A stretch of DNA of 64,000 nucleotides from Deltaproteobacteria bacterium (GCA_023265595.1 JAHFSU010000007.1:1440-65439); one strand, 5' to 3'; counted from the stretch's first letter, positions 1 to 64,000 are shown. The notes: generated by a model not told the origin, from the letters alone. A program made the numbers and translations.

Positions 1-594
1 CTGAAGTTCCAGATCGTCAAAAAGCTTTATAAGCGCTCTTTTTTGTCTCCACTCTACGAACAATCCTCTTTTGGCGGCAATTTCATACATTCTACGTTTG
101 ATAGTTTGTTCTGTCTCCGGTCTTTCTGCCACCCGTTCTTCTGTTACATCTGCAACAGGAGAAGCCATTAAGTCAGCAAAAATCGCCGCTGAGCGAAGAG
201 CATGGAGAGCAACCCGAGTTGTCTCCTCATATTTGTCGTGAGGAATTTCTTCCACGAGTATTTGAATCAAGTTGCGAATAGCAAGAAATCCAACCCCAGA
301 TTGTTGGGGGTTATCTCTTATAATGGAAGGTCGCATAGCCACAACGCTGTCCAAAATTTTTCTGGACATTGCATCAGCGCCGTTACGGTCGGCATCGTAT
401 CGGTCACGGCTACCGGGATAACAGAGTGCAAAATGGGCTGCAGCCATGCTGAAGGTTGATACTTCATCAACATTTCTTAAAGTGTCCAGCTCAACTCGAC
501 CCAAAGCGATTTGACCAGTAAAAAGCGCCTGTGCCAAAACGGTGTTGGATCCGTCGATACTTCCCATTACAACGGGTGGCATAGTGGTTGTCAT
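1..594 (-). CDS. hypothetical protein, N-terminal 198 codons only (gene runs off the left edge)
   Basis: Minus-strand frame is open from the ATG at 594-592 (MTTTMPPVVMGSIDG...) to the window edge. An AGGAG-type SD lies upstream. Not in the ORF track because no stop falls in the window. No family recognised. Confidence 0.55.
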   Translation of the reverse strand, partial: MTTTMPPVVMGSIDGSNTVLAQALFTGQIALGRVELDTLRNVDEVSTFSMAAAHFALCYPGSRDRYDADRNGADAMSRKILDSVVAMRPSIIRDNPQQSGVGFLAIRNLIQILVEEIPHDKYEETTRVALHALRSAAIFADLMASPVADVTEERVAERPETEQTIKRRMYEIAAKRGLFVEWRQKRALIKLFDDLELQ

Positions 595-676
595 AAATTT
601 CTCCTTTTGTTTTTCTTATCGTCTCCCCTCAAAATAAGTTGCTAACTTTTTTAAAAAAATTTAATCTCTTTTAAAT

Positions 677-720
677 GACCAAAAGAAGCCCTTTAAAGCC
701 TATAACAGTTCTAAAGGGCT
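677..720 (-). terminator. putative intrinsic terminator of comF
   Basis: A 9-bp stem AGCCCTTTA/TAAAGGGCT straddles the comF stop. It is followed on the minus strand by TCTTTTGG. Confidence 0.4.
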
Positions 721-1352
721 CTGGCTAGGGTCAACACATCGACGCGTTTGGCCCCCGCCTTTTTTAAAACCTTGGCACATTCGTTGACCGTGGCGCCGGT
801 GGTCAAGACATCGTCGATCAGCAAAAGTGTTTTTTCTTTTGCAAAAGGGATTCTATTTTTTAAACAGGCAAATGCATTTTTGACATTTTGCAGGCGCGCC
901 GCGGCATCCATTTTCGCCTGCGGTTTTGTCCCTCTGGTTTTTTTCAAAACATGGAGAATCGGAACCCCTCTTTTTTTGGCGAGGGTGTCGGCCAAAAGAT
1001 GGGCCGGATTAAAACCTCGGCGCCAGCGCCGCCGCCAATGCAAAGGGACATAGGTCATCGCCTCATATTTTTGAAAATCGACGGGATTTTGGAGCATCAA
1101 ATCGATCAAAGCGGGGATCAGATGAAACTGACGATGATATTTGAATTGATGGACCCAATCCAAAACAGACCCTTCATAGCCGACGGCCGAATGGGCTTCA
1201 TCAAAATATTGTTTGTCAAGACGGGGTAAGTGAGCCGGCGTTTTCAAAAAGAGGAGCCGCCCAAAACAATCGTCACAAATTTGTCTTCTTGAACCGGCCT
1301 CGATAAATTTTTCACAGCCGATGCAACGATTTGGAAAAACGAGGGATAACAT
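711..1352 (-). CDS. comF: ComF family phosphoribosyltransferase-like protein
   Basis: N-terminal CxxC...CxxC zinc-finger-like motif. C-terminal PRPP-binding loop LLLIDDVLTTGATV. Confidence 0.8.
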   Translation of the reverse strand: MLSLVFPNRCIGCEKFIEAGSRRQICDDCFGRLLFLKTPAHLPRLDKQYFDEAHSAVGYEGSVLDWVHQFKYHRQFHLIPALIDLMLQNPVDFQKYEAMTYVPLHWRRRWRRGFNPAHLLADTLAKKRGVPILHVLKKTRGTKPQAKMDAAARLQNVKNAFACLKNRIPFAKEKTLLLIDDVLTTGATVNECAKVLKKAGAKRVDVLTLARAL

Positions 1353-1354
1353 TG

Positions 1355-2911
1355 CTACTGGATCCCGGTTGGAGCCTGCCCCGTACCGCGATACGGGGCC
1401 AGAATGACTAATGAGGTCCCCGTCATCTCAGCCGGCTTTTGGATATCCAGCAACTCAAGCATTGTCGGGGCGATGTCGCAAAGTTTACCGTCACTTTTCA
1501 GTTTGAATTGCTTTTTTTCCGGCGTCACCAAAACAAGGGGAACCTTATTTAACGTGTGGGCCGTATGAGGCAGACCCTTTTCATCGGCCATACATTCGGC
1601 ATTGCCATGATCGGCCGTCACAAGGGCGCTTCCCCCCGCACCGGCTAGTTTGCACAAAACTTCTCCGAGACATTTATCGACCGTCTCCACCGCCTTAATC
1701 GCCGCATCGAGTCGCCCGCTATGCCCCACCATGTCAGGATTTGCATAATTGATGATCATACAATCAAAATTTTTTGAGTCGAGCCGTTCTAAAATTTCCC
1801 GAGTCACTTCGGCCGCCGACATCTCCGGTTTTAAATCATACGTCGCCACCTCTTTAGGGCTGGGGACGAGACAACGCTCCTCTCCGGCAAATGCAATCTC
1901 CTGCCCGCCGTTGAAAAAATAGGTGACGTGGGCATATTTTTCGGTCTCGGCAATCCGACATTGCTTGAGACCCTTTTTGCTCAACACCTCCCCAAAAACA
2001 TTGTCAAGATTTTGGGGGGCAAACACGACCGGATAGGGATAACTTTTTTCGTATCGGGTCATCGTGACGGTGGCGGCAAGTTTCGGCCCTTTTTGCAACG
2101 CGGTGATCAGTTGCCGCGCCCGATCGGCGCGATAGTTGAAAAACAAAACGGCATCGCCATCTTGAATCAAACCGACCGGTTGGCCATTTTTTTCAAGAAC
2201 CGTCGGCAAAACAAATTCATCGGTTGTTTTATTGGCATACGATTTTCGGATCGCCTCCAGCGCCGATGTCGCTTTTTCCCCTTTCCCTTCAACCAGCGCT
2301 TCGTAGGCGAGGGCCGTTCTCTCCCAACGTTTGTCCCGATCCATTGCATAGTAGCGGCCGATCACCGTTGCCACCGCGGCATTGCCGACCGTCGCGATTT
2401 TCTCCTCCAATTTTTTCAGGTAATTTTCGCCGGCATGCGGCGGGGTATCTCGGCCATCCATAAAACAATGGAGAAAAACTTTTTCGATTTTTTCCGATTT
2501 TGCGAAATCGAGAAGCGCAAAAAGATGCGAAAGATGACTATGTACTCCGCCGTCGGACAAAAGACCCATCAGATGCAACGCCCCGCCCGATTTTTTGACC
2601 GTTGCCGCCAAATTTTTTAAAACGGGGTTTTTAAAAAAACTTTTATCCTGAATGGCTGTATTGATTCGCGTCAAATCCTGATAAACAATCCGCCCCGCAC
2701 CGATATTCATATGCCCCACTTCCGAATTGCCGATTGTTTTTGAGGGGAGCCCCACCGCTTCCGCAGAGGCATCGAGCAACGTCCACGGATAATCTTTGAT
2801 GAGGGCGTCCCATGTCGGTGTATGGGCCAAAGCCACCGCATTATTTTCTTTTTGCGTCGAATAACCCCAGCCATCGAGGACTATGAGCAATAACGGTTTA
2901 TAATGATTCAT
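1355..2911 (-). CDS. gpmI: 2,3-bisphosphoglycerate-independent phosphoglycerate mutase
   Basis: 518 aa. Contains LLIVLDGWG, NSEVGHMNIGAGR and ADHGNAE motifs typical of iPGM. The last 16 codons and the stop lie in a palindromic repeat. Confidence 0.95.
   Translation of the reverse strand: MNHYKPLLLIVLDGWGYSTQKENNAVALAHTPTWDALIKDYPWTLLDASAEAVGLPSKTIGNSEVGHMNIGAGRIVYQDLTRINTAIQDKSFFKNPVLKNLAATVKKSGGALHLMGLLSDGGVHSHLSHLFALLDFAKSEKIEKVFLHCFMDGRDTPPHAGENYLKKLEEKIATVGNAAVATVIGRYYAMDRDKRWERTALAYEALVEGKGEKATSALEAIRKSYANKTTDEFVLPTVLEKNGQPVGLIQDGDAVLFFNYRADRARQLITALQKGPKLAATVTMTRYEKSYPYPVVFAPQNLDNVFGEVLSKKGLKQCRIAETEKYAHVTYFFNGGQEIAFAGEERCLVPSPKEVATYDLKPEMSAAEVTREILERLDSKNFDCMIINYANPDMVGHSGRLDAAIKAVETVDKCLGEVLCKLAGAGGSALVTADHGNAECMADEKGLPHTAHTLNKVPLVLVTPEKKQFKLKSDGKLCDIAPTMLELLDIQKPAEMTGTSLVILAPYRGTGQAPTGIQ
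1360..1408. repeat. palindromic element, family 2 (GGAATCC/GTCATTCC type), half copy
   Basis: ggatcccggttggagcctgccccgtaccgcgatacggggccagaatgac matches the copies at 56872, 59053 and 61893. Confidence 0.8.
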
Positions 2912-2914
2912 CTA

Positions 2915-2952
2915 CCCCTCACCCTACCCTCTTCCACAAAGGGAGAGGGGGG
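2915..2952. repeat. GC-rich palindromic element, family 3 (CCCTCACCC...GGGAGAGGG)
   Basis: Intergenic hairpin cccctcaccctaccctcttccacaaagggagagggggg. Same arms as the copies at 4977, 9574, 12628, 15336, 27612, 50887 and 52966. Confidence 0.8.
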
Positions 2953-2965
2953 TTTCCAGTAAGAT

Positions 2966-3316
2966 TCATAAAATAAGTTTTGGAGCGTCGCCCCAAAGTT
3001 TTTCGAGATTATAAAAAGAGCGCACTTCGTTATAAAAAATATGGGCCACCGCATCGCCAAAATCGAGCAAAATCCACTCGGCTTCCGAATAACCTTCCAG
3101 ACCCAGCGGATAGCGCCCCTTTTCTTTCAATTTTTTCATCATCGCATCAGCAATCGCCCGAACTTGCGTGTCGGATTTGCCGGAACAGATGATAAAATAA
3201 TCGGTAAAACTGGTGAGGCCCGTCAAATCCAAAATGACAGGGTCCATCGCCTGCACATCTTCTGCCGCCTTCGCCATCATTACTGCCAATTGTTTCGGTG
3301 TCATCGGTATCGGCAT
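2966..3316 (-). CDS. rsfS: ribosome silencing factor RsfS (iojap family)
   Basis: 116 aa with DYFIICSG..SDTQVRAIAD and WILLDFGDAVAHIF motifs. Sits in the conserved obg-rsfS neighbourhood. Confidence 0.9.
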   Translation of the reverse strand: MPIPMTPKQLAVMMAKAAEDVQAMDPVILDLTGLTSFTDYFIICSGKSDTQVRAIADAMMKKLKEKGRYPLGLEGYSEAEWILLDFGDAVAHIFYNEVRSFYNLEKLWGDAPKLIL

Positions 3317-3325
3317 AGAAACAGA

Positions 3326-4336
<1,011 letters not shown>

Positions 4337-4600
4337 TTATTTCTGTGGTGCGGGAAGTATGCTGACTTTTTTTCGATTTTTTCCCAAACGTTGATACGTA
4401 ACAACACCATCGATGGTGGCAAAAAGGGTCCAATCTTTTCCGACGCCGACATGGAGCCCCGGATGGATTTTGGTGCCGCATTGGCGGACCAAGATATTTC
4501 CGGCTTTGACAAATTGGCCGCCAAAGCGTTTGACGCCACGGCGCTGTCCATTACTATCGCGGCCATTTTTTGTAGAACCACCCGCTTTTTTGTGTGCCAT
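4337..4600 (-). CDS. rpmA: 50S ribosomal protein L27
   Basis: [16 protein letters not shown]...[15 protein letters not shown]. Confidence 0.97.
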
Positions 4601-4620
4601 AAAAACCTCTGAATAAAAAA

Positions 4621-4932
4621 CTATGCGACAATTTTATTGATTTTCAAAACAGTGAACGCCTGCCGGTGTCCCTGTTTTTTGCGATAACCTTTACGGCGCT
4701 TTTTCTTGAGGATGACAATTTTTTTATCGCGCCCCTGCTCGACCACTTCGGCCTCGACTTTGGCGCCGGCAACCGTCGGGGTCCCTACTTTCAATTCTCC
4801 GTTGCCGCCGATCAATAAAACGGAATCCAAAATCTGTTTGGCACCGATTTCTGCATCGATCTTTTCAACGAAGAGTTTGGCCCCCTCCGTCACTTTGTAT
4901 TGCTTTCCACCCTGTTCGATAATGGCGTACAT
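4621..4932 (-). CDS. rplU: 50S ribosomal protein L21
   Basis: [14 protein letters not shown]... The internal ATG at 4932 is preferred over the track start at 4971. Confidence 0.93.
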
Positions 4933-4976
4933 AAGGGGCCCCCAACTAGCGGATTTAGTTTCATAAGTCAAGAAAT

Positions 4977-5051
4977 CCCCTCACCCGTCCGCCAAAGCGG
5001 ACACCCTCTCCCCCGCCAAACGACCGACGGGCAGGCACAAGGAGAGAGGGA
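4977..5051. repeat. GC-rich palindromic element, family 3 (long form)
   Basis: Near-duplicate of 15336-15425. The shared core is ctcccccgccaaacgaccgacgggcaggc.caagg.gagaggga. Confidence 0.85.
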
Positions 5052-5075
5052 AATAAGGACGAAATGTTTTTCTAG

Positions 5076-5106
5076 GCAACTTTTCTGAAAATTTGCCGAT
5101 AACTAA
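5076..5106 (+). promoter_or_regulatory. ECF-sigma-like promoter motif GCAACTTTT-N7-TTTGCCGATAACTAA (copy 1)
   Basis: The same 31-nt arrangement recurs at 46129-46159, also 18 nt before an ATG. The AAC-N16-CGA spacing fits ECF-type promoters. Confidence 0.4.
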
Positions 5107-5124
5107 TAATGAGAGGAAGGAAAA

Positions 5125-5400
5125 ATGTTAAAATTCTTTAACCTATTGATTTTATTCTATTTTTTATTCATCCCAACTCTGACTTGGGCCCAAGAGGCCG
5201 CTATTTTGGTAAAACCGACGATTCCATCCAATAACGCACTCAATAGAGATCAAAGACTCCCGATGACTCAATGGGACGAAACCAATCAGCAAATTCGAGA
5301 TAATTTTGCCCCTTTCAACACCATTCCGGTCTATGAAAATGAAAAACTGGGTGTGAATATCGGCCCCGCCCAAGTCCAAATTATTTTTCCGTTTTTTTAG
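5125..5400 (+). CDS. small secreted hypothetical protein
   Basis: GAGAGGAAGG SD. Signal peptide MLKFFNLLILFYFLFIPTLTWAQ. Confidence 0.6.
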   Translation: MLKFFNLLILFYFLFIPTLTWAQEAAILVKPTIPSNNALNRDQRLPMTQWDETNQQIRDNFAPFNTIPVYENEKLGVNIGPAQVQIIFPFF

Positions 5401-5414
5401 CTTTGCCACGACGA

Positions 5415-6932
5415 TTACGCTTCCGCGACATCGAATTGTTCGAGGTGATAATCGGCAACCGTTTTGACACTGATCCGTTTTTTGTAACGCTCCTCCAGAA
5501 TTTCAAGCCAACGGCGTTCCTCATCGTACAAAATATTGGCCACTTGAGGATGAACAAAAACAACCATCTGTTTGTTTTTGAGTGCGGAGGCCTCGCGCTG
5601 AATTTCACGAAATACTTCATAACAAACCGTCGTCGCACTTTTGAGATAACCTTTGCCTTCGCAATAGGTACAAGGGTCAGTCAACTGGCGGCGCAAATCT
5701 TCGCGCGTCCGTTTACGTGTCATTTCTACTAATCCTAAATCGGAAATTTTGGTGATCGTGGTGCGGGCGCGATCGCTTTTTAAAGCTTCTTTGAGTGAAT
5801 TAAAAACTTTTTGGCGGTCGCTGTGGCGCTCCATGTCGATGAAATCGAGAATGATGATACCGCCGATGCTTCTGAGACGAAGTTGATAAACAATTTCTTT
5901 GACCGCCTCGAGGTTGGTTTTCAAAATAGTATCGTCCAAATTTCGGCGGCCGACAAAGCGGCCGGTATTGACATCGATGGCAGTCAACGCTTCGGTCTGT
6001 TCAATGATGATGTAACCACCGCTTTTGAGCCAAACTTTTTGCCCTAAAGCACGCGTGATTTCGATTTCGATTCCGTAGTGATCAAAAATCGGTTCCTGTT
6101 TATCATAGAGCTGGATCGTGCTTTTCAAACCGGGCATGAAATTTTTTACAAAATCCTGAATCCGGTCGTGTCCTTCCTTGTTGTCGACCACAAGACGATC
6201 AATATCGGAGGTAAACAGATCGCGCACCACACGGAGCAACACATCGAGCTCATTATGAATGAGTGCGGGTGAATTGGCCTTGGCCGCTTTTTGTTCAATC
6301 TCATTCCAAGTGCGGATCAGATACTGCATATCGGCGGTGATTTCTTCATCAGAAATACCGATGCAAGCGGTTCGGATGATAAAGCCGCTCCCTTTTGGTC
6401 TTGATCTTTCAATGAGAGAACGGAGACGTTTCCTCTCTTTTTGATCGCCGAGCCTTCTCGAAATGCCGATATGATTGACGGTCGGCATGTAAACCAAATA
6501 TCGGCCCGGCAAAGAGATGTGGGAGGTAAGCCTCGCCCCTTTTGTCCCCATCGGCTCTTTTTCCACCTGAACTAAAATATCGCGGCCCTCTCTCAAGAGG
6601 TCTTCTATTTTTCTAGGTTGGCGCTTGGAAAAACGGGGGAGCTCTTCTTCATCCTCATCGAGATCGGCCTCAAAGCGTGTCATTTCCTGAACCACATCGT
6701 GGGCGTGCAAAAAAGCGGTTCGATCCAGACCAATCTCGACAAAGGCGGCCTGCATGCCGGGCAAAACGCGAACCACTTTGCCTTTATAGACATTGCCGAC
6801 CACCCCCTGCTCCCGCGTTCTTTCAATATAGAGTTCGGAGACAATACCATTTTCAAGGCGGGCCACACGGGTCTCACCCAAGGTCACATTTAATATCAGC
6901 TCATTGGCCATAAGTCGGCGATTAAGTGGCAT
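5415..6932 (-). CDS. rng: ribonuclease G/E family (Rne/Rng)
   Basis: N-terminal S1 domain (GNVYKGKVVRVLPGMQAAFVEIG) and a DNase-I-like/Zn-link region (IDVNTG, CxxCxG). The start may be the internal ATG at 6911. Confidence 0.9.
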   Translation of the reverse strand: MPLNRRLMANELILNVTLGETRVARLENGIVSELYIERTREQGVVGNVYKGKVVRVLPGMQAAFVEIGLDRTAFLHAHDVVQEMTRFEADLDEDEEELPRFSKRQPRKIEDLLREGRDILVQVEKEPMGTKGARLTSHISLPGRYLVYMPTVNHIGISRRLGDQKERKRLRSLIERSRPKGSGFIIRTACIGISDEEITADMQYLIRTWNEIEQKAAKANSPALIHNELDVLLRVVRDLFTSDIDRLVVDNKEGHDRIQDFVKNFMPGLKSTIQLYDKQEPIFDHYGIEIEITRALGQKVWLKSGGYIIIEQTEALTAIDVNTGRFVGRRNLDDTILKTNLEAVKEIVYQLRLRSIGGIIILDFIDMERHSDRQKVFNSLKEALKSDRARTTITKISDLGLVEMTRKRTREDLRRQLTDPCTYCEGKGYLKSATTVCYEVFREIQREASALKNKQMVVFVHPQVANILYDEERRWLEILEERYKKRISVKTVADYHLEQFDVAEA

Positions 6933-6997
6933 AGATAAGCAAGAAATACAAGATGATTGACAACGAGCATATGGTACCTGTTAACATATGCTCTTCT

Positions 6998-7627
6998 ATG
7001 ACGCCGATCAGCCAAGAAATTGCCCATCTGTTACTCGATATTGGCGCCGTTGTTTTGCGCCCCGATCAACCCTTCACTTGGGCGAGCGGCATTCAATCTC
7101 CCATCTATTGTGACAACCGGTTGTTGATGTCGCATCCGGAGGCAAGGCGAAAAGTGAGAGAAGCATTCATCCAACTTTTCAAAGAGAAGGCGCCCGATTG
7201 CGAATTAGTGGCCGGCGTTGCCACCGGCGCTATTCCCCATGCCGCTTGGGTCTCCGAGCGGTTAAATAAACCGATGGTCTATATTCGGGATGCGGCCAAA
7301 GAGCATGGCAAACAAAATCTGGTGGAAGGAAAAGTCGCGGCCGGCGCAAAAGCGGTCGTCATTGAAGATTTGGTGAGTACCGGCGGCTCAAGTGTTGCCG
7401 CAGTGGAAGCGTTGCGCAACGCCGGCGCCAAAGTGGAGCATTGTTTTGCGATTTTCAGCTACGGTTTTCCGGAGGCTTTAAAAAAATTTGCGGCGATTCA
7501 GTGCGCCCTCACTCCCCTAACCGATTTCACAACATTGCTTCAAATTGCAAAAGAATCGCGAATCATTAAGGCTGATCAAGAATCCCTGCTCAAAAAATTC
7601 GCAGCCGATCCGTGGCATTGGCAGTAG
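6998..7627 (+). CDS. pyrE: orotate phosphoribosyltransferase (Bacillus PyrE type)
   Basis: FTWASGIQSPIYCDNR and VVIEDLVSTGGS PRPP loop. The start is set at the ATG at 6998 (MTPISQEIAHLLLDIGAV). Confidence 0.9.
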   Translation: MTPISQEIAHLLLDIGAVVLRPDQPFTWASGIQSPIYCDNRLLMSHPEARRKVREAFIQLFKEKAPDCELVAGVATGAIPHAAWVSERLNKPMVYIRDAAKEHGKQNLVEGKVAAGAKAVVIEDLVSTGGSSVAAVEALRNAGAKVEHCFAIFSYGFPEALKKFAAIQCALTPLTDFTTLLQIAKESRIIKADQESLLKKFAADPWHWQ

Positions 7628-7680
7628 AAGTAGGCGCTATACATCCTTGACACCTCCTCACAATTTGATAGTCGGAAACC

Positions 7681-8622
7681 ATGAGACAAATGATTTATGT
7701 GGTTTTGCTGTTGATCGCTTTTGCATCATCAACAGCATTGGCCCAAAGCACCGGCCTGCAGGGATATAACCTTCTCACTTTCAAACCGACTATCGACGGG
7801 AGCGGCATTTTGCAAACAGTGGGGACAAAATCGCTCGAACCGTGGCAGATTCATGAAGGCCTCTATTTGAGTTCCAACAAGGGGCTGCTTCGTCGCGAGT
7901 CGATGGGTTTGAAAACCGTCAACCCTGGCCCGGATGTAATCCGCTGGCAGTTTGTCGACGACACCGTTCTTGCCATTGGTTTGCCCGGATCGATAACTAC
8001 CGGTCTGGATATTCCCGTTGTGATGTATCAGAGGGGACAAAATCTCACGGGAACACCCTACGCCCAATCGGAATTGGGTGATATCCGCTATTTTGTGAAG
8101 TGGAACTTTCTTAAAGATAACCCCAGCCTCTTTGGAGCCGCAATCGTCCTCAACACATATATCCCAACAGGCACACAGGCCCTCTTCACCGGGTCGTCAG
8201 AGGCCATGCAAGATTTTATGCTCGTCTTGGATAAAAAATGGGAGAACATTTATCTTGGTTTGAATTTTGGTTTTCAAATTGCTCCTAACGATAATTTTAC
8301 AGTCGCCGCCGGGCCACCGGCTGTGATTCAGGGGAGTGGCAACCGCTATCTTTTTTCTACGGGAGTAAAAGTTCCATTAGCCATCCAGAAAAAATCGTGG
8401 GCTGTCTTCTCGGATTTTACCGGCAGTTGGCTCGCCAGAAATCTTGTCCAGAACAGTTTCCCCACAGAGGCAATCATAGGGATTGAAAAACATTTCGCCA
8501 GCAACATAGATTTCCTGTTGGGAAATTCCATTCGGATTACTAACGCAATGGGAGAACCTCTGCGCCGTTATTTTATTGCATTGCGCTGGACATCTACCAG
8601 AGAATCAAAGACAGCAGAGTAA
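7681..8622 (+). CDS. putative outer-membrane beta-barrel protein
   Basis: Signal peptide ...AFASSTALAQ. Alternating beta-strand-like pattern with aromatic-rich strands. Family not recognised. Confidence 0.5.
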   Translation: MRQMIYVVLLLIAFASSTALAQSTGLQGYNLLTFKPTIDGSGILQTVGTKSLEPWQIHEGLYLSSNKGLLRRESMGLKTVNPGPDVIRWQFVDDTVLAIGLPGSITTGLDIPVVMYQRGQNLTGTPYAQSELGDIRYFVKWNFLKDNPSLFGAAIVLNTYIPTGTQALFTGSSEAMQDFMLVLDKKWENIYLGLNFGFQIAPNDNFTVAAGPPAVIQGSGNRYLFSTGVKVPLAIQKKSWAVFSDFTGSWLARNLVQNSFPTEAIIGIEKHFASNIDFLLGNSIRITNAMGEPLRRYFIALRWTSTRESKTAE

Positions 8623-8626
8623 TCCA

Positions 8627-9970
8627 TCAAACTGTCCTTCCTGCCAAATCATAAGCCTTCGCTTCAGTGATTTTTACAGTGAGGAACTCTCCGGTTTTTA
8701 CATTGCGGGCGCCTTCCAAACCAACAACCCCATCCACATCGGGGGCTTGGCCCTGATGGCGCCCAACAGTTGGGCCATCGACCAAAACTTTCATCTCTTT
8801 TCCGACCCAGTTCCCATTGCGGCCGTGCGACACTTTTTGCTGCAACGCCATCAAATGTTTTTTGCGCTCCCGCTTTACTTTAGAAGGAATATCGTCTTTC
8901 AATTTTGCCGCGATTGTCCCCTCTTCTTCGGAATAAGTAAAAACGCCGACATGATCGAAATGCCCTTCGGCAATAAAATCGGCCAATGCTTGGAAATCGA
9001 CATCGCTCTCGGTGGGGTAACCGACAATGCAGGTTGTCCGCAATGTTATCGCCGGAATTTTTGCACGAACCGTTTCGATAATATTACGGATATCTTTGGA
9101 TGTCCCATTTCGTCGCATCGATTGAAGGAGCCGATCACTGATGTGCTGGATCGGCATGTCGAGATAGTTGCAAACTTGCGGCTCCTCTTTCATAAAATCG
9201 ACCACCTCCATCGGAAACCCGTGTGGGTAGGCATAAAAAAGGCGAAACCATTTTTCCCCATCGAGTGTCGCCAACTTTTTCAGCAAATTGAGGAGCGTAG
9301 CGCCATCTTTTCTATCGCAACCGTAACCGGTGGAGTCTTGTGCAATGAGATTAAATTCTTTAACCCCCTGCGCGATAAGACTTTGCGCCTCGATCACCAG
9401 CGATTCGATCGAGCGCGAACGCAAAGGCCCGCGGAGTTTTGGAATCACGCAAAAAGAACAGGAATGTTGGCATCCCTCTGCCAGTTTCAAATAGGCATAA
9501 TGCTTGGGTGTGGCCAAAATTCTGGAGAAGGTTTCGTCGGCCAATGCTTCCGGACGACCGACGTGTATACGATCTCCCCCTCCCCCTTTCTCCCTCCCTC
9601 GAGGGGAGGGGGTAGGGGGAGGGTGGTCCTTCAGTAGCTCCGCGATTTTCGGAAACTCGCCCGTGCCGACAAAAAGATCGACTTCAGAGAGTTCCTCGGC
9701 AAGGTCTTTGGAATAACGCTGGGCCAAACAACCGGCCATCACCAGTTTTTTAAGACGCCCCTTTTTCTTCAAGGCGGCCATCTCTAAAATAGTGTCAATC
9801 GACTCTTTTTTGGCATCACCGATAAAACCGCAGGTATTGACGATGATCACATCACAAAGGGCCGGATCATGGGCAATGTGATACCCGGCTTTTTTGAGAG
9901 ACCCCAGCATCACCTCCGAATCGACGAGGTTTCTGGCACAACCTAAACTAATGAGACCGATTGTTTCCAT
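8627..9970 (-). CDS. rimO: ribosomal protein S12 methylthiotransferase RimO
   Basis: MTTase N-domain (ISLGCARNLVDSE), radical-SAM CQHSCSFC and a C-terminal TRAM domain. Carries an in-frame family-3 repeat in the interdomain linker. Confidence 0.9.
   Translation of the reverse strand: METIGLISLGCARNLVDSEVMLGSLKKAGYHIAHDPALCDVIIVNTCGFIGDAKKESIDTILEMAALKKKGRLKKLVMAGCLAQRYSKDLAEELSEVDLFVGTGEFPKIAELLKDHPPPTPSPRGREKGGGGDRIHVGRPEALADETFSRILATPKHYAYLKLAEGCQHSCSFCVIPKLRGPLRSRSIESLVIEAQSLIAQGVKEFNLIAQDSTGYGCDRKDGATLLNLLKKLATLDGEKWFRLFYAYPHGFPMEVVDFMKEEPQVCNYLDMPIQHISDRLLQSMRRNGTSKDIRNIIETVRAKIPAITLRTTCIVGYPTESDVDFQALADFIAEGHFDHVGVFTYSEEEGTIAAKLKDDIPSKVKRERKKHLMALQQKVSHGRNGNWVGKEMKVLVDGPTVGRHQGQAPDVDGVVGLEGARNVKTGEFLTVKITEAKAYDLAGRTV
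9574..9626. repeat. GC-rich palindromic element, family 3, inside the rimO coding sequence
   Basis: ctccccctccccctttctccctccctcgaggggagggggtagggggagggtgg is translated as ...PPPTPSPRGREKGGGGD... Confidence 0.8.
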
Positions 9971-10049
9971 AATATGCCAATAGGTGGCGACACCTTATTG
10001 GGCAGGAGAGGTATCGGCGTCAATCAGGAAAAGTTGCTTTGACGGGGAT

Positions 10050-10829
10050 TCAACGGGGAGGGGCCAAATCCTTCAATAAGCTCACTGCCAACGCATCATG
10101 TAAAATCCGTATTGAACGATCGGCTGAGTCTTCCATGTCTCTGATAGTAACAATATTTTCAAAAAACTCTTCCAAAGGAGGGATGGCAGCACTTCCAAAC
10201 TCGGCATCCGGGTAACTGGTTGATCTGCCGGCACCAATTACCATCTCTCCATGATGACCGACGACAAAATAACCGGCGGCGGAGACATCTCCTGTATCGG
10301 CATCTTGGCCAACATGCCGATGAGAATTTTCCTCTTTTTTTCCACCATCTGTTTCCCTTGCGACAAGACCTACAAAAAGCCCTCTCTCCCCTACCAAAAC
10401 AAATTTAAAACCCTGCCGCCATTTTTGCCCCTCGGCAACTTCCACAAATTCCCGCCAAGCGGCGGCATCTACAATTTTAAGAGATCCACTTCGAATCCCT
10501 TGTAAAATAGCTTTTTTGGAATCGACCCGCATTGTTTCTATCCGATCGATTTGCGGATCTAAAAAAACTTTAGCCCCTTCAGACACAGCCGGAACAACGA
10601 CCGATTCTAAAGAGGGACGATCACCGATCGCTGCTTTTGTTTTCATGTAACGATAAGGGAGCCGCCGGCCCGGCAATAAAATTTCAGGGGGAGGTTTTTG
10701 CCCGATCGGTGTGTAACTATCTACGGATGCCAAGGTCGAAGCAGATGAGAAAGAGCCGGTTGCAGGCAAAAAGAGTACGCCAGGATTTGGTGGAGGGAAG
10801 AGGTGGGTTGTAGACAACGAACCGACCAT
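10050..10829 (-). CDS. hypothetical protein
   Basis: 259-aa ORF with coding-like composition. No family recognised. Confidence 0.45.
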   Translation of the reverse strand: MVGSLSTTHLFPPPNPGVLFLPATGSFSSASTLASVDSYTPIGQKPPPEILLPGRRLPYRYMKTKAAIGDRPSLESVVVPAVSEGAKVFLDPQIDRIETMRVDSKKAILQGIRSGSLKIVDAAAWREFVEVAEGQKWRQGFKFVLVGERGLFVGLVARETDGGKKEENSHRHVGQDADTGDVSAAGYFVVGHHGEMVIGAGRSTSYPDAEFGSAAIPPLEEFFENIVTIRDMEDSADRSIRILHDALAVSLLKDLAPPR

Positions 10830-10900
10830 TGGCGAAATTCTATATTCAGCGCGTCAAAAAAAGCTAGTAAAATTTTAAAAATTTTGCGATGGAGAGGCCC

Positions 10901-11989
10901 ATGGCACTCAACATCGGGATCGTGGGGCTCCCCAATGCGGGGAAATCGACTATTTTTAACGCGTTAACGGCCTGTTCGGTCCCGGCGGAGAACTTCCCTT
11001 TTTGCACCATCGACCCCTCAACCGGCATTGTTCCCGTTCCTGATCCAAGACTCGATAAGCTCACATCACTCTACAAACCGGAAAAAACAACCCCGACAAC
11101 CGTTGAGTTTGTCGACATCGCCGGTTTGGTAAAAAACGCAAGTCAGGGAGAAGGGCTTGGAAACAAATTTTTGAGCCATATCCGCGAGGTCGATGCCATC
11201 GCCCACGTGGTCCGCTGTTTTGAAGATCCCAATGTGGTGCACGTTCATGGCAAAATCGATCCGAAAGAAGATATCGAAGTCATCAATACCGAATTGGCCT
11301 TGACCGATCTCGATGCCGTGACAAAACGGCTCGACAAAGAAGAAAAACTGGCAAAAACAAATCCCAAAGAGGCCGCCAAAAAAGTAGAGTTGCTTAAAAA
11401 ACTAAAAGCCCATCTGGAAAAGGGGGGGGCCATTCGTCTTTTGCCTTTAACCGAAGAGGAAAAAAATATTTTGCAGGAATTTTGTCTCTTAACCGCCAAA
11501 CCGATGCTCTATGTCGCCAACATTGCCGAGGAGAGTGAAGAAAATCCGAAGGTGGAGGCCGTCAAAAAAATTGCCGCAGAAGAAAAAAGCGAGGCCGTGG
11601 CCCTTTGCGGAAAATTGGAATCGGAAATTTCACAACTTAAAGGAGATGAAAAACTCGAATTTTTAAAGGCGATGGGATTGAACGAACCGGGATTGAACCG
11701 CCTCATCCGCGCCGGCTATCACCTGCTCCACCTCATCACCTATTTCACCGCCGGCCCTAAAGAGGTAAGGGCTTGGACGATTACACGCGGCACCAAAACG
11801 CCGCAAGCGGCGGGGGTGATTCACACCGATTTTGAACGGGGGTTTATCCGTGCGGAGGTCTTTAGTTATAATGACCTGATCGCGCTGGGGAGTGAAGCCT
11901 CTGTCAAAGCGGCGGGAAAATACCGCTCAGAAGGAAAAGAATATGTCGTGAAAGATGGGGATGTTATGCTGTTTAGGTTTAATGTTTAG
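10901..11989 (+). CDS. ychF: redox-regulated ATPase YchF
   Basis: MALNIGIVGLPNAGKSTIFNALT, with a TGS-like C-terminus ending in DGDVMLFRFNV. A GGAGAGG SD precedes the ATG at 10901. Confidence 0.95.
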   Translation: MALNIGIVGLPNAGKSTIFNALTACSVPAENFPFCTIDPSTGIVPVPDPRLDKLTSLYKPEKTTPTTVEFVDIAGLVKNASQGEGLGNKFLSHIREVDAIAHVVRCFEDPNVVHVHGKIDPKEDIEVINTELALTDLDAVTKRLDKEEKLAKTNPKEAAKKVELLKKLKAHLEKGGAIRLLPLTEEEKNILQEFCLLTAKPMLYVANIAEESEENPKVEAVKKIAAEEKSEAVALCGKLESEISQLKGDEKLEFLKAMGLNEPGLNRLIRAGYHLLHLITYFTAGPKEVRAWTITRGTKTPQAAGVIHTDFERGFIRAEVFSYNDLIALGSEASVKAAGKYRSEGKEYVVKDGDVMLFRFNV

Positions 11990-12381
11990 ATTAGTTCCGT
12001 TACAAGTTGCCCGCGGCTGTAATCGACCGTCACCCGAAAGCGGCGAAAAAAATCGAGGCCGATGAGGGCTTTAATGCCCCATGATTTTTCAAAGTGGGAG
12101 ACGTAGACTTCCAGATTTTTGATAGGATGTCCGCATATCTCAAGCTGCGGAAGGATTATTTTTCCATATTTTTGGGTTTGAAGACCTTGTTTGAGTAAAA
12201 TATCTTTTTTTGTTTCTTCCAGAAATCCGGCAAATTGCAGGGCTTCGTCAGAAAATTCCGACGCTGGCGCACCTGTGTCAAGAAGCGCATCAAACTTGTG
12301 GCACTTTCCATCTCTATTTGTGACAAAAATTTGAAAAAGAATGTACCGCTGGTTTATATCAAAAATGGTTATGTTCCGCAT
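11986..12381 (-). CDS. retropepsin-like (clan AA) aspartic protease
   Basis: ALLDTGA catalytic motif and a later IGLDFF flap/dimer-like motif. 131 aa. Confidence 0.6.
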   Translation of the reverse strand: MRNITIFDINQRYILFQIFVTNRDGKCHKFDALLDTGAPASEFSDEALQFAGFLEETKKDILLKQGLQTQKYGKIILPQLEICGHPIKNLEVYVSHFEKSWGIKALIGLDFFRRFRVTVDYSRGQLVTELI

Positions 12382-12607
12382 GTGCTCTTAATCCCCCTGG
12401 AAATTGGCATTCCCCTGTATACTTAAATGTACAATCTGTATCCAAAGCCGGCAGACGAAATACTTCTTGGTCATCCTTTGAATGCCTTGCCACAGTACCC
12501 GAAATGAGTCGTCCAAATTCATCGTTTTTACAATCCACAATAAGCAACCACTCATCCGGATAGGCCTTCTTCATCTCTTCCCATGTCATTCTTTGTTGTT
12601 GCGTCAT
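12359..12607 (-). CDS. small hypothetical protein, overlaps and precedes the retropepsin-like gene
   Basis: 82-aa ORF whose 3-prime end overlaps the protease start by 23 nt. No family assigned with confidence. Confidence 0.45.
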   Translation of the reverse strand: MTQQQRMTWEEMKKAYPDEWLLIVDCKNDEFGRLISGTVARHSKDDQEVFRLPALDTDCTFKYTGECQFPGGLRAHAEHNHF

Positions 12608-12627
12608 CTAATCCTCCTTTTGTTTAT

Positions 12628-12688
12628 CCCCTCACCCTAACCCTCTCCTCCTTCGACTTCGCTCAGGACAGGCTCCAGGGGAGAGGGA
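12628..12688. repeat. GC-rich palindromic element, family 3 (with the ttcgac..gctcaggaca module)
   Basis: cccctcaccctaaccctctcctccttcgacttcgctcaggacaggctccaggggagagggaat. Confidence 0.8.
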
Positions 12689-12696
12689 ATGTTAAG

Positions 12697-13923
12697 CTAG
12701 ATAGTAGCCCTAAAAGATCGGGCGGGCAATTTTTGTTTTAGTGTATCCAAACTTTTGTAAAATCGTTCCCACCGTTCTGATTTGGCCGTTTGAAAAAGAT
12801 CGAGTTGGGGCGGTTTTGAAACGAGATCTTGCGCCGTGAAGCCGATCAGGCGAACTGGTTTTCTTCCTTCCACCAACGGTTGCATGAATTTTTCGGCATA
12901 GCCGAACAAAATACGATCAAAGTGGGTCGGCTCCGGAATTGTTTTGGAAAGCCCCGCAACCGTGAAATCGGCATAACGAACCAAAATGCCAATGCGCCTC
13001 GCATAAAGATTGTCTTCGCGTAATTTCCGTCCCACTTTTTCGATCAGTTCAAATAATTTTTGCCGAACGATTTGCCAATCCGAAATATCCTCCGGAAAGG
13101 TCTCCTGTTTGCCGACCGATTTGATTGTCTCCGTCACTTCTAGCTCCCAAGTATCTTTGCCCAAGGCTTTTGATTTCAAAAAGGGACCGTAAATGCCAAA
13201 CGATGCACGCAGTAAATTTTGCGGCATAGCGGCTAACTGCCCCAGAGTTAAAATCCCCATCTGGCGCAATCGCTCGCCGATTTTGGAACCAATGCCGGGC
13301 ATTGCCTCCACCGGCAGCGGGGAAAGAAATTTTTTCTCGGAGCCTTTCGGCACCTCGATCATTCCCGATGGTTTTGCAAATGTGGAGGCCATTTTCGCAA
13401 CTGATTGTGAACCGGCGATACCGATCGATACTTTAAGTCCCGTATCGGCAAAAACGGCCCCATAAATTTTTTCGGCGGCTCGCCGAAATGTTCCGTAGAT
13501 CCGTTCGCAACCGGTCAAATCGAGATACGATTCATCGACCGAGCCTTGCGCCACCACCGGCGCCATTTCGTTCAAAATATTTTGGACTTTTTCGGAATAA
13601 TGGGCGTAGGCCTCAAAATCGGCCGGCAAAAAAATGGCCTCCGGGCATTTGGCCTTGGCCTGTTGCCACGGCATGCCGGTCGTCACGCCAAAACGTTTGG
13701 CTTCGTAAGAAGCGGCGGCCACAACGCCGCGGCGGGAATTGCGCCCGCCGACAATGACCGGCTTATTTTTCAATTTTGGATTTTTAATCTGTTCGACCGA
13801 AGCAAAAAAGGCATCGAGATCGACATGAAAAAAGGTCCGATGACTTCCGGCAGCCACGGCACAAGCCCGCGGACGAATTTGCAATTTTTTATCACACTGA
13901 AACGATGAGTTTTTTTCGATCAT
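12697..13923 (-). CDS. dinB: DNA polymerase IV (Y-family)
   Basis: FFHVDLDAFFASVEQ and SVDESYLD motifs. The ATG overlaps the lexA stop (ATGA). Confidence 0.92.
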   Translation of the reverse strand: MIEKNSSFQCDKKLQIRPRACAVAAGSHRTFFHVDLDAFFASVEQIKNPKLKNKPVIVGGRNSRRGVVAAASYEAKRFGVTTGMPWQQAKAKCPEAIFLPADFEAYAHYSEKVQNILNEMAPVVAQGSVDESYLDLTGCERIYGTFRRAAEKIYGAVFADTGLKVSIGIAGSQSVAKMASTFAKPSGMIEVPKGSEKKFLSPLPVEAMPGIGSKIGERLRQMGILTLGQLAAMPQNLLRASFGIYGPFLKSKALGKDTWELEVTETIKSVGKQETFPEDISDWQIVRQKLFELIEKVGRKLREDNLYARRIGILVRYADFTVAGLSKTIPEPTHFDRILFGYAEKFMQPLVEGRKPVRLIGFTAQDLVSKPPQLDLFQTAKSERWERFYKSLDTLKQKLPARSFRATI

Positions 13924-14525
13924 CTAAATTTCCTTAAAATCGCCACAACGACGCCTTGAATTTGGCACTCTTCTTCTTTGCAATAAATCGGCGCCATGGC
14001 TGGATTGGCCGGTTGCAGTCGGATCTCTCCCCCTTTTTCGCGATAAAATTTTTTCAACGTGGCCTCGCTCCCGTTTAAAAGAGCCACCACCGTTTCGCCA
14101 TTGTCGGCGGTATCGCGGCGCTCGATCACCACATAGTCGCCATCGCGGATATGTTCTTCGATCATCGAATCACCTTTGACTCGCAAAACATAAGTGTCTT
14201 TGCGGCCAACCAACGATGGCGGCAGTTCAATGGTCTCTTCTTGTTCGATCGCCTCGATCGGTTGACCGGCCGCAATCACCCCCAGAAGAGGGACAACCAA
14301 ATTCAAGGAGGAGGATTCGTGACCGACCACCTCGAGGGAGCGGTTGGCATTCCAACGCCGGTTCAAAAAACCTTTTTGAACCAATTGACTTACATGATGG
14401 TGGATAGTAGAGACGGCGGAGAGTTTGAAATGTTTGGCAATTTCTTCAAGGCTTGGGGAATAATCATGGGTTTCAACAAATTTTTCAATAAAATCATAAA
14501 CTTGCTTTTGTCTTTTGCTCAGCAC
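13920..14525 (-). CDS. lexA: LexA repressor
   Basis: N-terminal wHTH (SLEEIAKHFKLSAVSTIHHHV), cleavage-site region VIAAGQPIEA and S24 peptidase VKGDSM. GTG start. Confidence 0.95.
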   Translation of the reverse strand: MLSKRQKQVYDFIEKFVETHDYSPSLEEIAKHFKLSAVSTIHHHVSQLVQKGFLNRRWNANRSLEVVGHESSSLNLVVPLLGVIAAGQPIEAIEQEETIELPPSLVGRKDTYVLRVKGDSMIEEHIRDGDYVVIERRDTADNGETVVALLNGSEATLKKFYREKGGEIRLQPANPAMAPIYCKEEECQIQGVVVAILRKFR

Positions 14526-14939
14526 GGGGCCAGAATATTCGAATATAAATCGAAAGTCAAATATCTTTTTTTACCTCTCGTTTTTTTGATTCTCGGTTGT
14601 GGTTCGGAGGCGGGTGTCTCCGGAACGGATGCCAACATTGTGACACAAACCAGTCCGATCATTATCAGCATCAACCCGATCAGCGGCGCCAAAGGATCAA
14701 CGGTTACCATCAACGGTTTCGGATTTTCGGTTGTGCCGGCGGAAAATATCGTAACAGTCGGTGGCGCTTCCGTGGCCGCTGCGACCTATAGCCTCCTCAA
14801 TCCGCCGACAAATGGGGCCGCTGAAGCGATTACTTTCCAAGTCCCTCAAGGAGCGGCAACCGGCGCCGGCGGTATTTTCGTCACCACCGTCTTTGGATTG
14901 ACAAGCAATGCCGATGTGCAATTTACAGTGAACCCGTGA
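14466..14939 (+). CDS. IPT/TIG-domain lipoprotein (start uncertain)
   Basis: Lipobox-like FLILGC, then an IPT-like segment ISINPISGAKGSTVTINGFGF. Candidate starts are ATG 14466, TTG 14502 and TTG 14508. The track N-terminus (14151-) is antisense to lexA. Confidence 0.55.
   Translation: MGFNKFFNKIINLLLSFAQHGARIFEYKSKVKYLFLPLVFLILGCGSEAGVSGTDANIVTQTSPIIISINPISGAKGSTVTINGFGFSVVPAENIVTVGGASVAAATYSLLNPPTNGAAEAITFQVPQGAATGAGGIFVTTVFGLTSNADVQFTVNP
14532..14560 (-). promoter_or_regulatory. lexA promoter (TTGACT-N17-TATTCT) with a candidate LexA operator dyad in the spacer
   Basis: The minus strand reads TTGACTttcgatttatattcgaaTATTCTggccccGTG. Dyads are TTCGA-N7-TCGAA (14538-14554) and ATATTCGAATAT (14535-14546). 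Confidence 0.55.
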
Positions 14940-16051
14940 AAGAGCGCCTCTCACAACTTCTCAAACAGCCTGTCAACGATGTCGTCAAACTTTTTGGAGA
15001 TGCCTCTTATCGCGCTTATTATCGTGTTTTTTGTGACAAGGAAATCACTTATGTTCTGATGGCGATGCCTGAAGGAAAAATGAGCGTCTCCGAAGAGATC
15101 ACGAATATAAAAGAGAAGCCGGCGGAGCTCCCTTATATTAATGTGCAGCATTATTTGAAATCGATCGGAATGCCGGTTCCCGAAATTATTTTATTTAGTG
15201 AAAAAGACCGGTGGCTTGTTCTCGAAGATTTGGGGAATAAAAGGTTTTTTGATATCGTCACGAATATCGATAAAGAGGCAAAAGTAAAATGGTATAAGAA
15301 GGCGATCGACTTGCTTGTGGAACTGCAAAATAGAACCTCTCCCTCACCCTCCGCCACACTACCGGCGGACAGGCAACCTTCTCCCCCGCCAAACGACCGA
15401 CGGGCAGGCGCAAGGGGAGAGGGAGATTGTATCGCTTTTCAAAGGTCGTATGATGCGGCGCTTTTCAACTGGGAGTTTGACCATTTTTGGGAATATTTTT
15501 TTCAGCTACCAGCTGTCAGCAGTCAGCCACCAGAAAAAGACAAACGACTTTTCAAAGAAGAAACACAAAAAATCACAAAAGAACTTTGCGCCCTGCCGGC
15601 CGGATTTACCCATCGTGATTATCAGAGCCGCAATTTAATGGTCAAAAATGACCAACTCCATATCATCGATTTTCAGGATGCGCTGACAGGTCCCAAAATC
15701 TACGACATGGTCTGTCTCCTGCGCGATTCTTATGTCGATGTAACCGACATCCTTGAAGAGTTGGGAGATTATTACTGCGAAAAATCGGGATACGAGCCAA
15801 AAAAATTCTGGAGGGCGTTTTGGCTGCAGACAGTCCAAAGAAAATTAAAAGACAGCGGGCGTTTTGTTTTTATCGACAAGGTCAAAAAAAATCCGAATTT
15901 TTTGCCGTTTATCCCGACTTCGATGGATTATGTGCGGCAGGCGCTTGAGAAACTGCCGGAATATGGAAAGCTAAAGAGTGTCATTGCGAGGAGCGTTAGC
16001 GACGAAGCAATCCACGAGAGATTGCTTCGCTTCGCTCGCAATGACAAATAG
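14936..16051 (+). CDS. amgK: N-acetylmuramate/N-acetylglucosamine kinase (APH-fold), AmgK-like
   Basis: FGDASYRAYYRV N-lobe and HRDYQSRNLM, IDFQD kinase motifs. Adjacent to murU. Carries two repeat insertions. Confidence 0.75.
   Translation: MKERLSQLLKQPVNDVVKLFGDASYRAYYRVFCDKEITYVLMAMPEGKMSVSEEITNIKEKPAELPYINVQHYLKSIGMPVPEIILFSEKDRWLVLEDLGNKRFFDIVTNIDKEAKVKWYKKAIDLLVELQNRTSPSPSATLPADRQPSPPPNDRRAGARGEGDCIAFQRSYDAALFNWEFDHFWEYFFQLPAVSSQPPEKDKRLFKEETQKITKELCALPAGFTHRDYQSRNLMVKNDQLHIIDFQDALTGPKIYDMVCLLRDSYVDVTDILEELGDYYCEKSGYEPKKFWRAFWLQTVQRKLKDSGRFVFIDKVKKNPNFLPFIPTSMDYVRQALEKLPEYGKLKSVIARSVSDEAIHERLLRFARNDK
15336..15425. repeat. GC-rich palindromic element, family 3 (long form), in frame inside amgK
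   Basis: Near-duplicate of 4977-5051. Translated as SPSPSATLPADRQPSPPPNDRRAGARGEGD. Confidence 0.85.
15979..16046. mobile_element. MITE-like palindrome, family 1 (TGTCATTGCGAG...CTCGCAATGACA)
   Basis: 68-bp palindrome that provides the last ~23 codons (VIARSVSDEAIHERLLRFARNDK) of amgK. The stop lies just beyond the element. Confidence 0.85.
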
Positions 16052-16060
16052 GGATCCTAA

Positions 16061-16759
16061 ATGAAAATTAAAAAAGCTTTTGTTTTTGCGGCGGGTCTCG
16101 GTGAACGGATGCGGCCCCTCACTTTGAAAACTCCCAAACCCCTTTTGCCGTTGGGGGAAAAACCGATTCTCGATTACACTCTTTTCTATCTCAAAAAATA
16201 CGGAGTCGAAGAGGTGGTGATCAACACTCACCATCTGGCCGACAAAATAGAAAGTCATGCGGGCGACGGGAAAAAATATGGATTGAAAATTAATTATTCG
16301 CGCGAGGCAGAATTGCTCGGCACCGGCGGGGGCTTAAAAAAGGCTGAAGAATATTTTAAAAACGAAGAGGCTTTTTTCACGCTCAACAGCGACACGCTCA
16401 TCAACTGCGATCTGCATGAAGCGGCCCAATTCCACGAGGAGCAAAAAACCCCGGCAACGCTTGTGGTAGCGCCGTGGCAGGAGGGTTACACGCGGATTCA
16501 GATCGGCAATGGCCGTTTGTTAAATATCCGATGCGGCGATCATCTTTTTACGGGGCTTGCCCTTTTAACCCCAAAAATTTTTGAAATCTTACAGACAACA
16601 AAATCGAATCTGATCTCGGATGGCGTTATGCCGCTTCTGCAAAAAGTGAAGGCCGTCTCTTGTTTCGTTCACGAAGGTTATTGGCGTGATATCGGCTCGA
16701 TGGAGAGCTATCAACAAGCGCAGGAAGAATGGGCCGCGAGCCATTTTACCAGAAGGTAG
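16061..16759 (+). CDS. murU: N-acetylmuramate alpha-1-phosphate uridylyltransferase, MurU-like
   Basis: AAGLGERMRPLTLKTPKPLLPL NTP-transferase N-terminus. Conserved pairing with amgK. Confidence 0.75.
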   Translation: MKIKKAFVFAAGLGERMRPLTLKTPKPLLPLGEKPILDYTLFYLKKYGVEEVVINTHHLADKIESHAGDGKKYGLKINYSREAELLGTGGGLKKAEEYFKNEEAFFTLNSDTLINCDLHEAAQFHEEQKTPATLVVAPWQEGYTRIQIGNGRLLNIRCGDHLFTGLALLTPKIFEILQTTKSNLISDGVMPLLQKVKAVSCFVHEGYWRDIGSMESYQQAQEEWAASHFTRR

Positions 16760-16884
16760 CCCATCCAAATTTCTGGCGGGCAGGCACCCTGTCCGATTTT
16801 CAAAGACCGCCCAAAATCGGTCATCCTCTGTCTCAAATCCGTCGGCCCCTTAAGTCCCAAACCCACAATAAAACGATCTGCAGG

Positions 16885-16899
16885 TGGCACGAGATTTGC
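16885..16899 (+). promoter_or_regulatory. sigma54 core promoter TGGCAC-N5-TTGC
   Basis: tggcacgagatttgc is an exact -24/-12 consensus. The next plus-strand gene (17191) is about 290 nt away, beyond a MITE. Confidence 0.45.
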
Positions 16900-16925
16900 T
16901 CTATATCCGATCGAATCTCAATATT

Positions 16926-17078
16926 GAGAGTGTTGAAAAATGAACCGTTTTGTCATTGCGACCCCGAGCGGAATCGAGGGGGAAGCAATCCAGACGCTCC
17001 TAAAATGAATCTCACGGGATTGCTTCGTCCTGCTTCGCTGTGCTCGCAGTCCTCGCAATGACATTTTTTAACACTCCC
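16926..17078. mobile_element. composite MITE: outer TIR GAGAGTGTTGAAAAA/TTTTTTAACACTCCC enclosing a family-1 palindrome (16951-17063)
   Basis: The outer TIR matches the one bounding the family-2 element at 59037-59147. The inner part shares ggattgcttcgtcctgcttcgctgtgctcgcagtcctcgcaatgaca with 21749-21841. Confidence 0.8.
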
Positions 17079-17129
17079 ATGTTTCAAAAGGAAAATTAGT
17101 TTTGACTAATTATTAGGTATGACTTATAA

Positions 17130-17189
17130 GCGGGGGAAATTCCGAAGCAAGACATTGAACTGATTCTCAAAAGAATCAAGGAGGTGTGA
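17130..17189 (+). pseudogene. possible 3-prime remnant of a RelE/HigB-like toxin gene
   Basis: 19 codons (AGEIPKQDIELILKRIKEV*) end 1 nt before the XRE gene ATG. This resembles toxin C-termini but there is no upstream ORF. Confidence 0.2.
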
Positions 17190-17190
17190 T

Positions 17191-17472
17191 ATGGGATGGA
17201 AGGAAATGTCCATCGATGAAGTAGCCGAATCTCTCGGGGTGAGTACGGATGAGGTGCGCGCCAAACAATCGCTAATGCAGCGGATTGCCAAGGAAAGAAA
17301 AAATCAGGGATTGTCTCAACAAGATTTGGCCAAAAAAGTCGGCGTAACTCAAGGTCGCATTGCCCAAATTGAATCCGGAGTGGGCACGGCGAAAGTCAGT
17401 TTTGATATATTGCTCAACATACTTGTCATTCTCGGTTTCGGTTTCAAAATTGTCACCAAAAAAGCGGCCTGA
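17191..17472 (+). CDS. XRE-family HTH transcriptional regulator / antitoxin-like
   Basis: LSQQDLAKKVGVTQGRIAQIESG helix-turn-helix. AAGGAGG SD. Confidence 0.8.
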   Translation: MGWKEMSIDEVAESLGVSTDEVRAKQSLMQRIAKERKNQGLSQQDLAKKVGVTQGRIAQIESGVGTAKVSFDILLNILVILGFGFKIVTKKAA

Positions 17473-17473
17473 A

Positions 17474-18403
17474 TTACTCCACAATTACTTTAAGCGTAGG
17501 GCCCAGAGAGAGTTTGACTTCCGTTGTTTCTGGGTAGAGTTCGCCGTCGAGCATGAAGCCCTCCGGTTCTTTTGTGGTCATCACAACTTCGCTCGCGAGA
17601 GAATCGAGCCAATGCTCGGAGGGGACCGGTTTTCCAAGAAGCAGTCTCGGAAAAGACCAGACGACCTGACGGGGCGGTAAAGAAAAACATAAAATCTGAA
17701 ATTTCCCTTTTTCTTTTCTCGCGCGATACAACGCATCAAAACCGAGTCCAAGCGTTTCGACCGTTCCGGCAAAAATGGTGGTGTAATTTTTAAAAGGCCA
17801 CGGTTTTCCGTCGACCATGACATCCGCATCGACGCGGCGGCAAAGTTCGCAACCCCTTTTCGAATTGGCCAAGGCGTGAAACATGGCTTGCAACAACATC
17901 CCTGCGGCCGTCCATTGTGTCGACCCTTCCACCTTATTAAAATCGCACAAAAAACGATACAAAAGGCCGTTGCCAAAAATAAATCCGTAGAGCTCATTCA
18001 CCTTCAAAAGATTACAATCGGAAAAAATAAATGGGGTCCCCGCATGATATTTATAAATGAGGCGGCTCAAAATCATTTCAGGCGTCCCATTAATTTTAAG
18101 GCAATGGACCACATTGTTCATCGTGCCGCCTCCCAAAAAGGCGATCTGCGGCAACGGCGTCTCCCCATAAATTTTGATGAAGGTGGTTAATGTTTTTTGA
18201 TAGGTGCCGTCGCCGCCGGAAATTCCCAAAATTTCGACCTTCCGTTCTTTAAACTCCTGAGCCAAGCGCTCCACATCGGAGATGTCTTTTGTGGCATGGC
18301 ACGATCCTTTGTCGCCGACAATAAACCCGAGCCGTTCCGCACGCCCCGGATTTTTCCGGTTCGATCGTGAATAGGGATTTAATATGACTCCGATACCTGA
18401 CAT
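17474..18403 (-). CDS. diacylglycerol/lipid kinase family protein (DAGK_cat, YegS/LCB5-like)
   Basis: ILNPYSRSN and GISGGDGT motifs. Overlaps the upstream gene by 25 nt. Confidence 0.7.
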   Translation of the reverse strand: MSGIGVILNPYSRSNRKNPGRAERLGFIVGDKGSCHATKDISDVERLAQEFKERKVEILGISGGDGTYQKTLTTFIKIYGETPLPQIAFLGGGTMNNVVHCLKINGTPEMILSRLIYKYHAGTPFIFSDCNLLKVNELYGFIFGNGLLYRFLCDFNKVEGSTQWTAAGMLLQAMFHALANSKRGCELCRRVDADVMVDGKPWPFKNYTTIFAGTVETLGLGFDALYRARKEKGKFQILCFSLPPRQVVWSFPRLLLGKPVPSEHWLDSLASEVVMTTKEPEGFMLDGELYPETTEVKLSLGPTLKVIVE

Positions 18404-19866
18404 AGTGACAAAACCGGATTCAAATAGTGAAATGATTTTTGAAATACCGTCTCACCGCCGGCTTTTTTCCCCTCTCTTTTTGGAAACAACCGATCTTCCT
18501 CAAAAGACTTCCACAATGTCAACTGTTGAAGTTGCTTCAACAGCCTCCATGTCTGATCCAAAATCTGTTGTGCCTCTCTGGCTATCTTGCCATAAATATT
18601 CAGGGAAAATTCGTCGGCAAAACTTGTCGTCTCGTCCAGACATTTTTTCGCAAAGGCAATTTCTGTTTCATTGAAGTCACCAAATGCCACAACATCCAGT
18701 TCTGCAAACGAGGCAATCCAATATAAAAATGGGTTCATTCCCTCTTTTTGGAACATCCATAGGGGCGATTGAGAAAAGGCCTCCCGCAATGTCTGGACAA
18801 AAGCCAATTGTGCAAATAGCCCTTTTGTTTTTTCGAGTTTTTCAACAGAAAAATGAAACATCATTTTTTCAAAAGGGATACCTTCTCTTTTCGCCAACTG
18901 TTCATATAAAAGGAGGTTGGCTAAATATTGCGGTGCGGTCATCAGAGCAGTTTCTGAAAAGTTTAAAATAGATGTTTGATGCCGGCTGCACAAAGAGAGG
19001 GCAAAGGAATGATCCACCAAAGAGCGCTTCGGATCCATTTCACCGCGCAAAACAGGACTCCATCCATCCACTAAAAAGGCGTTCGACCGGCGCTGAAGCC
19101 CCAAAACAATCTGCTCGGGAACGTGAAGGCCTTTGGTTTCCAAAACAACGTGCGCCTCTTTGGGATGTTCAGTCAACGGGGCCACATAAAACGAAATTCC
19201 CCGTTTCAGTCCCTCTTCCATTTTGGCAACCATTCTTTTCGGTTTCTCTTCAGGGATGGCAATCGCTATCTGCGTTTGATGGATCGGCTCCTTAAAAAAC
19301 GGGTTCACCTGTTTCCGATGTTCCTCCATTTTTTTCAAAACCTCTTCCGCTACATGTTGTACTTTCTTTTTTATTTCCTGAGGGGGAACGTCCGGAATTT
19401 CATGCCAGCTGATTTTGCCGCGGGCCAACCGTTCGGCCAACTTTTGCGGCTCTTCTTTGAGGCCCAACAGGGCTTTTCCCCACCAATGGGCCGCCCCGAG
19501 ACGGAGTTGGTCTCTTGTCAATTTTTCAACCATGAGACGCGCCCAAGGCTCTCCGCGATGTTCCCCGTCCACGCCCAAAAGCATCAGCGTGGCCGCCTCC
19601 ACGGCCGGCGAGGAATGGCGGTCGATAAACTTGGCGGCAAACGCAACAATATGCTGGGAAAGCTCGTAGCAGTGGTCTAATTTGTCACGGTCGAGATTGA
19701 GTTGACGGGCCAAAGATTCCCCCTTAATAAAAGCGGGTGTTTGTACCTTATCCCATTCGGCCAAGGCAAGCCTTAATCCTCTCTTTGGCACTCCTCTTTT
19801 CACCTCCGGTCTTGGCAAAAAAACAGGCGCAGATTGAAATCCGGGTGGAAGAGCAACCGGAGGCAA
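18379..19866 (-). CDS. lysine 5,6-aminomutase alpha-subunit-like (KamD-like) protein, divergent, no B12-binding partner nearby
   Basis: From memory it is colinear with KamD. N-terminus: LNLD...FI.RH....VEAA..MLLGVDG. C-terminus: GG..V....HYLNP. The start is uncertain because the 5-prime end overlaps the divergent TBDR gene. Confidence 0.4.
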   Translation of the reverse strand: MPPVALPPGFQSAPVFLPRPEVKRGVPKRGLRLALAEWDKVQTPAFIKGESLARQLNLDRDKLDHCYELSQHIVAFAAKFIDRHSSPAVEAATLMLLGVDGEHRGEPWARLMVEKLTRDQLRLGAAHWWGKALLGLKEEPQKLAERLARGKISWHEIPDVPPQEIKKKVQHVAEEVLKKMEEHRKQVNPFFKEPIHQTQIAIAIPEEKPKRMVAKMEEGLKRGISFYVAPLTEHPKEAHVVLETKGLHVPEQIVLGLQRRSNAFLVDGWSPVLRGEMDPKRSLVDHSFALSLCSRHQTSILNFSETALMTAPQYLANLLLYEQLAKREGIPFEKMMFHFSVEKLEKTKGLFAQLAFVQTLREAFSQSPLWMFQKEGMNPFLYWIASFAELDVVAFGDFNETEIAFAKKCLDETTSFADEFSLNIYGKIAREAQQILDQTWRLLKQLQQLTLWKSFEEDRLFPKREGKKAGGETVFQKSFHYLNPVLSLCQVSESY

Positions 19867-21737
19867 AACTGACGACCACCGCGGCGGCGGAAGTGATCCT
19901 CCCGAAAAAAATTACCGGATTTGCGCAGACAATCACCGAAGTTTTGGAGCGAGCGGCCGGTATTCATCTCTCTTCTTACGGCGGTCTTGACGATTTTTCG
20001 GCGATTTCTATTCGCGGCTCGACCAGCGATCAGGTTTTGATTTATCTTGACGGTGTTTTACTCAATTCGGCGCAGGGACAAACTGTCGATCTCTCATTTA
20101 TCCCGCTCGATAATGTCGATCGGATTGAAATTTATCGGGGCGGTTCACCCGGAAAAATGGTCGATTCCACACCGGGCGGTGTGATCGCCATTTATACAAA
20201 AGGAAAGCCGGAAAAGACCGAAAATCTCCTGCGTAATTCTCTCGGCTCTTATTATACCTATCGCGGCCATCTACAACGGACGGAGGCGTTGAACAATTTT
20301 TATTATCTCGGCTCCTTCGATTATTTCCGAAGTCGCGGCAATTTCCCTTACGTAGCCGATCAGGGGACAAGAAACAATACCAGCGATGATCAGACCATCG
20401 ACCGGGCCAACAACAATTTTGCCGCTTATGATTTTACCGGCATCGCGGGCAATGAAAATAAAACCGATCTGAATTGGAAAATGTTTGAAAACTTTTTCTA
20501 CAAGGAAGAAGGGGTTGCCGGTTTGGGTTCGCAGATTGTGACCGATACGAGTTTAAAAACGATCAAAAATTTCTTGCATGGAAAATTGGGCGATCCCCAT
20601 TCCCCTTCTTCTTTTAAATGGGAAGGGGATCTCTTTTTCGATTATCTCAAAAGCCGGTTTCAAGACCCCAAGGGAGAAATAGGGTTGGGGGTTCAAAATA
20701 ATAATGATACAACAATCCGGCTCGGCCCCGAGTTTCACTGGAATACCCTTTTGGCGCAAAACCAGATTTTGAACGGTTTTCTAGCCTATCGAACCGAAAA
20801 TTTTTGGCCGACTAATTATGCGGCCAATCCCGCCAGCGGGCCGATGAGCCAAAGGCAGATGGTGGGTGTCGGCCTTGAAGATGAGATCGGATTGTTTGGC
20901 GAAAAATTAGCGCTCGATCCTTCTCTTCGATTTCAGACATTTTTTAATTCTTTAAGCGGCAGCGACCCGTCGATCACGCCGGCCGTTCCGAATAACAACT
21001 CCATCAATAACGAGCTCTCCGGAAAATTAGGAATCAAATGGAGTCCGCTTTATTTTGTAACGCTCAAAGGAAATGTTTATCGCGGTTTTCGTCAACCGAC
21101 TTTCGGTGAACTCTTTGGCGATCGCGGAAATATCGTCGGCAATCCCTCATTGGTGCCGGAAAAGGGATTGAATTTTGACCTCGGCGCCGCAACGCGAGGG
21201 AGCGATGTTGGCTTCATCAACACGTTTCATCTCGAGGCAACCACTTTTCGTCAAATGACCGATAATTTGATCCAGTTTGTGCAGACTTCACAATTTACGA
21301 TACGGGCGCAAAACGCGACCAGAGCGCTTATTTGGGGAGTGGAGGTCGCCGCAAGCATGCGCCTTTTTGAACAGTTCAAATGGAGCGGCAATTATGTCTA
21401 TCAAATCGCCAAAGACGATTCCGACAGATCCCCCACACGCGGCAATTTTTTGCCGGGACGTCCCAAACACCAGATTTATGCCGAAGCCGAATATCAGTAC
21501 CGTTATTTCACGCCGTTTGTGCAGCTCAATTTTTTAAGCGACAACTTTCTCGACTCCCAAAATTTGCTCAAAGTCAATCACCGAACATTGCTCGCAGCCG
21601 GCTTCAAAACAAATCCTTTAAAATGGATGCAATTTCTCTTCACGACGAAAAACTTGCTAAATGAACGGGTTGCCGATATTGCGGGCTTCCCGCTCCCCGG
21701 AAGATCGTATTGGGGGGAATTGGAATTAAAGTTATGA
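19737..21737 (+). CDS. TonB-dependent receptor
   Basis: Signal peptide, plug (ISIRGSTSDQVLIYLDGVLLN, IEIYRGGSPG), long beta-barrel and C-terminal ...GRSYWGELELKL. GTG start. Confidence 0.9.
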   Translation: MFVPYPIRPRQALILSLALLFSPPVLAKKQAQIEIRVEEQPEAKLTTTAAAEVILPKKITGFAQTITEVLERAAGIHLSSYGGLDDFSAISIRGSTSDQVLIYLDGVLLNSAQGQTVDLSFIPLDNVDRIEIYRGGSPGKMVDSTPGGVIAIYTKGKPEKTENLLRNSLGSYYTYRGHLQRTEALNNFYYLGSFDYFRSRGNFPYVADQGTRNNTSDDQTIDRANNNFAAYDFTGIAGNENKTDLNWKMFENFFYKEEGVAGLGSQIVTDTSLKTIKNFLHGKLGDPHSPSSFKWEGDLFFDYLKSRFQDPKGEIGLGVQNNNDTTIRLGPEFHWNTLLAQNQILNGFLAYRTENFWPTNYAANPASGPMSQRQMVGVGLEDEIGLFGEKLALDPSLRFQTFFNSLSGSDPSITPAVPNNNSINNELSGKLGIKWSPLYFVTLKGNVYRGFRQPTFGELFGDRGNIVGNPSLVPEKGLNFDLGAATRGSDVGFINTFHLEATTFRQMTDNLIQFVQTSQFTIRAQNATRALIWGVEVAASMRLFEQFKWSGNYVYQIAKDDSDRSPTRGNFLPGRPKHQIYAEAEYQYRYFTPFVQLNFLSDNFLDSQNLLKVNHRTLLAAGFKTNPLKWMQFLFTTKNLLNERVADIAGFPLPGRSYWGELELKL

Positions 21738-22981
21738 AAAAAAAATGTTGTCATTGCGAGCTCCGAAGGGGCGAAGCAATCCCCGTTAAACGCTGGATTG
21801 CTTCGTCCTGCTTCGCTGTGCTCGCAGTCCTCGCAATGACAATCGGCTGTGGCAGTGGCGCCGTCATCGAACAGATCAATCCGACACCCTCTCCTGAGGA
21901 TGGCACCAGTCTCAACTTATCACCGCAAGAGCAAATTTATGTCGCCGCCGCCGGTTCTACCGACACGGTGGGGAGCATTGCAACCGTCGGCATCAATAAT
22001 CCACGACCGATTCAAAAGAAAAAGGCCGTCACCGATGGGAGCGATGTTGTCTTAAAAAGTTTTGACGGCAAACTCTTTGTCATCAACCGTTATGGAACCG
22101 ACACGATTCAGGTCATCGACCCGGCGACATTTAAAATTATCGGAAATTATTCGGTAGGGAGTCTCAGCAACCCGCAAGATCTCGTGGTGGCAAACGGCAA
22201 AGCCTTTATTACAAGGCTTGATGCCCACCTCGATAAAAAAAATAGCGACGACCTCTTGATTGTGAACCCGCTCACCGGCAGCAAAATTGCGAGCATCGAT
22301 CTGAAGCCGTACACCACAAATGACGGCTTTCGATTTGCGCGGGCGGTCGGCATGGTTTTGGTCGGCGACGACCTTTATGTGTTGATACAAGATCTCGGCA
22401 GCGGGCTTAATACTTTTGAAATTTTTGAAGCAAACACAAACGGGAAAGTGGCTGTCATCGACACAAAAAACAATTCCGTATCCAAAATCATTCCGCTGAC
22501 CGGACGCAATCCGGCCGGCATTGTTTATAATGATGTATTGAAAAAAATCTTCATAACCGACACCGGTGTTTTTATCTCATCGACCAACAGTGTCGATATC
22601 AATACGCCTTATGGCGGCATTGAAGTCATCGACACCGCGACCAACACAAGTCTCGGCATTTTGATCGATGACAAAGATTTTGGAGGCTATCTGGATGTCC
22701 CGATCCGGCTGCTCAATGAAAATGTCGGCCTTGTGACTTTGGGCGGAGCGATTGTCGCCTCATTTAATCCGACCACATTGCAAATTCTCAACAAAAATCT
22801 CTACACCAGTTCGGGAGGCTATCTCCCCGATCTGACGATTGATAAAAACGGACTTCTCTGGGTACCGGAACGGGATCTCAAGGGCTCCGGCCTGATTCTG
22901 ATCGATCCTCAAACCGGCGCCAAAATCGGCGGCCCTTACGAAGTCGGCTCCCTTCCGGCCGCGATGACGCTGATTCGTTAG
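21734..22981 (+). CDS. YncE/YVTN-like beta-propeller lipoprotein
   Basis: The ATG overlaps the TBDR stop (ATGA). Lipobox-like AMTIGC. Repeated ...G..P.G(I/L)V... blade-like segments. Codons 6-36 are a family-1 MITE. Confidence 0.6.
   Translation: MKKKCCHCELRRGEAIPVKRWIASSCFAVLAVLAMTIGCGSGAVIEQINPTPSPEDGTSLNLSPQEQIYVAAAGSTDTVGSIATVGINNPRPIQKKKAVTDGSDVVLKSFDGKLFVINRYGTDTIQVIDPATFKIIGNYSVGSLSNPQDLVVANGKAFITRLDAHLDKKNSDDLLIVNPLTGSKIASIDLKPYTTNDGFRFARAVGMVLVGDDLYVLIQDLGSGLNTFEIFEANTNGKVAVIDTKNNSVSKIIPLTGRNPAGIVYNDVLKKIFITDTGVFISSTNSVDINTPYGGIEVIDTATNTSLGILIDDKDFGGYLDVPIRLLNENVGLVTLGGAIVASFNPTTLQILNKNLYTSSGGYLPDLTIDKNGLLWVPERDLKGSGLILIDPQTGAKIGGPYEVGSLPAAMTLIR
21749..21841. mobile_element. MITE-like palindrome, family 1, in frame in a signal peptide
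   Basis: 93 bp (31 codons) running tgtcattgcgag...cctcgcaatgaca. Confidence 0.85.
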
Positions 22982-23020
22982 AAGATTGTTGACAAACTCC
23001 GTTCATTTTTAAGCATTTTG

Positions 23021-23536
23021 TCAAAATTGTTTTTCATACAGGACACGGCAGGTTGTTTTTACCGGCTTTACTAAATCACAAGTCAGATTGATAACGATGC
23101 TGCTCCCGCTGAAACTGGCCTCGCCGTCGCATCCGATATCGACTTTGGAATCGACGACATCAAAAAAGAGATTGCCGTCTTCATAAGTGGCGGTGATCTG
23201 TTTGGTGGCCATCGAATAGCTCATGAAATTCGACAAAATAATCTGATTCGATTTGGAACCGGCCGCAATGCTTTTGACCGCATTGAAGTCGGACTGGCAG
23301 GAAGGAATGCTATCCGATGCGGGTGCACTTGGCGCACTCCCCCCGCTGCCTCCACTGACATTGGCAGAGGGAAGCTCTCCATAATTTCCCAAAAGCTGTG
23401 CTGTGGAAGGGTTCTCTTCTTTTGAACTGGGCATAGCGCTTTGACTTGTCGGATTGCCCACATCGGTGATTGGATTTTGGCAACCGGTCAGCAAAAAAAG
23501 AATTGCCACCAGACAAAATCCCCACTTCTTTTTCAT
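23021..23536 (-). CDS. lipoprotein, hypothetical
   Basis: MKKKWGFCLVAILFLLTGC lipobox. Confidence 0.65.
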   Translation of the reverse strand: MKKKWGFCLVAILFLLTGCQNPITDVGNPTSQSAMPSSKEENPSTAQLLGNYGELPSANVSGGSGGSAPSAPASDSIPSCQSDFNAVKSIAAGSKSNQIILSNFMSYSMATKQITATYEDGNLFFDVVDSKVDIGCDGEASFSGSSIVINLTCDLVKPVKTTCRVLYEKQF

Positions 23537-23551
23537 AAAATCACTCCTGTT

Positions 23552-25540
23552 TTATTGAGACCATACCACAGACTTGACCTCCGTTAAAGAACTATCCAGC
23601 TTATGAATGCCGACTCCATCGTTCCGATAAGTCACCAAGGCTTTGGTATCCTCATCGCCGATCAAGATGCTTCTCCGAATCGTGTTATCATAAGAAGAGC
23701 GATACCATGGAGAATCCTCTCCCGGATCAAGATTGTTGAGTTTGAAAATCCCGATCGACTCAAATCCTTTTTCATTGGAGATTTTATAGAGATGGATTCC
23801 ATTATATTGAAAGCGGCCATAATTCCCGCCGCCTTGAGTCTCACTGAAAAAACTGACGGGAATTGCCAACAAACGATGCGAAAGATCAAAAGTAAAGGCA
23901 TGGTGATCATAGGCCGCCTCGGAACCGGAGCCCCTGCCGCCGATCACAAGAGAGTGGAGCTCTTTCGGCGCATTGGCATTGCTCACATCAAAAAGAGACA
24001 ATTTGAGTCCCTGAAACCAAGCAAAGGTGCCGCGATCATCGGCATCTTTTCCGAGTCCAATCAGTTGAGATTCCTCCACAGGATGAAGGTATGTGGAAAA
24101 CCCGGGAACTTTAAGCTCGCCGGCAACTGTCGGATGTTTGGGGTCGGCAAGATCCAATACGAACAACGGATCGATTTTTTTGAAGGTAACAACATAACCT
24201 TTGGACCCTATAAATCGGACGGCATAGAGATCTTCATCGAGGCCGATATCTTCTATTTTTCCCAAAATATCGAGAGAGCTTTTTTTGACATCCAGTGTAA
24301 AAACCTGACTTTGATGCCAATTCGTTGTCACCACCCGCAAGACATCTTTATATTCTCCCATGGCAAATTGATTTAAGAGACGCCCTTCCAGTTGGTTGCT
24401 TCCGGTGTAAACGGGATCTTTGGCTAAATCAAACCGATGGATTTGGGTCCTGTCCCATTCCGAATTGGCGACATACAAGGCGCCGGAAGAGGCATAGATA
24501 ACGGTCCCGGACCCCAGCAACATGGTTTGGCGCGGTTCAGCCCATTTTTCACCATCCAGAGTCACCACATGGATCATCTCATCGAAGAGGCTGTCGTTAT
24601 AATAGCATTGGGCTCTTTGGGATCGCAGAAGATCGACATGGGATACGGGCCAGACGGAGGAAAAATCGTATTCTTCAATCGTCTTTTTCTTCTCCGCGCG
24701 GATCGCTTCCAATTTCTCTTGATAGGCTGCCACTTTGACAGGGGTATCGGATCCGTCGCATTTTGGGACTAAATTGCTATCGACGTCATACTGAAAAAAA
24801 CCGCTCTTTATGGGTGCGTTAAAAACAAGATGAATTTTTTTACCGATTCGTCTTTCGCCGATGAGATTTCCCGCATAATAAGATTCGCTGATTTTTTTGG
24901 GATGCTTGACATCGCTTACATCCACAACAGTGACTTTTGTCAAACGTGCAACGGTTTCTGAAAGGACCACCACCGCTTTTTCCATTAGAAAAAGAGCTCG
25001 GGGGCGGCTTTCTATTGTGAGACTCCCCTTTTCCTCAAATTGATTTAACGGCCAAACTTGGGTGATTTTTAATTGATCGCCATGGAGCGAGTAGGTGTAG
25101 CGCCCGTCGGTTTTAATGAGATCGGCTTCATCGACATCGGCCTCCTGGCGGTTGGTATCGGTAAAAAATCCGGCTTCGGTTATAATCGGAGAGGCATCAT
25201 CGGCTGAAGGGGCAACGCCGGAGGGACTCGCCACGCTGGGCATCGAGACGCCGACATTGTTCAGGGGAGTAACTCTGGAGGGAAGTTGTTTTTGAAAAAC
25301 ATTTTCACAATATTTTTTATTAAAATCGATAACGGCATCTAGCTGAACAAGGTAAGCCTTTTTCAGATGCGTCGTCAGTTCTTCAACGCTTGTTGTCTGT
25401 TTTAATATGGCGGAGCGGTTTGTAGGGATGGGCTCCACCAACATGAATTTTTCATTACGAGGTCTCTCGAGTTTTCCCCCCTCCGAACAACCGAACAAGG
25501 TAAGTCCCAGCAAAACCGGGACAATATTTTTGATCTGCAT
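23552..25540 (-). CDS. secreted beta-propeller-domain lipoprotein (Beta_propel/PF09826-like)
   Basis: LGLTLFGC lipobox. The C-terminal region DPLFVLDLADPKHPTVAGELKVPGFSTYLHP...LKLSLFDVSN is typical of this family. Confidence 0.65.
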   Translation of the reverse strand: MQIKNIVPVLLGLTLFGCSEGGKLERPRNEKFMLVEPIPTNRSAILKQTTSVEELTTHLKKAYLVQLDAVIDFNKKYCENVFQKQLPSRVTPLNNVGVSMPSVASPSGVAPSADDASPIITEAGFFTDTNRQEADVDEADLIKTDGRYTYSLHGDQLKITQVWPLNQFEEKGSLTIESRPRALFLMEKAVVVLSETVARLTKVTVVDVSDVKHPKKISESYYAGNLIGERRIGKKIHLVFNAPIKSGFFQYDVDSNLVPKCDGSDTPVKVAAYQEKLEAIRAEKKKTIEEYDFSSVWPVSHVDLLRSQRAQCYYNDSLFDEMIHVVTLDGEKWAEPRQTMLLGSGTVIYASSGALYVANSEWDRTQIHRFDLAKDPVYTGSNQLEGRLLNQFAMGEYKDVLRVVTTNWHQSQVFTLDVKKSSLDILGKIEDIGLDEDLYAVRFIGSKGYVVTFKKIDPLFVLDLADPKHPTVAGELKVPGFSTYLHPVEESQLIGLGKDADDRGTFAWFQGLKLSLFDVSNANAPKELHSLVIGGRGSGSEAAYDHHAFTFDLSHRLLAIPVSFFSETQGGGNYGRFQYNGIHLYKISNEKGFESIGIFKLNNLDPGEDSPWYRSSYDNTIRRSILIGDEDTKALVTYRNDGVGIHKLDSSLTEVKSVVWSQ

Positions 25541-25563
25541 ACATCATTCCTTTCTTCCCCCCC

Positions 25564-26400
25564 TTATTCTCCGTTCCCTTTTTTGGTTAATGAAAATAAC
25601 TGCACATTGAGCTGATAGACTTTTTCCGGCTCCGATTTTTTCCCGTCCTGCATCAGGGCATTCACGATGCTCTTTCTAAAATCGCGGATCATCTCTTTTA
25701 GTTTTTGGAATTCTGTTTCGCTGATGGCCATTGTCATGGCGGCAAATTCACGCTCCGCCGCCTTTTGCTTGAGGGATTCTTTGGCCAAATCGATCAGTTG
25801 TTCATGATAGGAAAAGGCGGCCAGCGATCTGGCCTCTTCGCCTGTTGTCAACGCTTTGTGGGCCGGCTTTAATTTTCGATTCGAGTCCCGCGCCAAGAGG
25901 CCGATACGCAAGAGACAATCGAACGTCGCCACAACCTCTTTAATAGAGACTCTATTTTGCAAACGGTCGACAATCCATTCCGGATTCTCTTTAAAATCGG
26001 AAAAGTGGCTCAATTCCAAAATGGCCGGATAATACCAGTGGGAGAGATATTCATACTGCTCTTTTTCTAATTCATGGGCATCGCGATATTCCGAACAATT
26101 GAGAATCTCCTGATAATATTGCTGGCGGCGATTGGCATCGGCGGTCTGATTATAATGAACCAGCAATTCAAAAAACCGCCTTTCTTTTCTTCCCAATTTA
26201 AAAACTTCCGCAAATTTATGGATGCTTTCTTCGGAAAGATTCCGTTTGCCGTCGATCACCAGCTTCAAAAAATTAGGAGAGGTAAACCCGGCCTTTTTGG
26301 CAAAGTAGCGGTAAGAAAAAGAGGGTTGGCTGTTTTTGAGCTCTATGACCATATCTTTTAAAAACTCTCTATAATTAGAATACGCATATATTATCTTCAT
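25564..26400 (-). CDS. TIGR02147/DUF4423 family protein
   Basis: YREFLKD...FSYRYFAKKAGFTSPNFLKLVIDGKRNLS matches my recollection of the family N-terminus. Confidence 0.6.
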   Translation of the reverse strand: MKIIYAYSNYREFLKDMVIELKNSQPSFSYRYFAKKAGFTSPNFLKLVIDGKRNLSEESIHKFAEVFKLGRKERRFFELLVHYNQTADANRRQQYYQEILNCSEYRDAHELEKEQYEYLSHWYYPAILELSHFSDFKENPEWIVDRLQNRVSIKEVVATFDCLLRIGLLARDSNRKLKPAHKALTTGEEARSLAAFSYHEQLIDLAKESLKQKAAEREFAAMTMAISETEFQKLKEMIRDFRKSIVNALMQDGKKSEPEKVYQLNVQLFSLTKKGNGE

Positions 26401-26474
26401 TCCTAAATTCCCCCTGTTTCTATAGTTATTTTCGTCTTTAATAATCCTAAAGTTGCTTTATTTTTACTATTTTC

Positions 26475-26491
26475 GTATTCTAATAGAATAC
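26475..26491. promoter_or_regulatory. perfect 17-bp palindrome GTATTCTA-A-TAGAATAC in a divergent intergenic region
   Basis: Lies between the starts at 26400 (-) and 26554 (+). Candidate operator. Confidence 0.3.
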
Positions 26492-26553
26492 ACCCAATAT
26501 GCAATTGCTTTCATAATTTAAGGATGTTAAGGGTCCTTTAAGGAGATTCATAT

Positions 26554-27075
26554 ATGAAAAATCTACTGATTCTTTTGGCCGTGCTCGGTCGTTTTCTTCC
26601 GCATCCTTCTAATGTCACACCGGTTGGGGCCGTATCCTTGGTGGGAGGGGCCAAACTCGATAAAATCTGGAGATGGGCTGTGCCGTTTATAGCACTTGCC
26701 CTAAGCGATTATTTATTGGGAATTTTCAAAGGAGTCACACCGTGGAGTATTGTAACTCCTTTTATATATGGCGCGTTTGCGATCAATATTTTTTTGGGCC
26801 GCTTTATTAAAGGAGATCATCGTTATTTGAAATTGGGCGGATTGAGCCTTGTCGCCAGCCTGCAATTTTTTCTCATCAGTAATTTTGGCGTCTGGGCGGA
26901 AGGGGTGCTTTATCCTAAAACGGCCGCCGGGATTGTCCAATGTTACACGATGGCTTTACCCTTTTTGACGAATACACTTTTTGGGGATCTGGTTTGGTCT
27001 TTGGCTCTCTTCACCATTATTGAAAGGGCTGCCCAATGGGTACAAAAAAGATCCTTGCAAAGCGTCCATTCTTAA
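26554..27075 (+). CDS. integral membrane protein, DUF6580-like putative transporter
   Basis: RFLPHPSNVTPVGAVSLVGGA N-terminus and about 5 TM segments. AGGAG SD. Confidence 0.5.
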   Translation: MKNLLILLAVLGRFLPHPSNVTPVGAVSLVGGAKLDKIWRWAVPFIALALSDYLLGIFKGVTPWSIVTPFIYGAFAINIFLGRFIKGDHRYLKLGGLSLVASLQFFLISNFGVWAEGVLYPKTAAGIVQCYTMALPFLTNTLFGDLVWSLALFTIIERAAQWVQKRSLQSVHS

Positions 27076-27611
27076 AAAAGTCTCTTGTTCTCTCCCTTTT
27101 GATTCATATGACTTTGCTGTTTCTCCTTGTCTGGGGATTTTGGGATTTCATAGAGCGCCCGGCCGGTTCCGGAGAAAGTTTTGTGGCGGTGTCGTTGGTT
27201 GGTTCAGAGGAATCTGCCATTGCGAGGACGAGCCTGTCGCAGCCGAATCAATCCCTGCTCTTAGATAAAGAAATGGCCGTATCGCCCCAACAACAGGGGC
27301 TCCTCGCAATGACAAACCGTGATGGAGGTGAAGGGGGTACCTCCGAAACTTTGCGGCAGATTCGTTCCAAAATTGAGCGCTCCAAATATTATCCGCTTTC
27401 GGCAAAACGCCAAAATATTGAAGGGGCCCCGATCGTTGAATTTAAAATCGCCAACAACGGCTCTGTAGAATATGTAAAACTCTCTCAAACTTCCGGCTCC
27501 GAGCTTTTGGACAATGCGGCACAAGAGACGGTCAAAAAAGCAGGCCCTTATCCTTTTTATCCCAGCCCGATCTCCTTAAGTCTCAATTATGCCTTGAGCG
27601 GAAAACCTTAA
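27036..27611 (+). CDS. tonB: TonB-family energy transducer
   Basis: N-terminal TM anchor and C-terminal TonB domain (YPLSAKRQNIEGAPIVEFKI...G.V..VKL..SSG...LD.AA). A degenerate MITE lies in the linker. Confidence 0.8.
   Translation: MGTKKILAKRPFLKKSLVLSLLIHMTLLFLLVWGFWDFIERPAGSGESFVAVSLVGSEESAIARTSLSQPNQSLLLDKEMAVSPQQQGLLAMTNRDGGEGGTSETLRQIRSKIERSKYYPLSAKRQNIEGAPIVEFKIANNGSVEYVKLSQTSGSELLDNAAQETVKKAGPYPFYPSPISLSLNYALSGKP
27215..27314. mobile_element. degenerate family-1 MITE inside the tonB linker
   Basis: Runs tgccattgcgagg...ctcctcgcaatgaca. Translated as AIARTSLSQ...QQQGLLAMT. Confidence 0.6.
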
Positions 27612-27649
27612 CCCCCTCTCCCTAACCCTCTTCCTCACGGGGAGAGGGA
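27612..27649. repeat. GC-rich palindromic element, family 3
   Basis: ccccctctccctaaccctcttcctcacggggagaggga, between convergent genes. Confidence 0.8.
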
Positions 27650-27657
27650 ATTATGCT

Positions 27658-28254
27658 CTACTTCTTCCCGATTACAAAATCGTTGATCACTTCATCTTCT
27701 CCCACCACAAGATGCGTTCCCAAAAGATGGCCCTTTGAGGTCAACGTGGCCTTGTTCACACTAATGGTATCGCCCGAAATATCTCCCAAAACCGTCGATT
27801 GAAAAACAAGGATATCTTCTCCACGGATTTTTACATTTCTTCCGAGAACGGCTTCTTCCAGATGGATTTTTCCCTCGACAACGCTTCCGGAACGGATCCG
27901 GCTATTGGCAATGCGCAAATCCCCTTTCAAAATCACACCGCTCGCAATGGCGGTATCCCCCCGAATCTCGATTCGCGATTTTTTATGGAGCGTATCGACA
28001 ATGACACCGGGGGCGATGGCGGCATTTTCCTCCACAAAAATATTAGCCCCGCGAAACAAAACCCCCGGATAATAGAATTCCAGACGGGCTTGCGGAACCC
28101 ACGAGACCGGAAATTTTGCAAAAGGCCTCAGCGGCGGACGCACCTCTTCCAGATAAGAATCGGGCAACTCTTCTGACGGCATCCCAACTAACGGCTCCAA
28201 AGGGGGTAAAACCTTTGGCACAACAACCGCAACGGCTTTGATCATTTCTCCCAT
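27658..28254 (-). CDS. beta-helix repeat protein (bactofilin-like?)
   Basis: Repetitive short-period G/V/I pattern in the C-terminal two thirds. AGGAGG SD. A sigma54 promoter lies upstream. Confidence 0.4.
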   Translation of the reverse strand: MGEMIKAVAVVVPKVLPPLEPLVGMPSEELPDSYLEEVRPPLRPFAKFPVSWVPQARLEFYYPGVLFRGANIFVEENAAIAPGVIVDTLHKKSRIEIRGDTAIASGVILKGDLRIANSRIRSGSVVEGKIHLEEAVLGRNVKIRGEDILVFQSTVLGDISGDTISVNKATLTSKGHLLGTHLVVGEDEVINDFVIGKK

Positions 28255-28309
28255 AAAATCCTCCTTACCCGCCTTGTTGTAGTGGCGGGCTCTTTTGTCC
28301 GCCTAAATT

Positions 28310-28324
28310 GCAAAGGTCGTGCCA
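28310..28324 (-). promoter_or_regulatory. sigma54 core promoter (TGGCAC-gacct-TTGC on the minus strand)
   Basis: The plus strand reads gcaaaggtcgtgcca. About 55 nt upstream of the ATG at 28254. Confidence 0.55.
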
Positions 28325-28396
28325 AAAGATTTCGGTAGAATTTTGATCTGATCTTCGATAAGTCATCCGGGCCGACGAAAATCGGACAAGGCTTGC

Positions 28397-29176
28397 ATGA
28401 AAAACGTACAATCGATCACAAAGGGTGTAATACCCGCAGCCGGTTTGGGGAAACGGTTTTGGCCGGTCACCAAAATTATTCCCAAAGAACTCCTTCCTAT
28501 TGTTACAAAACCGTCCATTCATATGGTTTTGGAAGAGGCAAACCATTCCGGTTTAAAGGATATTGTTTTAATCGTGGCCCTGGCGAAAAAATCTTTTTTT
28601 GATCATCTTCATGATTTTTTCCCGCAAATGAATTTTCACTTTGTCGAACAAAGAGAGCCGTTCGGTTTGGGACACGCCGTCGGTTTGGCGGAAAAAAAAG
28701 TCGAAGAGGAACCGTTTGTCGTATTGCTGCCGGACGTCATCATAGATCATGAAACGACCGTTACCCAACAGTTGATTCAAAATTTCCAAACAATACAAAA
28801 ATCGGTGTGCGCGGCGGAAAGGGTTCCTAAGGAGAAAGTGCATCTGTACGGCGTCTACGATATCGCCTCTTCGGAGGGAAAGCTGCACAAAGCTAAAGGG
28901 GTTATTGAAAAACCGAATGCCGAAAAGGCCCCGTCTGATTTGGGCGTGGCCGGACGCTATCTTTTCACTCCCGATATTTTCCCGCTCCTCACAGATACCA
29001 AGCCCGGATACGGCGGTGAAATCCAGCTTGCCGATGCGATGAATATTTTGGCAAAAAGAGAAGCTCTCTATGCCTATGAGTTTGAAGGAAGGCATTTCGA
29101 CATCGGCCACCCACAGGGTTTTATTCAAGCCATCGATTATTACGGAAAAAAGGAATATGGAAACGGTCTGGATTAA
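28397..29176 (+). CDS. galU: UTP--glucose-1-phosphate uridylyltransferase
   Basis: KGVIPAAGLGKRFWPVTKIIPKELLPIV and VGAGRYLFTP-like motifs. Confidence 0.85.
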   Translation: MKNVQSITKGVIPAAGLGKRFWPVTKIIPKELLPIVTKPSIHMVLEEANHSGLKDIVLIVALAKKSFFDHLHDFFPQMNFHFVEQREPFGLGHAVGLAEKKVEEEPFVVLLPDVIIDHETTVTQQLIQNFQTIQKSVCAAERVPKEKVHLYGVYDIASSEGKLHKAKGVIEKPNAEKAPSDLGVAGRYLFTPDIFPLLTDTKPGYGGEIQLADAMNILAKREALYAYEFEGRHFDIGHPQGFIQAIDYYGKKEYGNGLD

Positions 29177-30422
29177 AGATCTCCCACAACACGTCGGCAA
29201 AAAAGTGGTGATACGGGGATGGGTTTACAATTTGCGTTCTTCCGGAAAGATCTCTTTCCTGCAAATTCGCGATGGGAGCGGTTTTTGTCAGGCCGTCGTA
29301 AGCCAGCCGGTTCCGAAAATCACGCTGGAAACATCGGTGATTTTAACCGGCACCGTTTCAAAGCATCCGAAAAAAGAGGAATATGAGTTGCAGGTTGAAG
29401 ATTTAAAAATCGTGCAACTCGCCGAAGAGTATCCCATCGGCAAAAAAGAGCATGGCCCCGATTTTTTGCTCGACCAACGTCACTTATGGTTGCGCACCCC
29501 AAAACAATGGGCCATCCAAAAAATCCGTAATACCATCTGTTACGCCACTTATGAATGGATGGAGAAAAATAATTTCACACGGATTGACGCCCCCATTTTG
29601 ACACCGGCCGCCTGCGAAGGAACGACGACCCTTTTTGAAGTCCCTTATTTTGATTTGGGCAAGGCCTTTCTTTCGCAATCGGGCCAACTCTATATTGAAG
29701 CGGCCATCTATGCCCATGGCCGCTGCTACGATTTCGGCCCGGTTTTTCGGGCCGAAAAAAGTAAAACGCGCCGCCACCTGACCGAGTTCTGGATGATGGA
29801 TGCCGAAATGGCCTTTGTGGAGCACGACGAAAATTTGAAAATTCAGGAAGAGCTGATCAGTTTCATCGTCCGGAAAGTCTTGGAGAAAAATCAGATAGAA
29901 CTCAAAATTTTAGAGAGAGATATGGAGCCGCTCAAAAAAATCACGCCTCCTTTTTATCGTCTGACCCACGCGGAGGTCGTCAAAAAAATTCGTGAAATGG
30001 GCGGTGATATGAAAGCAGACGATGATTTGGGGGGAGATGAAGAAACCCTTTTGTCGAAGGCCTTCGACAAACCGATCTTTGTCGAAAAATATCCGGCGGC
30101 GGTCAAAGCCTTTTACATGAAGCGCGACCCGCAAAACCCCAATCTTGCTCTGTGCGCTGATCTGATTGCCCCCGAAGGCTTTGGGGAAATTATCGGCGGG
30201 AGTCAGCGCGAAGAAAATATCGAAGTATTGTTGGATCGCCTTGCGGAGCACCGTTTGCCGAGGGAATCCTTCGAATGGTATCTTGATTTGAGAAAATACG
30301 GGAGCGTCCCCCACTCCGGCTTCGGTTTCGGTCTGGAGAGACTTACCGGCTGGATTTGCAAGCTGGAGCATGTGCGGGAAGCCATCCCTTTCCCAAGAAT
30401 GATCTATCGTCTCACACCTTAA
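29157..30422 (+). CDS. asnS: asparagine--tRNA ligase
   Basis: OB-fold N-terminus, then class II motifs FRAEKSKTRRHLTEFWMMDAEMAF and GFGFGLERL. Start set at the ATG at 29157. Confidence 0.9.
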   Translation: METVWIKDLPQHVGKKVVIRGWVYNLRSSGKISFLQIRDGSGFCQAVVSQPVPKITLETSVILTGTVSKHPKKEEYELQVEDLKIVQLAEEYPIGKKEHGPDFLLDQRHLWLRTPKQWAIQKIRNTICYATYEWMEKNNFTRIDAPILTPAACEGTTTLFEVPYFDLGKAFLSQSGQLYIEAAIYAHGRCYDFGPVFRAEKSKTRRHLTEFWMMDAEMAFVEHDENLKIQEELISFIVRKVLEKNQIELKILERDMEPLKKITPPFYRLTHAEVVKKIREMGGDMKADDDLGGDEETLLSKAFDKPIFVEKYPAAVKAFYMKRDPQNPNLALCADLIAPEGFGEIIGGSQREENIEVLLDRLAEHRLPRESFEWYLDLRKYGSVPHSGFGFGLERLTGWICKLEHVREAIPFPRMIYRLTP

Positions 30423-30424
30423 AA

Positions 30425-31339
30425 ATGCAAAAGCTGGAACACATTTTGGAATGCGCCTCAACAGAACGGACGATTGGCGATAACTATCGCGCAAAAGAAA
30501 AACAAAAACTGACTTGGTGCCTGTGGATCACCGGGCTCACCATGCTCTTGGAGCTCTTTGGCGGATTATGGACCCATTCGCTCGCCCTTTTGTCCGATGC
30601 CGCCCACATGTTTTCCCATCTCTTTTCTTTGGGGGCGAGCTTCATCGCCATTTGGATTGCAACGCGGGAAGCGGATGAGACAAGGAGCTACGGATTTTAT
30701 CGGGCCGAAATTTTGGCGGCCCTTTTGAATGGAGTCACGCTATTTGTCATCGTCCTCTGGATTTTTTACGACGCCGTGTTGCGTTTTTTCAATCCCCAAC
30801 CGATTGCCACCCTTGAGATGCTCACCATTGCGGTCATCGGGTTGGTGGTCAATCTTTTTTCGGCCTATCTTTTGCGCGGGGTGTGTGGAAAAGACCTGAA
30901 TCTTAAAAGCGCCTTTATGCATATGTTGGCCGACACTCTTTCTTCTGTCGGAATTATTGCCGCCGGCATTTTGATTCATTTCACCGGAAAATTATGGTTA
31001 GACCCTTTGGCCAGCATTTTAATCGCGGCGATGATCTTGAGATGGTCTTTACAGCTGACAAAGGATGCCGTGCATATTCTTTTGGAATCGACACCGAAAC
31101 ATCTTAAAAAAGAAGAGGTCATCGAGGCGATTCAGCGGGAGGTTCCGGAAATCCATCACATCCATCATATTCATATGTGGGAGCTCACCTCGCACCTTTG
31201 TGCTTTTACCGCCCATGTTGAAATCGATGATATTTCGATCAGTCAATCAGAGACTCTCCGTAAACGGATCAACAACGTCTTGCGCGAGCATTTTCACATC
31301 ACCCACACCAACTTACAGTTTGAGTGTCAAAAAAACTAG
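30425..31339 (+). CDS. cation diffusion facilitator family transporter (CzcD/ZitB-like)
   Basis: HSLALLSDAAHMFSH and HMLADTLSS metal-site motifs. Six TM segments. Confidence 0.85.
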   Translation: MQKLEHILECASTERTIGDNYRAKEKQKLTWCLWITGLTMLLELFGGLWTHSLALLSDAAHMFSHLFSLGASFIAIWIATREADETRSYGFYRAEILAALLNGVTLFVIVLWIFYDAVLRFFNPQPIATLEMLTIAVIGLVVNLFSAYLLRGVCGKDLNLKSAFMHMLADTLSSVGIIAAGILIHFTGKLWLDPLASILIAAMILRWSLQLTKDAVHILLESTPKHLKKEEVIEAIQREVPEIHHIHHIHMWELTSHLCAFTAHVEIDDISISQSETLRKRINNVLREHFHITHTNLQFECQKN

Positions 31340-31450
31340 GGGACGTTCCATCGGATTTTTGACGCTTTTTAGCGCCACCGTCAAAATTTTGGTGGAACGT
31401 CCCCTAGTTTTTTTGACGCCCTGTCAAATTTCTTGGTGGAACGTCCCCTT
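31336..31450. repeat. REP/REPIN cluster (three GGAACGTCCCC units, first one inverted)
   Basis: ctaggggacgttccatcggatttttgacgc ... ggtggaacgtcccctag ... ggtggaacgtcccctt. The first two form a long hairpin. Confidence 0.8.
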
Positions 31451-31557
31451 CCTTGTACAGATTTCGGACAGTGGTGTATCGATTTCGGCAGGCAAGAGTG
31501 CTGCATGCTGATTTAAATGGAACAACCTCTGGCATATTCCTTGCATTTTAACTCAGT

Positions 31558-32178
31558 ATGCCAAGGGGCCCCAGAATTCCGTTGAACCAAGCCGTAGGAC
31601 ACCTGATCTTTAGAGGCAATAACCACCTCCATATCTGCAAAGATGATGAAGATTTTATCGCACTGAAAAATCGGTTGTTGCGATTCCTCCCTTTCTATAA
31701 GATCGACGTTTACCACTACGGCTTTATGCACACTCATCTCCACCTCTTGGCCTTCATCCATGATGCCGTTGCGCTGGCCCATTCAGTAAAGGCATGGCAA
31801 ATCTCCTATTTTCATTATTTTAAGAAGAAATACGGCTATGACGGCCATTTATGGCATGGCCGTTACAGGGGTATTCCGATCCTTGAAGAGGTCCATTTTT
31901 TACAATGTGGCAGATATATTGAAATCAATCCTCTGGAGGCAGGATTGGTCAAAGACCCAAAAGATTATCCTTGGACCAGTTACCATTTCTACGCTGAAGG
32001 GGCAACCGACCCTCTTGTGACACCTAACCCCCAATATCTGGATTGGGGTTCTAATCCTAAGGAAAGACAAGAAAAATATAGAAAATTCATAATGTTAGAT
32101 TCAATATTCGATTCCAATCAAAGTAAAAGCGTCAAAAATCCGATGGAACGTCCCCTCGGTTTTTTGACGGTGGTGTAA
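31558..32178 (+). CDS. REP-associated tyrosine transposase (RAYT, IS200/IS605 Y1 family)
   Basis: HUH motif MHTHLHLL, then WHGRYRG and YIEINPLEAGLVKDPKDYPWTSY. Flanked by REP units. Confidence 0.8.
   Translation: MPRGPRIPLNQAVGHLIFRGNNHLHICKDDEDFIALKNRLLRFLPFYKIDVYHYGFMHTHLHLLAFIHDAVALAHSVKAWQISYFHYFKKKYGYDGHLWHGRYRGIPILEEVHFLQCGRYIEINPLEAGLVKDPKDYPWTSYHFYAEGATDPLVTPNPQYLDWGSNPKERQEKYRKFIMLDSIFDSNQSKSVKNPMERPLGFLTVV
32129..32175. repeat. REP unit at the 3-prime end of the RAYT gene
   Basis: gcgtcaaaaatccgatggaacgtcccctcggttttttgacgg is an inverted match to 31336-31365. Confidence 0.8.
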
Positions 32179-32243
32179 GAAATTATTGCCAACTAGCAAC
32201 TTTCGACTCTATCCTGCCGAAAATTATTTTGGAGGAACTTTTT

Positions 32244-32720
32244 ATGGCCGAACCGATTGTAAATCAAACAGCCCCCGCAACACCAAAATGTGTTACACCT
32301 GCAGAACAAAACGGCACAAAGCCAAAGGGGACAGAACTTCCCAAAAAAGGCTCTCAAATTTCCTTTACTGTCCCTATTCGTATTGTAGAAGATTATTCAC
32401 CGGCCAAAATGTTGAGAGTTGCTTTGGAAAGAGGGACATTGGGTGTTGCAGACAAACTAAACAAACTTCCCCATAAAGTGGAATCGACCCTTTGCGGGAT
32501 TTCCGGAACGGTTATCGATGTCAAACCGATGTCGGGAAATAACACATTTGTCGTCACCATAAAGCCCGACAGTCCCGGTCCTTTTTTCGATTCTTTTCTC
32601 GATTCCGGCGTCCAGGTTGAAGGTAAATGGATGACAATTAATTCAAATCCCGCTGAAGGAACTTTAAATGTGGTCGGCACACCGGAAGAGATTGGCACGC
32701 TTTTGGAAAGTGCTAATTAA
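32244..32720 (+). CDS. hypothetical protein
   Basis: A GGAGG SD lies 8 nt before the ATG at 32244. No family recognised. Confidence 0.5.
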   Translation: MAEPIVNQTAPATPKCVTPAEQNGTKPKGTELPKKGSQISFTVPIRIVEDYSPAKMLRVALERGTLGVADKLNKLPHKVESTLCGISGTVIDVKPMSGNNTFVVTIKPDSPGPFFDSFLDSGVQVEGKWMTINSNPAEGTLNVVGTPEEIGTLLESAN

Positions 32721-33448
32721 TCGCGCGACCGTCCGCCACCCAAAAGGCCGGAGCGTAAAAGAAAATATAAAAGATTGAGCAACGCCGCGGCCGCGGCAGC
32801 CACGTAGGTTAACGCGGCGGCATCCAAAACGCCGGCGACTCCTTTGGCATCGTGGGGAGAAATCAAAGAATATTCGGCCAATAATTTTTTGGCCCTGCGG
32901 GAAGCATCAAACTCCACCGGCAACGTCACCAATTGAAAAAAGACCGCTATCGCAAAAAGAATAATCCCCACTTTTACCATCGCCATCGCGTGCATAAAAA
33001 ATCCGATCATTAAAAAGAAATAGGCCATGTTGCTTCCGAAAGCGGCGGCCGGCGCAATCACATTGCGGAGTTTGAATGGGGCGTAGGCCCGTGCATGCTG
33101 AATCGCATGGCCCACTTCATGCGCCGCAATTGCAACGGCGGCTTGAGAGGTCCCCTGATAAACTTGCGGGGAGAGTCTCACCGTTTTAATGCGAGGGTCA
33201 TAATGATCATCCAAAATGCCATCGCCCCCCATCCCTAAAAATTGGTGGGAGCGGGTCGGTTCCACCTTCACATCGACAATCCCTTGCGCCTCCAAAATCT
33301 TCGCCGCAATTTGGGCCCCCGTAAAACCGCCATAGGCCGGCAATTTGGAATATTTGGCAAAGGCCCATTTGACTTTGCCGGTAGCCCACAAAGAAAAGGC
33401 CAAGCCCACCAGCGTGATCATCATATATAATGGATCAAAATAAAACAT
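32717..33448 (-). CDS. YugP-like neutral zinc metallopeptidase (PF04298-like)
   Basis: MFYFDPLYMM..., HEVGHAIQ zinc motif and membrane-embedded C-terminus. Start set at the internal ATG at 33448. Confidence 0.8.
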   Translation of the reverse strand: MFYFDPLYMMITLVGLAFSLWATGKVKWAFAKYSKLPAYGGFTGAQIAAKILEAQGIVDVKVEPTRSHQFLGMGGDGILDDHYDPRIKTVRLSPQVYQGTSQAAVAIAAHEVGHAIQHARAYAPFKLRNVIAPAAAFGSNMAYFFLMIGFFMHAMAMVKVGIILFAIAVFFQLVTLPVEFDASRRAKKLLAEYSLISPHDAKGVAGVLDAAALTYVAAAAAALLNLLYFLLRSGLLGGGRSRD

Positions 33449-33476
33449 GCTGTTATAGATAATCGCCTTGTACTTT

Positions 33477-34160
33477 ATGTCAAGTAAATCTCCATCTATT
33501 AAAATAGTTTTCGAAGACGATTTTATCTTGGCCATCGATAAACCGGCAGGGATCCCCTCTTGCATCCTTCGACAGGCTCAGGATGATCGGGAAAGTGTAG
33601 AAAAATGGCTTCAAAAAAAATACCCCAATGTAAAATTAGTCCATCGGCTCGATAATGAGACTTCCGGTATTTTGATTGCCGCCAAAACCGACACGGCTTT
33701 TGAAACGCTCCGGGCCATTTGGAAAACGCCGCAAGTCACCAAAAAATATACGGCACTTGTTTTGGGAAAAACTTGCGCCTTGGGCAAAATCACCACACCG
33801 ATTGCACACCATCCGCGAAAAAAAAAGAAGATGATGATGGGGGGTAAAAAAGCGAGACCGACCCACACCGAATTCAAAACGATTAAATATTTCAAAAATT
33901 ATTCTTTACTCGAAGTCAAAATCACCACGGGCGTGCGTCATCAAATTCGGATCCACTTGGCCTCTATCGGACACCCCCTTGCCGGAGACCAGCTCTATCA
34001 AAAGGCCAAAGCGCGGGATCGCGACAGACTTAACCTCAACGGACATTTTTTACATCTCTCCACAATAGAGTTTCCTCATCCTGAAACGGGGGAAATGATT
34101 TCTTTGAATTCCCCCCTTCCAAAAGATCTCGAAATCGTATTAGATTCTTTTTTAAAATAA
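33477..34160 (+). CDS. RluA-family pseudouridine synthase
   Basis: ILAIDKPAGIPS and VHRLDNETSGILIAAKT catalytic Asp motif. Carries a short repeat-derived segment (LRQAQDDR, 33566-33590). Confidence 0.85.
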   Translation: MSSKSPSIKIVFEDDFILAIDKPAGIPSCILRQAQDDRESVEKWLQKKYPNVKLVHRLDNETSGILIAAKTDTAFETLRAIWKTPQVTKKYTALVLGKTCALGKITTPIAHHPRKKKKMMMGGKKARPTHTEFKTIKYFKNYSLLEVKITTGVRHQIRIHLASIGHPLAGDQLYQKAKARDRDRLNLNGHFLHLSTIEFPHPETGEMISLNSPLPKDLEIVLDSFLK

Positions 34161-34170
34161 GATTCAAATT

Positions 34171-35151
34171 ATGAAGGCCATTGTTATCACAAAACCGGGT
34201 GGGCCAGAGGTTTTGCAACTGCAAGAGGTGGAAGAGCCCAAAACAAAACCGGATGAAATTTTGGTAAAGGTTTATGCCGCTGGTTTGAACCGCGGCGAAT
34301 TAGCACAACGTCAAGGTCTCTACCCTGCCCCTCCCGGCACCCGAAACGATATCCCCGGCTTGGAATTTAGCGGTATTGTCGAAGCAACCGGTCCCGACAC
34401 CTCTCTTTATAAAAAGGGGGATCGCGTGATGGGCATTTTACCCGGCTGCGGTTATGCCGAGAAAATTGTTACACCGGAAAAAATGGCGATGCCCATTCCG
34501 AAAAATTTCTCTTTTGACGAAGCGGCGGCCATCCCGGAAGTTTTTTTGACCGCCTATGACGCTTTGGAAAATCGTTTACATCTCAAAAAAGGCGAAAAAA
34601 TTTTGATCCATGCCGTGGGGAGCAGCGTAGGATTGGCGGCCCTACAATTGGCAAAACTTGCAGGGACTTTTGTTTTTGCCACGGGGAGTCGCGAAAAAAT
34701 CGAAAAGGCCATGAAACGGGGCTGTGATGTCGGCATCGATTATCAATCAAAAGATTTTGCGGCGGCTATTTTAGAAGCAACACAAAATAGAGGCGTTGAA
34801 GCTATTCTCGATTTTATCGGCGCTTCTTATTTTGAAAAAAATATTGCGGCTCTTGCCATACAGGGAAGAATGGTACTAGTAGGACTTTTGGGAGGGACAG
34901 AAGCCAAGATGGATTTAAGAACCATGATGAACAAACGATTAACCCTTGTCGGTACAGTGCTTCGCAGCCGCTCCATCAAAGAAAAAATTGCCCTGACGCA
35001 GGATTTTCAGAAAAAGATTCTCCCCCTTTTTGAAAAAGGGGATATAAAGCCGATTATCGACACGATTTTTAATTTTAAAGAAACAGCAAAAGCCCACGCT
35101 TATATGGAATCGAACAAAAACTTTGGAAAAATTATTCTGAGGATTCAATAA
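34171..35151 (+). CDS. NAD(P)H:quinone oxidoreductase (MDR/zeta-crystallin family)
   Basis: MKAIVITKPGGPEVLQLQEV... and AVGSSVG nucleotide-binding motif. Confidence 0.8.
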   Translation: MKAIVITKPGGPEVLQLQEVEEPKTKPDEILVKVYAAGLNRGELAQRQGLYPAPPGTRNDIPGLEFSGIVEATGPDTSLYKKGDRVMGILPGCGYAEKIVTPEKMAMPIPKNFSFDEAAAIPEVFLTAYDALENRLHLKKGEKILIHAVGSSVGLAALQLAKLAGTFVFATGSREKIEKAMKRGCDVGIDYQSKDFAAAILEATQNRGVEAILDFIGASYFEKNIAALAIQGRMVLVGLLGGTEAKMDLRTMMNKRLTLVGTVLRSRSIKEKIALTQDFQKKILPLFEKGDIKPIIDTIFNFKETAKAHAYMESNKNFGKIILRIQ

Positions 35152-35152
35152 A

Positions 35153-36310
35153 ATGCTAAGTCTTATTTTGTCGGCCATTGTTGTTTTGATCTCTTTCGAC
35201 GGTTTGAAACCGTCCCAAGTCACACCCGAGATAGCGCCTCTTTTTTATGCCCTCAAGCAAAATGGGGTCGACGCGGCCTACATGGAACCTAGCTTTCCCG
35301 CTTCCACATTCATTAATCATGCTTCACTGATAACCGGCTGTACGACGGAAGAACACGGGATTGTGAGCAATGCCTTCATCGATTCTAAAGAGGGAGAGTT
35401 TCGCATGAGCAATGATGCCAAATGGCAAGAGTGTGAACCGCTCTGGGCCGCAGCCAGCCGGCAAAAAATCAAAAATGCGAGTTACGTCTGGCCGATGACG
35501 AGTGGCGACTGGCATGGCATCAAGCCGACTTATGCCGTAGAAACACCGACCGAAAGAAAAAAGGCCGATCGTTTTTTCAGACACTTTGATAACAAAAAAG
35601 AATGGGGTCAAATTTTGGATTGGCTGAAACTGCCGGAGGAAAAACGGCCGCAACTCATCCTCGGTTATTTCCCCGATGTCGATGGCGCCGGCCACCGTTT
35701 TGGGCCCGAGGCGCCACAAACATTAAACGTCGTCAAAAAATACGACCGCCAATTTGCACAATTTTTAAAAGCGGCGCAAAAATTACCTTATTATAATGAA
35801 ATAGATTTTGTAATTGTCTCCGACCACGGCATGGCCTTGGGGACGAAACCGGTGGATACCGACATTATTTTTGACCCACTTAAAGTGACAACAACCACCT
35901 CTTCGGGAACCTATATTAATTTTTATACTAAAGATGCCCAAGAACTAAATGCCACGAAAAATTTCTTAAAAAAATTCCCTCAATGGCATGTTTATTCTGC
36001 CGATGCGTTTCCAAAACATTGGCATTACAACAATCCAAGAAGCGGCAATCTCGTTTTAACGGTCGACCCACCCTATTATCTTGTCTCTCAGAAAAAACTG
36101 CCGAAGAAAAAAACATTCGGCTACCACGGTTACGATCCCCAATTTCCGGAAATGAGAGCCTTTTTTGCGGCATGGGGCCCCCATTTTAAAAAAACAAACC
36201 TCAAAAATATAAAAAATATCGATGTCGCCCCGACAATCGCCAAAATCCTGAAAATCTCTTTTCAAGACAAACGGAGCGGGAAACCGATTAACTCCATCCT
36301 TTCAAATTGA
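35153..36310 (+). CDS. ectonucleotide pyrophosphatase/phosphodiesterase family protein
   Basis: ISFDGL, PASTFINHASLITG, DVDGAGHRFGP and VSDHGM metal-site motifs. Confidence 0.8.
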   Translation: MLSLILSAIVVLISFDGLKPSQVTPEIAPLFYALKQNGVDAAYMEPSFPASTFINHASLITGCTTEEHGIVSNAFIDSKEGEFRMSNDAKWQECEPLWAAASRQKIKNASYVWPMTSGDWHGIKPTYAVETPTERKKADRFFRHFDNKKEWGQILDWLKLPEEKRPQLILGYFPDVDGAGHRFGPEAPQTLNVVKKYDRQFAQFLKAAQKLPYYNEIDFVIVSDHGMALGTKPVDTDIIFDPLKVTTTTSSGTYINFYTKDAQELNATKNFLKKFPQWHVYSADAFPKHWHYNNPRSGNLVLTVDPPYYLVSQKKLPKKKTFGYHGYDPQFPEMRAFFAAWGPHFKKTNLKNIKNIDVAPTIAKILKISFQDKRSGKPINSILSN

Positions 36311-36406
36311 TAAAATAGTCAAAAGTTTGACGGTGATTTCGTCAAAAAAATGACGATCCCACCCAAAATAAGATGTTAACTCATTGAAAAATATAGAAAA
36401 AACTTT

Positions 36407-36421
36407 TGGCACTCAACTTGC
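36407..36421 (+). promoter_or_regulatory. sigma54 core promoter TGGCAC-tcaac-TTGC
   Basis: Exact consensus 25 nt upstream of the ATG at 36446. Confidence 0.6.
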
Positions 36422-36445
36422 TTGCCTTGTCCCACAGGAGGCTTT

Positions 36446-37078
36446 ATGAAATGTAAAATAATGTTGAGTCTTTTTGCTCTTCTTTTCTGCTTTACCGGTG
36501 AAGAGGCATTTGCCCAGAGAAACGGTTCCTTCAACGCAAACAGAAACGGTCCCCAACGGTTAGCCAACCCGCAAAATATTAGGATTAAAAAACCGATCCT
36601 AGCCCCTATTTTTTCGGAACGGTGTAATGAAGAGGGAAAGGTGGAGTGTGACACCGGCAATAAAAGTTTTAGAAAATGTAAAAACGGGTCTTGGGAAAAC
36701 TGGGTGCGTCTCTCTCCCGAAGAGGCAGAGAATGCTGAAAATTGCTCCCGATATGGCCATGGTGAAGATGGCTGTTGGCCCGGAGCTTGGCTGGGGTGCC
36801 TTATCCGCGATGGCTATGCCAATGTTTGTGACAGCGCGGGAACTCCCAACGGCCGAGTCTCTTTTGAATTTAATCATGAACAAGGCCGCTTTGTTTTAAC
36901 TCCCGAGCAACAACACAACTGCGCCTTGGCCAATCGAGGAGGCTGCTGGCCGGGACAATATCTTTGCAACCTCCGCGACCGTTACTACAACATCTGCGGG
37001 GAAGACGGCCAACAGCAAGTCGGAGGGCACCTTTCCGACAACGGGGTTCTGTACCAAACAAGGTGTCTTGATCGGTAG
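36446..37078 (+). CDS. secreted cysteine-rich hypothetical protein
   Basis: Signal peptide MKCKIMLSLFALLFCFTGEEAFAQ. Repeated CWPG..L(C/G) modules. AGGAGG SD. Confidence 0.6.
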   Translation: MKCKIMLSLFALLFCFTGEEAFAQRNGSFNANRNGPQRLANPQNIRIKKPILAPIFSERCNEEGKVECDTGNKSFRKCKNGSWENWVRLSPEEAENAENCSRYGHGEDGCWPGAWLGCLIRDGYANVCDSAGTPNGRVSFEFNHEQGRFVLTPEQQHNCALANRGGCWPGQYLCNLRDRYYNICGEDGQQQVGGHLSDNGVLYQTRCLDR

Positions 37079-37080
37079 AC

Positions 37081-37701
37081 TTATTGCAAAAGTCCTTCTG
37101 ATTTCATGGCGGCAATGACGGAGGGACGACGAGAAACACGGTCGCAAAAGGCTTTTAGTTTGGTGTATGGCGCCAAATCAATCTTGAAATGCCCCAACCA
37201 ATTGAGCACCACAAAAAGATAAACATCCGCGATGGTAAAGTTATTGCCGACACAATAGTCACCGTCTGAAAATCTTTTTTCAGTAACACCCAGATATTTT
37301 TCCAGCCTTGTTTTTGCCTTTTGGCGAATAGCCTCCAAATGAGATTCGTCATCAGAAAAAACTTTCGGGTTAAAAAGAGGAATAAAAGACTTGTGCAATT
37401 CGGTCCCGACAAAATTGAGCCATTCCAATGCTTTAAATCTTTCTTTTCCCGATGTCGGAAGAAGGGTGTTCGGTTTTTTAGAGACTAAATATTGCAAAAT
37501 GACCGCTCCTTCTGCCAACGGATAGCCCTCATCAGTAATAATGGTGGGGACTTGCCCCATCGGATTCTGTTTTTTCAATTCATCGCGCATGGCGGCATCT
37601 TTCCATCCGAACAGTTTCAGCTCGTAGGGAATTTTTAACTCTTCAAGAACGATATGTGGAGACAACGAGCAAGCCCCAGGAACGGCGTATAGTGTGATCA
37701 T
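37081..37701 (-). CDS. gst: glutathione S-transferase (beta class-like)
   Basis: MITLYAVPGACSLSPHIVLEE resembles the GstA N-terminus. Confidence 0.85.
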   Translation of the reverse strand: MITLYAVPGACSLSPHIVLEELKIPYELKLFGWKDAAMRDELKKQNPMGQVPTIITDEGYPLAEGAVILQYLVSKKPNTLLPTSGKERFKALEWLNFVGTELHKSFIPLFNPKVFSDDESHLEAIRQKAKTRLEKYLGVTEKRFSDGDYCVGNNFTIADVYLFVVLNWLGHFKIDLAPYTKLKAFCDRVSRRPSVIAAMKSEGLLQ

Positions 37702-37756
37702 GGTTTCATATAGATCCCATCATAGACGATTTTGTCAAATGTAATATAATCATGAA

Positions 37757-38791
37757 ATGACATTGCTCACAGTTTTGTTATTGGGAATTATGGCTCAAAC
37801 CCCTCTCCAAAAAGCGACCTTCGCCGGTGGTTGTTTCTGGTGCCTTGAAGGACCTTTCGAGACGCACGAAGGGGTGGTCGATGTTGCGACCGGTTACACC
37901 GGCGGCGCCAAACCGAACCCGGCCTACGAAGAAGTCTCCACCGGAACAACAGGACATTATGAAGCGATTCAAATTACTTATGATCCTTCCAGGGTGACCT
38001 ATGCCGAATTGCTCGATATTTTCTGGCGTCAGATAGATCCGACCGATGCCGGCGGACAATTTGTCGACAGGGGTTCCCAATATCGAAGCGCCATTTTCTA
38101 TCACAATGCTGCACAGAAAAAGATGACGGAAGAATCGATCAAAGCATTGGCCCTTTCCGGACGTTATCGCAAACCGATTGTAACGGAACTCCTCCCCGTC
38201 CAACAATTTTACACCGCAGAAAATTACCACCAAGATTACTATCAGAAAAATCCGCTTCGCTATAAAATGTACCGCTCCCATTCGGGAAGAGACGACTATC
38301 TACAAAAAACTTGGGTTGAAGAAGGGGGACAATGCAAAGCAATATCCAAAGATAATTTGAAACAGTGTCTCTCTCCCCTGCAATATGAAGTAACACAGCA
38401 ATGCAGCACGGAGCCTCCTTTCAATAATGCCTATTGGAACAACAAACGGGAAGGAATTTATGTCGATCTGGTTTCCGGCGAACCGTTGTTTAGTTCCAAA
38501 GATAAATTCGATTCCGGAACCGGATGGCCGAGCTTTACCAAACCGCTCGATCCGAATAATATTATCGAACAAAATGATACCAGCGCGGGAATGAAACGTA
38601 TCGAAGTTAAAAGCAAAAAGGGACGCTCCCATCTGGGCCATCTCTTTGATGATGGCCCCAAACCAATCGGCCTGCGATATTGCATCAATTCGGCTTCCCT
38701 CCGTTTCATTCCGAAAGAAGACCTTGAAAAAGAGGGCTACGGAAAATATAAAAAACTTTTTGAGACCGGACAAAAATCAAAAGGGTTCTGA
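37757..38791 (+). CDS. msrAB: bifunctional peptide methionine sulfoxide reductase MsrA/MsrB
   Basis: GGCFWC (MsrA) followed by GTGWPSF...RYCINS (MsrB). Confidence 0.9.
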
Positions 38792-38801
38792 CACTTTCCA
38801 T

Positions 38802-39719
38802 TTAAGGCACCAGCGGTTTGCATGAGCCGGGCAAAATACCATCGGGCTCATCGCAAGCGACCTCTTCATCTTCACTCGTGCCTGAGAGATCGGCCTCAAG
38901 CCCGACATCGGTCTCCGCTCCTGTTGTTCCCCCTGTACTGTCTATGCCTGCGACCAGCTCGGATGGAGCAGAGACTACCGGTTGCGTAACCGGTTCGGTC
39001 GTAACATCGGCCTCTTTGACAATGTCTGATTGGGTTATATCCACGGCACTCCCAACCTCGGTTTCCGCTGAAGCCGTCTCTCCGGCTTTAATGTCGGCAT
39101 CGAGAATCTGCTTCTCTTCAAGTTGACCGCTCGTGTCTACAGCCACTTCCGTCTCGATTGTTCCCGATTCCAAATCTGTTTTGACATCGGCATCGATGAT
39201 CGGATCGGGGGGTACCGATTCTTGCGCTATTTCTTTGGGTTCGTCCGGAACCGTTTCATCGGTGGTTCCACTCCCGACGGTTCCGGTGTCTTTAGACTCA
39301 GTCGTATCCTGTACGGTATCCACGGGCGTAATCAATATTTCCTCTGCCAACATATCTTCTTTGAAAATCTGCTGATTTTCTTTTTCGCCGACCTTGTCTT
39401 GTATCGCATTTGATCGAATATCCGTTTTTTCCGTGGAAGGCCCTTCGGTAGGAATGGAAATATAATGAGGGATTTTTTTTCTTGCCGGCTTTACAGACGG
39501 TTTCGGTTTGTTATCGGAAGGGGTTGAAGAAGGGGAAGGGGGTTGTGGGACATCGTTTCTTTCAGGCGTTGGAATGCGGCTTCCTTCTTCCATCCCTCCC
39601 ACTTCCGTATCGACTTCGGTGTTGCGATTATCTTCCGCAAAAGCAGGAGAATAAAGCCCGAATAAAAGAAAGGCTGTTCCGAAAAAAATTATTTTTTTTA
39701 TCTGTTTCTGTGCAAACAT
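38802..39719 (-). CDS. secreted acidic low-complexity protein
   Basis: Signal peptide ...LYSPAFAEDN. D/E/T-rich body. C-terminal C..PDGILPGSC. Confidence 0.55.
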   Translation of the reverse strand: MFAQKQIKKIIFFGTAFLLFGLYSPAFAEDNRNTEVDTEVGGMEEGSRIPTPERNDVPQPPSPSSTPSDNKPKPSVKPARKKIPHYISIPTEGPSTEKTDIRSNAIQDKVGEKENQQIFKEDMLAEEILITPVDTVQDTTESKDTGTVGSGTTDETVPDEPKEIAQESVPPDPIIDADVKTDLESGTIETEVAVDTSGQLEEKQILDADIKAGETASAETEVGSAVDITQSDIVKEADVTTEPVTQPVVSAPSELVAGIDSTGGTTGAETDVGLEADLSGTSEDEEVACDEPDGILPGSCKPLVP

Positions 39720-39731
39720 AGTTTCGCCCAG

Positions 39732-41078
39732 TTAAAGTGAAAAAATTACCTTCACACCGGTAACCTGCCGGGTACGATTAAAGAAGGCGTTATCATTTTG
39801 TGAATCTATAAATCGGTAAAAAAGACGCGTTGCCAAATTCTGCCTCCAGTGATGCGTTATGTCCGTATAAATGTCCCAGCGTCTGTCCTCGCGTACGTTC
39901 GTATCCAGTGCAGATAAAGACTGAAAGTCGGGATAGACACCCCAATCCGCTCCGGCCGACAGATCAAAGTCGGTCTTCCGGAGCAGAACAAACGGCGTAT
40001 GCAATCCAATACGACCCAAGGCGCCTCTTCGGTTAAAATTGTCTCCTTGAGTTTGATTAAAATTCCCCTCGCCCTTTATAAAGAAAAAAGTTTTATAACT
40101 TGATGAATAAAAATATTGTGTCATGCCGAACCCACCGCGCACCCCCTGCGGAGAAGAGCGGTTGGGATTGGCCCCTTCTGATCCATAATTTAAAACGCCG
40201 AAGCGCCCGTAAAAATGTGTCTGCGTTTTCCGCCAAAAAGAAACGTCTGCACTTGCAAAAAGCCGGTTCACAACGGAAAAAAAACTATTATCAAGAAAGT
40301 TTATCCGAAAATCATAGCGGCCTGTCCAAAGAACGGAACGCTTTCCGATAAAGGTGCGCTGTTTGACATCAAAAGCCAACCCTTGAGAAATAAAATCCTC
40401 CTGCGTAGCCCCTTTGGTATAAAAATATTCTTCACCCACATAGATGATATCGGTCCGAAAATTCCGTTTTAGCCACAGGGGATAGCCGACATTGAGCTCA
40501 ATGGGAAAGAGGGCTGCGGCCACTTTATTTTGGGATCTCAAACCCACATTGTTCGGCACAAGCAAAGGGTTGCTGTCATAAGCGGCACCAACGACACCCA
40601 AAACGTACACCTTCTTTTTTATTTCGGCTTCTGCATGCATATTCTTGCGCAGGCGGCTCAATTGGGCCTGAGCCCAATGTCGGTATTTTTTGGAAGAGGC
40701 ATGTTGGGAAACAAGACGAAGCTGCCGGGCCCCTTTTTCATATTCGTTTTGTTTCGCATAAGCCAAACCGAGAAAAAGCCGTGCAGGGATGTCATTGGGA
40801 TGGGCGGCCAAAATTTCCTGATAAAGCCGAATGGCCTTTCGGGGCGCGTGCAGTTTCTCGAGTGTCAAAGCGCGATAGCGCAGGATCAGGGGATCCCTTG
40901 GGTGTTCTTTTAAAAGAAGATCTGATTCTTGAAGCGCCTTTTTGTATTCTTTCTTCCGGAAGGATTTTATAAAATGGCTGGACAAAAACTCTTTTGAACC
41001 AATCCCTGCCGCAGAGAGATTGGATACCCAAAAGATGCAAAACAATAAAAAAAGACTTGTCCCCCACCTCTTTCGCAA
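39732..41078 (-). CDS. TPR-domain + outer-membrane beta-barrel protein (Slam/DUF560- or YaiO-like architecture)
   Basis: Signal peptide, about 100-aa TPR region, then about 290 aa of amphipathic strands ending ...VTGVKVIFSL. Confidence 0.45.
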   Translation of the reverse strand: MRKRWGTSLFLLFCIFWVSNLSAAGIGSKEFLSSHFIKSFRKKEYKKALQESDLLLKEHPRDPLILRYRALTLEKLHAPRKAIRLYQEILAAHPNDIPARLFLGLAYAKQNEYEKGARQLRLVSQHASSKKYRHWAQAQLSRLRKNMHAEAEIKKKVYVLGVVGAAYDSNPLLVPNNVGLRSQNKVAAALFPIELNVGYPLWLKRNFRTDIIYVGEEYFYTKGATQEDFISQGLAFDVKQRTFIGKRSVLWTGRYDFRINFLDNSFFSVVNRLFASADVSFWRKTQTHFYGRFGVLNYGSEGANPNRSSPQGVRGGFGMTQYFYSSSYKTFFFIKGEGNFNQTQGDNFNRRGALGRIGLHTPFVLLRKTDFDLSAGADWGVYPDFQSLSALDTNVREDRRWDIYTDITHHWRQNLATRLFYRFIDSQNDNAFFNRTRQVTGVKVIFSL

Positions 41079-41201
41079 GAGCTCCCCCTCGCTTTTGCGA
41101 TGGGGAATACATGCCGATTCAAAGAGATGTCAAGAACTGATATGATTCTTGCCCTATTTTCTTTCCACAAGGGAGTTGCGGGTTTAGCACCTTGTTATTA
41201 C

Positions 41202-41251
41202 GGAGAGCACTAAATAGTTTACACGAAGTGAAACTATTTAGTTTGCTCTCC
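41202..41251. repeat. 50-nt near-perfect hairpin at the core/accessory boundary
   Basis: ggagagcactaaatagtttacac-gaa-gtgaaactatttagtttgctctcc. Confidence 0.7.
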
Positions 41252-41273
41252 GTTATGCAGAGCGGAGCAATTG

Positions 41274-41510
41274 TTAACTATTTTTTGCTCCGCGTAGTAT
41301 CTCCACCCGCTTTCTTTTTCCCCGAAGGCTTCCGGTAATTTTCACCGATGATTTGGGCACAGAAAAATAATGGGCGAGCGCCGCAACAACCGCTTCGTTC
41401 GCCTTTCCCTCAACCGGCGGCGCCTTGACCGAAACGCGGTAAGAGCCGTCCGGCATCGGCTCGACTTTTTCCTGCTTCGCATTCGGCTTGACTGTAATCG
41501 AGATCTTCAT
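41274..41510 (-). CDS. DUF167 (YggU-like) protein
   Basis: MKISITVKPNAK...VKAPPVEGKANEA. The ATG overlaps the upstream stop (ATGA). Confidence 0.75.
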   Translation of the reverse strand: MKISITVKPNAKQEKVEPMPDGSYRVSVKAPPVEGKANEAVVAALAHYFSVPKSSVKITGSLRGKRKRVEILRGAKNS

Positions 41511-42259
41511 GAAATCAGCGCTTCCTTTTGGGCCCGGCTCCAACCCTTGATCTCCGCCTCTCGTTTCAGGGCGCTTGATTTAGTTTGATATTTTTCTTGA
41601 TATAAAAGTTTTCCGAACCCGAACCCTCGGATAAATTTGGCTCCCTTACCGGTGCGATGTTGCTTCATTCTCCGATCCAGATCGGTGGTGTAGCCGGTGT
41701 AATATTTTCCGTTTTTGGATTGAAGGATATAGACATGGAATGACCTCTTTAGAGCTGCGTTCAGCTCTTGATGCCATCGGACCATTTTTTGAGCCTTGGT
41801 GAGAGAGGCATGCGCCGGACTTGTGGAAGGAAGCCTGACCAATCGCAATGGTTTTAAAAGATGCTTGAGCACCAACTTTCTGAAAAGTTCTTCGGCCTTG
41901 TGACCGTTAAAAAAGACCGTGTCGATTTGCGGGCATCGGAAAAAAAGCGAAGCAAAATCATTTGGAACAACCGATTGCATGGAGATGTTCGTATCCAGAC
42001 TCCCCCGGCGCCGGCATTGGAAAACAACGTCCCAAAGGGCTATGCGGTTTTGGCTTAAAATCCGGAGCTTTTTTTTGTAATTCATTTCTCGGCCGACGCC
42101 AAAGAGACCCTTCATAATATCCCAAAAAACATTTTGCGGGTGGGCGTAGTATTTTTGTTGCCGTAGCGATCGCTCGCCGGGCATCGAACCCAGAATCAGA
42201 ATCTTCGCAGCTGAAGAAGCCACACAGGGGAAACTCTGCAACAGGGTAGATCGATTCAT
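41507..42259 (-). CDS. fusion protein: DNA-deoxyinosine (hypoxanthine) glycosylase, UDG family 6-like + C-terminal GIY-YIG nuclease domain
   Basis: N-terminus has ILILGSMPGERSLRQQKYYAHPQNVFW and LPSTSPA. C-terminus has HVYILQSKNGKYYTGYTTDL..R..QH... Confidence 0.6.
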   Translation of the reverse strand: MNRSTLLQSFPCVASSAAKILILGSMPGERSLRQQKYYAHPQNVFWDIMKGLFGVGREMNYKKKLRILSQNRIALWDVVFQCRRRGSLDTNISMQSVVPNDFASLFFRCPQIDTVFFNGHKAEELFRKLVLKHLLKPLRLVRLPSTSPAHASLTKAQKMVRWHQELNAALKRSFHVYILQSKNGKYYTGYTTDLDRRMKQHRTGKGAKFIRGFGFGKLLYQEKYQTKSSALKREAEIKGWSRAQKEALIS

Positions 42260-42262
42260 TTT

Positions 42263-42335
42263 TTCTCCGCACCGTGGACGACGTTATAGGTACCGCTACC
42301 TGGTAGGAAAAGGTCTTTTTCTACCAGGTAGCAGG
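42263..42335. repeat. tRNA-3-prime-like motif copy m2 (42263-42290) fused to hairpin H1 (42293-42335)
   Basis: ttctccgcaccgtggacgacgttatagg + ccgctacctggtaggaaaaggtctttttctaccaggtagcagg. On the minus strand m2 carries the GGAG SD of the fusion gene. Confidence 0.8.
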
Positions 42336-42368
42336 TTTTCAGGGCAGACAATTATCGAACTTTTCTGA

Positions 42369-43079
42369 CTAGTCAAGAGGGGCATGAAGTACTGGCGATG
42401 GTGGAGCAGCTGATTTTAGGACATCGGCAAAGGCAAAGCCGTCCCGCTCCACTGTTTTGCCCACCTTGACAGGGATTCTTTTTTTGAAAATCGGTCCACC
42501 GTAGACAAAGGAGTGAAACTCCCCGTTTTCACCGCAGGGATCGATTCCGGTGGGAAGATCAGTCAGGAAAGTTCGATCAAATTTTCTTCCGGCAAATTTC
42601 TTGGGGAGTTTTTTCAGATCAACGCAGGTGAGGATCGCCTCAAACCGATCTTCCATCATCTTCTCGGCCAACTGTTTGGTATTTTTCATCCATAGCGGAA
42701 AAATACCGCTCATGCCGATTTCCGCAAGACGCTGCTCGCGGTATTTACGCAGGTCCTCTAAAAAGAGGTCACCGAAGATCACATGTTGGATTCCCTCGGC
42801 CTTCTGGAGTTTCAGATATTCCGCCATTTTCGCCTCGTAAATTTCATTGGGGCAGGGGCTAGGGATTTTTATTTTGTGTACCGGCAGACCCAGCGATTCT
42901 GCTTGAGCTTCCAGCAGCTCCTCCCGAACTCCATGCATGCTGACCCGTCGAAAACTCTCTGTCACCGTGGTTAGCAATGTCACCACCTCAAACCGGTTTT
43001 CGTTTAGGATGGTGAAGAGCGAATAGGCGCTGTCTTTGCCGCTACTCCAGGAAAGGATCGCTTTGATTTTTTCAGGCAT
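42369..43079 (-). CDS. PP-loop ATP pyrophosphatase, MJ0570/Dph6-like (Diphthami_syn_2-like)
   Basis: ILSWSSGKDSAY PP-loop and ...GENGEFHSFV C-terminal motif. Confidence 0.65.
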   Translation of the reverse strand: MPEKIKAILSWSSGKDSAYSLFTILNENRFEVVTLLTTVTESFRRVSMHGVREELLEAQAESLGLPVHKIKIPSPCPNEIYEAKMAEYLKLQKAEGIQHVIFGDLFLEDLRKYREQRLAEIGMSGIFPLWMKNTKQLAEKMMEDRFEAILTCVDLKKLPKKFAGRKFDRTFLTDLPTGIDPCGENGEFHSFVYGGPIFKKRIPVKVGKTVERDGFAFADVLKSAAPPSPVLHAPLD

Positions 43080-43132
43080 GGTTCCTCCATTGGACGCGCC
43101 TCGGGTCGGCTTCTCATCCCACTCGAGTGCAG

Positions 43133-43170
43133 AAACAAAAACGCCCCCAAAAGGTGGCGATTTTTGTTTT
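43133..43170 (-). terminator. intrinsic terminator (bidirectional shape)
   Basis: The minus strand reads aaaacaaaaatCGCCACCttttGGGGGCGtttttgttt. Confidence 0.5.
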
Positions 43171-43198
43171 GCTCCGCATAGTGGACGAGGTTAGAACC
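43170..43198. repeat. tRNA-3-prime-like motif copy m3
   Basis: tgctccgcatagtggacgaggttagaacc. Compare the tRNA-Asn plus-strand sequence tgctccgcgggcaggattcgaacc at 49062. Confidence 0.6.
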
Positions 43199-43279
43199 AG
43201 AATCCGGGAAGCGCAAGGGCCGATTTTTATCCCTCAACTGTCTGCTTGAGTACCGTGGGTCAAGGCCAATAATAGAGCG

Positions 43280-43322
43280 CCGCTACCTGGTAGGAAAAGA
43301 CCTTTTTCTGCCAGGTAGCAGG
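43280..43322. repeat. hairpin H2
   Basis: ccgctacctggtaggaaaagacctttttctgccaggtagcagg. Confidence 0.85.
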
Positions 43323-43336
43323 TTTAAAAAAACGGC

Positions 43337-44773
43337 TTACATCAGAAGGAAGTATTGAAGGGGGACACAAACGATGTTGTCTTTGTCAAAGTGTGCGAGC
43401 TTGCCATCACTAATAACAATTCCGTTTTTGCACTTTATCTTTTCCATTGTACTCTTGACCTGCGTGGTATCTTTTTTTCCTATTCCAATCTCGATGACGA
43501 TCTCTTTTTGATTGGCAATCTGCAAAACAAAATCGGCACTTCCTTGGGCGGCATCATAAGATAATGTGCCGGTACCGGAGCCGATAAATTCTCGATTGAA
43601 ATGTAGAGCCGCCGCATCTTCCATTAAACGGCCGACACGGGTATGAAAGGTTGCCTCCTTCCCGACAATCCCCAACAAGGCCATCCGGATTGCAGGAGAC
43701 ATAAAAAGATATTTGGAAGGTTTGTTTAATTTACTCTTTTGCGAACCATACGGCGGCACACGGATGAGCAACTCCGCCTGTTCCAAAACGGAAAGAACGC
43801 TCTGGATGGTAATCATGCTGTCGATCCCTACAATGTTGGGTAATTTGGAGACGCTCAAAACATCATTGGCATCCGCCAACAAAAATAGAAGCCGTTTGAT
43901 AGACTGAATGGTTTGCGAATCAAAAGATTTCAAACTCTCAATATCTTTGAGAATGATTTTATCCAGAAGTCCGTTAATCGACTCATATACCTGATTGACA
44001 TTGCTGAATTGCAGAGCAAAAGGAAGCGTCCCCGTCATCAGATATTGCTGTATCTCCAGCTTGCCCACACGACTCCAGTATTGACGCACCTCTTTTTCCA
44101 GTGATTTAAGATTTTTATAAATTTCTTGCGGGTCTTTTGAAAAATAAATCGCTTGTTTCAATTTGTATTTAAGTCCCTTGATCGGATAAATTCCATGCCG
44201 GAGCATTTGGTATTCGGGAAAACTCAACGGGTACAATTTCGTCATCACCACGCGGCGATAAATATCGGGGTTGGTCTGCAACGACACTGCCGACGAACCT
44301 GTACAGCAAATAAAAACCTTTTTGCTCCGGTCATAAAGTGATTTTAAGGCCAGACCCCATTTGGGATCATACTGAACTTCATCCACAAAAATGAAGATCG
44401 GTTTTTCTAATCTCTCAAAGCTCTGGCCCAGAATGGTTTCATAAGCCTCCAAAACTTCCATGAGGTTGGAATTGAGAAGTCCCGTCACCTCATCCAAAGA
44501 TACATAGAGAATGCGGAGAACGTCATATTTCGACATCAAATTCAAAAAGAGTTGGGAGAAGACAGTGGTCTTGCCGATGCCCCGCAAGCCCGGAACAACA
44601 AGCCACCGTTGCTCCGTCTGACCTGCAATAAAATCCTCCAAATGCTTTTCAAGCTTCCTGTAAATATGCCTTTGCGGATAGGCCTTGCCAGCAGGGTCGG
44701 TTACATGCCCCCTAAGTCGTGGCGGGGCCTGCGCAATCTGATTTTGAACGTAATTAAGGATCTGTTCTTTCAT
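43337..44773 (-). CDS. AAA-family ATPase with DUF4143-like C-terminal domain (COG1373-like)
   Basis: Walker A GLRGIGKTT and Walker B IFIFVDEVQ. 478 aa. Confidence 0.7.
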   Translation of the reverse strand: MKEQILNYVQNQIAQAPPRLRGHVTDPAGKAYPQRHIYRKLEKHLEDFIAGQTEQRWLVVPGLRGIGKTTVFSQLFLNLMSKYDVLRILYVSLDEVTGLLNSNLMEVLEAYETILGQSFERLEKPIFIFVDEVQYDPKWGLALKSLYDRSKKVFICCTGSSAVSLQTNPDIYRRVVMTKLYPLSFPEYQMLRHGIYPIKGLKYKLKQAIYFSKDPQEIYKNLKSLEKEVRQYWSRVGKLEIQQYLMTGTLPFALQFSNVNQVYESINGLLDKIILKDIESLKSFDSQTIQSIKRLLFLLADANDVLSVSKLPNIVGIDSMITIQSVLSVLEQAELLIRVPPYGSQKSKLNKPSKYLFMSPAIRMALLGIVGKEATFHTRVGRLMEDAAALHFNREFIGSGTGTLSYDAAQGSADFVLQIANQKEIVIEIGIGKKDTTQVKSTMEKIKCKNGIVISDGKLAHFDKDNIVCVPLQYFLLM

Positions 44774-44782
44774 ATATTCAAA

Positions 44783-44810
44783 TATACTATAACACTGATT
44801 TTATAGTATA
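44783..44810. promoter_or_regulatory. 10-bp perfect inverted repeat TATACTATAA-N8-TTATAGTATA just upstream of the ATPase ATG
   Basis: Lies 10-37 nt upstream of the start at 44773. Candidate operator. Confidence 0.3.
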
Positions 44811-44852
44811 ATCAAATATATAATGATGTGATACCTAAAAGGGGTCATAAAA

Positions 44853-44883
44853 GGGGTCAAGTATTCACTTTTCACTTTTAAAA
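44853..44883. repeat. left 31-bp inverted repeat bounding the NTase-pair module
   Basis: ggggtcaagtattcacttttcacttttaaaa matches the reverse complement of 46081-46111 at roughly 26 of 31 positions. Confidence 0.65.
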
Positions 44884-44955
44884 TTTTCGCGGGAAGGTCA
44901 ATACCGCTTTATCCCTCAGTTGGCGGCTTAATCGTAAAAAAAAGAAAACTCTATA

Positions 44956-44984
44956 TTGACATACATAGCCGCTAGGCATAGAGT
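44956..44984 (+). promoter_or_regulatory. sigma70-type promoter TTGACA-N17-TAGAGT
   Basis: Lies 10 nt upstream of the ATG at 44995. The track start at 44956 is the -35 hexamer itself. Confidence 0.5.
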
Positions 44985-44994
44985 TATATTCGTT

Positions 44995-45477
44995 ATGATT
45001 TCAAAAAGTATGCATATCTATTTGAAGACGATTGGCCGGAAAGGTGGAAAAGCGCGTGCTAGAAAATCGAGTTCCGCAGCACTTTCATCGCAAGCCCGAA
45101 ATGCCGTTATGTCTCGCTGGATGCGTCAACGCTTTGGTGCGGATAACTTTAAAGCGCTGGCGTTGCCAGGTTCAGAAATTGTTGATTCCGGCTTGCGCAA
45201 TTTCATCCATGGAGATTTTTCGAGTGTACAAGCATTGGCGGTGGCTGAACTTCGTCCGCGACTCCGTTTCTTGGGAGTCCCCGTGCCGGATGTATCCGAT
45301 CAAATTTCCAATCCTCGCACTCTGCTTTATCAGACGATGGAAGCGGAGCACGGTGATATGGGGTATGCACGTTTTTGCGCTCTGTTGGAACGCTTGGATA
45401 GTTTTTGTGATTCCTTAGCCTCGATCATTCCTCCGCCCCGGCATGCGACTCATCGTAATCGTAGGTGGTATACATGA
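44995..45477 (+). CDS. hypothetical protein, possible antitoxin partner of the NTase-fold protein
   Basis: Basic N-terminus GRKGGKARARK...RNAVMSRW. The stop overlaps the next ATG (ATGA). Confidence 0.45.
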   Translation: MISKSMHIYLKTIGRKGGKARARKSSSAALSSQARNAVMSRWMRQRFGADNFKALALPGSEIVDSGLRNFIHGDFSSVQALAVAELRPRLRFLGVPVPDVSDQISNPRTLLYQTMEAEHGDMGYARFCALLERLDSFCDSLASIIPPPRHATHRNRRWYT

Positions 45478-46007
45478 CACGGAAAACGATTACTAAAGCG
45501 GTCCTTCAATCGTTTATGAAATCTGTCGGGAGAATGATTAAAAAGAACGCCATGTTTTATTTAACAGGCGGAGCTACTGCCATTCTCTACGATTTTCGTG
45601 AGGGTACGATTGATATCGATATTGCAGGGGATATGGATGAATTATTTTCGTCCATTCCAAAACTCAAAGAGCGCTTACAGATTAATATTGAGATGGTAAA
45701 ACCGACCGATTTTATCCCCAGTCTTCCCGGCGAAAAGGATCGCCATATAACGATCGGCACGTTTGGCAAAGCGACGTTCATGCACTTTGATCCTTATGCC
45801 CAAGCCTTTTCGAAAATTGTCCGTGGGCACGAAACAGATATTGCTGATGCAAAGGCGCTGGCGACTACCGGACTTGTGGACACAAAAAAACTATGCGAGA
45901 TGGTAAAAAAACTGCCCGACCCCGATTTTGCAAGGTATCCTCGCCTCCATCGGCCTTCCGTTGAAGCCGCTGTGGAGAGTTTTGGTAAGGCGTTCATGGA
46001 GTCATAA
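45474..46007 (+). CDS. minimal nucleotidyltransferase-fold protein (DUF6036/AbiEii-like)
   Basis: LTGGATAILYDFREGTIDIDI fits the pol-beta NTase pattern hG[GS]-x9-13-DhD. AGGTGG SD. Confidence 0.5.
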   Translation: MTRKTITKAVLQSFMKSVGRMIKKNAMFYLTGGATAILYDFREGTIDIDIAGDMDELFSSIPKLKERLQINIEMVKPTDFIPSLPGEKDRHITIGTFGKATFMHFDPYAQAFSKIVRGHETDIADAKALATTGLVDTKKLCEMVKKLPDPDFARYPRLHRPSVEAAVESFGKAFMES

Positions 46008-46018
46008 AACAAATTTAA

Positions 46019-46046
46019 TGCTCCGCTACTTGGACGAATTTAGAGC
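46019..46046. repeat. tRNA-3-prime-like motif copy m4
   Basis: tgctccgctacttggacgaatttagagc. Confidence 0.6.
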
Positions 46047-46080
46047 TGCATGTGTGGAATTGTCAACGGTGGCTTAGATC

Positions 46081-46111
46081 TCTTTAAAAGTGAAAAGTAA
46101 AGATTTGACCA
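46081..46111. repeat. right 31-bp inverted repeat bounding the NTase-pair module
   Basis: ctttaaaagtgaaaagtaaagatttgaccac. Confidence 0.65.
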
Positions 46112-46128
46112 CTTTATAGAAATTTTAA

Positions 46129-46159
46129 GCAACTTTTTTCTTGTTTTGCCGATAACTAA
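46129..46159 (+). promoter_or_regulatory. ECF-sigma-like promoter motif GCAACTTTT-N7-TTTGCCGATAACTAA (copy 2)
   Basis: Same motif and same 18-nt distance to the ATG as at 5076-5106. Confidence 0.4.
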
Positions 46160-46177
46160 GAGAGTAAGGAGGTAAAT

Positions 46178-47131
46178 ATGGCTTTTCCAATATGTTTATG
46201 TAGGGGAGAGCGTGGTCCTCAAGGGCCTCGTGGTCCCCGGGGAGTTTCGGGACCAGCAGGATCACAAGGGTCTCAGGGCGAACAAGGTCCAAGCGGAGCC
46301 GACGGTATCTCATGTTTTGGTCAATCCATTCCAGAAGGTGTTTTAATTACCTGCGGCCAAGATACATATACAGTCTATCATGGTGAGCAAGGAATCCAAG
46401 GATTGCAAGGACCTCAAGGTTTAATGGGACCAGCGGGATCTCAAGGTCTTCCTGGAGCTGACGGAGATTCATGTACTGTAGAATCAATCGAGCAAGGAGC
46501 TTTCATTACTTGCGGCGAAAATAGTTCTTTGGTGAAGCATGGTGAAAGAGGGCTGGAAGGTCCGCAAGGTTTGCAGGGACTCCCCGGACCTCAAGGAGAA
46601 ATCGGCCCCCAAGGGCCACAGGGTGAAAGAGGGGCTCCAGGACTGATTGCGGGTGGACTGCATTTATTTGATGCAAACGGGCAAAACCTTGGAACTTTAG
46701 TTTACACTGATGGAACTGATTACAGGACTTACTTGTCAGCGCTCAATGCAGTCGTAGGATTTAGGTCTTTTTCACTCCGTGTTAATCAAGGGGCACCTCA
46801 TACAGCGAAAATTATAAGTAGTGGTACGATAAGGGTTTACTTTGACAGCCTCGATTGCAGTGGGCAATTATATTTGGAAGCTGCTGCACTTCTGAGTGAA
46901 TGGGGATTACAAGAAGTATATCCTATAGGTGCTCTGGGTGGCTATTATCGAATCGTCCCTAGCTCCCAGCTCGTTGATCTTAACTTCTCGTCATTATCGG
47001 AACCGATTGATGGCGGTTGCCAACAGACAGGCGTCACTTCATTGGTTGAGCCATTTTATCCACTTGAGGAATTATCTCTTCCCTTTGTTGAACCGTTGGG
47101 GTGGCCATTGAGAATAGGTATGGCTCAATAA
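46178..47131 (+). CDS. collagen-like triple-helix-repeat protein with interspersed two-Cys modules and a C-terminal globular domain
   Basis: Three G-X-Y runs (about 9-11 triplets each) are separated by SC..(Q/E)SI..G..ITCG......V.HGE modules. AAGGAGG SD. No signal peptide seen. Confidence 0.75.
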   Translation: MAFPICLCRGERGPQGPRGPRGVSGPAGSQGSQGEQGPSGADGISCFGQSIPEGVLITCGQDTYTVYHGEQGIQGLQGPQGLMGPAGSQGLPGADGDSCTVESIEQGAFITCGENSSLVKHGERGLEGPQGLQGLPGPQGEIGPQGPQGERGAPGLIAGGLHLFDANGQNLGTLVYTDGTDYRTYLSALNAVVGFRSFSLRVNQGAPHTAKIISSGTIRVYFDSLDCSGQLYLEAAALLSEWGLQEVYPIGALGGYYRIVPSSQLVDLNFSSLSEPIDGGCQQTGVTSLVEPFYPLEELSLPFVEPLGWPLRIGMAQ

Positions 47132-47182
47132 ATTCTCCAAAAATTCAATTTCTAACCGCACTTTTTTACATTTTGTGCGAGA

Positions 47183-47222
47183 CAGAACCTCAGACGGACT
47201 GGCAGAACCTCAGACGGACTGG
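47183..47222. repeat. perfect tandem duplication, 2 x 20 bp (cagaacctcagacggactgg)
   Basis: Read directly from the sequence. Confidence 0.9.
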
Positions 47223-47229
47223 AATTTAG

Positions 47230-47421
47230 TTGGGGTGGGATTTATTGCGGGACTATTGCCAGATGGATAACGCATTGTGGAACCGCTTTAATGGAGGCAA
47301 AGAGGGAACGCTCTGGTATTATCGAACGTTGACGGACACCTTTAAAAATGTCGGGTCTTCCCTATTAGTGGGAGAACTGGATCGTACCGTCAGCGAGCTG
47401 GAAAGATTGGCACAAAAATGA
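47230..47421 (+). CDS. small hypothetical ORF (start uncertain; ATG at 47263 possible)
   Basis: 63 codons. The stop overlaps the next small ORF (ATGA). Confidence 0.3.
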   Translation: MGWDLLRDYCQMDNALWNRFNGGKEGTLWYYRTLTDTFKNVGSSLLVGELDRTVSELERLAQK

Positions 47422-47576
47422 AACGTCTAATATCCATAATCGGCACCAAAGGGAAATCGCCGGAGCAAGCGGCGAAGGAAGTGTTCCAAGCACATCAGAA
47501 ATATCACAAGGTGAAGCAATCCGTCCTGAATCAGCAGATCAACAAACGCCATTCTCTCAAGTTAGTGAAGAAGTAG
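47418..47576 (+). CDS. small basic hypothetical ORF (52 aa)
   Basis: MKRLISIIGTKGKSPEQAAKEVFQAHQKYHKVKQ... Below the ORF-track size cutoff. Translationally coupled to 47230-47421. Confidence 0.25.
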   Translation: MKRLISIIGTKGKSPEQAAKEVFQAHQKYHKVKQSVLNQQINKRHSLKLVKK

Positions 47577-47848
47577 GTATTGAAAAAGGAGAAGAGGTAA
47601 TTATGAAACGAATGATAAATGGAATAGTTTTTGCCTTTCTATTGGGCTCAAATTTATATGCTTGGGAGGTGACCTAACCGCACTTTTTTCTATTTTGTGC
47701 GCAATATGCCTTCAAAGTTTCTCCAAACAGAGCATAATTATTTGGGTTAATACCTTTGCAAAGATCTGAAAGAATATTTTTTAGCATTTCATCTCCACAA
47801 AGGTGTGGGTATTTTAAGCAGAACCATGTGGCAAAAACTAAATAGGTA

Positions 47849-47891
47849 CCGCTACCTGGTAGGGAAAGACCTTTTTCTACCAGGTAGCAGG
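47849..47891. repeat. hairpin H3
   Basis: ccgctacctggtagggaaagacctttttctaccaggtagcagg. Preceded by ataggta, as at H1. Confidence 0.85.
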
Positions 47892-48206
47892 TTTTCTAGA
47901 ATTAGGCAACGTTGTTGGAAAGACATCTATTCCGAAGTGATCCAAGTGTGCTAAAATGAAAGATAAAAGGGTCAAGTTGGAGTTCCTCCAATTTAATGGT
48001 AACTTAAATTAACGGAAGTGTGTACTTAACGCACAGCCTGCTTAAACTAGGATTTTAACGAAACAATCCATTTTATTTCGACCTTTTTTTCTTCTTTGGG
48101 CCAACCACCCTTTGGTTGTTTTTTATCAAGGGATTGCTTAACTGCCTTATCCAACTCTAAACCATTGATTTTTATTAGCTTTTAATTTTTACCATAAAAA
48201 TGAGTG

Positions 48207-48249
48207 CCGCTACCTGGTAGGGAAAGACCTTTTTCTACCAGGTAGCGGG
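48207..48249. repeat. hairpin H4
   Basis: ccgctacctggtagggaaagacctttttctaccaggtagcggg. Ends 1 nt from the HNH gene stop. Confidence 0.85.
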
Positions 48250-48250
48250 T

Positions 48251-48943
48251 TTATTCAATCTTATCTGACTTTTGTAGATTGTGCTTCATGCAAAGAAGTC
48301 GGACGTTTTTTGCTGATAGACTAGTCCCGCCTTGAGAAAATGGAAGATCGTGATCAAAGTGTAGGTTCTTTGTGTCTCCACATATCGTGCATCTTCCAGC
48401 ATCACGCTTCCACACCTCTCTTTTTACTTCTGACGGAATTAGTCTGGTATGTTCAAGAATCTTGTTGTCGGCTACGTTTTCATTTCTATCAGACAATCTT
48501 AAAATAAAACGATACACGCTTCGTTTCCCATCATGAATTTGTTTATAATTAATGAGATCGAAAAATCCTTTTAGTGACCAGACACCGGAAAATATTTTTT
48601 CATAAACCTTAATGAGCTCGGGAAGTCTATTGTTTTCCTTACATTCTTTTATCGCGTTGATGAATAGTCCATTCTGGGCAAGTTTTCCTGAGGGCAATGT
48701 TTCAGGCTGATCTTCCATTTTTGGGTGATGATTAAACGCTTTTTTAGAAATGTCATGTCCTTCATATTCAATTGTTATTCCATCATCCCAAACTTTATCT
48801 CTGTAAGGAGCATTTGACCGTTGAGACATCAAGATTACTGAATATCCAGGATTCATTCTGAAATTCATACCTCGCTGAAGCGTTTGGACATTTTCAGCGT
48901 CACACATCTCTCGGTAACTTAAAATGTCGTCAAGAATTTTCAT
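48251..48943 (-). CDS. HNH endonuclease with an N-terminal SRA/PUA-like domain (type IV restriction-like)
   Basis: C-terminus CTICGDTKNLHFDHDLPFSQGG...NVRLLCMKHNLQKSDK. The N-terminal 170 aa resemble modified-base reader domains, but that assignment is weak. Confidence 0.6.
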   Translation of the reverse strand: MKILDDILSYREMCDAENVQTLQRGMNFRMNPGYSVILMSQRSNAPYRDKVWDDGITIEYEGHDISKKAFNHHPKMEDQPETLPSGKLAQNGLFINAIKECKENNRLPELIKVYEKIFSGVWSLKGFFDLINYKQIHDGKRSVYRFILRLSDRNENVADNKILEHTRLIPSEVKREVWKRDAGRCTICGDTKNLHFDHDLPFSQGGTSLSAKNVRLLCMKHNLQKSDKIE

Positions 48944-49000
48944 GATTTTTAAAGGAGCAACATAAAGGAATCAAGTTTTGATCTTTTCATTTTTTTAACC

Positions 49001-49039
49001 AAAAAACCTCGCCAATTTTTTTAAAATCAGCGAGGTTTT
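49001..49039 (-). terminator. intrinsic terminator downstream of tRNA-Asn
   Basis: The minus strand reads aaaaCCTCGC-N17-GCGAGGttttttgg. Confidence 0.6.
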
Positions 49040-49063
49040 GAGTTCGGGTTCACACCCTATTTG

Positions 49064-49137
49064 CTCCGCGGGCAGGATTCGAACCTGCGACGGGGTGATT
49101 AACAGTCACCTGCTCTACCAGGCTGAGCTACCGCGGA
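49064..49137 (-). tRNA. tRNA-Asn (anticodon GTT)
   Basis: Hand-folded cloverleaf: TCCGCGG TA GCTC AGCCTGGTA GAGC A GGTGA CTGTTAA TCACC CCGTC GCAGG TTCGAAT CCTGC CCGCGGA G. CCA is not encoded. Confidence 0.92.
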
Positions 49138-49373
49138 AGAATAAACTTCAAACACTGTCTCCCATTCCCAGATTTAAAAAACTTTTCTCTTCGTATTGCC
49201 AAATCTTTATCGCTAAATTCCTCATAATATACCAACTCAAAAGGCCTATTTATTTTTGTATATTTATTAGCTCCAAAATTATGCTCTTCTAACCGTTCCT
49301 TTGGGGGTTTACTGGTATAGCCAATATATCTCTTCCCATTTCGCAAGCTTTTTAAAACATAAACATAAAACAT
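49128..49373 (-). CDS. stand-alone GIY-YIG nuclease-domain protein (UPF0213-like)
   Basis: MFYVYVLKSLRNGKRYIGYTSKPPKERLEEHN. The stop codon TAG lies inside the first bases of tRNA-Asn. Confidence 0.7.
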   Translation of the reverse strand: MFYVYVLKSLRNGKRYIGYTSKPPKERLEEHNFGANKYTKINRPFELVYYEEFSDKDLAIRREKFFKSGNGRQCLKFILPR

Positions 49374-49389
49374 TTTTATCAACAGTCTG

Positions 49390-49446
49390 CCCGCCACCAC
49401 TGCGTGGCGGGTCCGCCATGCTGTAATGGCGGAAGCTACCGCGGAA
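49390..49446. repeat. twin abutting hairpins plus a duplicated tRNA-Asn 5-prime end
   Basis: cccgccac-cactgc-gtggcggg and tccgccat-gctgta-atggcgga, then agctaccgcggaa (49434-49446), identical to 49126-49138. Confidence 0.85.
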
Positions 49447-49497
49447 TAAAAACAGTACCCCCTAACATTTTCATTTCAGAGTGTAAAGGATTGGAAA

Positions 49498-50814
49498 CTA
49501 ACGCAGATAGCCCCACGTATGCAACTGGTCGCTTTCGGTAGCCCACGAAGAGCCGATGTCGGTCCGGTAAAACATGTTGGGAATTAAAATATTTTTGATG
49601 CGGCCATAGGCCATTTTTCGGGCACTCTCCACTGTGGTACCGTTGCCGGTCACCACCAACACGACGCCGGAAACCCCCGCAATCCGCCACGTACCCTCAT
49701 CATTTTTGACATCTTCAATGTGAATCCCATCCAGACCGTTCGGATTTTTGAAAGCAACCGCCACATCTTTATAGATATTGAGAAGCTCTTCGTCGTTGTC
49801 GCTGGCAAAATAGGTCGGGATTAAAATCCGGACTCCCAGTTGGAAACCCTTTTTCGTTTTAAGTTCAAATGACTCGCCATGGGCCAAACGATAAAGCCAT
49901 TCTCCGGCCGGCGTTGTGATCCCTTCCAGTTGAATCTGGATGGTCGGAAACCCAAACCGCGAGGTGAATTCCAAAGGGTAAATGCCGCGCCCGTTCACAA
50001 TGCAATTGATATCGATGTAGCCGATGTATCCGGATTCTTTCAACGCCGGCAGCATTTTTTTCAACGTCTCATCAAATAAGACATTGGGAGAGCTCCAATA
50101 AACAAGGGTTCCCATCTCTCCGCTAAAGGGCCCGATGTTTCCCGGATAAATCCGTTTGTGTTCGAAATTGACGCAGATGGGATAAATAAAATCGCTGCCG
50201 TTGAAAAAAGCGCCGACGGCAACCTCCACGCCCGAGATATATTTTTGCAATAAAAAGACCGGCGTCTTTTTGCTCCACGATTTTTTGTTTTGTTCCAACA
50301 ATCCCAAAAGGTCGCGCCCGTCCTCCTCCTGACCCAAGAAAAGAAGCCCTTTGCCGCCCGATGGGGTGTTTCCAGACGGCTTGAAAACATAGCGCCCCGG
50401 ATTTTCTTTGATGAAGCGAATCCCTTCCTCATAATTTTCAAATTGCCAGCTGGGAAGAACATTGACATCGTATTTTTTCAGCTCGGCCTGCCCAAACTCC
50501 CGGTCGATTTCAAGCCGGTCGGTATAGACTGTGCCGCCGATCACCTTTTTTCCTTCGCGCCGGAGTTTCTCGGCCGCCTCTCCAAACTCGACATCGTCAA
50601 AAATAACGACATCGGCCCAAGCCGCGTGCGGTTCCCATGCATCGACCCTGTTTAGAAAGCCGTCATAAACATCGTCATCCGATTTGGCCTGAATATAAAC
50701 TTTGACTTCGTGCCCCTCTTTGGTGAGATGCCAAGCCAAATCGCCGCTCAAACTTTCGAGAGAGACAAAAAGAAATTTTTTAGGGGAAAAGTGTGGATCG
50801 TTTTTATCAAACAT
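49498..50814 (-). CDS. PurD-like ATP-grasp enzyme (phosphoribosylamine--glycine ligase family)
   Basis: ATP-grasp core (YVFKPSG....GKG, LLQKYISGVE, PLEFTSRFG). The N-terminal domain is atypical. Confidence 0.55.
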   Translation of the reverse strand: MFDKNDPHFSPKKFLFVSLESLSGDLAWHLTKEGHEVKVYIQAKSDDDVYDGFLNRVDAWEPHAAWADVVIFDDVEFGEAAEKLRREGKKVIGGTVYTDRLEIDREFGQAELKKYDVNVLPSWQFENYEEGIRFIKENPGRYVFKPSGNTPSGGKGLLFLGQEEDGRDLLGLLEQNKKSWSKKTPVFLLQKYISGVEVAVGAFFNGSDFIYPICVNFEHKRIYPGNIGPFSGEMGTLVYWSSPNVLFDETLKKMLPALKESGYIGYIDINCIVNGRGIYPLEFTSRFGFPTIQIQLEGITTPAGEWLYRLAHGESFELKTKKGFQLGVRILIPTYFASDNDEELLNIYKDVAVAFKNPNGLDGIHIEDVKNDEGTWRIAGVSGVVLVVTGNGTTVESARKMAYGRIKNILIPNMFYRTDIGSSWATESDQLHTWGYLR

Positions 50815-50886
50815 GTCGATCCGATATTTATTATTGTTTTTGGGGAGGAGTCAACTCTTTTATCTGAATGTGACATCGGTGATGTT

Positions 50887-50924
50887 CACCCTCTCCCTAA
50901 CCCTCCCCCATCCAGGGGGAGGGA
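50887..50924. repeat. GC-rich palindromic element, family 3
   Basis: caccctctccctaaccctcccccatccagggggaggga. Confidence 0.8.
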
Positions 50925-50936
50925 ACAAGGAAATAA

Positions 50937-52226
50937 CTATATTCTGGTTGAGACACTCTGCGTAGAGCTATCGTAACTCAAGAGCCCCGCAAATTGACAC
51001 CAGTTGAGCAACGTACCGAATATTTTAGCCGGGTCTTCCTGGGGCAATAGAATGGCCAAGTGTTCCAAAAGGATATCTTTGGGGAGTTTTTTCTCTTCCG
51101 AGCGTTCTAAAAGACCCAATACAGAATGGACAACGGAGAGTCCCTTCAATTGTGTTTTGAAAATCTCTTTCTTTCTTTTCCATGTTGCTCGGACAACCTC
51201 TTTGCCCAAATCGGTCAGCAAAATCCGGTGATGCGGCGTATCGATCATGTCCAAAATTTCCGCCGCTTTGACTAAAGAGACCACTTTGACAAAAGCTCGG
51301 TTCATCTTTTGTGAGAACTGAAAAATGTCGAGACCGCCGCCGCTTTCATCGATTGTTTTCAAAAGGCCGATCACATCGCCTATTTCAACACTGGGCAACG
51401 GTTCCATCCGATGGACCCAATAGCTCTCCCGTTCTTTTTCGGAGATGTTCGGAAGCAGTGCATTGGAACAGACCGTATGCAACTGGACCTCCAACGCCTG
51501 AAACGGGACCGAATCGGGGTCGCGCGGAAACGGAAGATCGTTGTGGACAATCGTCCGGATGCGGCCCGGATTGATCCCCATCACTAAAATCCGGTTGGCC
51601 ATAAAAACGGCGTCTTCGATATTGGAGGTGATGAAGATGGAGCTGTCAACCGGCGCCTGTTTGTCGAGTAAAAGTTGCATGATGTCGTGGCGGAGCGACC
51701 GGGCGCTTAAGATGTCAAGCTCGGCAAAGGGTTCATCCATGAATAAAATTTCCGGTTTGACGGCCAGCGCCCGCGCGATATTGAGCCGCTGTTGCATGCC
51801 GCTCGAAAGCTCTTTGGGGAGTGCATTTTCATAGCCGCTCAATCCCCCTTTTTCGATCGACTCTTTTGCGATCGCCTGTGTCGTTTTTTTGTCGAGCCCC
51901 AACGCCTGCAAAACCATTTCGATATTTTGGGAAACGGTAAACCACGGAAGCAGTGAATAATCCTGAAACACGACGCCGATCTGCGGAAGCAATCCGCTAA
52001 CGGCAACGCCGCGATAGTAAAGTTCGCCGCGGGTCGAAGGGATAAGGCCCATCAAAATGCGCATCAATGTTGTTTTGCCGCAGCCCGAAGGACCCAAGAT
52101 GGCGAGCGTCTCCCCCAAAGTAAGCGAAAGATCGATTTGCGACAGGATCGGAATCCGGTTTCCGGAGGAGGGGACCACTTCATAATCGATCCCTTTTGCT
52201 TCCAATAAAATGAGAGCGTCATTCAT
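50937..52226 (-). CDS. ABC transporter ATP-binding protein (NitT/TauT family) with an extra C-terminal domain
   Basis: Walker A GPSGCGKTT, signature LSSGMQQR and Walker B ILFMDEPF. Confidence 0.85.
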   Translation of the reverse strand: MNDALILLEAKGIDYEVVPSSGNRIPILSQIDLSLTLGETLAILGPSGCGKTTLMRILMGLIPSTRGELYYRGVAVSGLLPQIGVVFQDYSLLPWFTVSQNIEMVLQALGLDKKTTQAIAKESIEKGGLSGYENALPKELSSGMQQRLNIARALAVKPEILFMDEPFAELDILSARSLRHDIMQLLLDKQAPVDSSIFITSNIEDAVFMANRILVMGINPGRIRTIVHNDLPFPRDPDSVPFQALEVQLHTVCSNALLPNISEKERESYWVHRMEPLPSVEIGDVIGLLKTIDESGGGLDIFQFSQKMNRAFVKVVSLVKAAEILDMIDTPHHRILLTDLGKEVVRATWKRKKEIFKTQLKGLSVVHSVLGLLERSEEKKLPKDILLEHLAILLPQEDPAKIFGTLLNWCQFAGLLSYDSSTQSVSTRI

Positions 52227-52236
52227 ATTTGCCAGT

Positions 52237-54006
52237 TCATGAGAAACGGGTTTCAGCCAGTTCGCTTATTTTTTTCCAAAACAGACGGTTGAAACCGATC
52301 ACGAATAAAACCATCACAACAAGGGCGGCTGTCAACATAACATAATCTTCATGAGCGGCCGAACGGCTCATGATGGAGCCGAGGCCCATCGTTGTAAAAA
52401 TTTCACCGCGATAGGGGATATATTCGGCAACAATCGCCGCATTCCAGCCCGCGCCGGCTGCGGTAATCCAACCGGTCACCAAAAACGGGAAGAGGGCGGG
52501 AAGAATTATTTTTTTCATCTGCAAACTAAACGGAAGCCGATAGGTTGTCGACAGTTCCTTAAAACCTTGGGGCAAAGAGGCGGCACCCGCAATCGTGTTG
52601 AACAAGAGATACCATTGCAACGCCAAAGTCAGCAAAATGATGGAGCCCCACCCCATGCCGACATGCAACGTATGCAAACCGATGAGGACTAAAGGGAAAA
52701 GCATCGGCATCGGAAAGGCGGCGGCGATCTGGACTAGCGGCTGGGCCCAACGGGTGATTTTCGGAAAAAATCCGATCAAGATCCCTAAGGGAATCGCCCA
52801 TAAAGAGGCCAGCGCGAGACTGACAAAAACGCGAAGGCTTGTCAGCCCGGCCCCCCTTAATATTTCCAGCCATTTTGAGAAATCGATAGAAATTAAAAGC
52901 GAAATCAAAAGGCCAAAACCCAAGAGACTCAAAATCACAAACGCGGTGAAAAATAAAATAAACATTCCCCTCCCCCCAACCCTCGGAACAGCGGCTCTGC
53001 CGCCCCATGTGCCGGAGTCTCCGACTCCGGCCTTCCACAAGGAGAGAGGGAGAGTCTCTCTCTTTCTCCGACTTACATCAATTTTGGTCATCATCCGGTT
53101 GATGAAAAAGAAAAAACGTTCCATCAACCGATCCAAGAGGGTCGATTTTTTCAAAACGCGATAGATAAAAACCTCGGGTATTTTATGGGTCTGCACCGTC
53201 TCCCATTTGAAGCGAGAGGCCCAAGACATCAGCGGCCGCCACAAAAAAACTTCAAGGAGCAAAATCAGGGCGAGCATCGTGAGACCGCCGGCCGCAATGG
53301 CCGCCTTGTCCCCATGGTTGATCGCAACACTCATGTAGGCGCCCAAACCGGGAAGGCGAAAATCCTTTCCCTTTAAAACAAACGATTCGCAAATCATCAG
53401 AAAAAACCAGCCGCCGGCGACCGACATCATCGCGTTCCAAACCAACGGGATCATGCCAAAAGGGACCTGCACCCAAAAAAATTTTCTTAAAAATTTCAGG
53501 CCGTAGATATTTGAAATATCTTTTAAAGCCTGCGGCGTCTGTTTGGCCGACTGGTAGATGCTAAAGGTCATGTTCCAGACCTGCGAGGTAAAAATCATCA
53601 GAATCGCCATGAGTTCAAGCCCGATCCGGCTGTTGGGGAAAAGGGCCATCATCACAATGGCAAGCCCCGGCAAAAATCCCAAAACCGGAACGCTTTGCAG
53701 GATATCGAGAATGGGGATCATCCACTTTTCCGCCTTCCGGTTTGTGGCGGCGACGGTTCCGTAGACAAGACTGAAAACAATGGAGAGGATCAACGCCAAA
53801 AAGGCGCGGGCCATGGAAAAAGAGGCGTAGAGCGGCAGGGCCGACATCTTCAGATCGATCTGCATGGAAGGGAGCGCCGTTTTTTTCCAAGTCAGACCGA
53901 CATAAAAAAGGAGATAAACAAAAATGCCTAAAAATCCGAAGGTCAAAACATCGGCTATCGAAAATTTTTTGAGTTGCGGCCAAACGGTTTTGAGATACAT
54001 GTGCAA
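52237..54006 (-). CDS. ABC transporter permease, duplicated (two fused BPD-type halves)
   Basis: 589 aa with about 12 TM segments. A family-3 repeat lies in frame in the inter-half linker. Confidence 0.8.
   Translation of the reverse strand: MHMYLKTVWPQLKKFSIADVLTFGFLGIFVYLLFYVGLTWKKTALPSMQIDLKMSALPLYASFSMARAFLALILSIVFSLVYGTVAATNRKAEKWMIPILDILQSVPVLGFLPGLAIVMMALFPNSRIGLELMAILMIFTSQVWNMTFSIYQSAKQTPQALKDISNIYGLKFLRKFFWVQVPFGMIPLVWNAMMSVAGGWFFLMICESFVLKGKDFRLPGLGAYMSVAINHGDKAAIAAGGLTMLALILLLEVFLWRPLMSWASRFKWETVQTHKIPEVFIYRVLKKSTLLDRLMERFFFFINRMMTKIDVSRRKRETLPLSLWKAGVGDSGTWGGRAAVPRVGGRGMFILFFTAFVILSLLGFGLLISLLISIDFSKWLEILRGAGLTSLRVFVSLALASLWAIPLGILIGFFPKITRWAQPLVQIAAAFPMPMLFPLVLIGLHTLHVGMGWGSIILLTLALQWYLLFNTIAGAASLPQGFKELSTTYRLPFSLQMKKIILPALFPFLVTGWITAAGAGWNAAIVAEYIPYRGEIFTTMGLGSIMSRSAAHEDYVMLTAALVVMVLFVIGFNRLFWKKISELAETRFS
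52966..53052. repeat. GC-rich palindromic element, family 3 (long form), in frame inside the permease gene
   Basis: Translated on the minus strand as ...LWKAGVGDSGTWGGRAAVPRVGGRG... Confidence 0.8.
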
Positions 54007-54086
54007 ACTATTTCTATCACGTTTTAGATTCTACCGCTACGGCTTATCATATTGACTTCTCCGGATTATTGGCTTACGCCCGCTTC

Positions 54087-55400
54087 ATGGCGGTTCTATT
54101 GTCCACAGGCCTTGCACCTCTTTTCTCCTTTCAGGCATCTCTTCAATCAGCCGGGTTTGGTGCAGAGGCAAGCACTTTGCAGGCATTGTCTTTTGCCACA
54201 GCATTGGGGAATGGACAGGGGAGTAAGGCATTACAAGAGGTGGTCGATACTTTCGCGAACGATCCGAAAATACAACTGAGATTGGGAAAAATAGATGGGT
54301 TGGGGCCTTGCCGTTTAAAACCCATCTCCCCACTCGATTTTGTCCTTGCCTTGGATGCCCGTAGGGGAACGTCCCCCTCTCATGCCCACGATGCTCTTCT
54401 TTTTCCTAGGGCACCAAGCTCCCCCGAAAAAAATGAAAAACCAAAACCGGAATTTCTCTGTGGTGTTGAGGCTATTACCACATCCCGTTTTACGCGGGGA
54501 ATTTGGCATGCCTCTTCTCAAGCCGAGGAGTCGTTGAAGAGCGCAAGGAAAGAGATTCAATTTGAGGCACTCCTCTTTTTTGCCATTGGAAAAACCAGAT
54601 CGTATGAGCCCGGAGAGGTGGGAAAAGCCCTATTGGCCAAGGTTGCCGACACCGGTGTCGACCCGGAAAGAAGGATGGCCGCTCTCGAGTGTCTTGTTGA
54701 GATACTCTCTGACGCAAAAAACGGGTTCTATCTGGTGAGAGTTGCCCTTCCCCTTTCCCAGACTTTGAAAAAACTTTTTCTGGACCCCAAAGAAGATGAG
54801 GTCATCCAAAAAATGGCCTTTGTTGTCTATCAAAAACTTTGGTTGAACGGAGGTCCGTTTTATCTGGGAACCGATGAATGCCGGTTAGAATTGGCTTTTT
54901 TAAAAGATTTTTTCCTCTCTGAAAAACACCCACCGGAAATCCGGATCAATCTGATGAACTTGTATTGGGAACTTCTTTATCTGCATGACAAAATCCGGAA
55001 TAAACAGTTTTCTTCCAAAACGGCTTTGGCCCTCTTTTTCTTAAGCATTTTTGAAGATCAGAAGCGCCATCCCCATGTCCGTCTGAAAGCCCTTTCTCTG
55101 GCTACTGTCCTGCGACACGTAGAAGCTTTTGGTTCCATCCTCCAATCGCTGAAAAGAATTCTCAAATCGGAGGAGAGGTTTGGAAACGATTTTCAGACAT
55201 ATCTTTATGAAACAGTACATGATGGAACCGGAAGGGAAATATTTTACAGTAAGAAATTGGCACCCCGATTGATCTCTTTATTTGAATTATTTGCAAAAAG
55301 AGATGGGACGCCCCCCTCCCTCCAAGCCCAGTTGCGAAATTCCATACGCTACCTCAAAGGAGATTCCGGGCCACCCCCCGAAGAAGGAGAAAAAGTCTAG
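54087..55400 (+). CDS. hypothetical secreted protein (helical-repeat-like)
   Basis: Signal-like MAVLLSTGLAPLFSFQA. An alternative TTG start lies at 54069. No family recognised. Confidence 0.5.
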   Translation: MAVLLSTGLAPLFSFQASLQSAGFGAEASTLQALSFATALGNGQGSKALQEVVDTFANDPKIQLRLGKIDGLGPCRLKPISPLDFVLALDARRGTSPSHAHDALLFPRAPSSPEKNEKPKPEFLCGVEAITTSRFTRGIWHASSQAEESLKSARKEIQFEALLFFAIGKTRSYEPGEVGKALLAKVADTGVDPERRMAALECLVEILSDAKNGFYLVRVALPLSQTLKKLFLDPKEDEVIQKMAFVVYQKLWLNGGPFYLGTDECRLELAFLKDFFLSEKHPPEIRINLMNLYWELLYLHDKIRNKQFSSKTALALFFLSIFEDQKRHPHVRLKALSLATVLRHVEAFGSILQSLKRILKSEERFGNDFQTYLYETVHDGTGREIFYSKKLAPRLISLFELFAKRDGTPPSLQAQLRNSIRYLKGDSGPPPEEGEKV

Positions 55401-55438
55401 TTGGAGCATATGTTAACAGGTAACATATGCACGAAATG

Positions 55439-55621
55439 TCTAGAACCTATCTCATAAATCTGACGAAAGCGAAATTTTGATTTTTCGAGAGAGACGAGGA
55501 GGATGAGCAAAAAGCCCGCAGGCGTAGCCGTAGCTACGTTGAGGACTTTTTGCGAAATCCGACGAAGTCACAGCCGAAAAGGCAAAATTGCAGCCGGAAT
55601 GATTTATGAGATAGATTCTAG
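55439..55621. mobile_element. 183-bp MITE with 21-bp terminal inverted repeats
   Basis: tctagaacctatctcataaatc ... gatttatgagatagattctag (20 of 21 complementary). The interior is an imperfect long palindrome. Confidence 0.75.
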
Positions 55622-55658
55622 TTGCGGCTTCCTTTTTTTGCGATAAACAGGGTCTCCC

Positions 55659-56870
55659 ATGCAAAAAAATAAGAGTGAAGTCCTTCTTTTGACGGTACGC
55701 GGAAGAGATCTCCCCGGCATCACCTCGCGGCTCACCTTAATTATTGCCAAAGACCGGAAGGCAAAAATCCTGGATGTGGAACAGACGGTCGTTCATAAAA
55801 AACTGATTTTGTCGATTTTGCTCGCCTTCCCCGGAAAAAATTCCGACAAATCTCCGCTGTTGAAAGAGTTGCTGTTTGCCGCCAATGATTTGGGGGTGGA
55901 GCTCTCCTTTGAAGTCTTTGATGCCCAATTGCTCGGCGAAGAGAGGAGTCATCATCAATATGTGATCACCTGCCTTGGAGAAGAAGTAGGGGCCTACCCT
56001 TTAAGCCAGATTGCACTGGCGCTGGCCAAGCGAGGAGTCAATATCGACAAAATTTCGAAACTGGCTTTGAAAAATATCAGCGCGGTGGAACTCATTGCGC
56101 ATGCCAAAAAACCTCTCGAACCGAAGCTGCTCACGCGCGAATTGCTGGGTCTCAGTCATAAAATCGGCGTCGATATCGCTATTCAAAAACATGATCTTTT
56201 ACGGAGGGCCAAACGGCTGGTGCTGATGGATATGGACTCGACGCTGATCCAATCGGAGGTGATCGACGCGCTGGCCAAAAAAGCGGGGGTTTTGAAAAAA
56301 GTCGCGGCGATTACGGCAAAGGCGATGAATGGGGGGCTCCCCTTTTCACAAAGCCTCAAAAAAAGAGTGGCTCTCTTGAAGGGCTTGAGTCTCAAAGATT
56401 TGGAGGCGACCTACAAGGAGTTGAAACTGACGCAGGGGGCGGCCAAACTGCTCAAGGTTTTGAAGCAACTGGGATACAAAACGGCGCTGGTCAGCGGCGG
56501 GTTTACCTATTTTACCGAGCGGCTTAAAAAAGATTTGGGGTTTGATTACGCCTTTGCAAATCAGCTTGAGGTGCGCGGCGGACGGCTGACCGGAAAGGTG
56601 TTGGCGCCGATTATCGATGCGAAACGAAAGGCGCTGATTTTGGAGACGATTGCGCAGGGGGAAAAAATCGCGCTCGATCAGACGATTGCGATTGGGGACG
56701 GCGCCAACGATTTGATGATGCTGACCAAAGCGGGTTTAGGGATTGCCTTTCAGGCCAAACCGTACGTGAGAGAGCGGGCGCATTATTCGATTTCAAAACA
56801 CACAACGCTCGATTCCATTTTATATCTTTTGGGCATTTCAGAGAGGGAGATAGAAAGCCTGTCGCGGTGA
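55659..56870 (+). CDS. serB: phosphoserine phosphatase SerB with N-terminal ACT domains
   Basis: HAD motifs LVLMDMDSTL and GDGANDL. N-terminal ACT-like repeats. Confidence 0.9.
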   Translation: MQKNKSEVLLLTVRGRDLPGITSRLTLIIAKDRKAKILDVEQTVVHKKLILSILLAFPGKNSDKSPLLKELLFAANDLGVELSFEVFDAQLLGEERSHHQYVITCLGEEVGAYPLSQIALALAKRGVNIDKISKLALKNISAVELIAHAKKPLEPKLLTRELLGLSHKIGVDIAIQKHDLLRRAKRLVLMDMDSTLIQSEVIDALAKKAGVLKKVAAITAKAMNGGLPFSQSLKKRVALLKGLSLKDLEATYKELKLTQGAAKLLKVLKQLGYKTALVSGGFTYFTERLKKDLGFDYAFANQLEVRGGRLTGKVLAPIIDAKRKALILETIAQGEKIALDQTIAIGDGANDLMMLTKAGLGIAFQAKPYVRERAHYSISKHTTLDSILYLLGISEREIESLSR

Positions 56871-56871
56871 G

Positions 56872-56963
56872 GTCATTCCGGCGAAACTTGTCCCGTACTG
56901 CGATACGGGAGCCGGAATCCAGAAGTGTTTGAAATTATGGATCCCGACTTTCGTCGGGATGAC
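56872..56963. mobile_element. palindromic element, family 2 (two-module form)
   Basis: gtcattccggc...gccggaatccagaag-N-ggatcccgactttcgtcgggatgac. Confidence 0.85.
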
Positions 56964-56971
56964 AAATTTAT

Positions 56972-57142
56972 TTACTTCTTATCTTTCTCGTCTTTATCCT
57001 CATCCGTTAAATCGTGCGTCCCTTTTTTGAATTCCTTGATGCTTTTTCCCAAGGAACGGGCCAGCTCCGGCAATCTTTTGGCACCAAACAGGAGAAGAAC
57101 GATCCCCAAAATGACCAACACTTCTGTCCAACCGATACGCAT
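56972..57142 (-). CDS. tatA: twin-arginine translocase subunit TatA/E
   Basis: 56 aa, [41 protein letters not shown]... AAGGAG SD. Below the ORF-track size cutoff. Confidence 0.9.
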
Positions 57143-57207
57143 AAAAACTCCTTCTTTTTAGGGGTTTATAGTCTTTAAACGGCAGGGTGTCAACTTTTTC
57201 ACAAGGT

Positions 57208-57254
57208 ATCCCCTCCATACAACCGGCGGGCAGGCAGCTTCTCGTGAGGGGGAT
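57208..57254. repeat. GC-rich hairpin related to family 3
   Basis: atcccctc...ccggcgggcaggca...gagggggat. Confidence 0.6.
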
Positions 57255-57284
57255 AAAGTGTCACCTGGTGCCTGGCACTATATG

Positions 57285-57692
57285 CTATTTGTAACGGAAG
57301 GGTCTTAGGATGGGGATATCGATGGCCAAGATTTTTTGAGTGACCGAATCGTCCGGAACCTCATTTTTAATCTGCTCGGCCCATTCAAAGCAGGCCAAAA
57401 TCTCCTGAAGACAATATTGCCGATGTTCCCTGTCTTCGGAATCTCTTCCCGCATAAACCTGATTGATACCGCCGATCAGTTGGTCAGAAAGGGCGCCCCG
57501 AAAACGCCGCTCCTCATCGAGGGGGAGATGGAGGTAATAGTCGATAAGAACCCGCTGTAAAACAATTCTGAGATCGTGAATCACCAGACTCAGTGATGCA
57601 ATCGATTCGTGGGTCAGCCTGTCTTGAAAATAACGCCTCACCAGACCGACGATCTGGGCGATATCTTGTTGAATGGGATACTTTTGTTTCAT
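57285..57692 (-). CDS. hypothetical protein
   Basis: 135-aa ORF. No family recognised. Confidence 0.45.
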   Translation of the reverse strand: MKQKYPIQQDIAQIVGLVRRYFQDRLTHESIASLSLVIHDLRIVLQRVLIDYYLHLPLDEERRFRGALSDQLIGGINQVYAGRDSEDREHRQYCLQEILACFEWAEQIKNEVPDDSVTQKILAIDIPILRPFRYK

Positions 57693-57840
57693 TCGTTGTT
57701 AAGTGACACTAGAAATTCTACCAAAAGAAAAGAAAATCCCAAAACAAAAAATGGTGTCATTTTACTGACACTTAGCCGATACCAAAAAAAGTATTAAAAT
57801 GCAGATAGATAAGAGAAGGGTTAAAAATGACTCGTTCTTG

Positions 57841-57868
57841 AAAAAAAGGGGGCCCTTTTGGGGCCCCC
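57841..57868 (-). terminator. intrinsic terminator of comEA
   Basis: The minus strand reads GGGGGCCCCaaaagGGCCCCCttttttt. Confidence 0.75.
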
Positions 57869-57887
57869 GTTTCTCGATAGGCAGGCA

Positions 57888-58268
57888 TTATTGGAGAACG
57901 GCTTGGGATGGAGATTGGGCGGGCTTTGGAGCGGTACTCTGGGAGACGGCTCCCTTTTCCAACCTTGCGCTGGTGGGACCCGAGACGGTGACAAAGGGTT
58001 TCAGTTTGGCAAACCCTTTTTCGCCGATCCCCTTGATCGCCTTCAGCTCCTCAACCCCTTTGAAGGGATGGGCTTGGGCATATTCCCGAACCGCCTCGGC
58101 CCTTTTTTGTCCGATGCCGGGGAGCATCATCAACTGCGCAACGCCGGCTTCGTTAATGTTAACTACGCCGGTCAATTCTCCTTTGGCTTTCCCTTTCGCA
58201 TGGGCTTCCAAACCCATGGCAGAAAGGATGACGGCCAGAGCCAAAACGGCCATTTTTCTTGATCTCAT
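57888..58268 (-). CDS. comEA: ComEA-like helix-hairpin-helix DNA-binding protein
   Basis: Signal peptide, then VNINEAGVAQLMMLPGIGQKRAEAV and LKAIKGIGEKGF HhH motifs. AGGAGG SD before the ATG at 58268. Confidence 0.8.
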   Translation of the reverse strand: MRSRKMAVLALAVILSAMGLEAHAKGKAKGELTGVVNINEAGVAQLMMLPGIGQKRAEAVREYAQAHPFKGVEELKAIKGIGEKGFAKLKPFVTVSGPTSARLEKGAVSQSTAPKPAQSPSQAVLQ

Positions 58269-58296
58269 GAGAGACCTCCTTTTGTCAGCACTAAAA

Positions 58297-58311
58297 GCAA
58301 ATGGTGTGCCA
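58297..58311 (-). promoter_or_regulatory. sigma54 core promoter (TGGCAC-accat-TTGC on the minus strand)
   Basis: The plus strand reads gcaaatggtgtgcca. About 30 nt upstream of the comEA ATG. Confidence 0.6.
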
Positions 58312-58477
58312 GCCGATGGAGGCATTAAAAGGTAGATGGGGAAAAAGGGGTGACGAAAAATGTACACGGGGTGGCCGATTTACGTCGGGGCTTGTTGCAG
58401 AAAGTAGCGGCTACATTCTGTAAGGTTGCGCCCCCCCTCACCCTCGTGCTATCCTTTTTGCGAACAAGGAGGCTTCC

Positions 58478-59035
58478 ATGAAATTGAAAAAGTTGTTTTT
58501 GATTTCGTTGTTTTTGTTACCCACTGCGGTAACTAATGCAAACCAACCAAGTCAGCCAAGCCACATGCGCAGACTTCAACCCCCGACTCCATTCTTCTTT
58601 CACGTTCCACCGAGACCTGCAAACTATTGGGAGGGAGCATGGTGCTATGACAGTGGTTATAGAGGTTCGCACACCGTGGCCGCATTTAAATTAGATGGTG
58701 ACAGAGATGCTCTTGCTTCCGATGCCTATCACCCCGGTAATTCTGTTTTCCTTTTTGTGAAGAGCGCTAATGGTTCACTTACAGCTTCCGAAGAAGAAAA
58801 TGTCGTGCAAGTTGTTTGGGATGAAGGCGGTTCTGGCACATTTAGAATGCGGTTTTATCAACCTGAAATAGCAGTTGGAAGACCAGACCTTGTTTATGTT
58901 GATTTGCTCTCTTCCATTGACGGCGCCTACGGAGCAACTCAGGCCAAACGTGTTCATTACGTCAAAACCAGAAATATCGACACATGTTTAGCTTCTCTGA
59001 ATGATCTGCAACCCTGCGAATGCTCGGTTAAATAA
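58478..59035 (+). CDS. secreted hypothetical protein
   Basis: GGAGG SD. Signal peptide MKLKKLFLISLFLLPTAVTNA. Confidence 0.55.
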   Translation: MKLKKLFLISLFLLPTAVTNANQPSQPSHMRRLQPPTPFFFHVPPRPANYWEGAWCYDSGYRGSHTVAAFKLDGDRDALASDAYHPGNSVFLFVKSANGSLTASEEENVVQVVWDEGGSGTFRMRFYQPEIAVGRPDLVYVDLLSSIDGAYGATQAKRVHYVKTRNIDTCLASLNDLQPCECSVK

Positions 59036-59036
59036 T

Positions 59037-59147
59037 GGGAGCGTTGAAAAATGTCATTCCTGCGAAAGCAGGAATCCAGAAGTTATTGAAATTACTGGAT
59101 CCCCGCTTTCGCGGGGATGACAAAGCGGTGCGTTTTTCAACACTCCC
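59037..59147. mobile_element. composite MITE: outer TIR GGGAGCGTTGAAAAA/TTTTTCAACACTCCC enclosing a family-2 element (59053-59121)
   Basis: Same outer TIR as 16926-17078, but the inner palindrome is of a different family. Confidence 0.8.
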
Positions 59148-59159
59148 TTTCTGCAACCG

Positions 59160-60134
59160 TTATTCGTCCCGTTCGATGACATAATCGGCCAAGGCGATCA
59201 GCGATTCCTTCTCTAGGGAAGGTTTGAAAATGTCGAGATGCGTTTTTGCCCGCTCCACATAATGTTTGGCAAGACGGCGGGTCTCTTTGATCCCGTCGTA
59301 TTTATGGATGATCTCCAAAACCATTTTTAGATCGGACGATTCGATCCGGCCGGTCAAGAGCGAATTTTTGATGATGTGGCTCTCTTTTGTGTCGGCGCTC
59401 CGGAGGGCCACAATCAACGGCAAGGTCAGTTTTCCCTCCCGCAAATCGCTGCCGCGATGCTTCCCGAATTTTTCCTCTTCCGATTCGTAATCCAAGACAT
59501 CATCGGAGAGCTGAAAGGCAATCCCCAAATCGTAGCCGTAGCGCTTGAGGGCCTCCTCGAAGACTTCGGAGACCCCGCCCAAAATGGCGCCGATCCGGCA
59601 ACAAGCCGAGAGCAAAATGGCGGTCTTGCCGCCGATAACCTTCAGATAAATTTCTTCATCGACCGAAAAATCGCTGTGCTTAGTGATCTCCAAAATTTCG
59701 GCCTCGGTCGTGCGGGTGATGGTGTCGGTCACAACTTTAAGCGTTTTGAGACAGCCGTGCTCGACAATGATCTGACTCATTTTGCACCAGAAAAAATCGC
59801 CGACCAAAACACTGATCGAATTGCCCCATTTGGATTTGGTGGAGGGCTTGCCGCGGCGGAGGCCGGCATCATCGACGACATCGTCGTGCAAGAGACTTGC
59901 GGTGTGGATGAGTTCCATCGCGGCCGCCAGTTTGATGGCCGCTTCCCCCTGATAACCGGCGAGCTTGGCCGAAAGGAGTGTCAAAAGAGGACGCAGCCGT
60001 TTGCCGCCGTTTTGGATGATGTATTGAACCACTTCGTTAATTAAAAAAACTTCCGAGTTGAGTTGGGTCGCAAGGCGTTCCTCTACGGCCTTGAGCTCTT
60101 GGGCAACCGGAATGGAAAAGCGGTTGAGGGACAT
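59160..60134 (-). CDS. ispB: all-trans polyprenyl-diphosphate synthase (IspB-like)
   Basis: LLHDDVVDDAGLRRG and FQLSDDVLDY aspartate-rich motifs. Start set at the ATG at 60134. Confidence 0.85.
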   Translation of the reverse strand: MSLNRFSIPVAQELKAVEERLATQLNSEVFLINEVVQYIIQNGGKRLRPLLTLLSAKLAGYQGEAAIKLAAAMELIHTASLLHDDVVDDAGLRRGKPSTKSKWGNSISVLVGDFFWCKMSQIIVEHGCLKTLKVVTDTITRTTEAEILEITKHSDFSVDEEIYLKVIGGKTAILLSACCRIGAILGGVSEVFEEALKRYGYDLGIAFQLSDDVLDYESEEEKFGKHRGSDLREGKLTLPLIVALRSADTKESHIIKNSLLTGRIESSDLKMVLEIIHKYDGIKETRRLAKHYVERAKTHLDIFKPSLEKESLIALADYVIERDE

Positions 60135-60225
60135 TTCGGTTCCTAAATCATTAGTGTGAAATCTTGTCAAAAGAGAACTCGCATGTTAGCAAGTGTCACC
60201 TGGTGCCTGGCACCATGTGCTAGTC

Positions 60226-61011
60226 ATGATGCAAAAAATTTCAAAAGGGTGCTTGGTGGTTCATGGGCTGACCGGTTCTCCGGCCAACCTGATGCCGGTA
60301 ACCGAGGCGCTCCAAAAAGCGGGGTATCTCGTGAGCGCTCCCCTCTTGGCGGGGCATGACGGCGTTCTCAAAACACTCTCCGCTACAACGTGGCGCGATT
60401 GGTACGCCGGCATCGTAAGAGCGCACGACGCCCTCTCTCATCAAGTTGAAAAAGTTTTTTACGCGGGACTTTCGATGGGCTCCCTTCTCGGATTAAAACT
60501 GGCCGAAGAGATGGAAAATCGCCTCGACGGCTTGGCCCTTTTGGGGGCGCCGTGGAAACTTCGCCCCATTTTTAAATATTGTGTGATCCCGGGAATCCGC
60601 TACACCCCGCTCCGCTGGATCATCCGCTCGACCGCAAAAAATTTTGAGGCGAGCGTGCTCTCTCCGTCCGGGCGAGAGTTTTACCGCGAACACAGCTTGC
60701 AAAGAATGCCCGGCCCCGCTGTGTTTCAAATGATGGACCTGTTGGCCGCGGTCAAAAAAAATCTGGCCAAGGTAGAGCAACCGTTGCTGATGATTCACGG
60801 TGTGAAGGATCATCTGGCCGATCCGAAGGGGATGCTCGAAATCAGACGAAGCGTTTCTTCAAAAGAGGTCGAAATGTTAGTCCTCGAAAATTCGGCGCAC
60901 GTTTTGACACTCGATTACGACAAAGAAATAGTAGCTAAGCGGGTTGTCGATTTTTTTGATCGGCTGCTCTCTGATCGGCTTCTCTCCGCCAGCGCTGCAC
61001 AAACAGGGTAG
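60226..61011 (+). CDS. alpha/beta hydrolase (Est-type carboxylesterase/lipase)
   Basis: VVHGLTGSP and GLSMGS nucleophile elbow. The C-terminal tail overlaps the convergent gene. Confidence 0.75.
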   Translation: MMQKISKGCLVVHGLTGSPANLMPVTEALQKAGYLVSAPLLAGHDGVLKTLSATTWRDWYAGIVRAHDALSHQVEKVFYAGLSMGSLLGLKLAEEMENRLDGLALLGAPWKLRPIFKYCVIPGIRYTPLRWIIRSTAKNFEASVLSPSGREFYREHSLQRMPGPAVFQMMDLLAAVKKNLAKVEQPLLMIHGVKDHLADPKGMLEIRRSVSSKEVEMLVLENSAHVLTLDYDKEIVAKRVVDFFDRLLSDRLLSASAAQTG

Positions 61012-61882
61012 GACGCCACGGGGCGCTCAAAAAAATCGAGCCGAACGCAATCGCCTTGGCCCCAAAACCGAAAAGGTCGGTGAGGTCGTTGTAATTCCAA
61101 ACACTGGCGCCAATGACCGGAATTTTGGTGTTTTGCGCCAGCTCCGCCGCCATCTTCCAATTTTGTGGTTGCGCCATTTTTCCCGAAACGCCGCCGCCGC
61201 CAAAGCGGGCCAGCGGTGATTTTTTGTCGGGGAAGATTTGGGCCCACGGAACCGAATTGATGCTGATCGCCTCGACCGTTCCTTCAAGGGCCTTTGCAAT
61301 TTTGAGGTATTCGTGGGTGCAGGAGAGTTTCAAAATCAACGGGAAGGGGGAGATGTACTTCAACGCCTGTGCGGTGTCGATCACGGCTTGCGTGTTTTGC
61401 TGCAGCTCGCCCGGGGAGTTGGGACAGGAGGCATTGATTTCAATTGCTTTGATCACACTGTCACAGCCGGTGGTGTCACGGCCGGTGGTGCCACTGCCGG
61501 CGCGCAAATTTTTCAAACGGATCGTCATCTCCATGTAGTCTTGCAGACTCTCACCGGCAATGGAGACGACAAAATTCCAGCCCGATTTTTCGACCGCCGG
61601 GTAGACCTTTTTGATCCACCAGTCGATTCCGGGGTTGGTCAGGCCGACGGCATTAACTGCGCCGCCGCGCAGTTGGCGCACACAGCGGAAAGGGGCAAAC
61701 CAACGCAAATTACCGCGGCGTGGCTCCAGCGTCAGCGACTTGGTGACAATCGTAAAAAGCCCCGGTTTCAGGAGCCCCACCCAGCGCAAAGGCCACTCCC
61801 ACGGCCAACCTCTTCCGTCAAAAGCCAGCGCCCCCGAGGCCGCCACAAATTCGAAAGAATGTCCGTTGGATAAGGTGATCAT
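60935..61882 (-). CDS. dihydroorotate dehydrogenase-like (class 1 fold) family protein
   Basis: GLTNPG, EINASCPN and GGVSG motifs. The start is set at ATG 61882 because the track N-terminus is repeat-derived. Confidence 0.6.
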   Translation of the reverse strand: MITLSNGHSFEFVAASGALAFDGRGWPWEWPLRWVGLLKPGLFTIVTKSLTLEPRRGNLRWFAPFRCVRQLRGGAVNAVGLTNPGIDWWIKKVYPAVEKSGWNFVVSIAGESLQDYMEMTIRLKNLRAGSGTTGRDTTGCDSVIKAIEINASCPNSPGELQQNTQAVIDTAQALKYISPFPLILKLSCTHEYLKIAKALEGTVEAISINSVPWAQIFPDKKSPLARFGGGGVSGKMAQPQNWKMAAELAQNTKIPVIGASVWNYNDLTDLFGFGAKAIAFGSIFLSAPWRPTLFVQRWRREADQRAADQKNRQPA

Positions 61883-61892
61883 GTTACGAACG

Positions 61893-61982
61893 TCACCCCG
61901 GCGAAAGCCGGGGTCCATTTAATTTAATATCTGGATTCCGGCTGGAGCCTGCCCCGTACTCCGATCCGGGGCCGGAATGACA
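61893..61982. mobile_element. palindromic element, family 2 (two-module form, inverted relative to 56872)
   Basis: gtcaccccggcgaaagccggggtcc-N-ggattccggctggagcctgccccgtactccgatccggggccggaatgac. Confidence 0.85.
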
Positions 61983-62004
61983 GACACGGTTCCAAAATGA
62001 CGTC

Positions 62005-62745
62005 TTACAAAGATTTTAAATAGCTTTCCACAAACCGGCTGATCGACTCTCTCGCCTGCGAGGCACAAAATTGTAGCTGCGGCAACTTCATCGCATCGGC
62101 CGGTTTTTTTGCAAAATGTTCCATCAGCATCATCGGCCGCGCATGCCCCTCCGAATCGACACATTTTTGCAAATCGGGGAGCTCCATCTCGACCGGATCC
62201 AAAATCGCCTTCGCCACCAAAAAGGGGATCAAACGTTGGCAAGCCACCCGCGCAACCGCAGCCCCTTCCATGTCCAAGGCCACACACCCGTGCACCGCGC
62301 CGAGATCGGCCTTTGCGTGCGCGCCGGAAATTACGCGGTTCACCGTCACCAAATTCCCGACACGATGTTCCACCCCACCCTTCTTGCAAGCCTCACGGGC
62401 GGTTTTCAAAAGTTCCGGATCGGCCAAAAAGGTTTCTCCGCTTTCCGCATCCAAAATTTTTTCGCCCAAAATAAGAGAGCCGACAGGGGCAAGCGGCGAA
62501 CACCCTCCCGCGTAGCCCAAAAACAAAAGGGCTTCCGGTTTGCAATCGTTCAAAACCTGATGCAGACTTTTTTGGCTCTTCTCCGCGCCGACTCCGGTAG
62601 TGAGCAACCCCACCTCTTTTCCAAAAAGGAGCCCTCGCCGAAAAACGGCCGGTTTGAAATGGATGGTGCAATCGACCGCCAGTTTTTCTTTCAACTCGCG
62701 GACCTCATCTTGCAGAGCAGCAACGATTAATAATTGTGAACTCAT
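62005..62745 (-). CDS. PNP_UDP_1-family nucleosidase/phosphorylase (MTA/SAH nucleosidase-, futalosine hydrolase- or HpnG-like)
   Basis: LLTTGVGAEKS and ALDMEGAAVA motifs. Start set at the ATG at 62745. Confidence 0.6.
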   Translation of the reverse strand: MSSQLLIVAALQDEVRELKEKLAVDCTIHFKPAVFRRGLLFGKEVGLLTTGVGAEKSQKSLHQVLNDCKPEALLFLGYAGGCSPLAPVGSLILGEKILDAESGETFLADPELLKTAREACKKGGVEHRVGNLVTVNRVISGAHAKADLGAVHGCVALDMEGAAVARVACQRLIPFLVAKAILDPVEMELPDLQKCVDSEGHARPMMLMEHFAKKPADAMKLPQLQFCASQARESISRFVESYLKSL

Positions 62746-62770
62746 AAAAATTTTGCTATTAGTATCCGCC

Positions 62771-64000
62771 ATGCAATGGATTGTCATCTGTTTTTTCGTC
62801 TTATTGGCTGGGTGTGGTGGTGGAGGGGGTGGCTCAAACCCTGCTGTTGTAACGGCCAGCATAACTTATCCCAGCATCTCCGGCTCTTCTGCCAGTGTCT
62901 CGGTTGCCACTTCCAAAGCGTCAGTATCAACATCATCAACAGTTTCAGCCGCCACCAATGTCGCCACGGCCACCATTAATTCCTGCTCTTTAAGCGCCGC
63001 CGGCCTTGGTGGCACAACAACAGAGTCATTCACATTTAATTCCAGCGGCAATACGGTAAAAATAAATGCCCTCGCCGGCTTCGACAAAACTTTTTCTGCC
63101 ACTTGTAGTGACACCTCTGAAACAACAAGAGGGATCGATGTCGGTTATTTCGCCACTAAGACAATCGATTTTTTTAGGGACACGACGACTTCAATAACAG
63201 GCCAATATTTAAACCTCGCCTCTGACGCCAGCGACACCCTCTCATTTGCCAGAATCAATCAGGAAAACGGAACGCAAACCAAAATTACTTTGGGCTTTGG
63301 CTCCACACTCACCGCGGCTCAAAAAAATGCCCTCAGATGTATTTGGGAGTGGGATAATTCTGCAAACCGAACCAGTTTGGGAGTGATTGATGTGGCTAAT
63401 AGCAATGGTCTGACAACCGGAACAAAAAGCGGCCCTTATATTTTAATCACCGGCGGGACCGACAGACCCGATGCCTTCTTCTACAATTCCAGCGGGACTC
63501 AAACCATGAGGATGAATCCTTCTTGGAGCACCCACAGCGGTGGAACCACAGCCGTTATGACATTTGGCATCACGCAGATGAAAAATATTATCGACAGCAA
63601 TGAGGCGGGGCAATTTGCAGTCGCTTGCTCTCTCACAGGAACCACCCCTTACGATTTGGCCCCTGATTCCGGTTATGCCCAGTTCAATTTGAGCGGCAAC
63701 ACCAACACCAGCGATGTGGCCAGCCTCATCTCCAACGGTGCCTCCTGCAGCACCGCCAGAAACGGGGAAACATGCACCAGCGGATTTTGTGTCGGTAGCG
63801 GCATCTGTACCGCATTGACAGCGCAAAACATCAACAGCTCTAACGCCGTCGTCACCAATCTGGCCGGCCCTGCTGCCGGAACCACTACAGCGGGAAGCTC
63901 CAACGGCACAGGGAGTGCTGCCAGTTTTGATACACCGCTCGATAACTGTCTTACACCCGACGGAACCAAATTGTTTGTCATGGATAGAGCCAACAATGCC
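62771..64000 (+). CDS. surface lipoprotein with a C-terminal NHL-like repeat, 3-prime end outside the window
   Basis: MQWIVICFFVLLAGCGGGGGG lipobox. The frame stays open for 410 codons to the window edge. Ends ...FDTPLDNCLTPDGTKLFVMDRANNA. Absent from the ORF track because it has no stop. Confidence 0.7.
   Translation, partial: MQWIVICFFVLLAGCGGGGGGSNPAVVTASITYPSISGSSASVSVATSKASVSTSSTVSAATNVATATINSCSLSAAGLGGTTTESFTFNSSGNTVKINALAGFDKTFSATCSDTSETTRGIDVGYFATKTIDFFRDTTTSITGQYLNLASDASDTLSFARINQENGTQTKITLGFGSTLTAAQKNALRCIWEWDNSANRTSLGVIDVANSNGLTTGTKSGPYILITGGTDRPDAFFYNSSGTQTMRMNPSWSTHSGGTTAVMTFGITQMKNIIDSNEAGQFAVACSLTGTTPYDLAPDSGYAQFNLSGNTNTSDVASLISNGASCSTARNGETCTSGFCVGSGICTALTAQNINSSNAVVTNLAGPAAGTTTAGSSNGTGSAASFDTPLDNCLTPDGTKLFVMDRANNA

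Follow-up and report, generated by a model that had tools for sequence, protein, structure and literature searches.

A 308-bp insert carrying only an 81-codon GIY-YIG nuclease gene and two small hairpins sits at the front of a tRNA-Asn gene in the window, by which we mean the whole 64,000-nucleotide stretch of DNA analysed here (Deltaproteobacteria bacterium, GCA_023265595.1 JAHFSU010000007.1:1440-65439). We interpret it, with a probability of roughly 0.68, as one copy of a widespread, apparently undescribed family of selfish cassettes of about 300 bp in bacterial tRNA genes, which leave one intact tRNA copy in place. The homing-like mechanism that we propose for these cassettes is inferred and not shown. 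A preliminary description had proposed a roughly 308-bp mobile GIY-YIG cassette that inserted into the 5' part of the tRNA gene with a duplicated 5' segment, possibly of homing type. The features that it described are all present, and its interpretation as a mobile cassette is supported, with the refinement given below as to which tRNA segment travels with the element.

Read on the minus strand, the end of a GARS/ATP-grasp gene (49498-50814) is followed by a 52-nt flank, the first copy of a 13-mer, two abutting hairpins, a 16-nt spacer, the ORF, and the intact tRNA. The features are as follows.

49447-49488, minus strand, ancestral upstream flank of tRNA-Asn, likely the promoter/leader region (CTTTACA...GAAAATGTTAGG...TTTA)
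49434-49446, minus strand, upstream (displaced or carried) copy of the tRNA 5' end, base -1 plus tRNA bases 1-12
49412-49433, minus strand, hairpin 1, TCCGCCAT-tacagc-ATGGCGGA
49390-49411, minus strand, hairpin 2, CCCGCCAC-gcagtg-GTGGCGGG
49374-49389, minus strand, spacer before the ATG, in which 49378-49387 (GACTGTTGAT) resembles tRNA-Asn gene bases 31-40 (GACTGTTAAT, which include the anticodon)
49128-49373, minus strand, 81-codon ORF for a predicted single-domain GIY-YIG (UPF0213/Slx1-like) nuclease, whose last codons (CCG CGG TAG) are tRNA bases 2-10
49126-49138, minus strand, second copy of the 13-mer, part of the intact tRNA
49063-49137, minus strand, intact tRNA-Asn(GTT)
49003-49039, minus strand, terminator-like inverted repeat followed by a T-run, downstream of the tRNA
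49126-49433, minus strand, the 308-bp block absent from the uninterrupted allele (equally 49139-49446, because of the 13-bp repeat)

ARAGORN found one tRNA in the window, tRNA-Asn(GTT), and Rfam scored it at 66.1 bits. The 13-mer AGCTACCGCGGAA occurs at 49126-49138 and 49434-49446 and nowhere else in the 64 kb, even with one mismatch allowed; the expected count is 0.02, and 0 of 100 shuffles gave 2 or more. The repeat extends to 17 of 19 bases. Both hairpins are perfect 8-bp stems with 6-nt loops. The TAG stop of the ORF (49130-49128) is bases 8-10 of the tRNA. In addition to what had been described, the spacer holds a 9/10 match to the anticodon-loop region of the tRNA, which was reached by 13 of 5000 shuffles. 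The inverted repeat downstream of the tRNA has 17-nt arms that are 88% complementary, but a promoter/terminator consensus scan of 48900-49620 found neither a terminator nor a sigma-70 consensus, and the promoter role of the upstream flank is therefore inferred. An independent Logan contig of sequencing run X1 covers 49109-49615 with no difference, so that both repeat copies stand in a second assembly. A chance repeat, a simple local duplication or an assembly artefact, for which nothing speaks beyond the shortness of the repeat, is excluded by this contig and the expected count, together with the empty allele and the recurrence of the design in more than 50 other loci described below.

We next looked for an allele without the insert. 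An exact search of JGI metagenomes for the predicted empty junction (27-mer) found nothing, whereas a scan with the tRNA itself found a metagenome contig (L086) carrying a tRNA-Asn identical at 75/76 positions. The sequence directly upstream of it (CTTTACA...GAAAATGTTAGG...TTTATTCCGCGG) is homologous to the flank that precedes the upstream 13-mer in the window. When 49126-49433 was removed in silico, the window aligned colinearly with L086 from that flank through the whole tRNA. A second contig, L081, comes from a close relative of the window organism, with a GARS protein 95% identical to that of the window; it has an uninterrupted tRNA 5' half after the homologous intergenic region and no GIY-YIG gene. 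An exact look-up of the window's GARS protein found no record. These results show that the window carries a 308-bp insertion with a 13-bp direct repeat, and that the upstream 13-mer sits where the ancestral tRNA began. No presence/absence polymorphism was seen when contigs of four runs were compared with 48200-50300, as no joint skipped the cassette, although only X1 holds this organism; the RNA run X12 had no coverage of the locus.

L081 and another close relative, L011, carry a group I intron inside the anticodon of tRNA-Asn (in L081, Rfam RF00028, E=3e-4, cut by the contig end), and that intron contains a TCCGCCA...TGGCGGA hairpin. This raised the possibility that the cassette is a degenerate remnant of a group I intron with its homing endonuclease gene, the hairpins being left-over intron helices, and the resumption of the truncated tRNA copy up to the anticodon just before the ORF, in the window and in loci L012, L015 and L018, would fit such an origin. 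However, nothing in 48000-50500 except the tRNA reached the gathering score of any Rfam family, only 74 nt lie between the fragment and the ATG, too few for a ribozyme, and the intact tRNA needs no splicing. Moreover, most family members sit at D-loop or T-loop positions of other tRNAs, and L011 carries both a cassette and an intron as separate entities. We consider this origin very unlikely.

To examine whether the design is general, we scanned one genome per GTDB species and found at least 530 relatives, of which 80 loci were kept. Homologues of the 81-aa protein reach at most 70% identity and come from Omnitrophota, Patescibacteria and other MAGs. Among the 78 loci with a complete ORF, 35 have a co-oriented tRNA starting -97 to +55 nt from the stop codon (type A, as in the window), and 18 have a co-oriented tRNA ending 0-81 nt before the start codon (type B). 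Several of the remaining 25 have tRNA fragments, an intron-containing tRNA or a contig end at that place. In type A, a copy of the tRNA 5' end of at least 13 nt lies 13-120 nt upstream of the ATG in 25 of 35 loci, and in 19 of these it starts at tRNA position -9 to +1, whereas control regions gave a median longest match of 7 nt. A GC-rich hairpin begins within one base of the end of that copy in 21 of the 35. In type B, a copy of the tRNA 3' part of 17-53 nt follows the ORF in 14 of 18 loci, often preceded by a hairpin that sits in the anticodon loop or T loop of the remnant. In total, 39 of the 53 tRNA-adjacent loci have the ORF flanked by a duplicated end of the host gene.

Perfect GC-rich hairpins are 7-10 times more frequent within 200 nt of these ORFs than in the rest of the loci, and their stems follow NCNGCC/GGCNGN (TCCGCC, CCAGCC, CCCGCC, TCAGCC, GTCGCC and others) with matching changes in the other arm. 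In 14 type-A loci the ORF ends inside the tRNA, repeatedly at the conserved TAG of bases 8-10 (gap -10, as in the window) or at a TAG in the D arm (gap -23). In several loci tRNA sequence resumes for a few bases after the hairpins (GGTTAGAG in L006; G[AG]CTGT in the Asn-type loci L012, L015 and L018; CAATGGTA in L084 and L085), and the truncated copy is thus a longer tRNA piece with the hairpins inserted in it. The common architecture is an ORF between two tRNA copies, one intact and the other truncated and interrupted by hairpins.

Evidence of movement came from L024 and L028, which are syntenic tRNA-Gln loci of two species. The block of tRNA fragment (bases 1-21), hairpins, spacer and ORF is about 98% identical between them (ORF, 4 differences in 225 nt, pS 0.066), whereas the flanking orthologous genes have pS 0.67-0.70 (56-79% amino-acid identity), the upstream intergenic DNA is unalignable, and the two resident tRNA-Gln genes differ. 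The cassette is therefore much younger than the genomes that carry it, which shows recent horizontal movement in the family, although not of the window copy itself, whose closest homologue is only 70% identical. In L028 the truncated fragment is foreign to the resident tRNA. It follows that the repeat is not a target-site duplication and that the fragment can travel with the cassette; in this pair it is the upstream (truncated) fragment that travels with the hairpins and the ORF, and not a replacement segment next to the intact tRNA. In the window the two 13-mers are identical, and which copy was carried cannot be told.

Protein nearest neighbours share the tRNA amino-acid type in 27 of 54 cases (4.1 expected), with switches at 60-72% identity, and eighteen amino-acid types are used. 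This is the pattern expected of a nuclease lineage with a heritable but evolvable target. The closest relatives of the window's protein (L084, L085 and L001) sit at tRNA-Asn in unrelated gene neighbourhoods, with the same hairpin site after base 12. The ORFs are under purifying selection, with pN 0.10-0.14 against pS 0.63-0.86 in five further pairs.

The 81-aa protein matched Pfam PF01541 over residues 1-69 (60.4 bits against a cut-off of 22.6, E=2e-16), and NCBIfam has no model for it. Y5, Y16, R27 and E63 are invariant, and H31 nearly invariant, in 40 homologues. The profile of these homologues matched the solved UPF0213 proteins BH0048 (1zg2, E=2e-14) and EF2693 (1ywl, 4e-14), followed by eukaryotic SLX1 (3e-5) and, far behind, I-TevI (8e-3). 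The AlphaFold model is confident (pLDDT 91.9), and its best Foldseek matches are UPF0213 and the Slx1 nuclease domain (TMq 0.63-0.68), ahead of I-TevI (0.50). There is no further domain, and thus no separate DNA-binding domain as in I-TevI and the Seg proteins. These results show a conserved, probably active nuclease domain, although we found no report of cleavage activity, cut site or target specificity for this protein or for any UPF0213 member.

We infer that the nuclease breaks or nicks an uninterrupted tRNA gene near its 5' part, and that the break is repaired by copying from a cassette-bearing allele. The intact tRNA would serve as the long homology arm, and the short tRNA fragment beside the hairpins would let the other broken end anneal, which would explain why that fragment is kept and why it is copied with the cassette. 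In this way the whole block would be copied in while tRNA function is never lost. Against this model, the intact tRNA next to the cassette keeps the presumed target sequence, so that immunity of the donor allele is unexplained, as is the way in which a protein without a DNA-binding domain would recognise a tRNA gene; in L028 the left boundary of the copied block lacks obvious homology. Because the ancestral tRNA upstream flank now precedes the cassette, the ORF is probably transcribed from the tRNA's own promoter as a leader of the tRNA precursor, from which RNase P would release the tRNA. As the ORF ends with the conserved U8-A9-G10 of the tRNA, RNase P cleavage would remove the stop codon from the mRNA, and translation would have to precede processing.

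The small GIY-YIG protein could instead have a host function tied to tRNA, such as precursor processing or tRNA or DNA repair at highly transcribed tRNA genes, the partial tRNA copies being by-products of recombination among tRNA genes. The purifying selection on the ORF and its strict co-orientation and contact with tRNA genes are consistent with this, the same domain is used in an ordinary repair-type fusion (UDG-GIY-YIG) elsewhere in the window, and Dunin-Horkawicz et al. 2006 (PMC1564403) noted a fusion to a TrmH-like tRNA methyltransferase and suggested a role in RNA metabolism. Such a function cannot be excluded, but it does not explain presence and absence at the same tRNA allele in close relatives, the young age of the L024/L028 cassette, or the tandem and decayed remnants. 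The use of eighteen tRNA types with only one or a few tRNAs per genome affected, and the constant hairpin-plus-fragment signature, also speak against it, and we regard it as doubtful.

The hairpins are a conserved part of the element; candidate roles are a structure recognised by the nuclease, protection of the truncated copy from cleavage or recombination, and stabilisation of the mRNA 5' end. As DNA, the hairpin pair of the window folds as two hairpins (-18.9 kcal/mol, z -3.7), whereas as RNA the similar arms allow an alternative long hairpin (-36.4 kcal/mol, z -4.4). A comparison of G·T with A·C mismatches on the sense strand, made to separate RNA-level from DNA-level selection, gave 26 versus 20 and was not informative. 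Notably, hairpin-only insertions occur in tRNA copies (a third tRNA-Gln copy in L028, and tandem units without an ORF in L012), hairpins of the same sequence type occur in the group I introns of L081 and L011, and the hairpin position within the truncated copy varies (after base 12, 17, 21-24 or 28) even among Asn-type loci. The cassette might therefore be mobile with the twin hairpin, as a MITE-like or REP-like palindromic element, being recognised by some other enzyme or inserting by replication slippage or template switching, and with the ORF as a passenger or addiction-type gene. We think this improbable, because hairpins and ORF are inherited together across phyla, no other candidate enzyme is conserved next to the cassettes, whose neighbours differ in every locus, and the ORF is under purifying selection with its catalytic residues intact.

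If our main interpretation is right, standalone minimal GIY-YIG proteins of the Slx1/UPF0213 clade include a large selfish branch, and bacterial tRNA genes in many phyla (Patescibacteria, Omnitrophota, Bacteroidota, Ignavibacteria, Planctomycetota, Elusimicrobia) would be hosts to an unrecognised parasite that avoids killing its target by duplicating part of it. This would explain many "GIY-YIG family protein" annotations beside tRNAs and many partial tRNA gene fragments in genomes. A more far-reaching possibility, which remains speculative, is that these are a class of minimal autonomous mobile elements that target tRNA genes in general by recognising DNA structure (tRNA-gene cruciforms or loops and the element's own interchangeable twin hairpins) rather than a long sequence, and that spread across phyla while rebuilding the tRNA. 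This would give the first biological role to the UPF0213 family and a natural, very small structure-guided DNA-insertion system.

We compared the cassette with known elements. Integrase-driven genomic islands and prophages also insert in a tRNA gene and restore it through an element-borne copy of the tRNA end, leaving direct repeats, but the 308-bp insert holds only the GIY-YIG ORF and no tyrosine or serine recombinase, and in the window the repeat lies at the tRNA 5' end. Nor does it fit an insertion sequence or DNA transposon, because no inverted repeat joins the two ends of the insert and the repeat is absent in L028. GIY-YIG-encoding insertions in rRNA genes of CPR bacteria (PMC11270868) are likewise non-intron insertions inside structured-RNA genes of the same kind of bacteria, mostly at tips or bases of stem-loops, but were judged there not to spread by homing, and tRNAs were not mentioned. 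This was the nearest report, and we found no description of small GIY-YIG genes embedded in duplicated tRNA genes in the literature searched, which does not cover all journals.

The best sequence and fold matches are the single-domain, minimal UPF0213/bacterial Slx1-like proteins and eukaryotic Slx1, the latter a structure-specific nuclease for branched DNA. Dunin-Horkawicz et al. 2006 (PMC1564403) placed the bacterial minimal proteins in the Slx1 lineage, saw them as vertically inherited, and derived the selfish GIY-YIG enzymes from the other (UvrC-like) lineage, whereas the present subfamily is embedded in tRNA-gene duplications and moves horizontally. SegB of T-even phages is a free-standing GIY-YIG homing endonuclease in the tRNA gene cluster, reported to cut within tRNA-containing sequences and to drive tandem amplification through microhomology between the tRNA 5' region and the 3' end of segB (PMC13096335). 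Tandem units are seen here in L065, L012 and L085, those of L065 and L012 being tandem tRNA-ORF arrays. SegB is, however, a multi-domain phage protein for which no duplicated tRNA fragment or hairpin signature is described, while the present family is chromosomal, with only 1 match in 2.9 million viral contigs, in a scan that depends on one peptide pattern, against at least 530 in genomes.

Together with SegB, the closest analogues are the mobile endonuclease ORFs of fungal mitochondria that carry a replacement gene end (Allomyces macrogynus atp6; Glomus atp6, atp9, cox2, nad3; PMC3630166). There, a free-standing endonuclease ORF (GIY-YIG in Glomus atp9) is inserted at the end of an essential gene together with a duplicate of that gene end, one functional copy is kept and the other displaced, the foreign and native copies can differ, and spread is by endonuclease-induced homing. 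On the mechanism that we infer, the cassette described here would follow the same logic of a free-standing homing-type endonuclease cassette that rebuilds its target gene, but its target is a bacterial chromosomal tRNA gene, often its 5' end, its ORF is only about 80 codons with no DNA-binding domain and belongs to the Slx1/UPF0213 clade rather than the I-TevI/Seg clade, and conserved GC hairpins mark the truncated copy.

Twin hairpins were also found without an ORF. In L028, a tRNA-Gln locus that carries a cassette, twin hairpins at about 3400-3530 sit inside an otherwise complete third tRNA-Gln copy, after base 21. In L012 (3246-3453), a tRNA-Asn-type locus of the family, there are tandem units of tRNA-Asn bases 1-28, twin hairpin, and then GACTGT. 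Tandem arrangements were likewise seen in the Bacteroidota loci L065 (3243-3600) and L041 (2800-3330), where units consisting of the tRNA 3' part, terminator, and GIY-YIG ORF are repeated, and a CCTGCCTGCNGGCAGGCAGG hairpin sits in the anticodon loop of the disrupted tRNA-Arg copy. In L085 (1746-1887), a locus encoding one of the closest relatives of the window's cassette protein, the intact tRNA-Asn next to the cassette is followed immediately by a second copy of tRNA bases 10-76, that is, a head-to-tail partial duplication.

A second UPF0213-type GIY-YIG domain is encoded within the window, at 41507-42259 on the minus strand. This 250-aa protein fuses an N-terminal uracil-DNA glycosylase (UDG) superfamily domain (PF03167, 2.8e-10) to a C-terminal UPF0213-type GIY-YIG domain (PF01541, 3.4e-18); it has about 40% identity to the cassette protein, and no tRNA is nearby. 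In L084, another locus with one of the closest relatives of the cassette protein, a separate UDG gene lies directly upstream of a cassette. The gene just downstream of the tRNA in the window (48251-48943, minus strand) encodes a 230-aa protein with a C-terminal HNH nuclease motif (Pfam HNH, 2.6e-4), which showed a weak match to the HNH part of IscB. The 48-50 kb bin has the lowest GC content of the window (0.41 against about 0.47).

The uninterrupted tRNA-Asn allele of L086, a metagenome contig, lies next to a 414-aa ORF (812-2056, minus strand) with a homeodomain-like HTH (PF13565, below the cut-off). This ORF may be a transposase, so that locus is also near mobile DNA. When the window tRNA-Asn (49060-49138) was compared with runs X2 and X4, contigs from these other groundwater metagenomes were found to carry this tRNA-Asn with 0-1 differences, at much higher depth and with unrelated flanks. 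The tRNA allele is therefore shared by several organisms in such communities.

The tRNA-Asn of a close relative of the window organism (L081, 2175-2356) and that of an Omnitrophota MAG (L011, about 3233-3420) is interrupted inside the anticodon, after G-T of GTT, by a group I intron (Rfam RF00028, E=3e-4 in L081, where it is cut by the contig end). The intron contains a TCCGCCA...TGGCGGA hairpin like those of the cassette. L011 has both the intron and a cassette.
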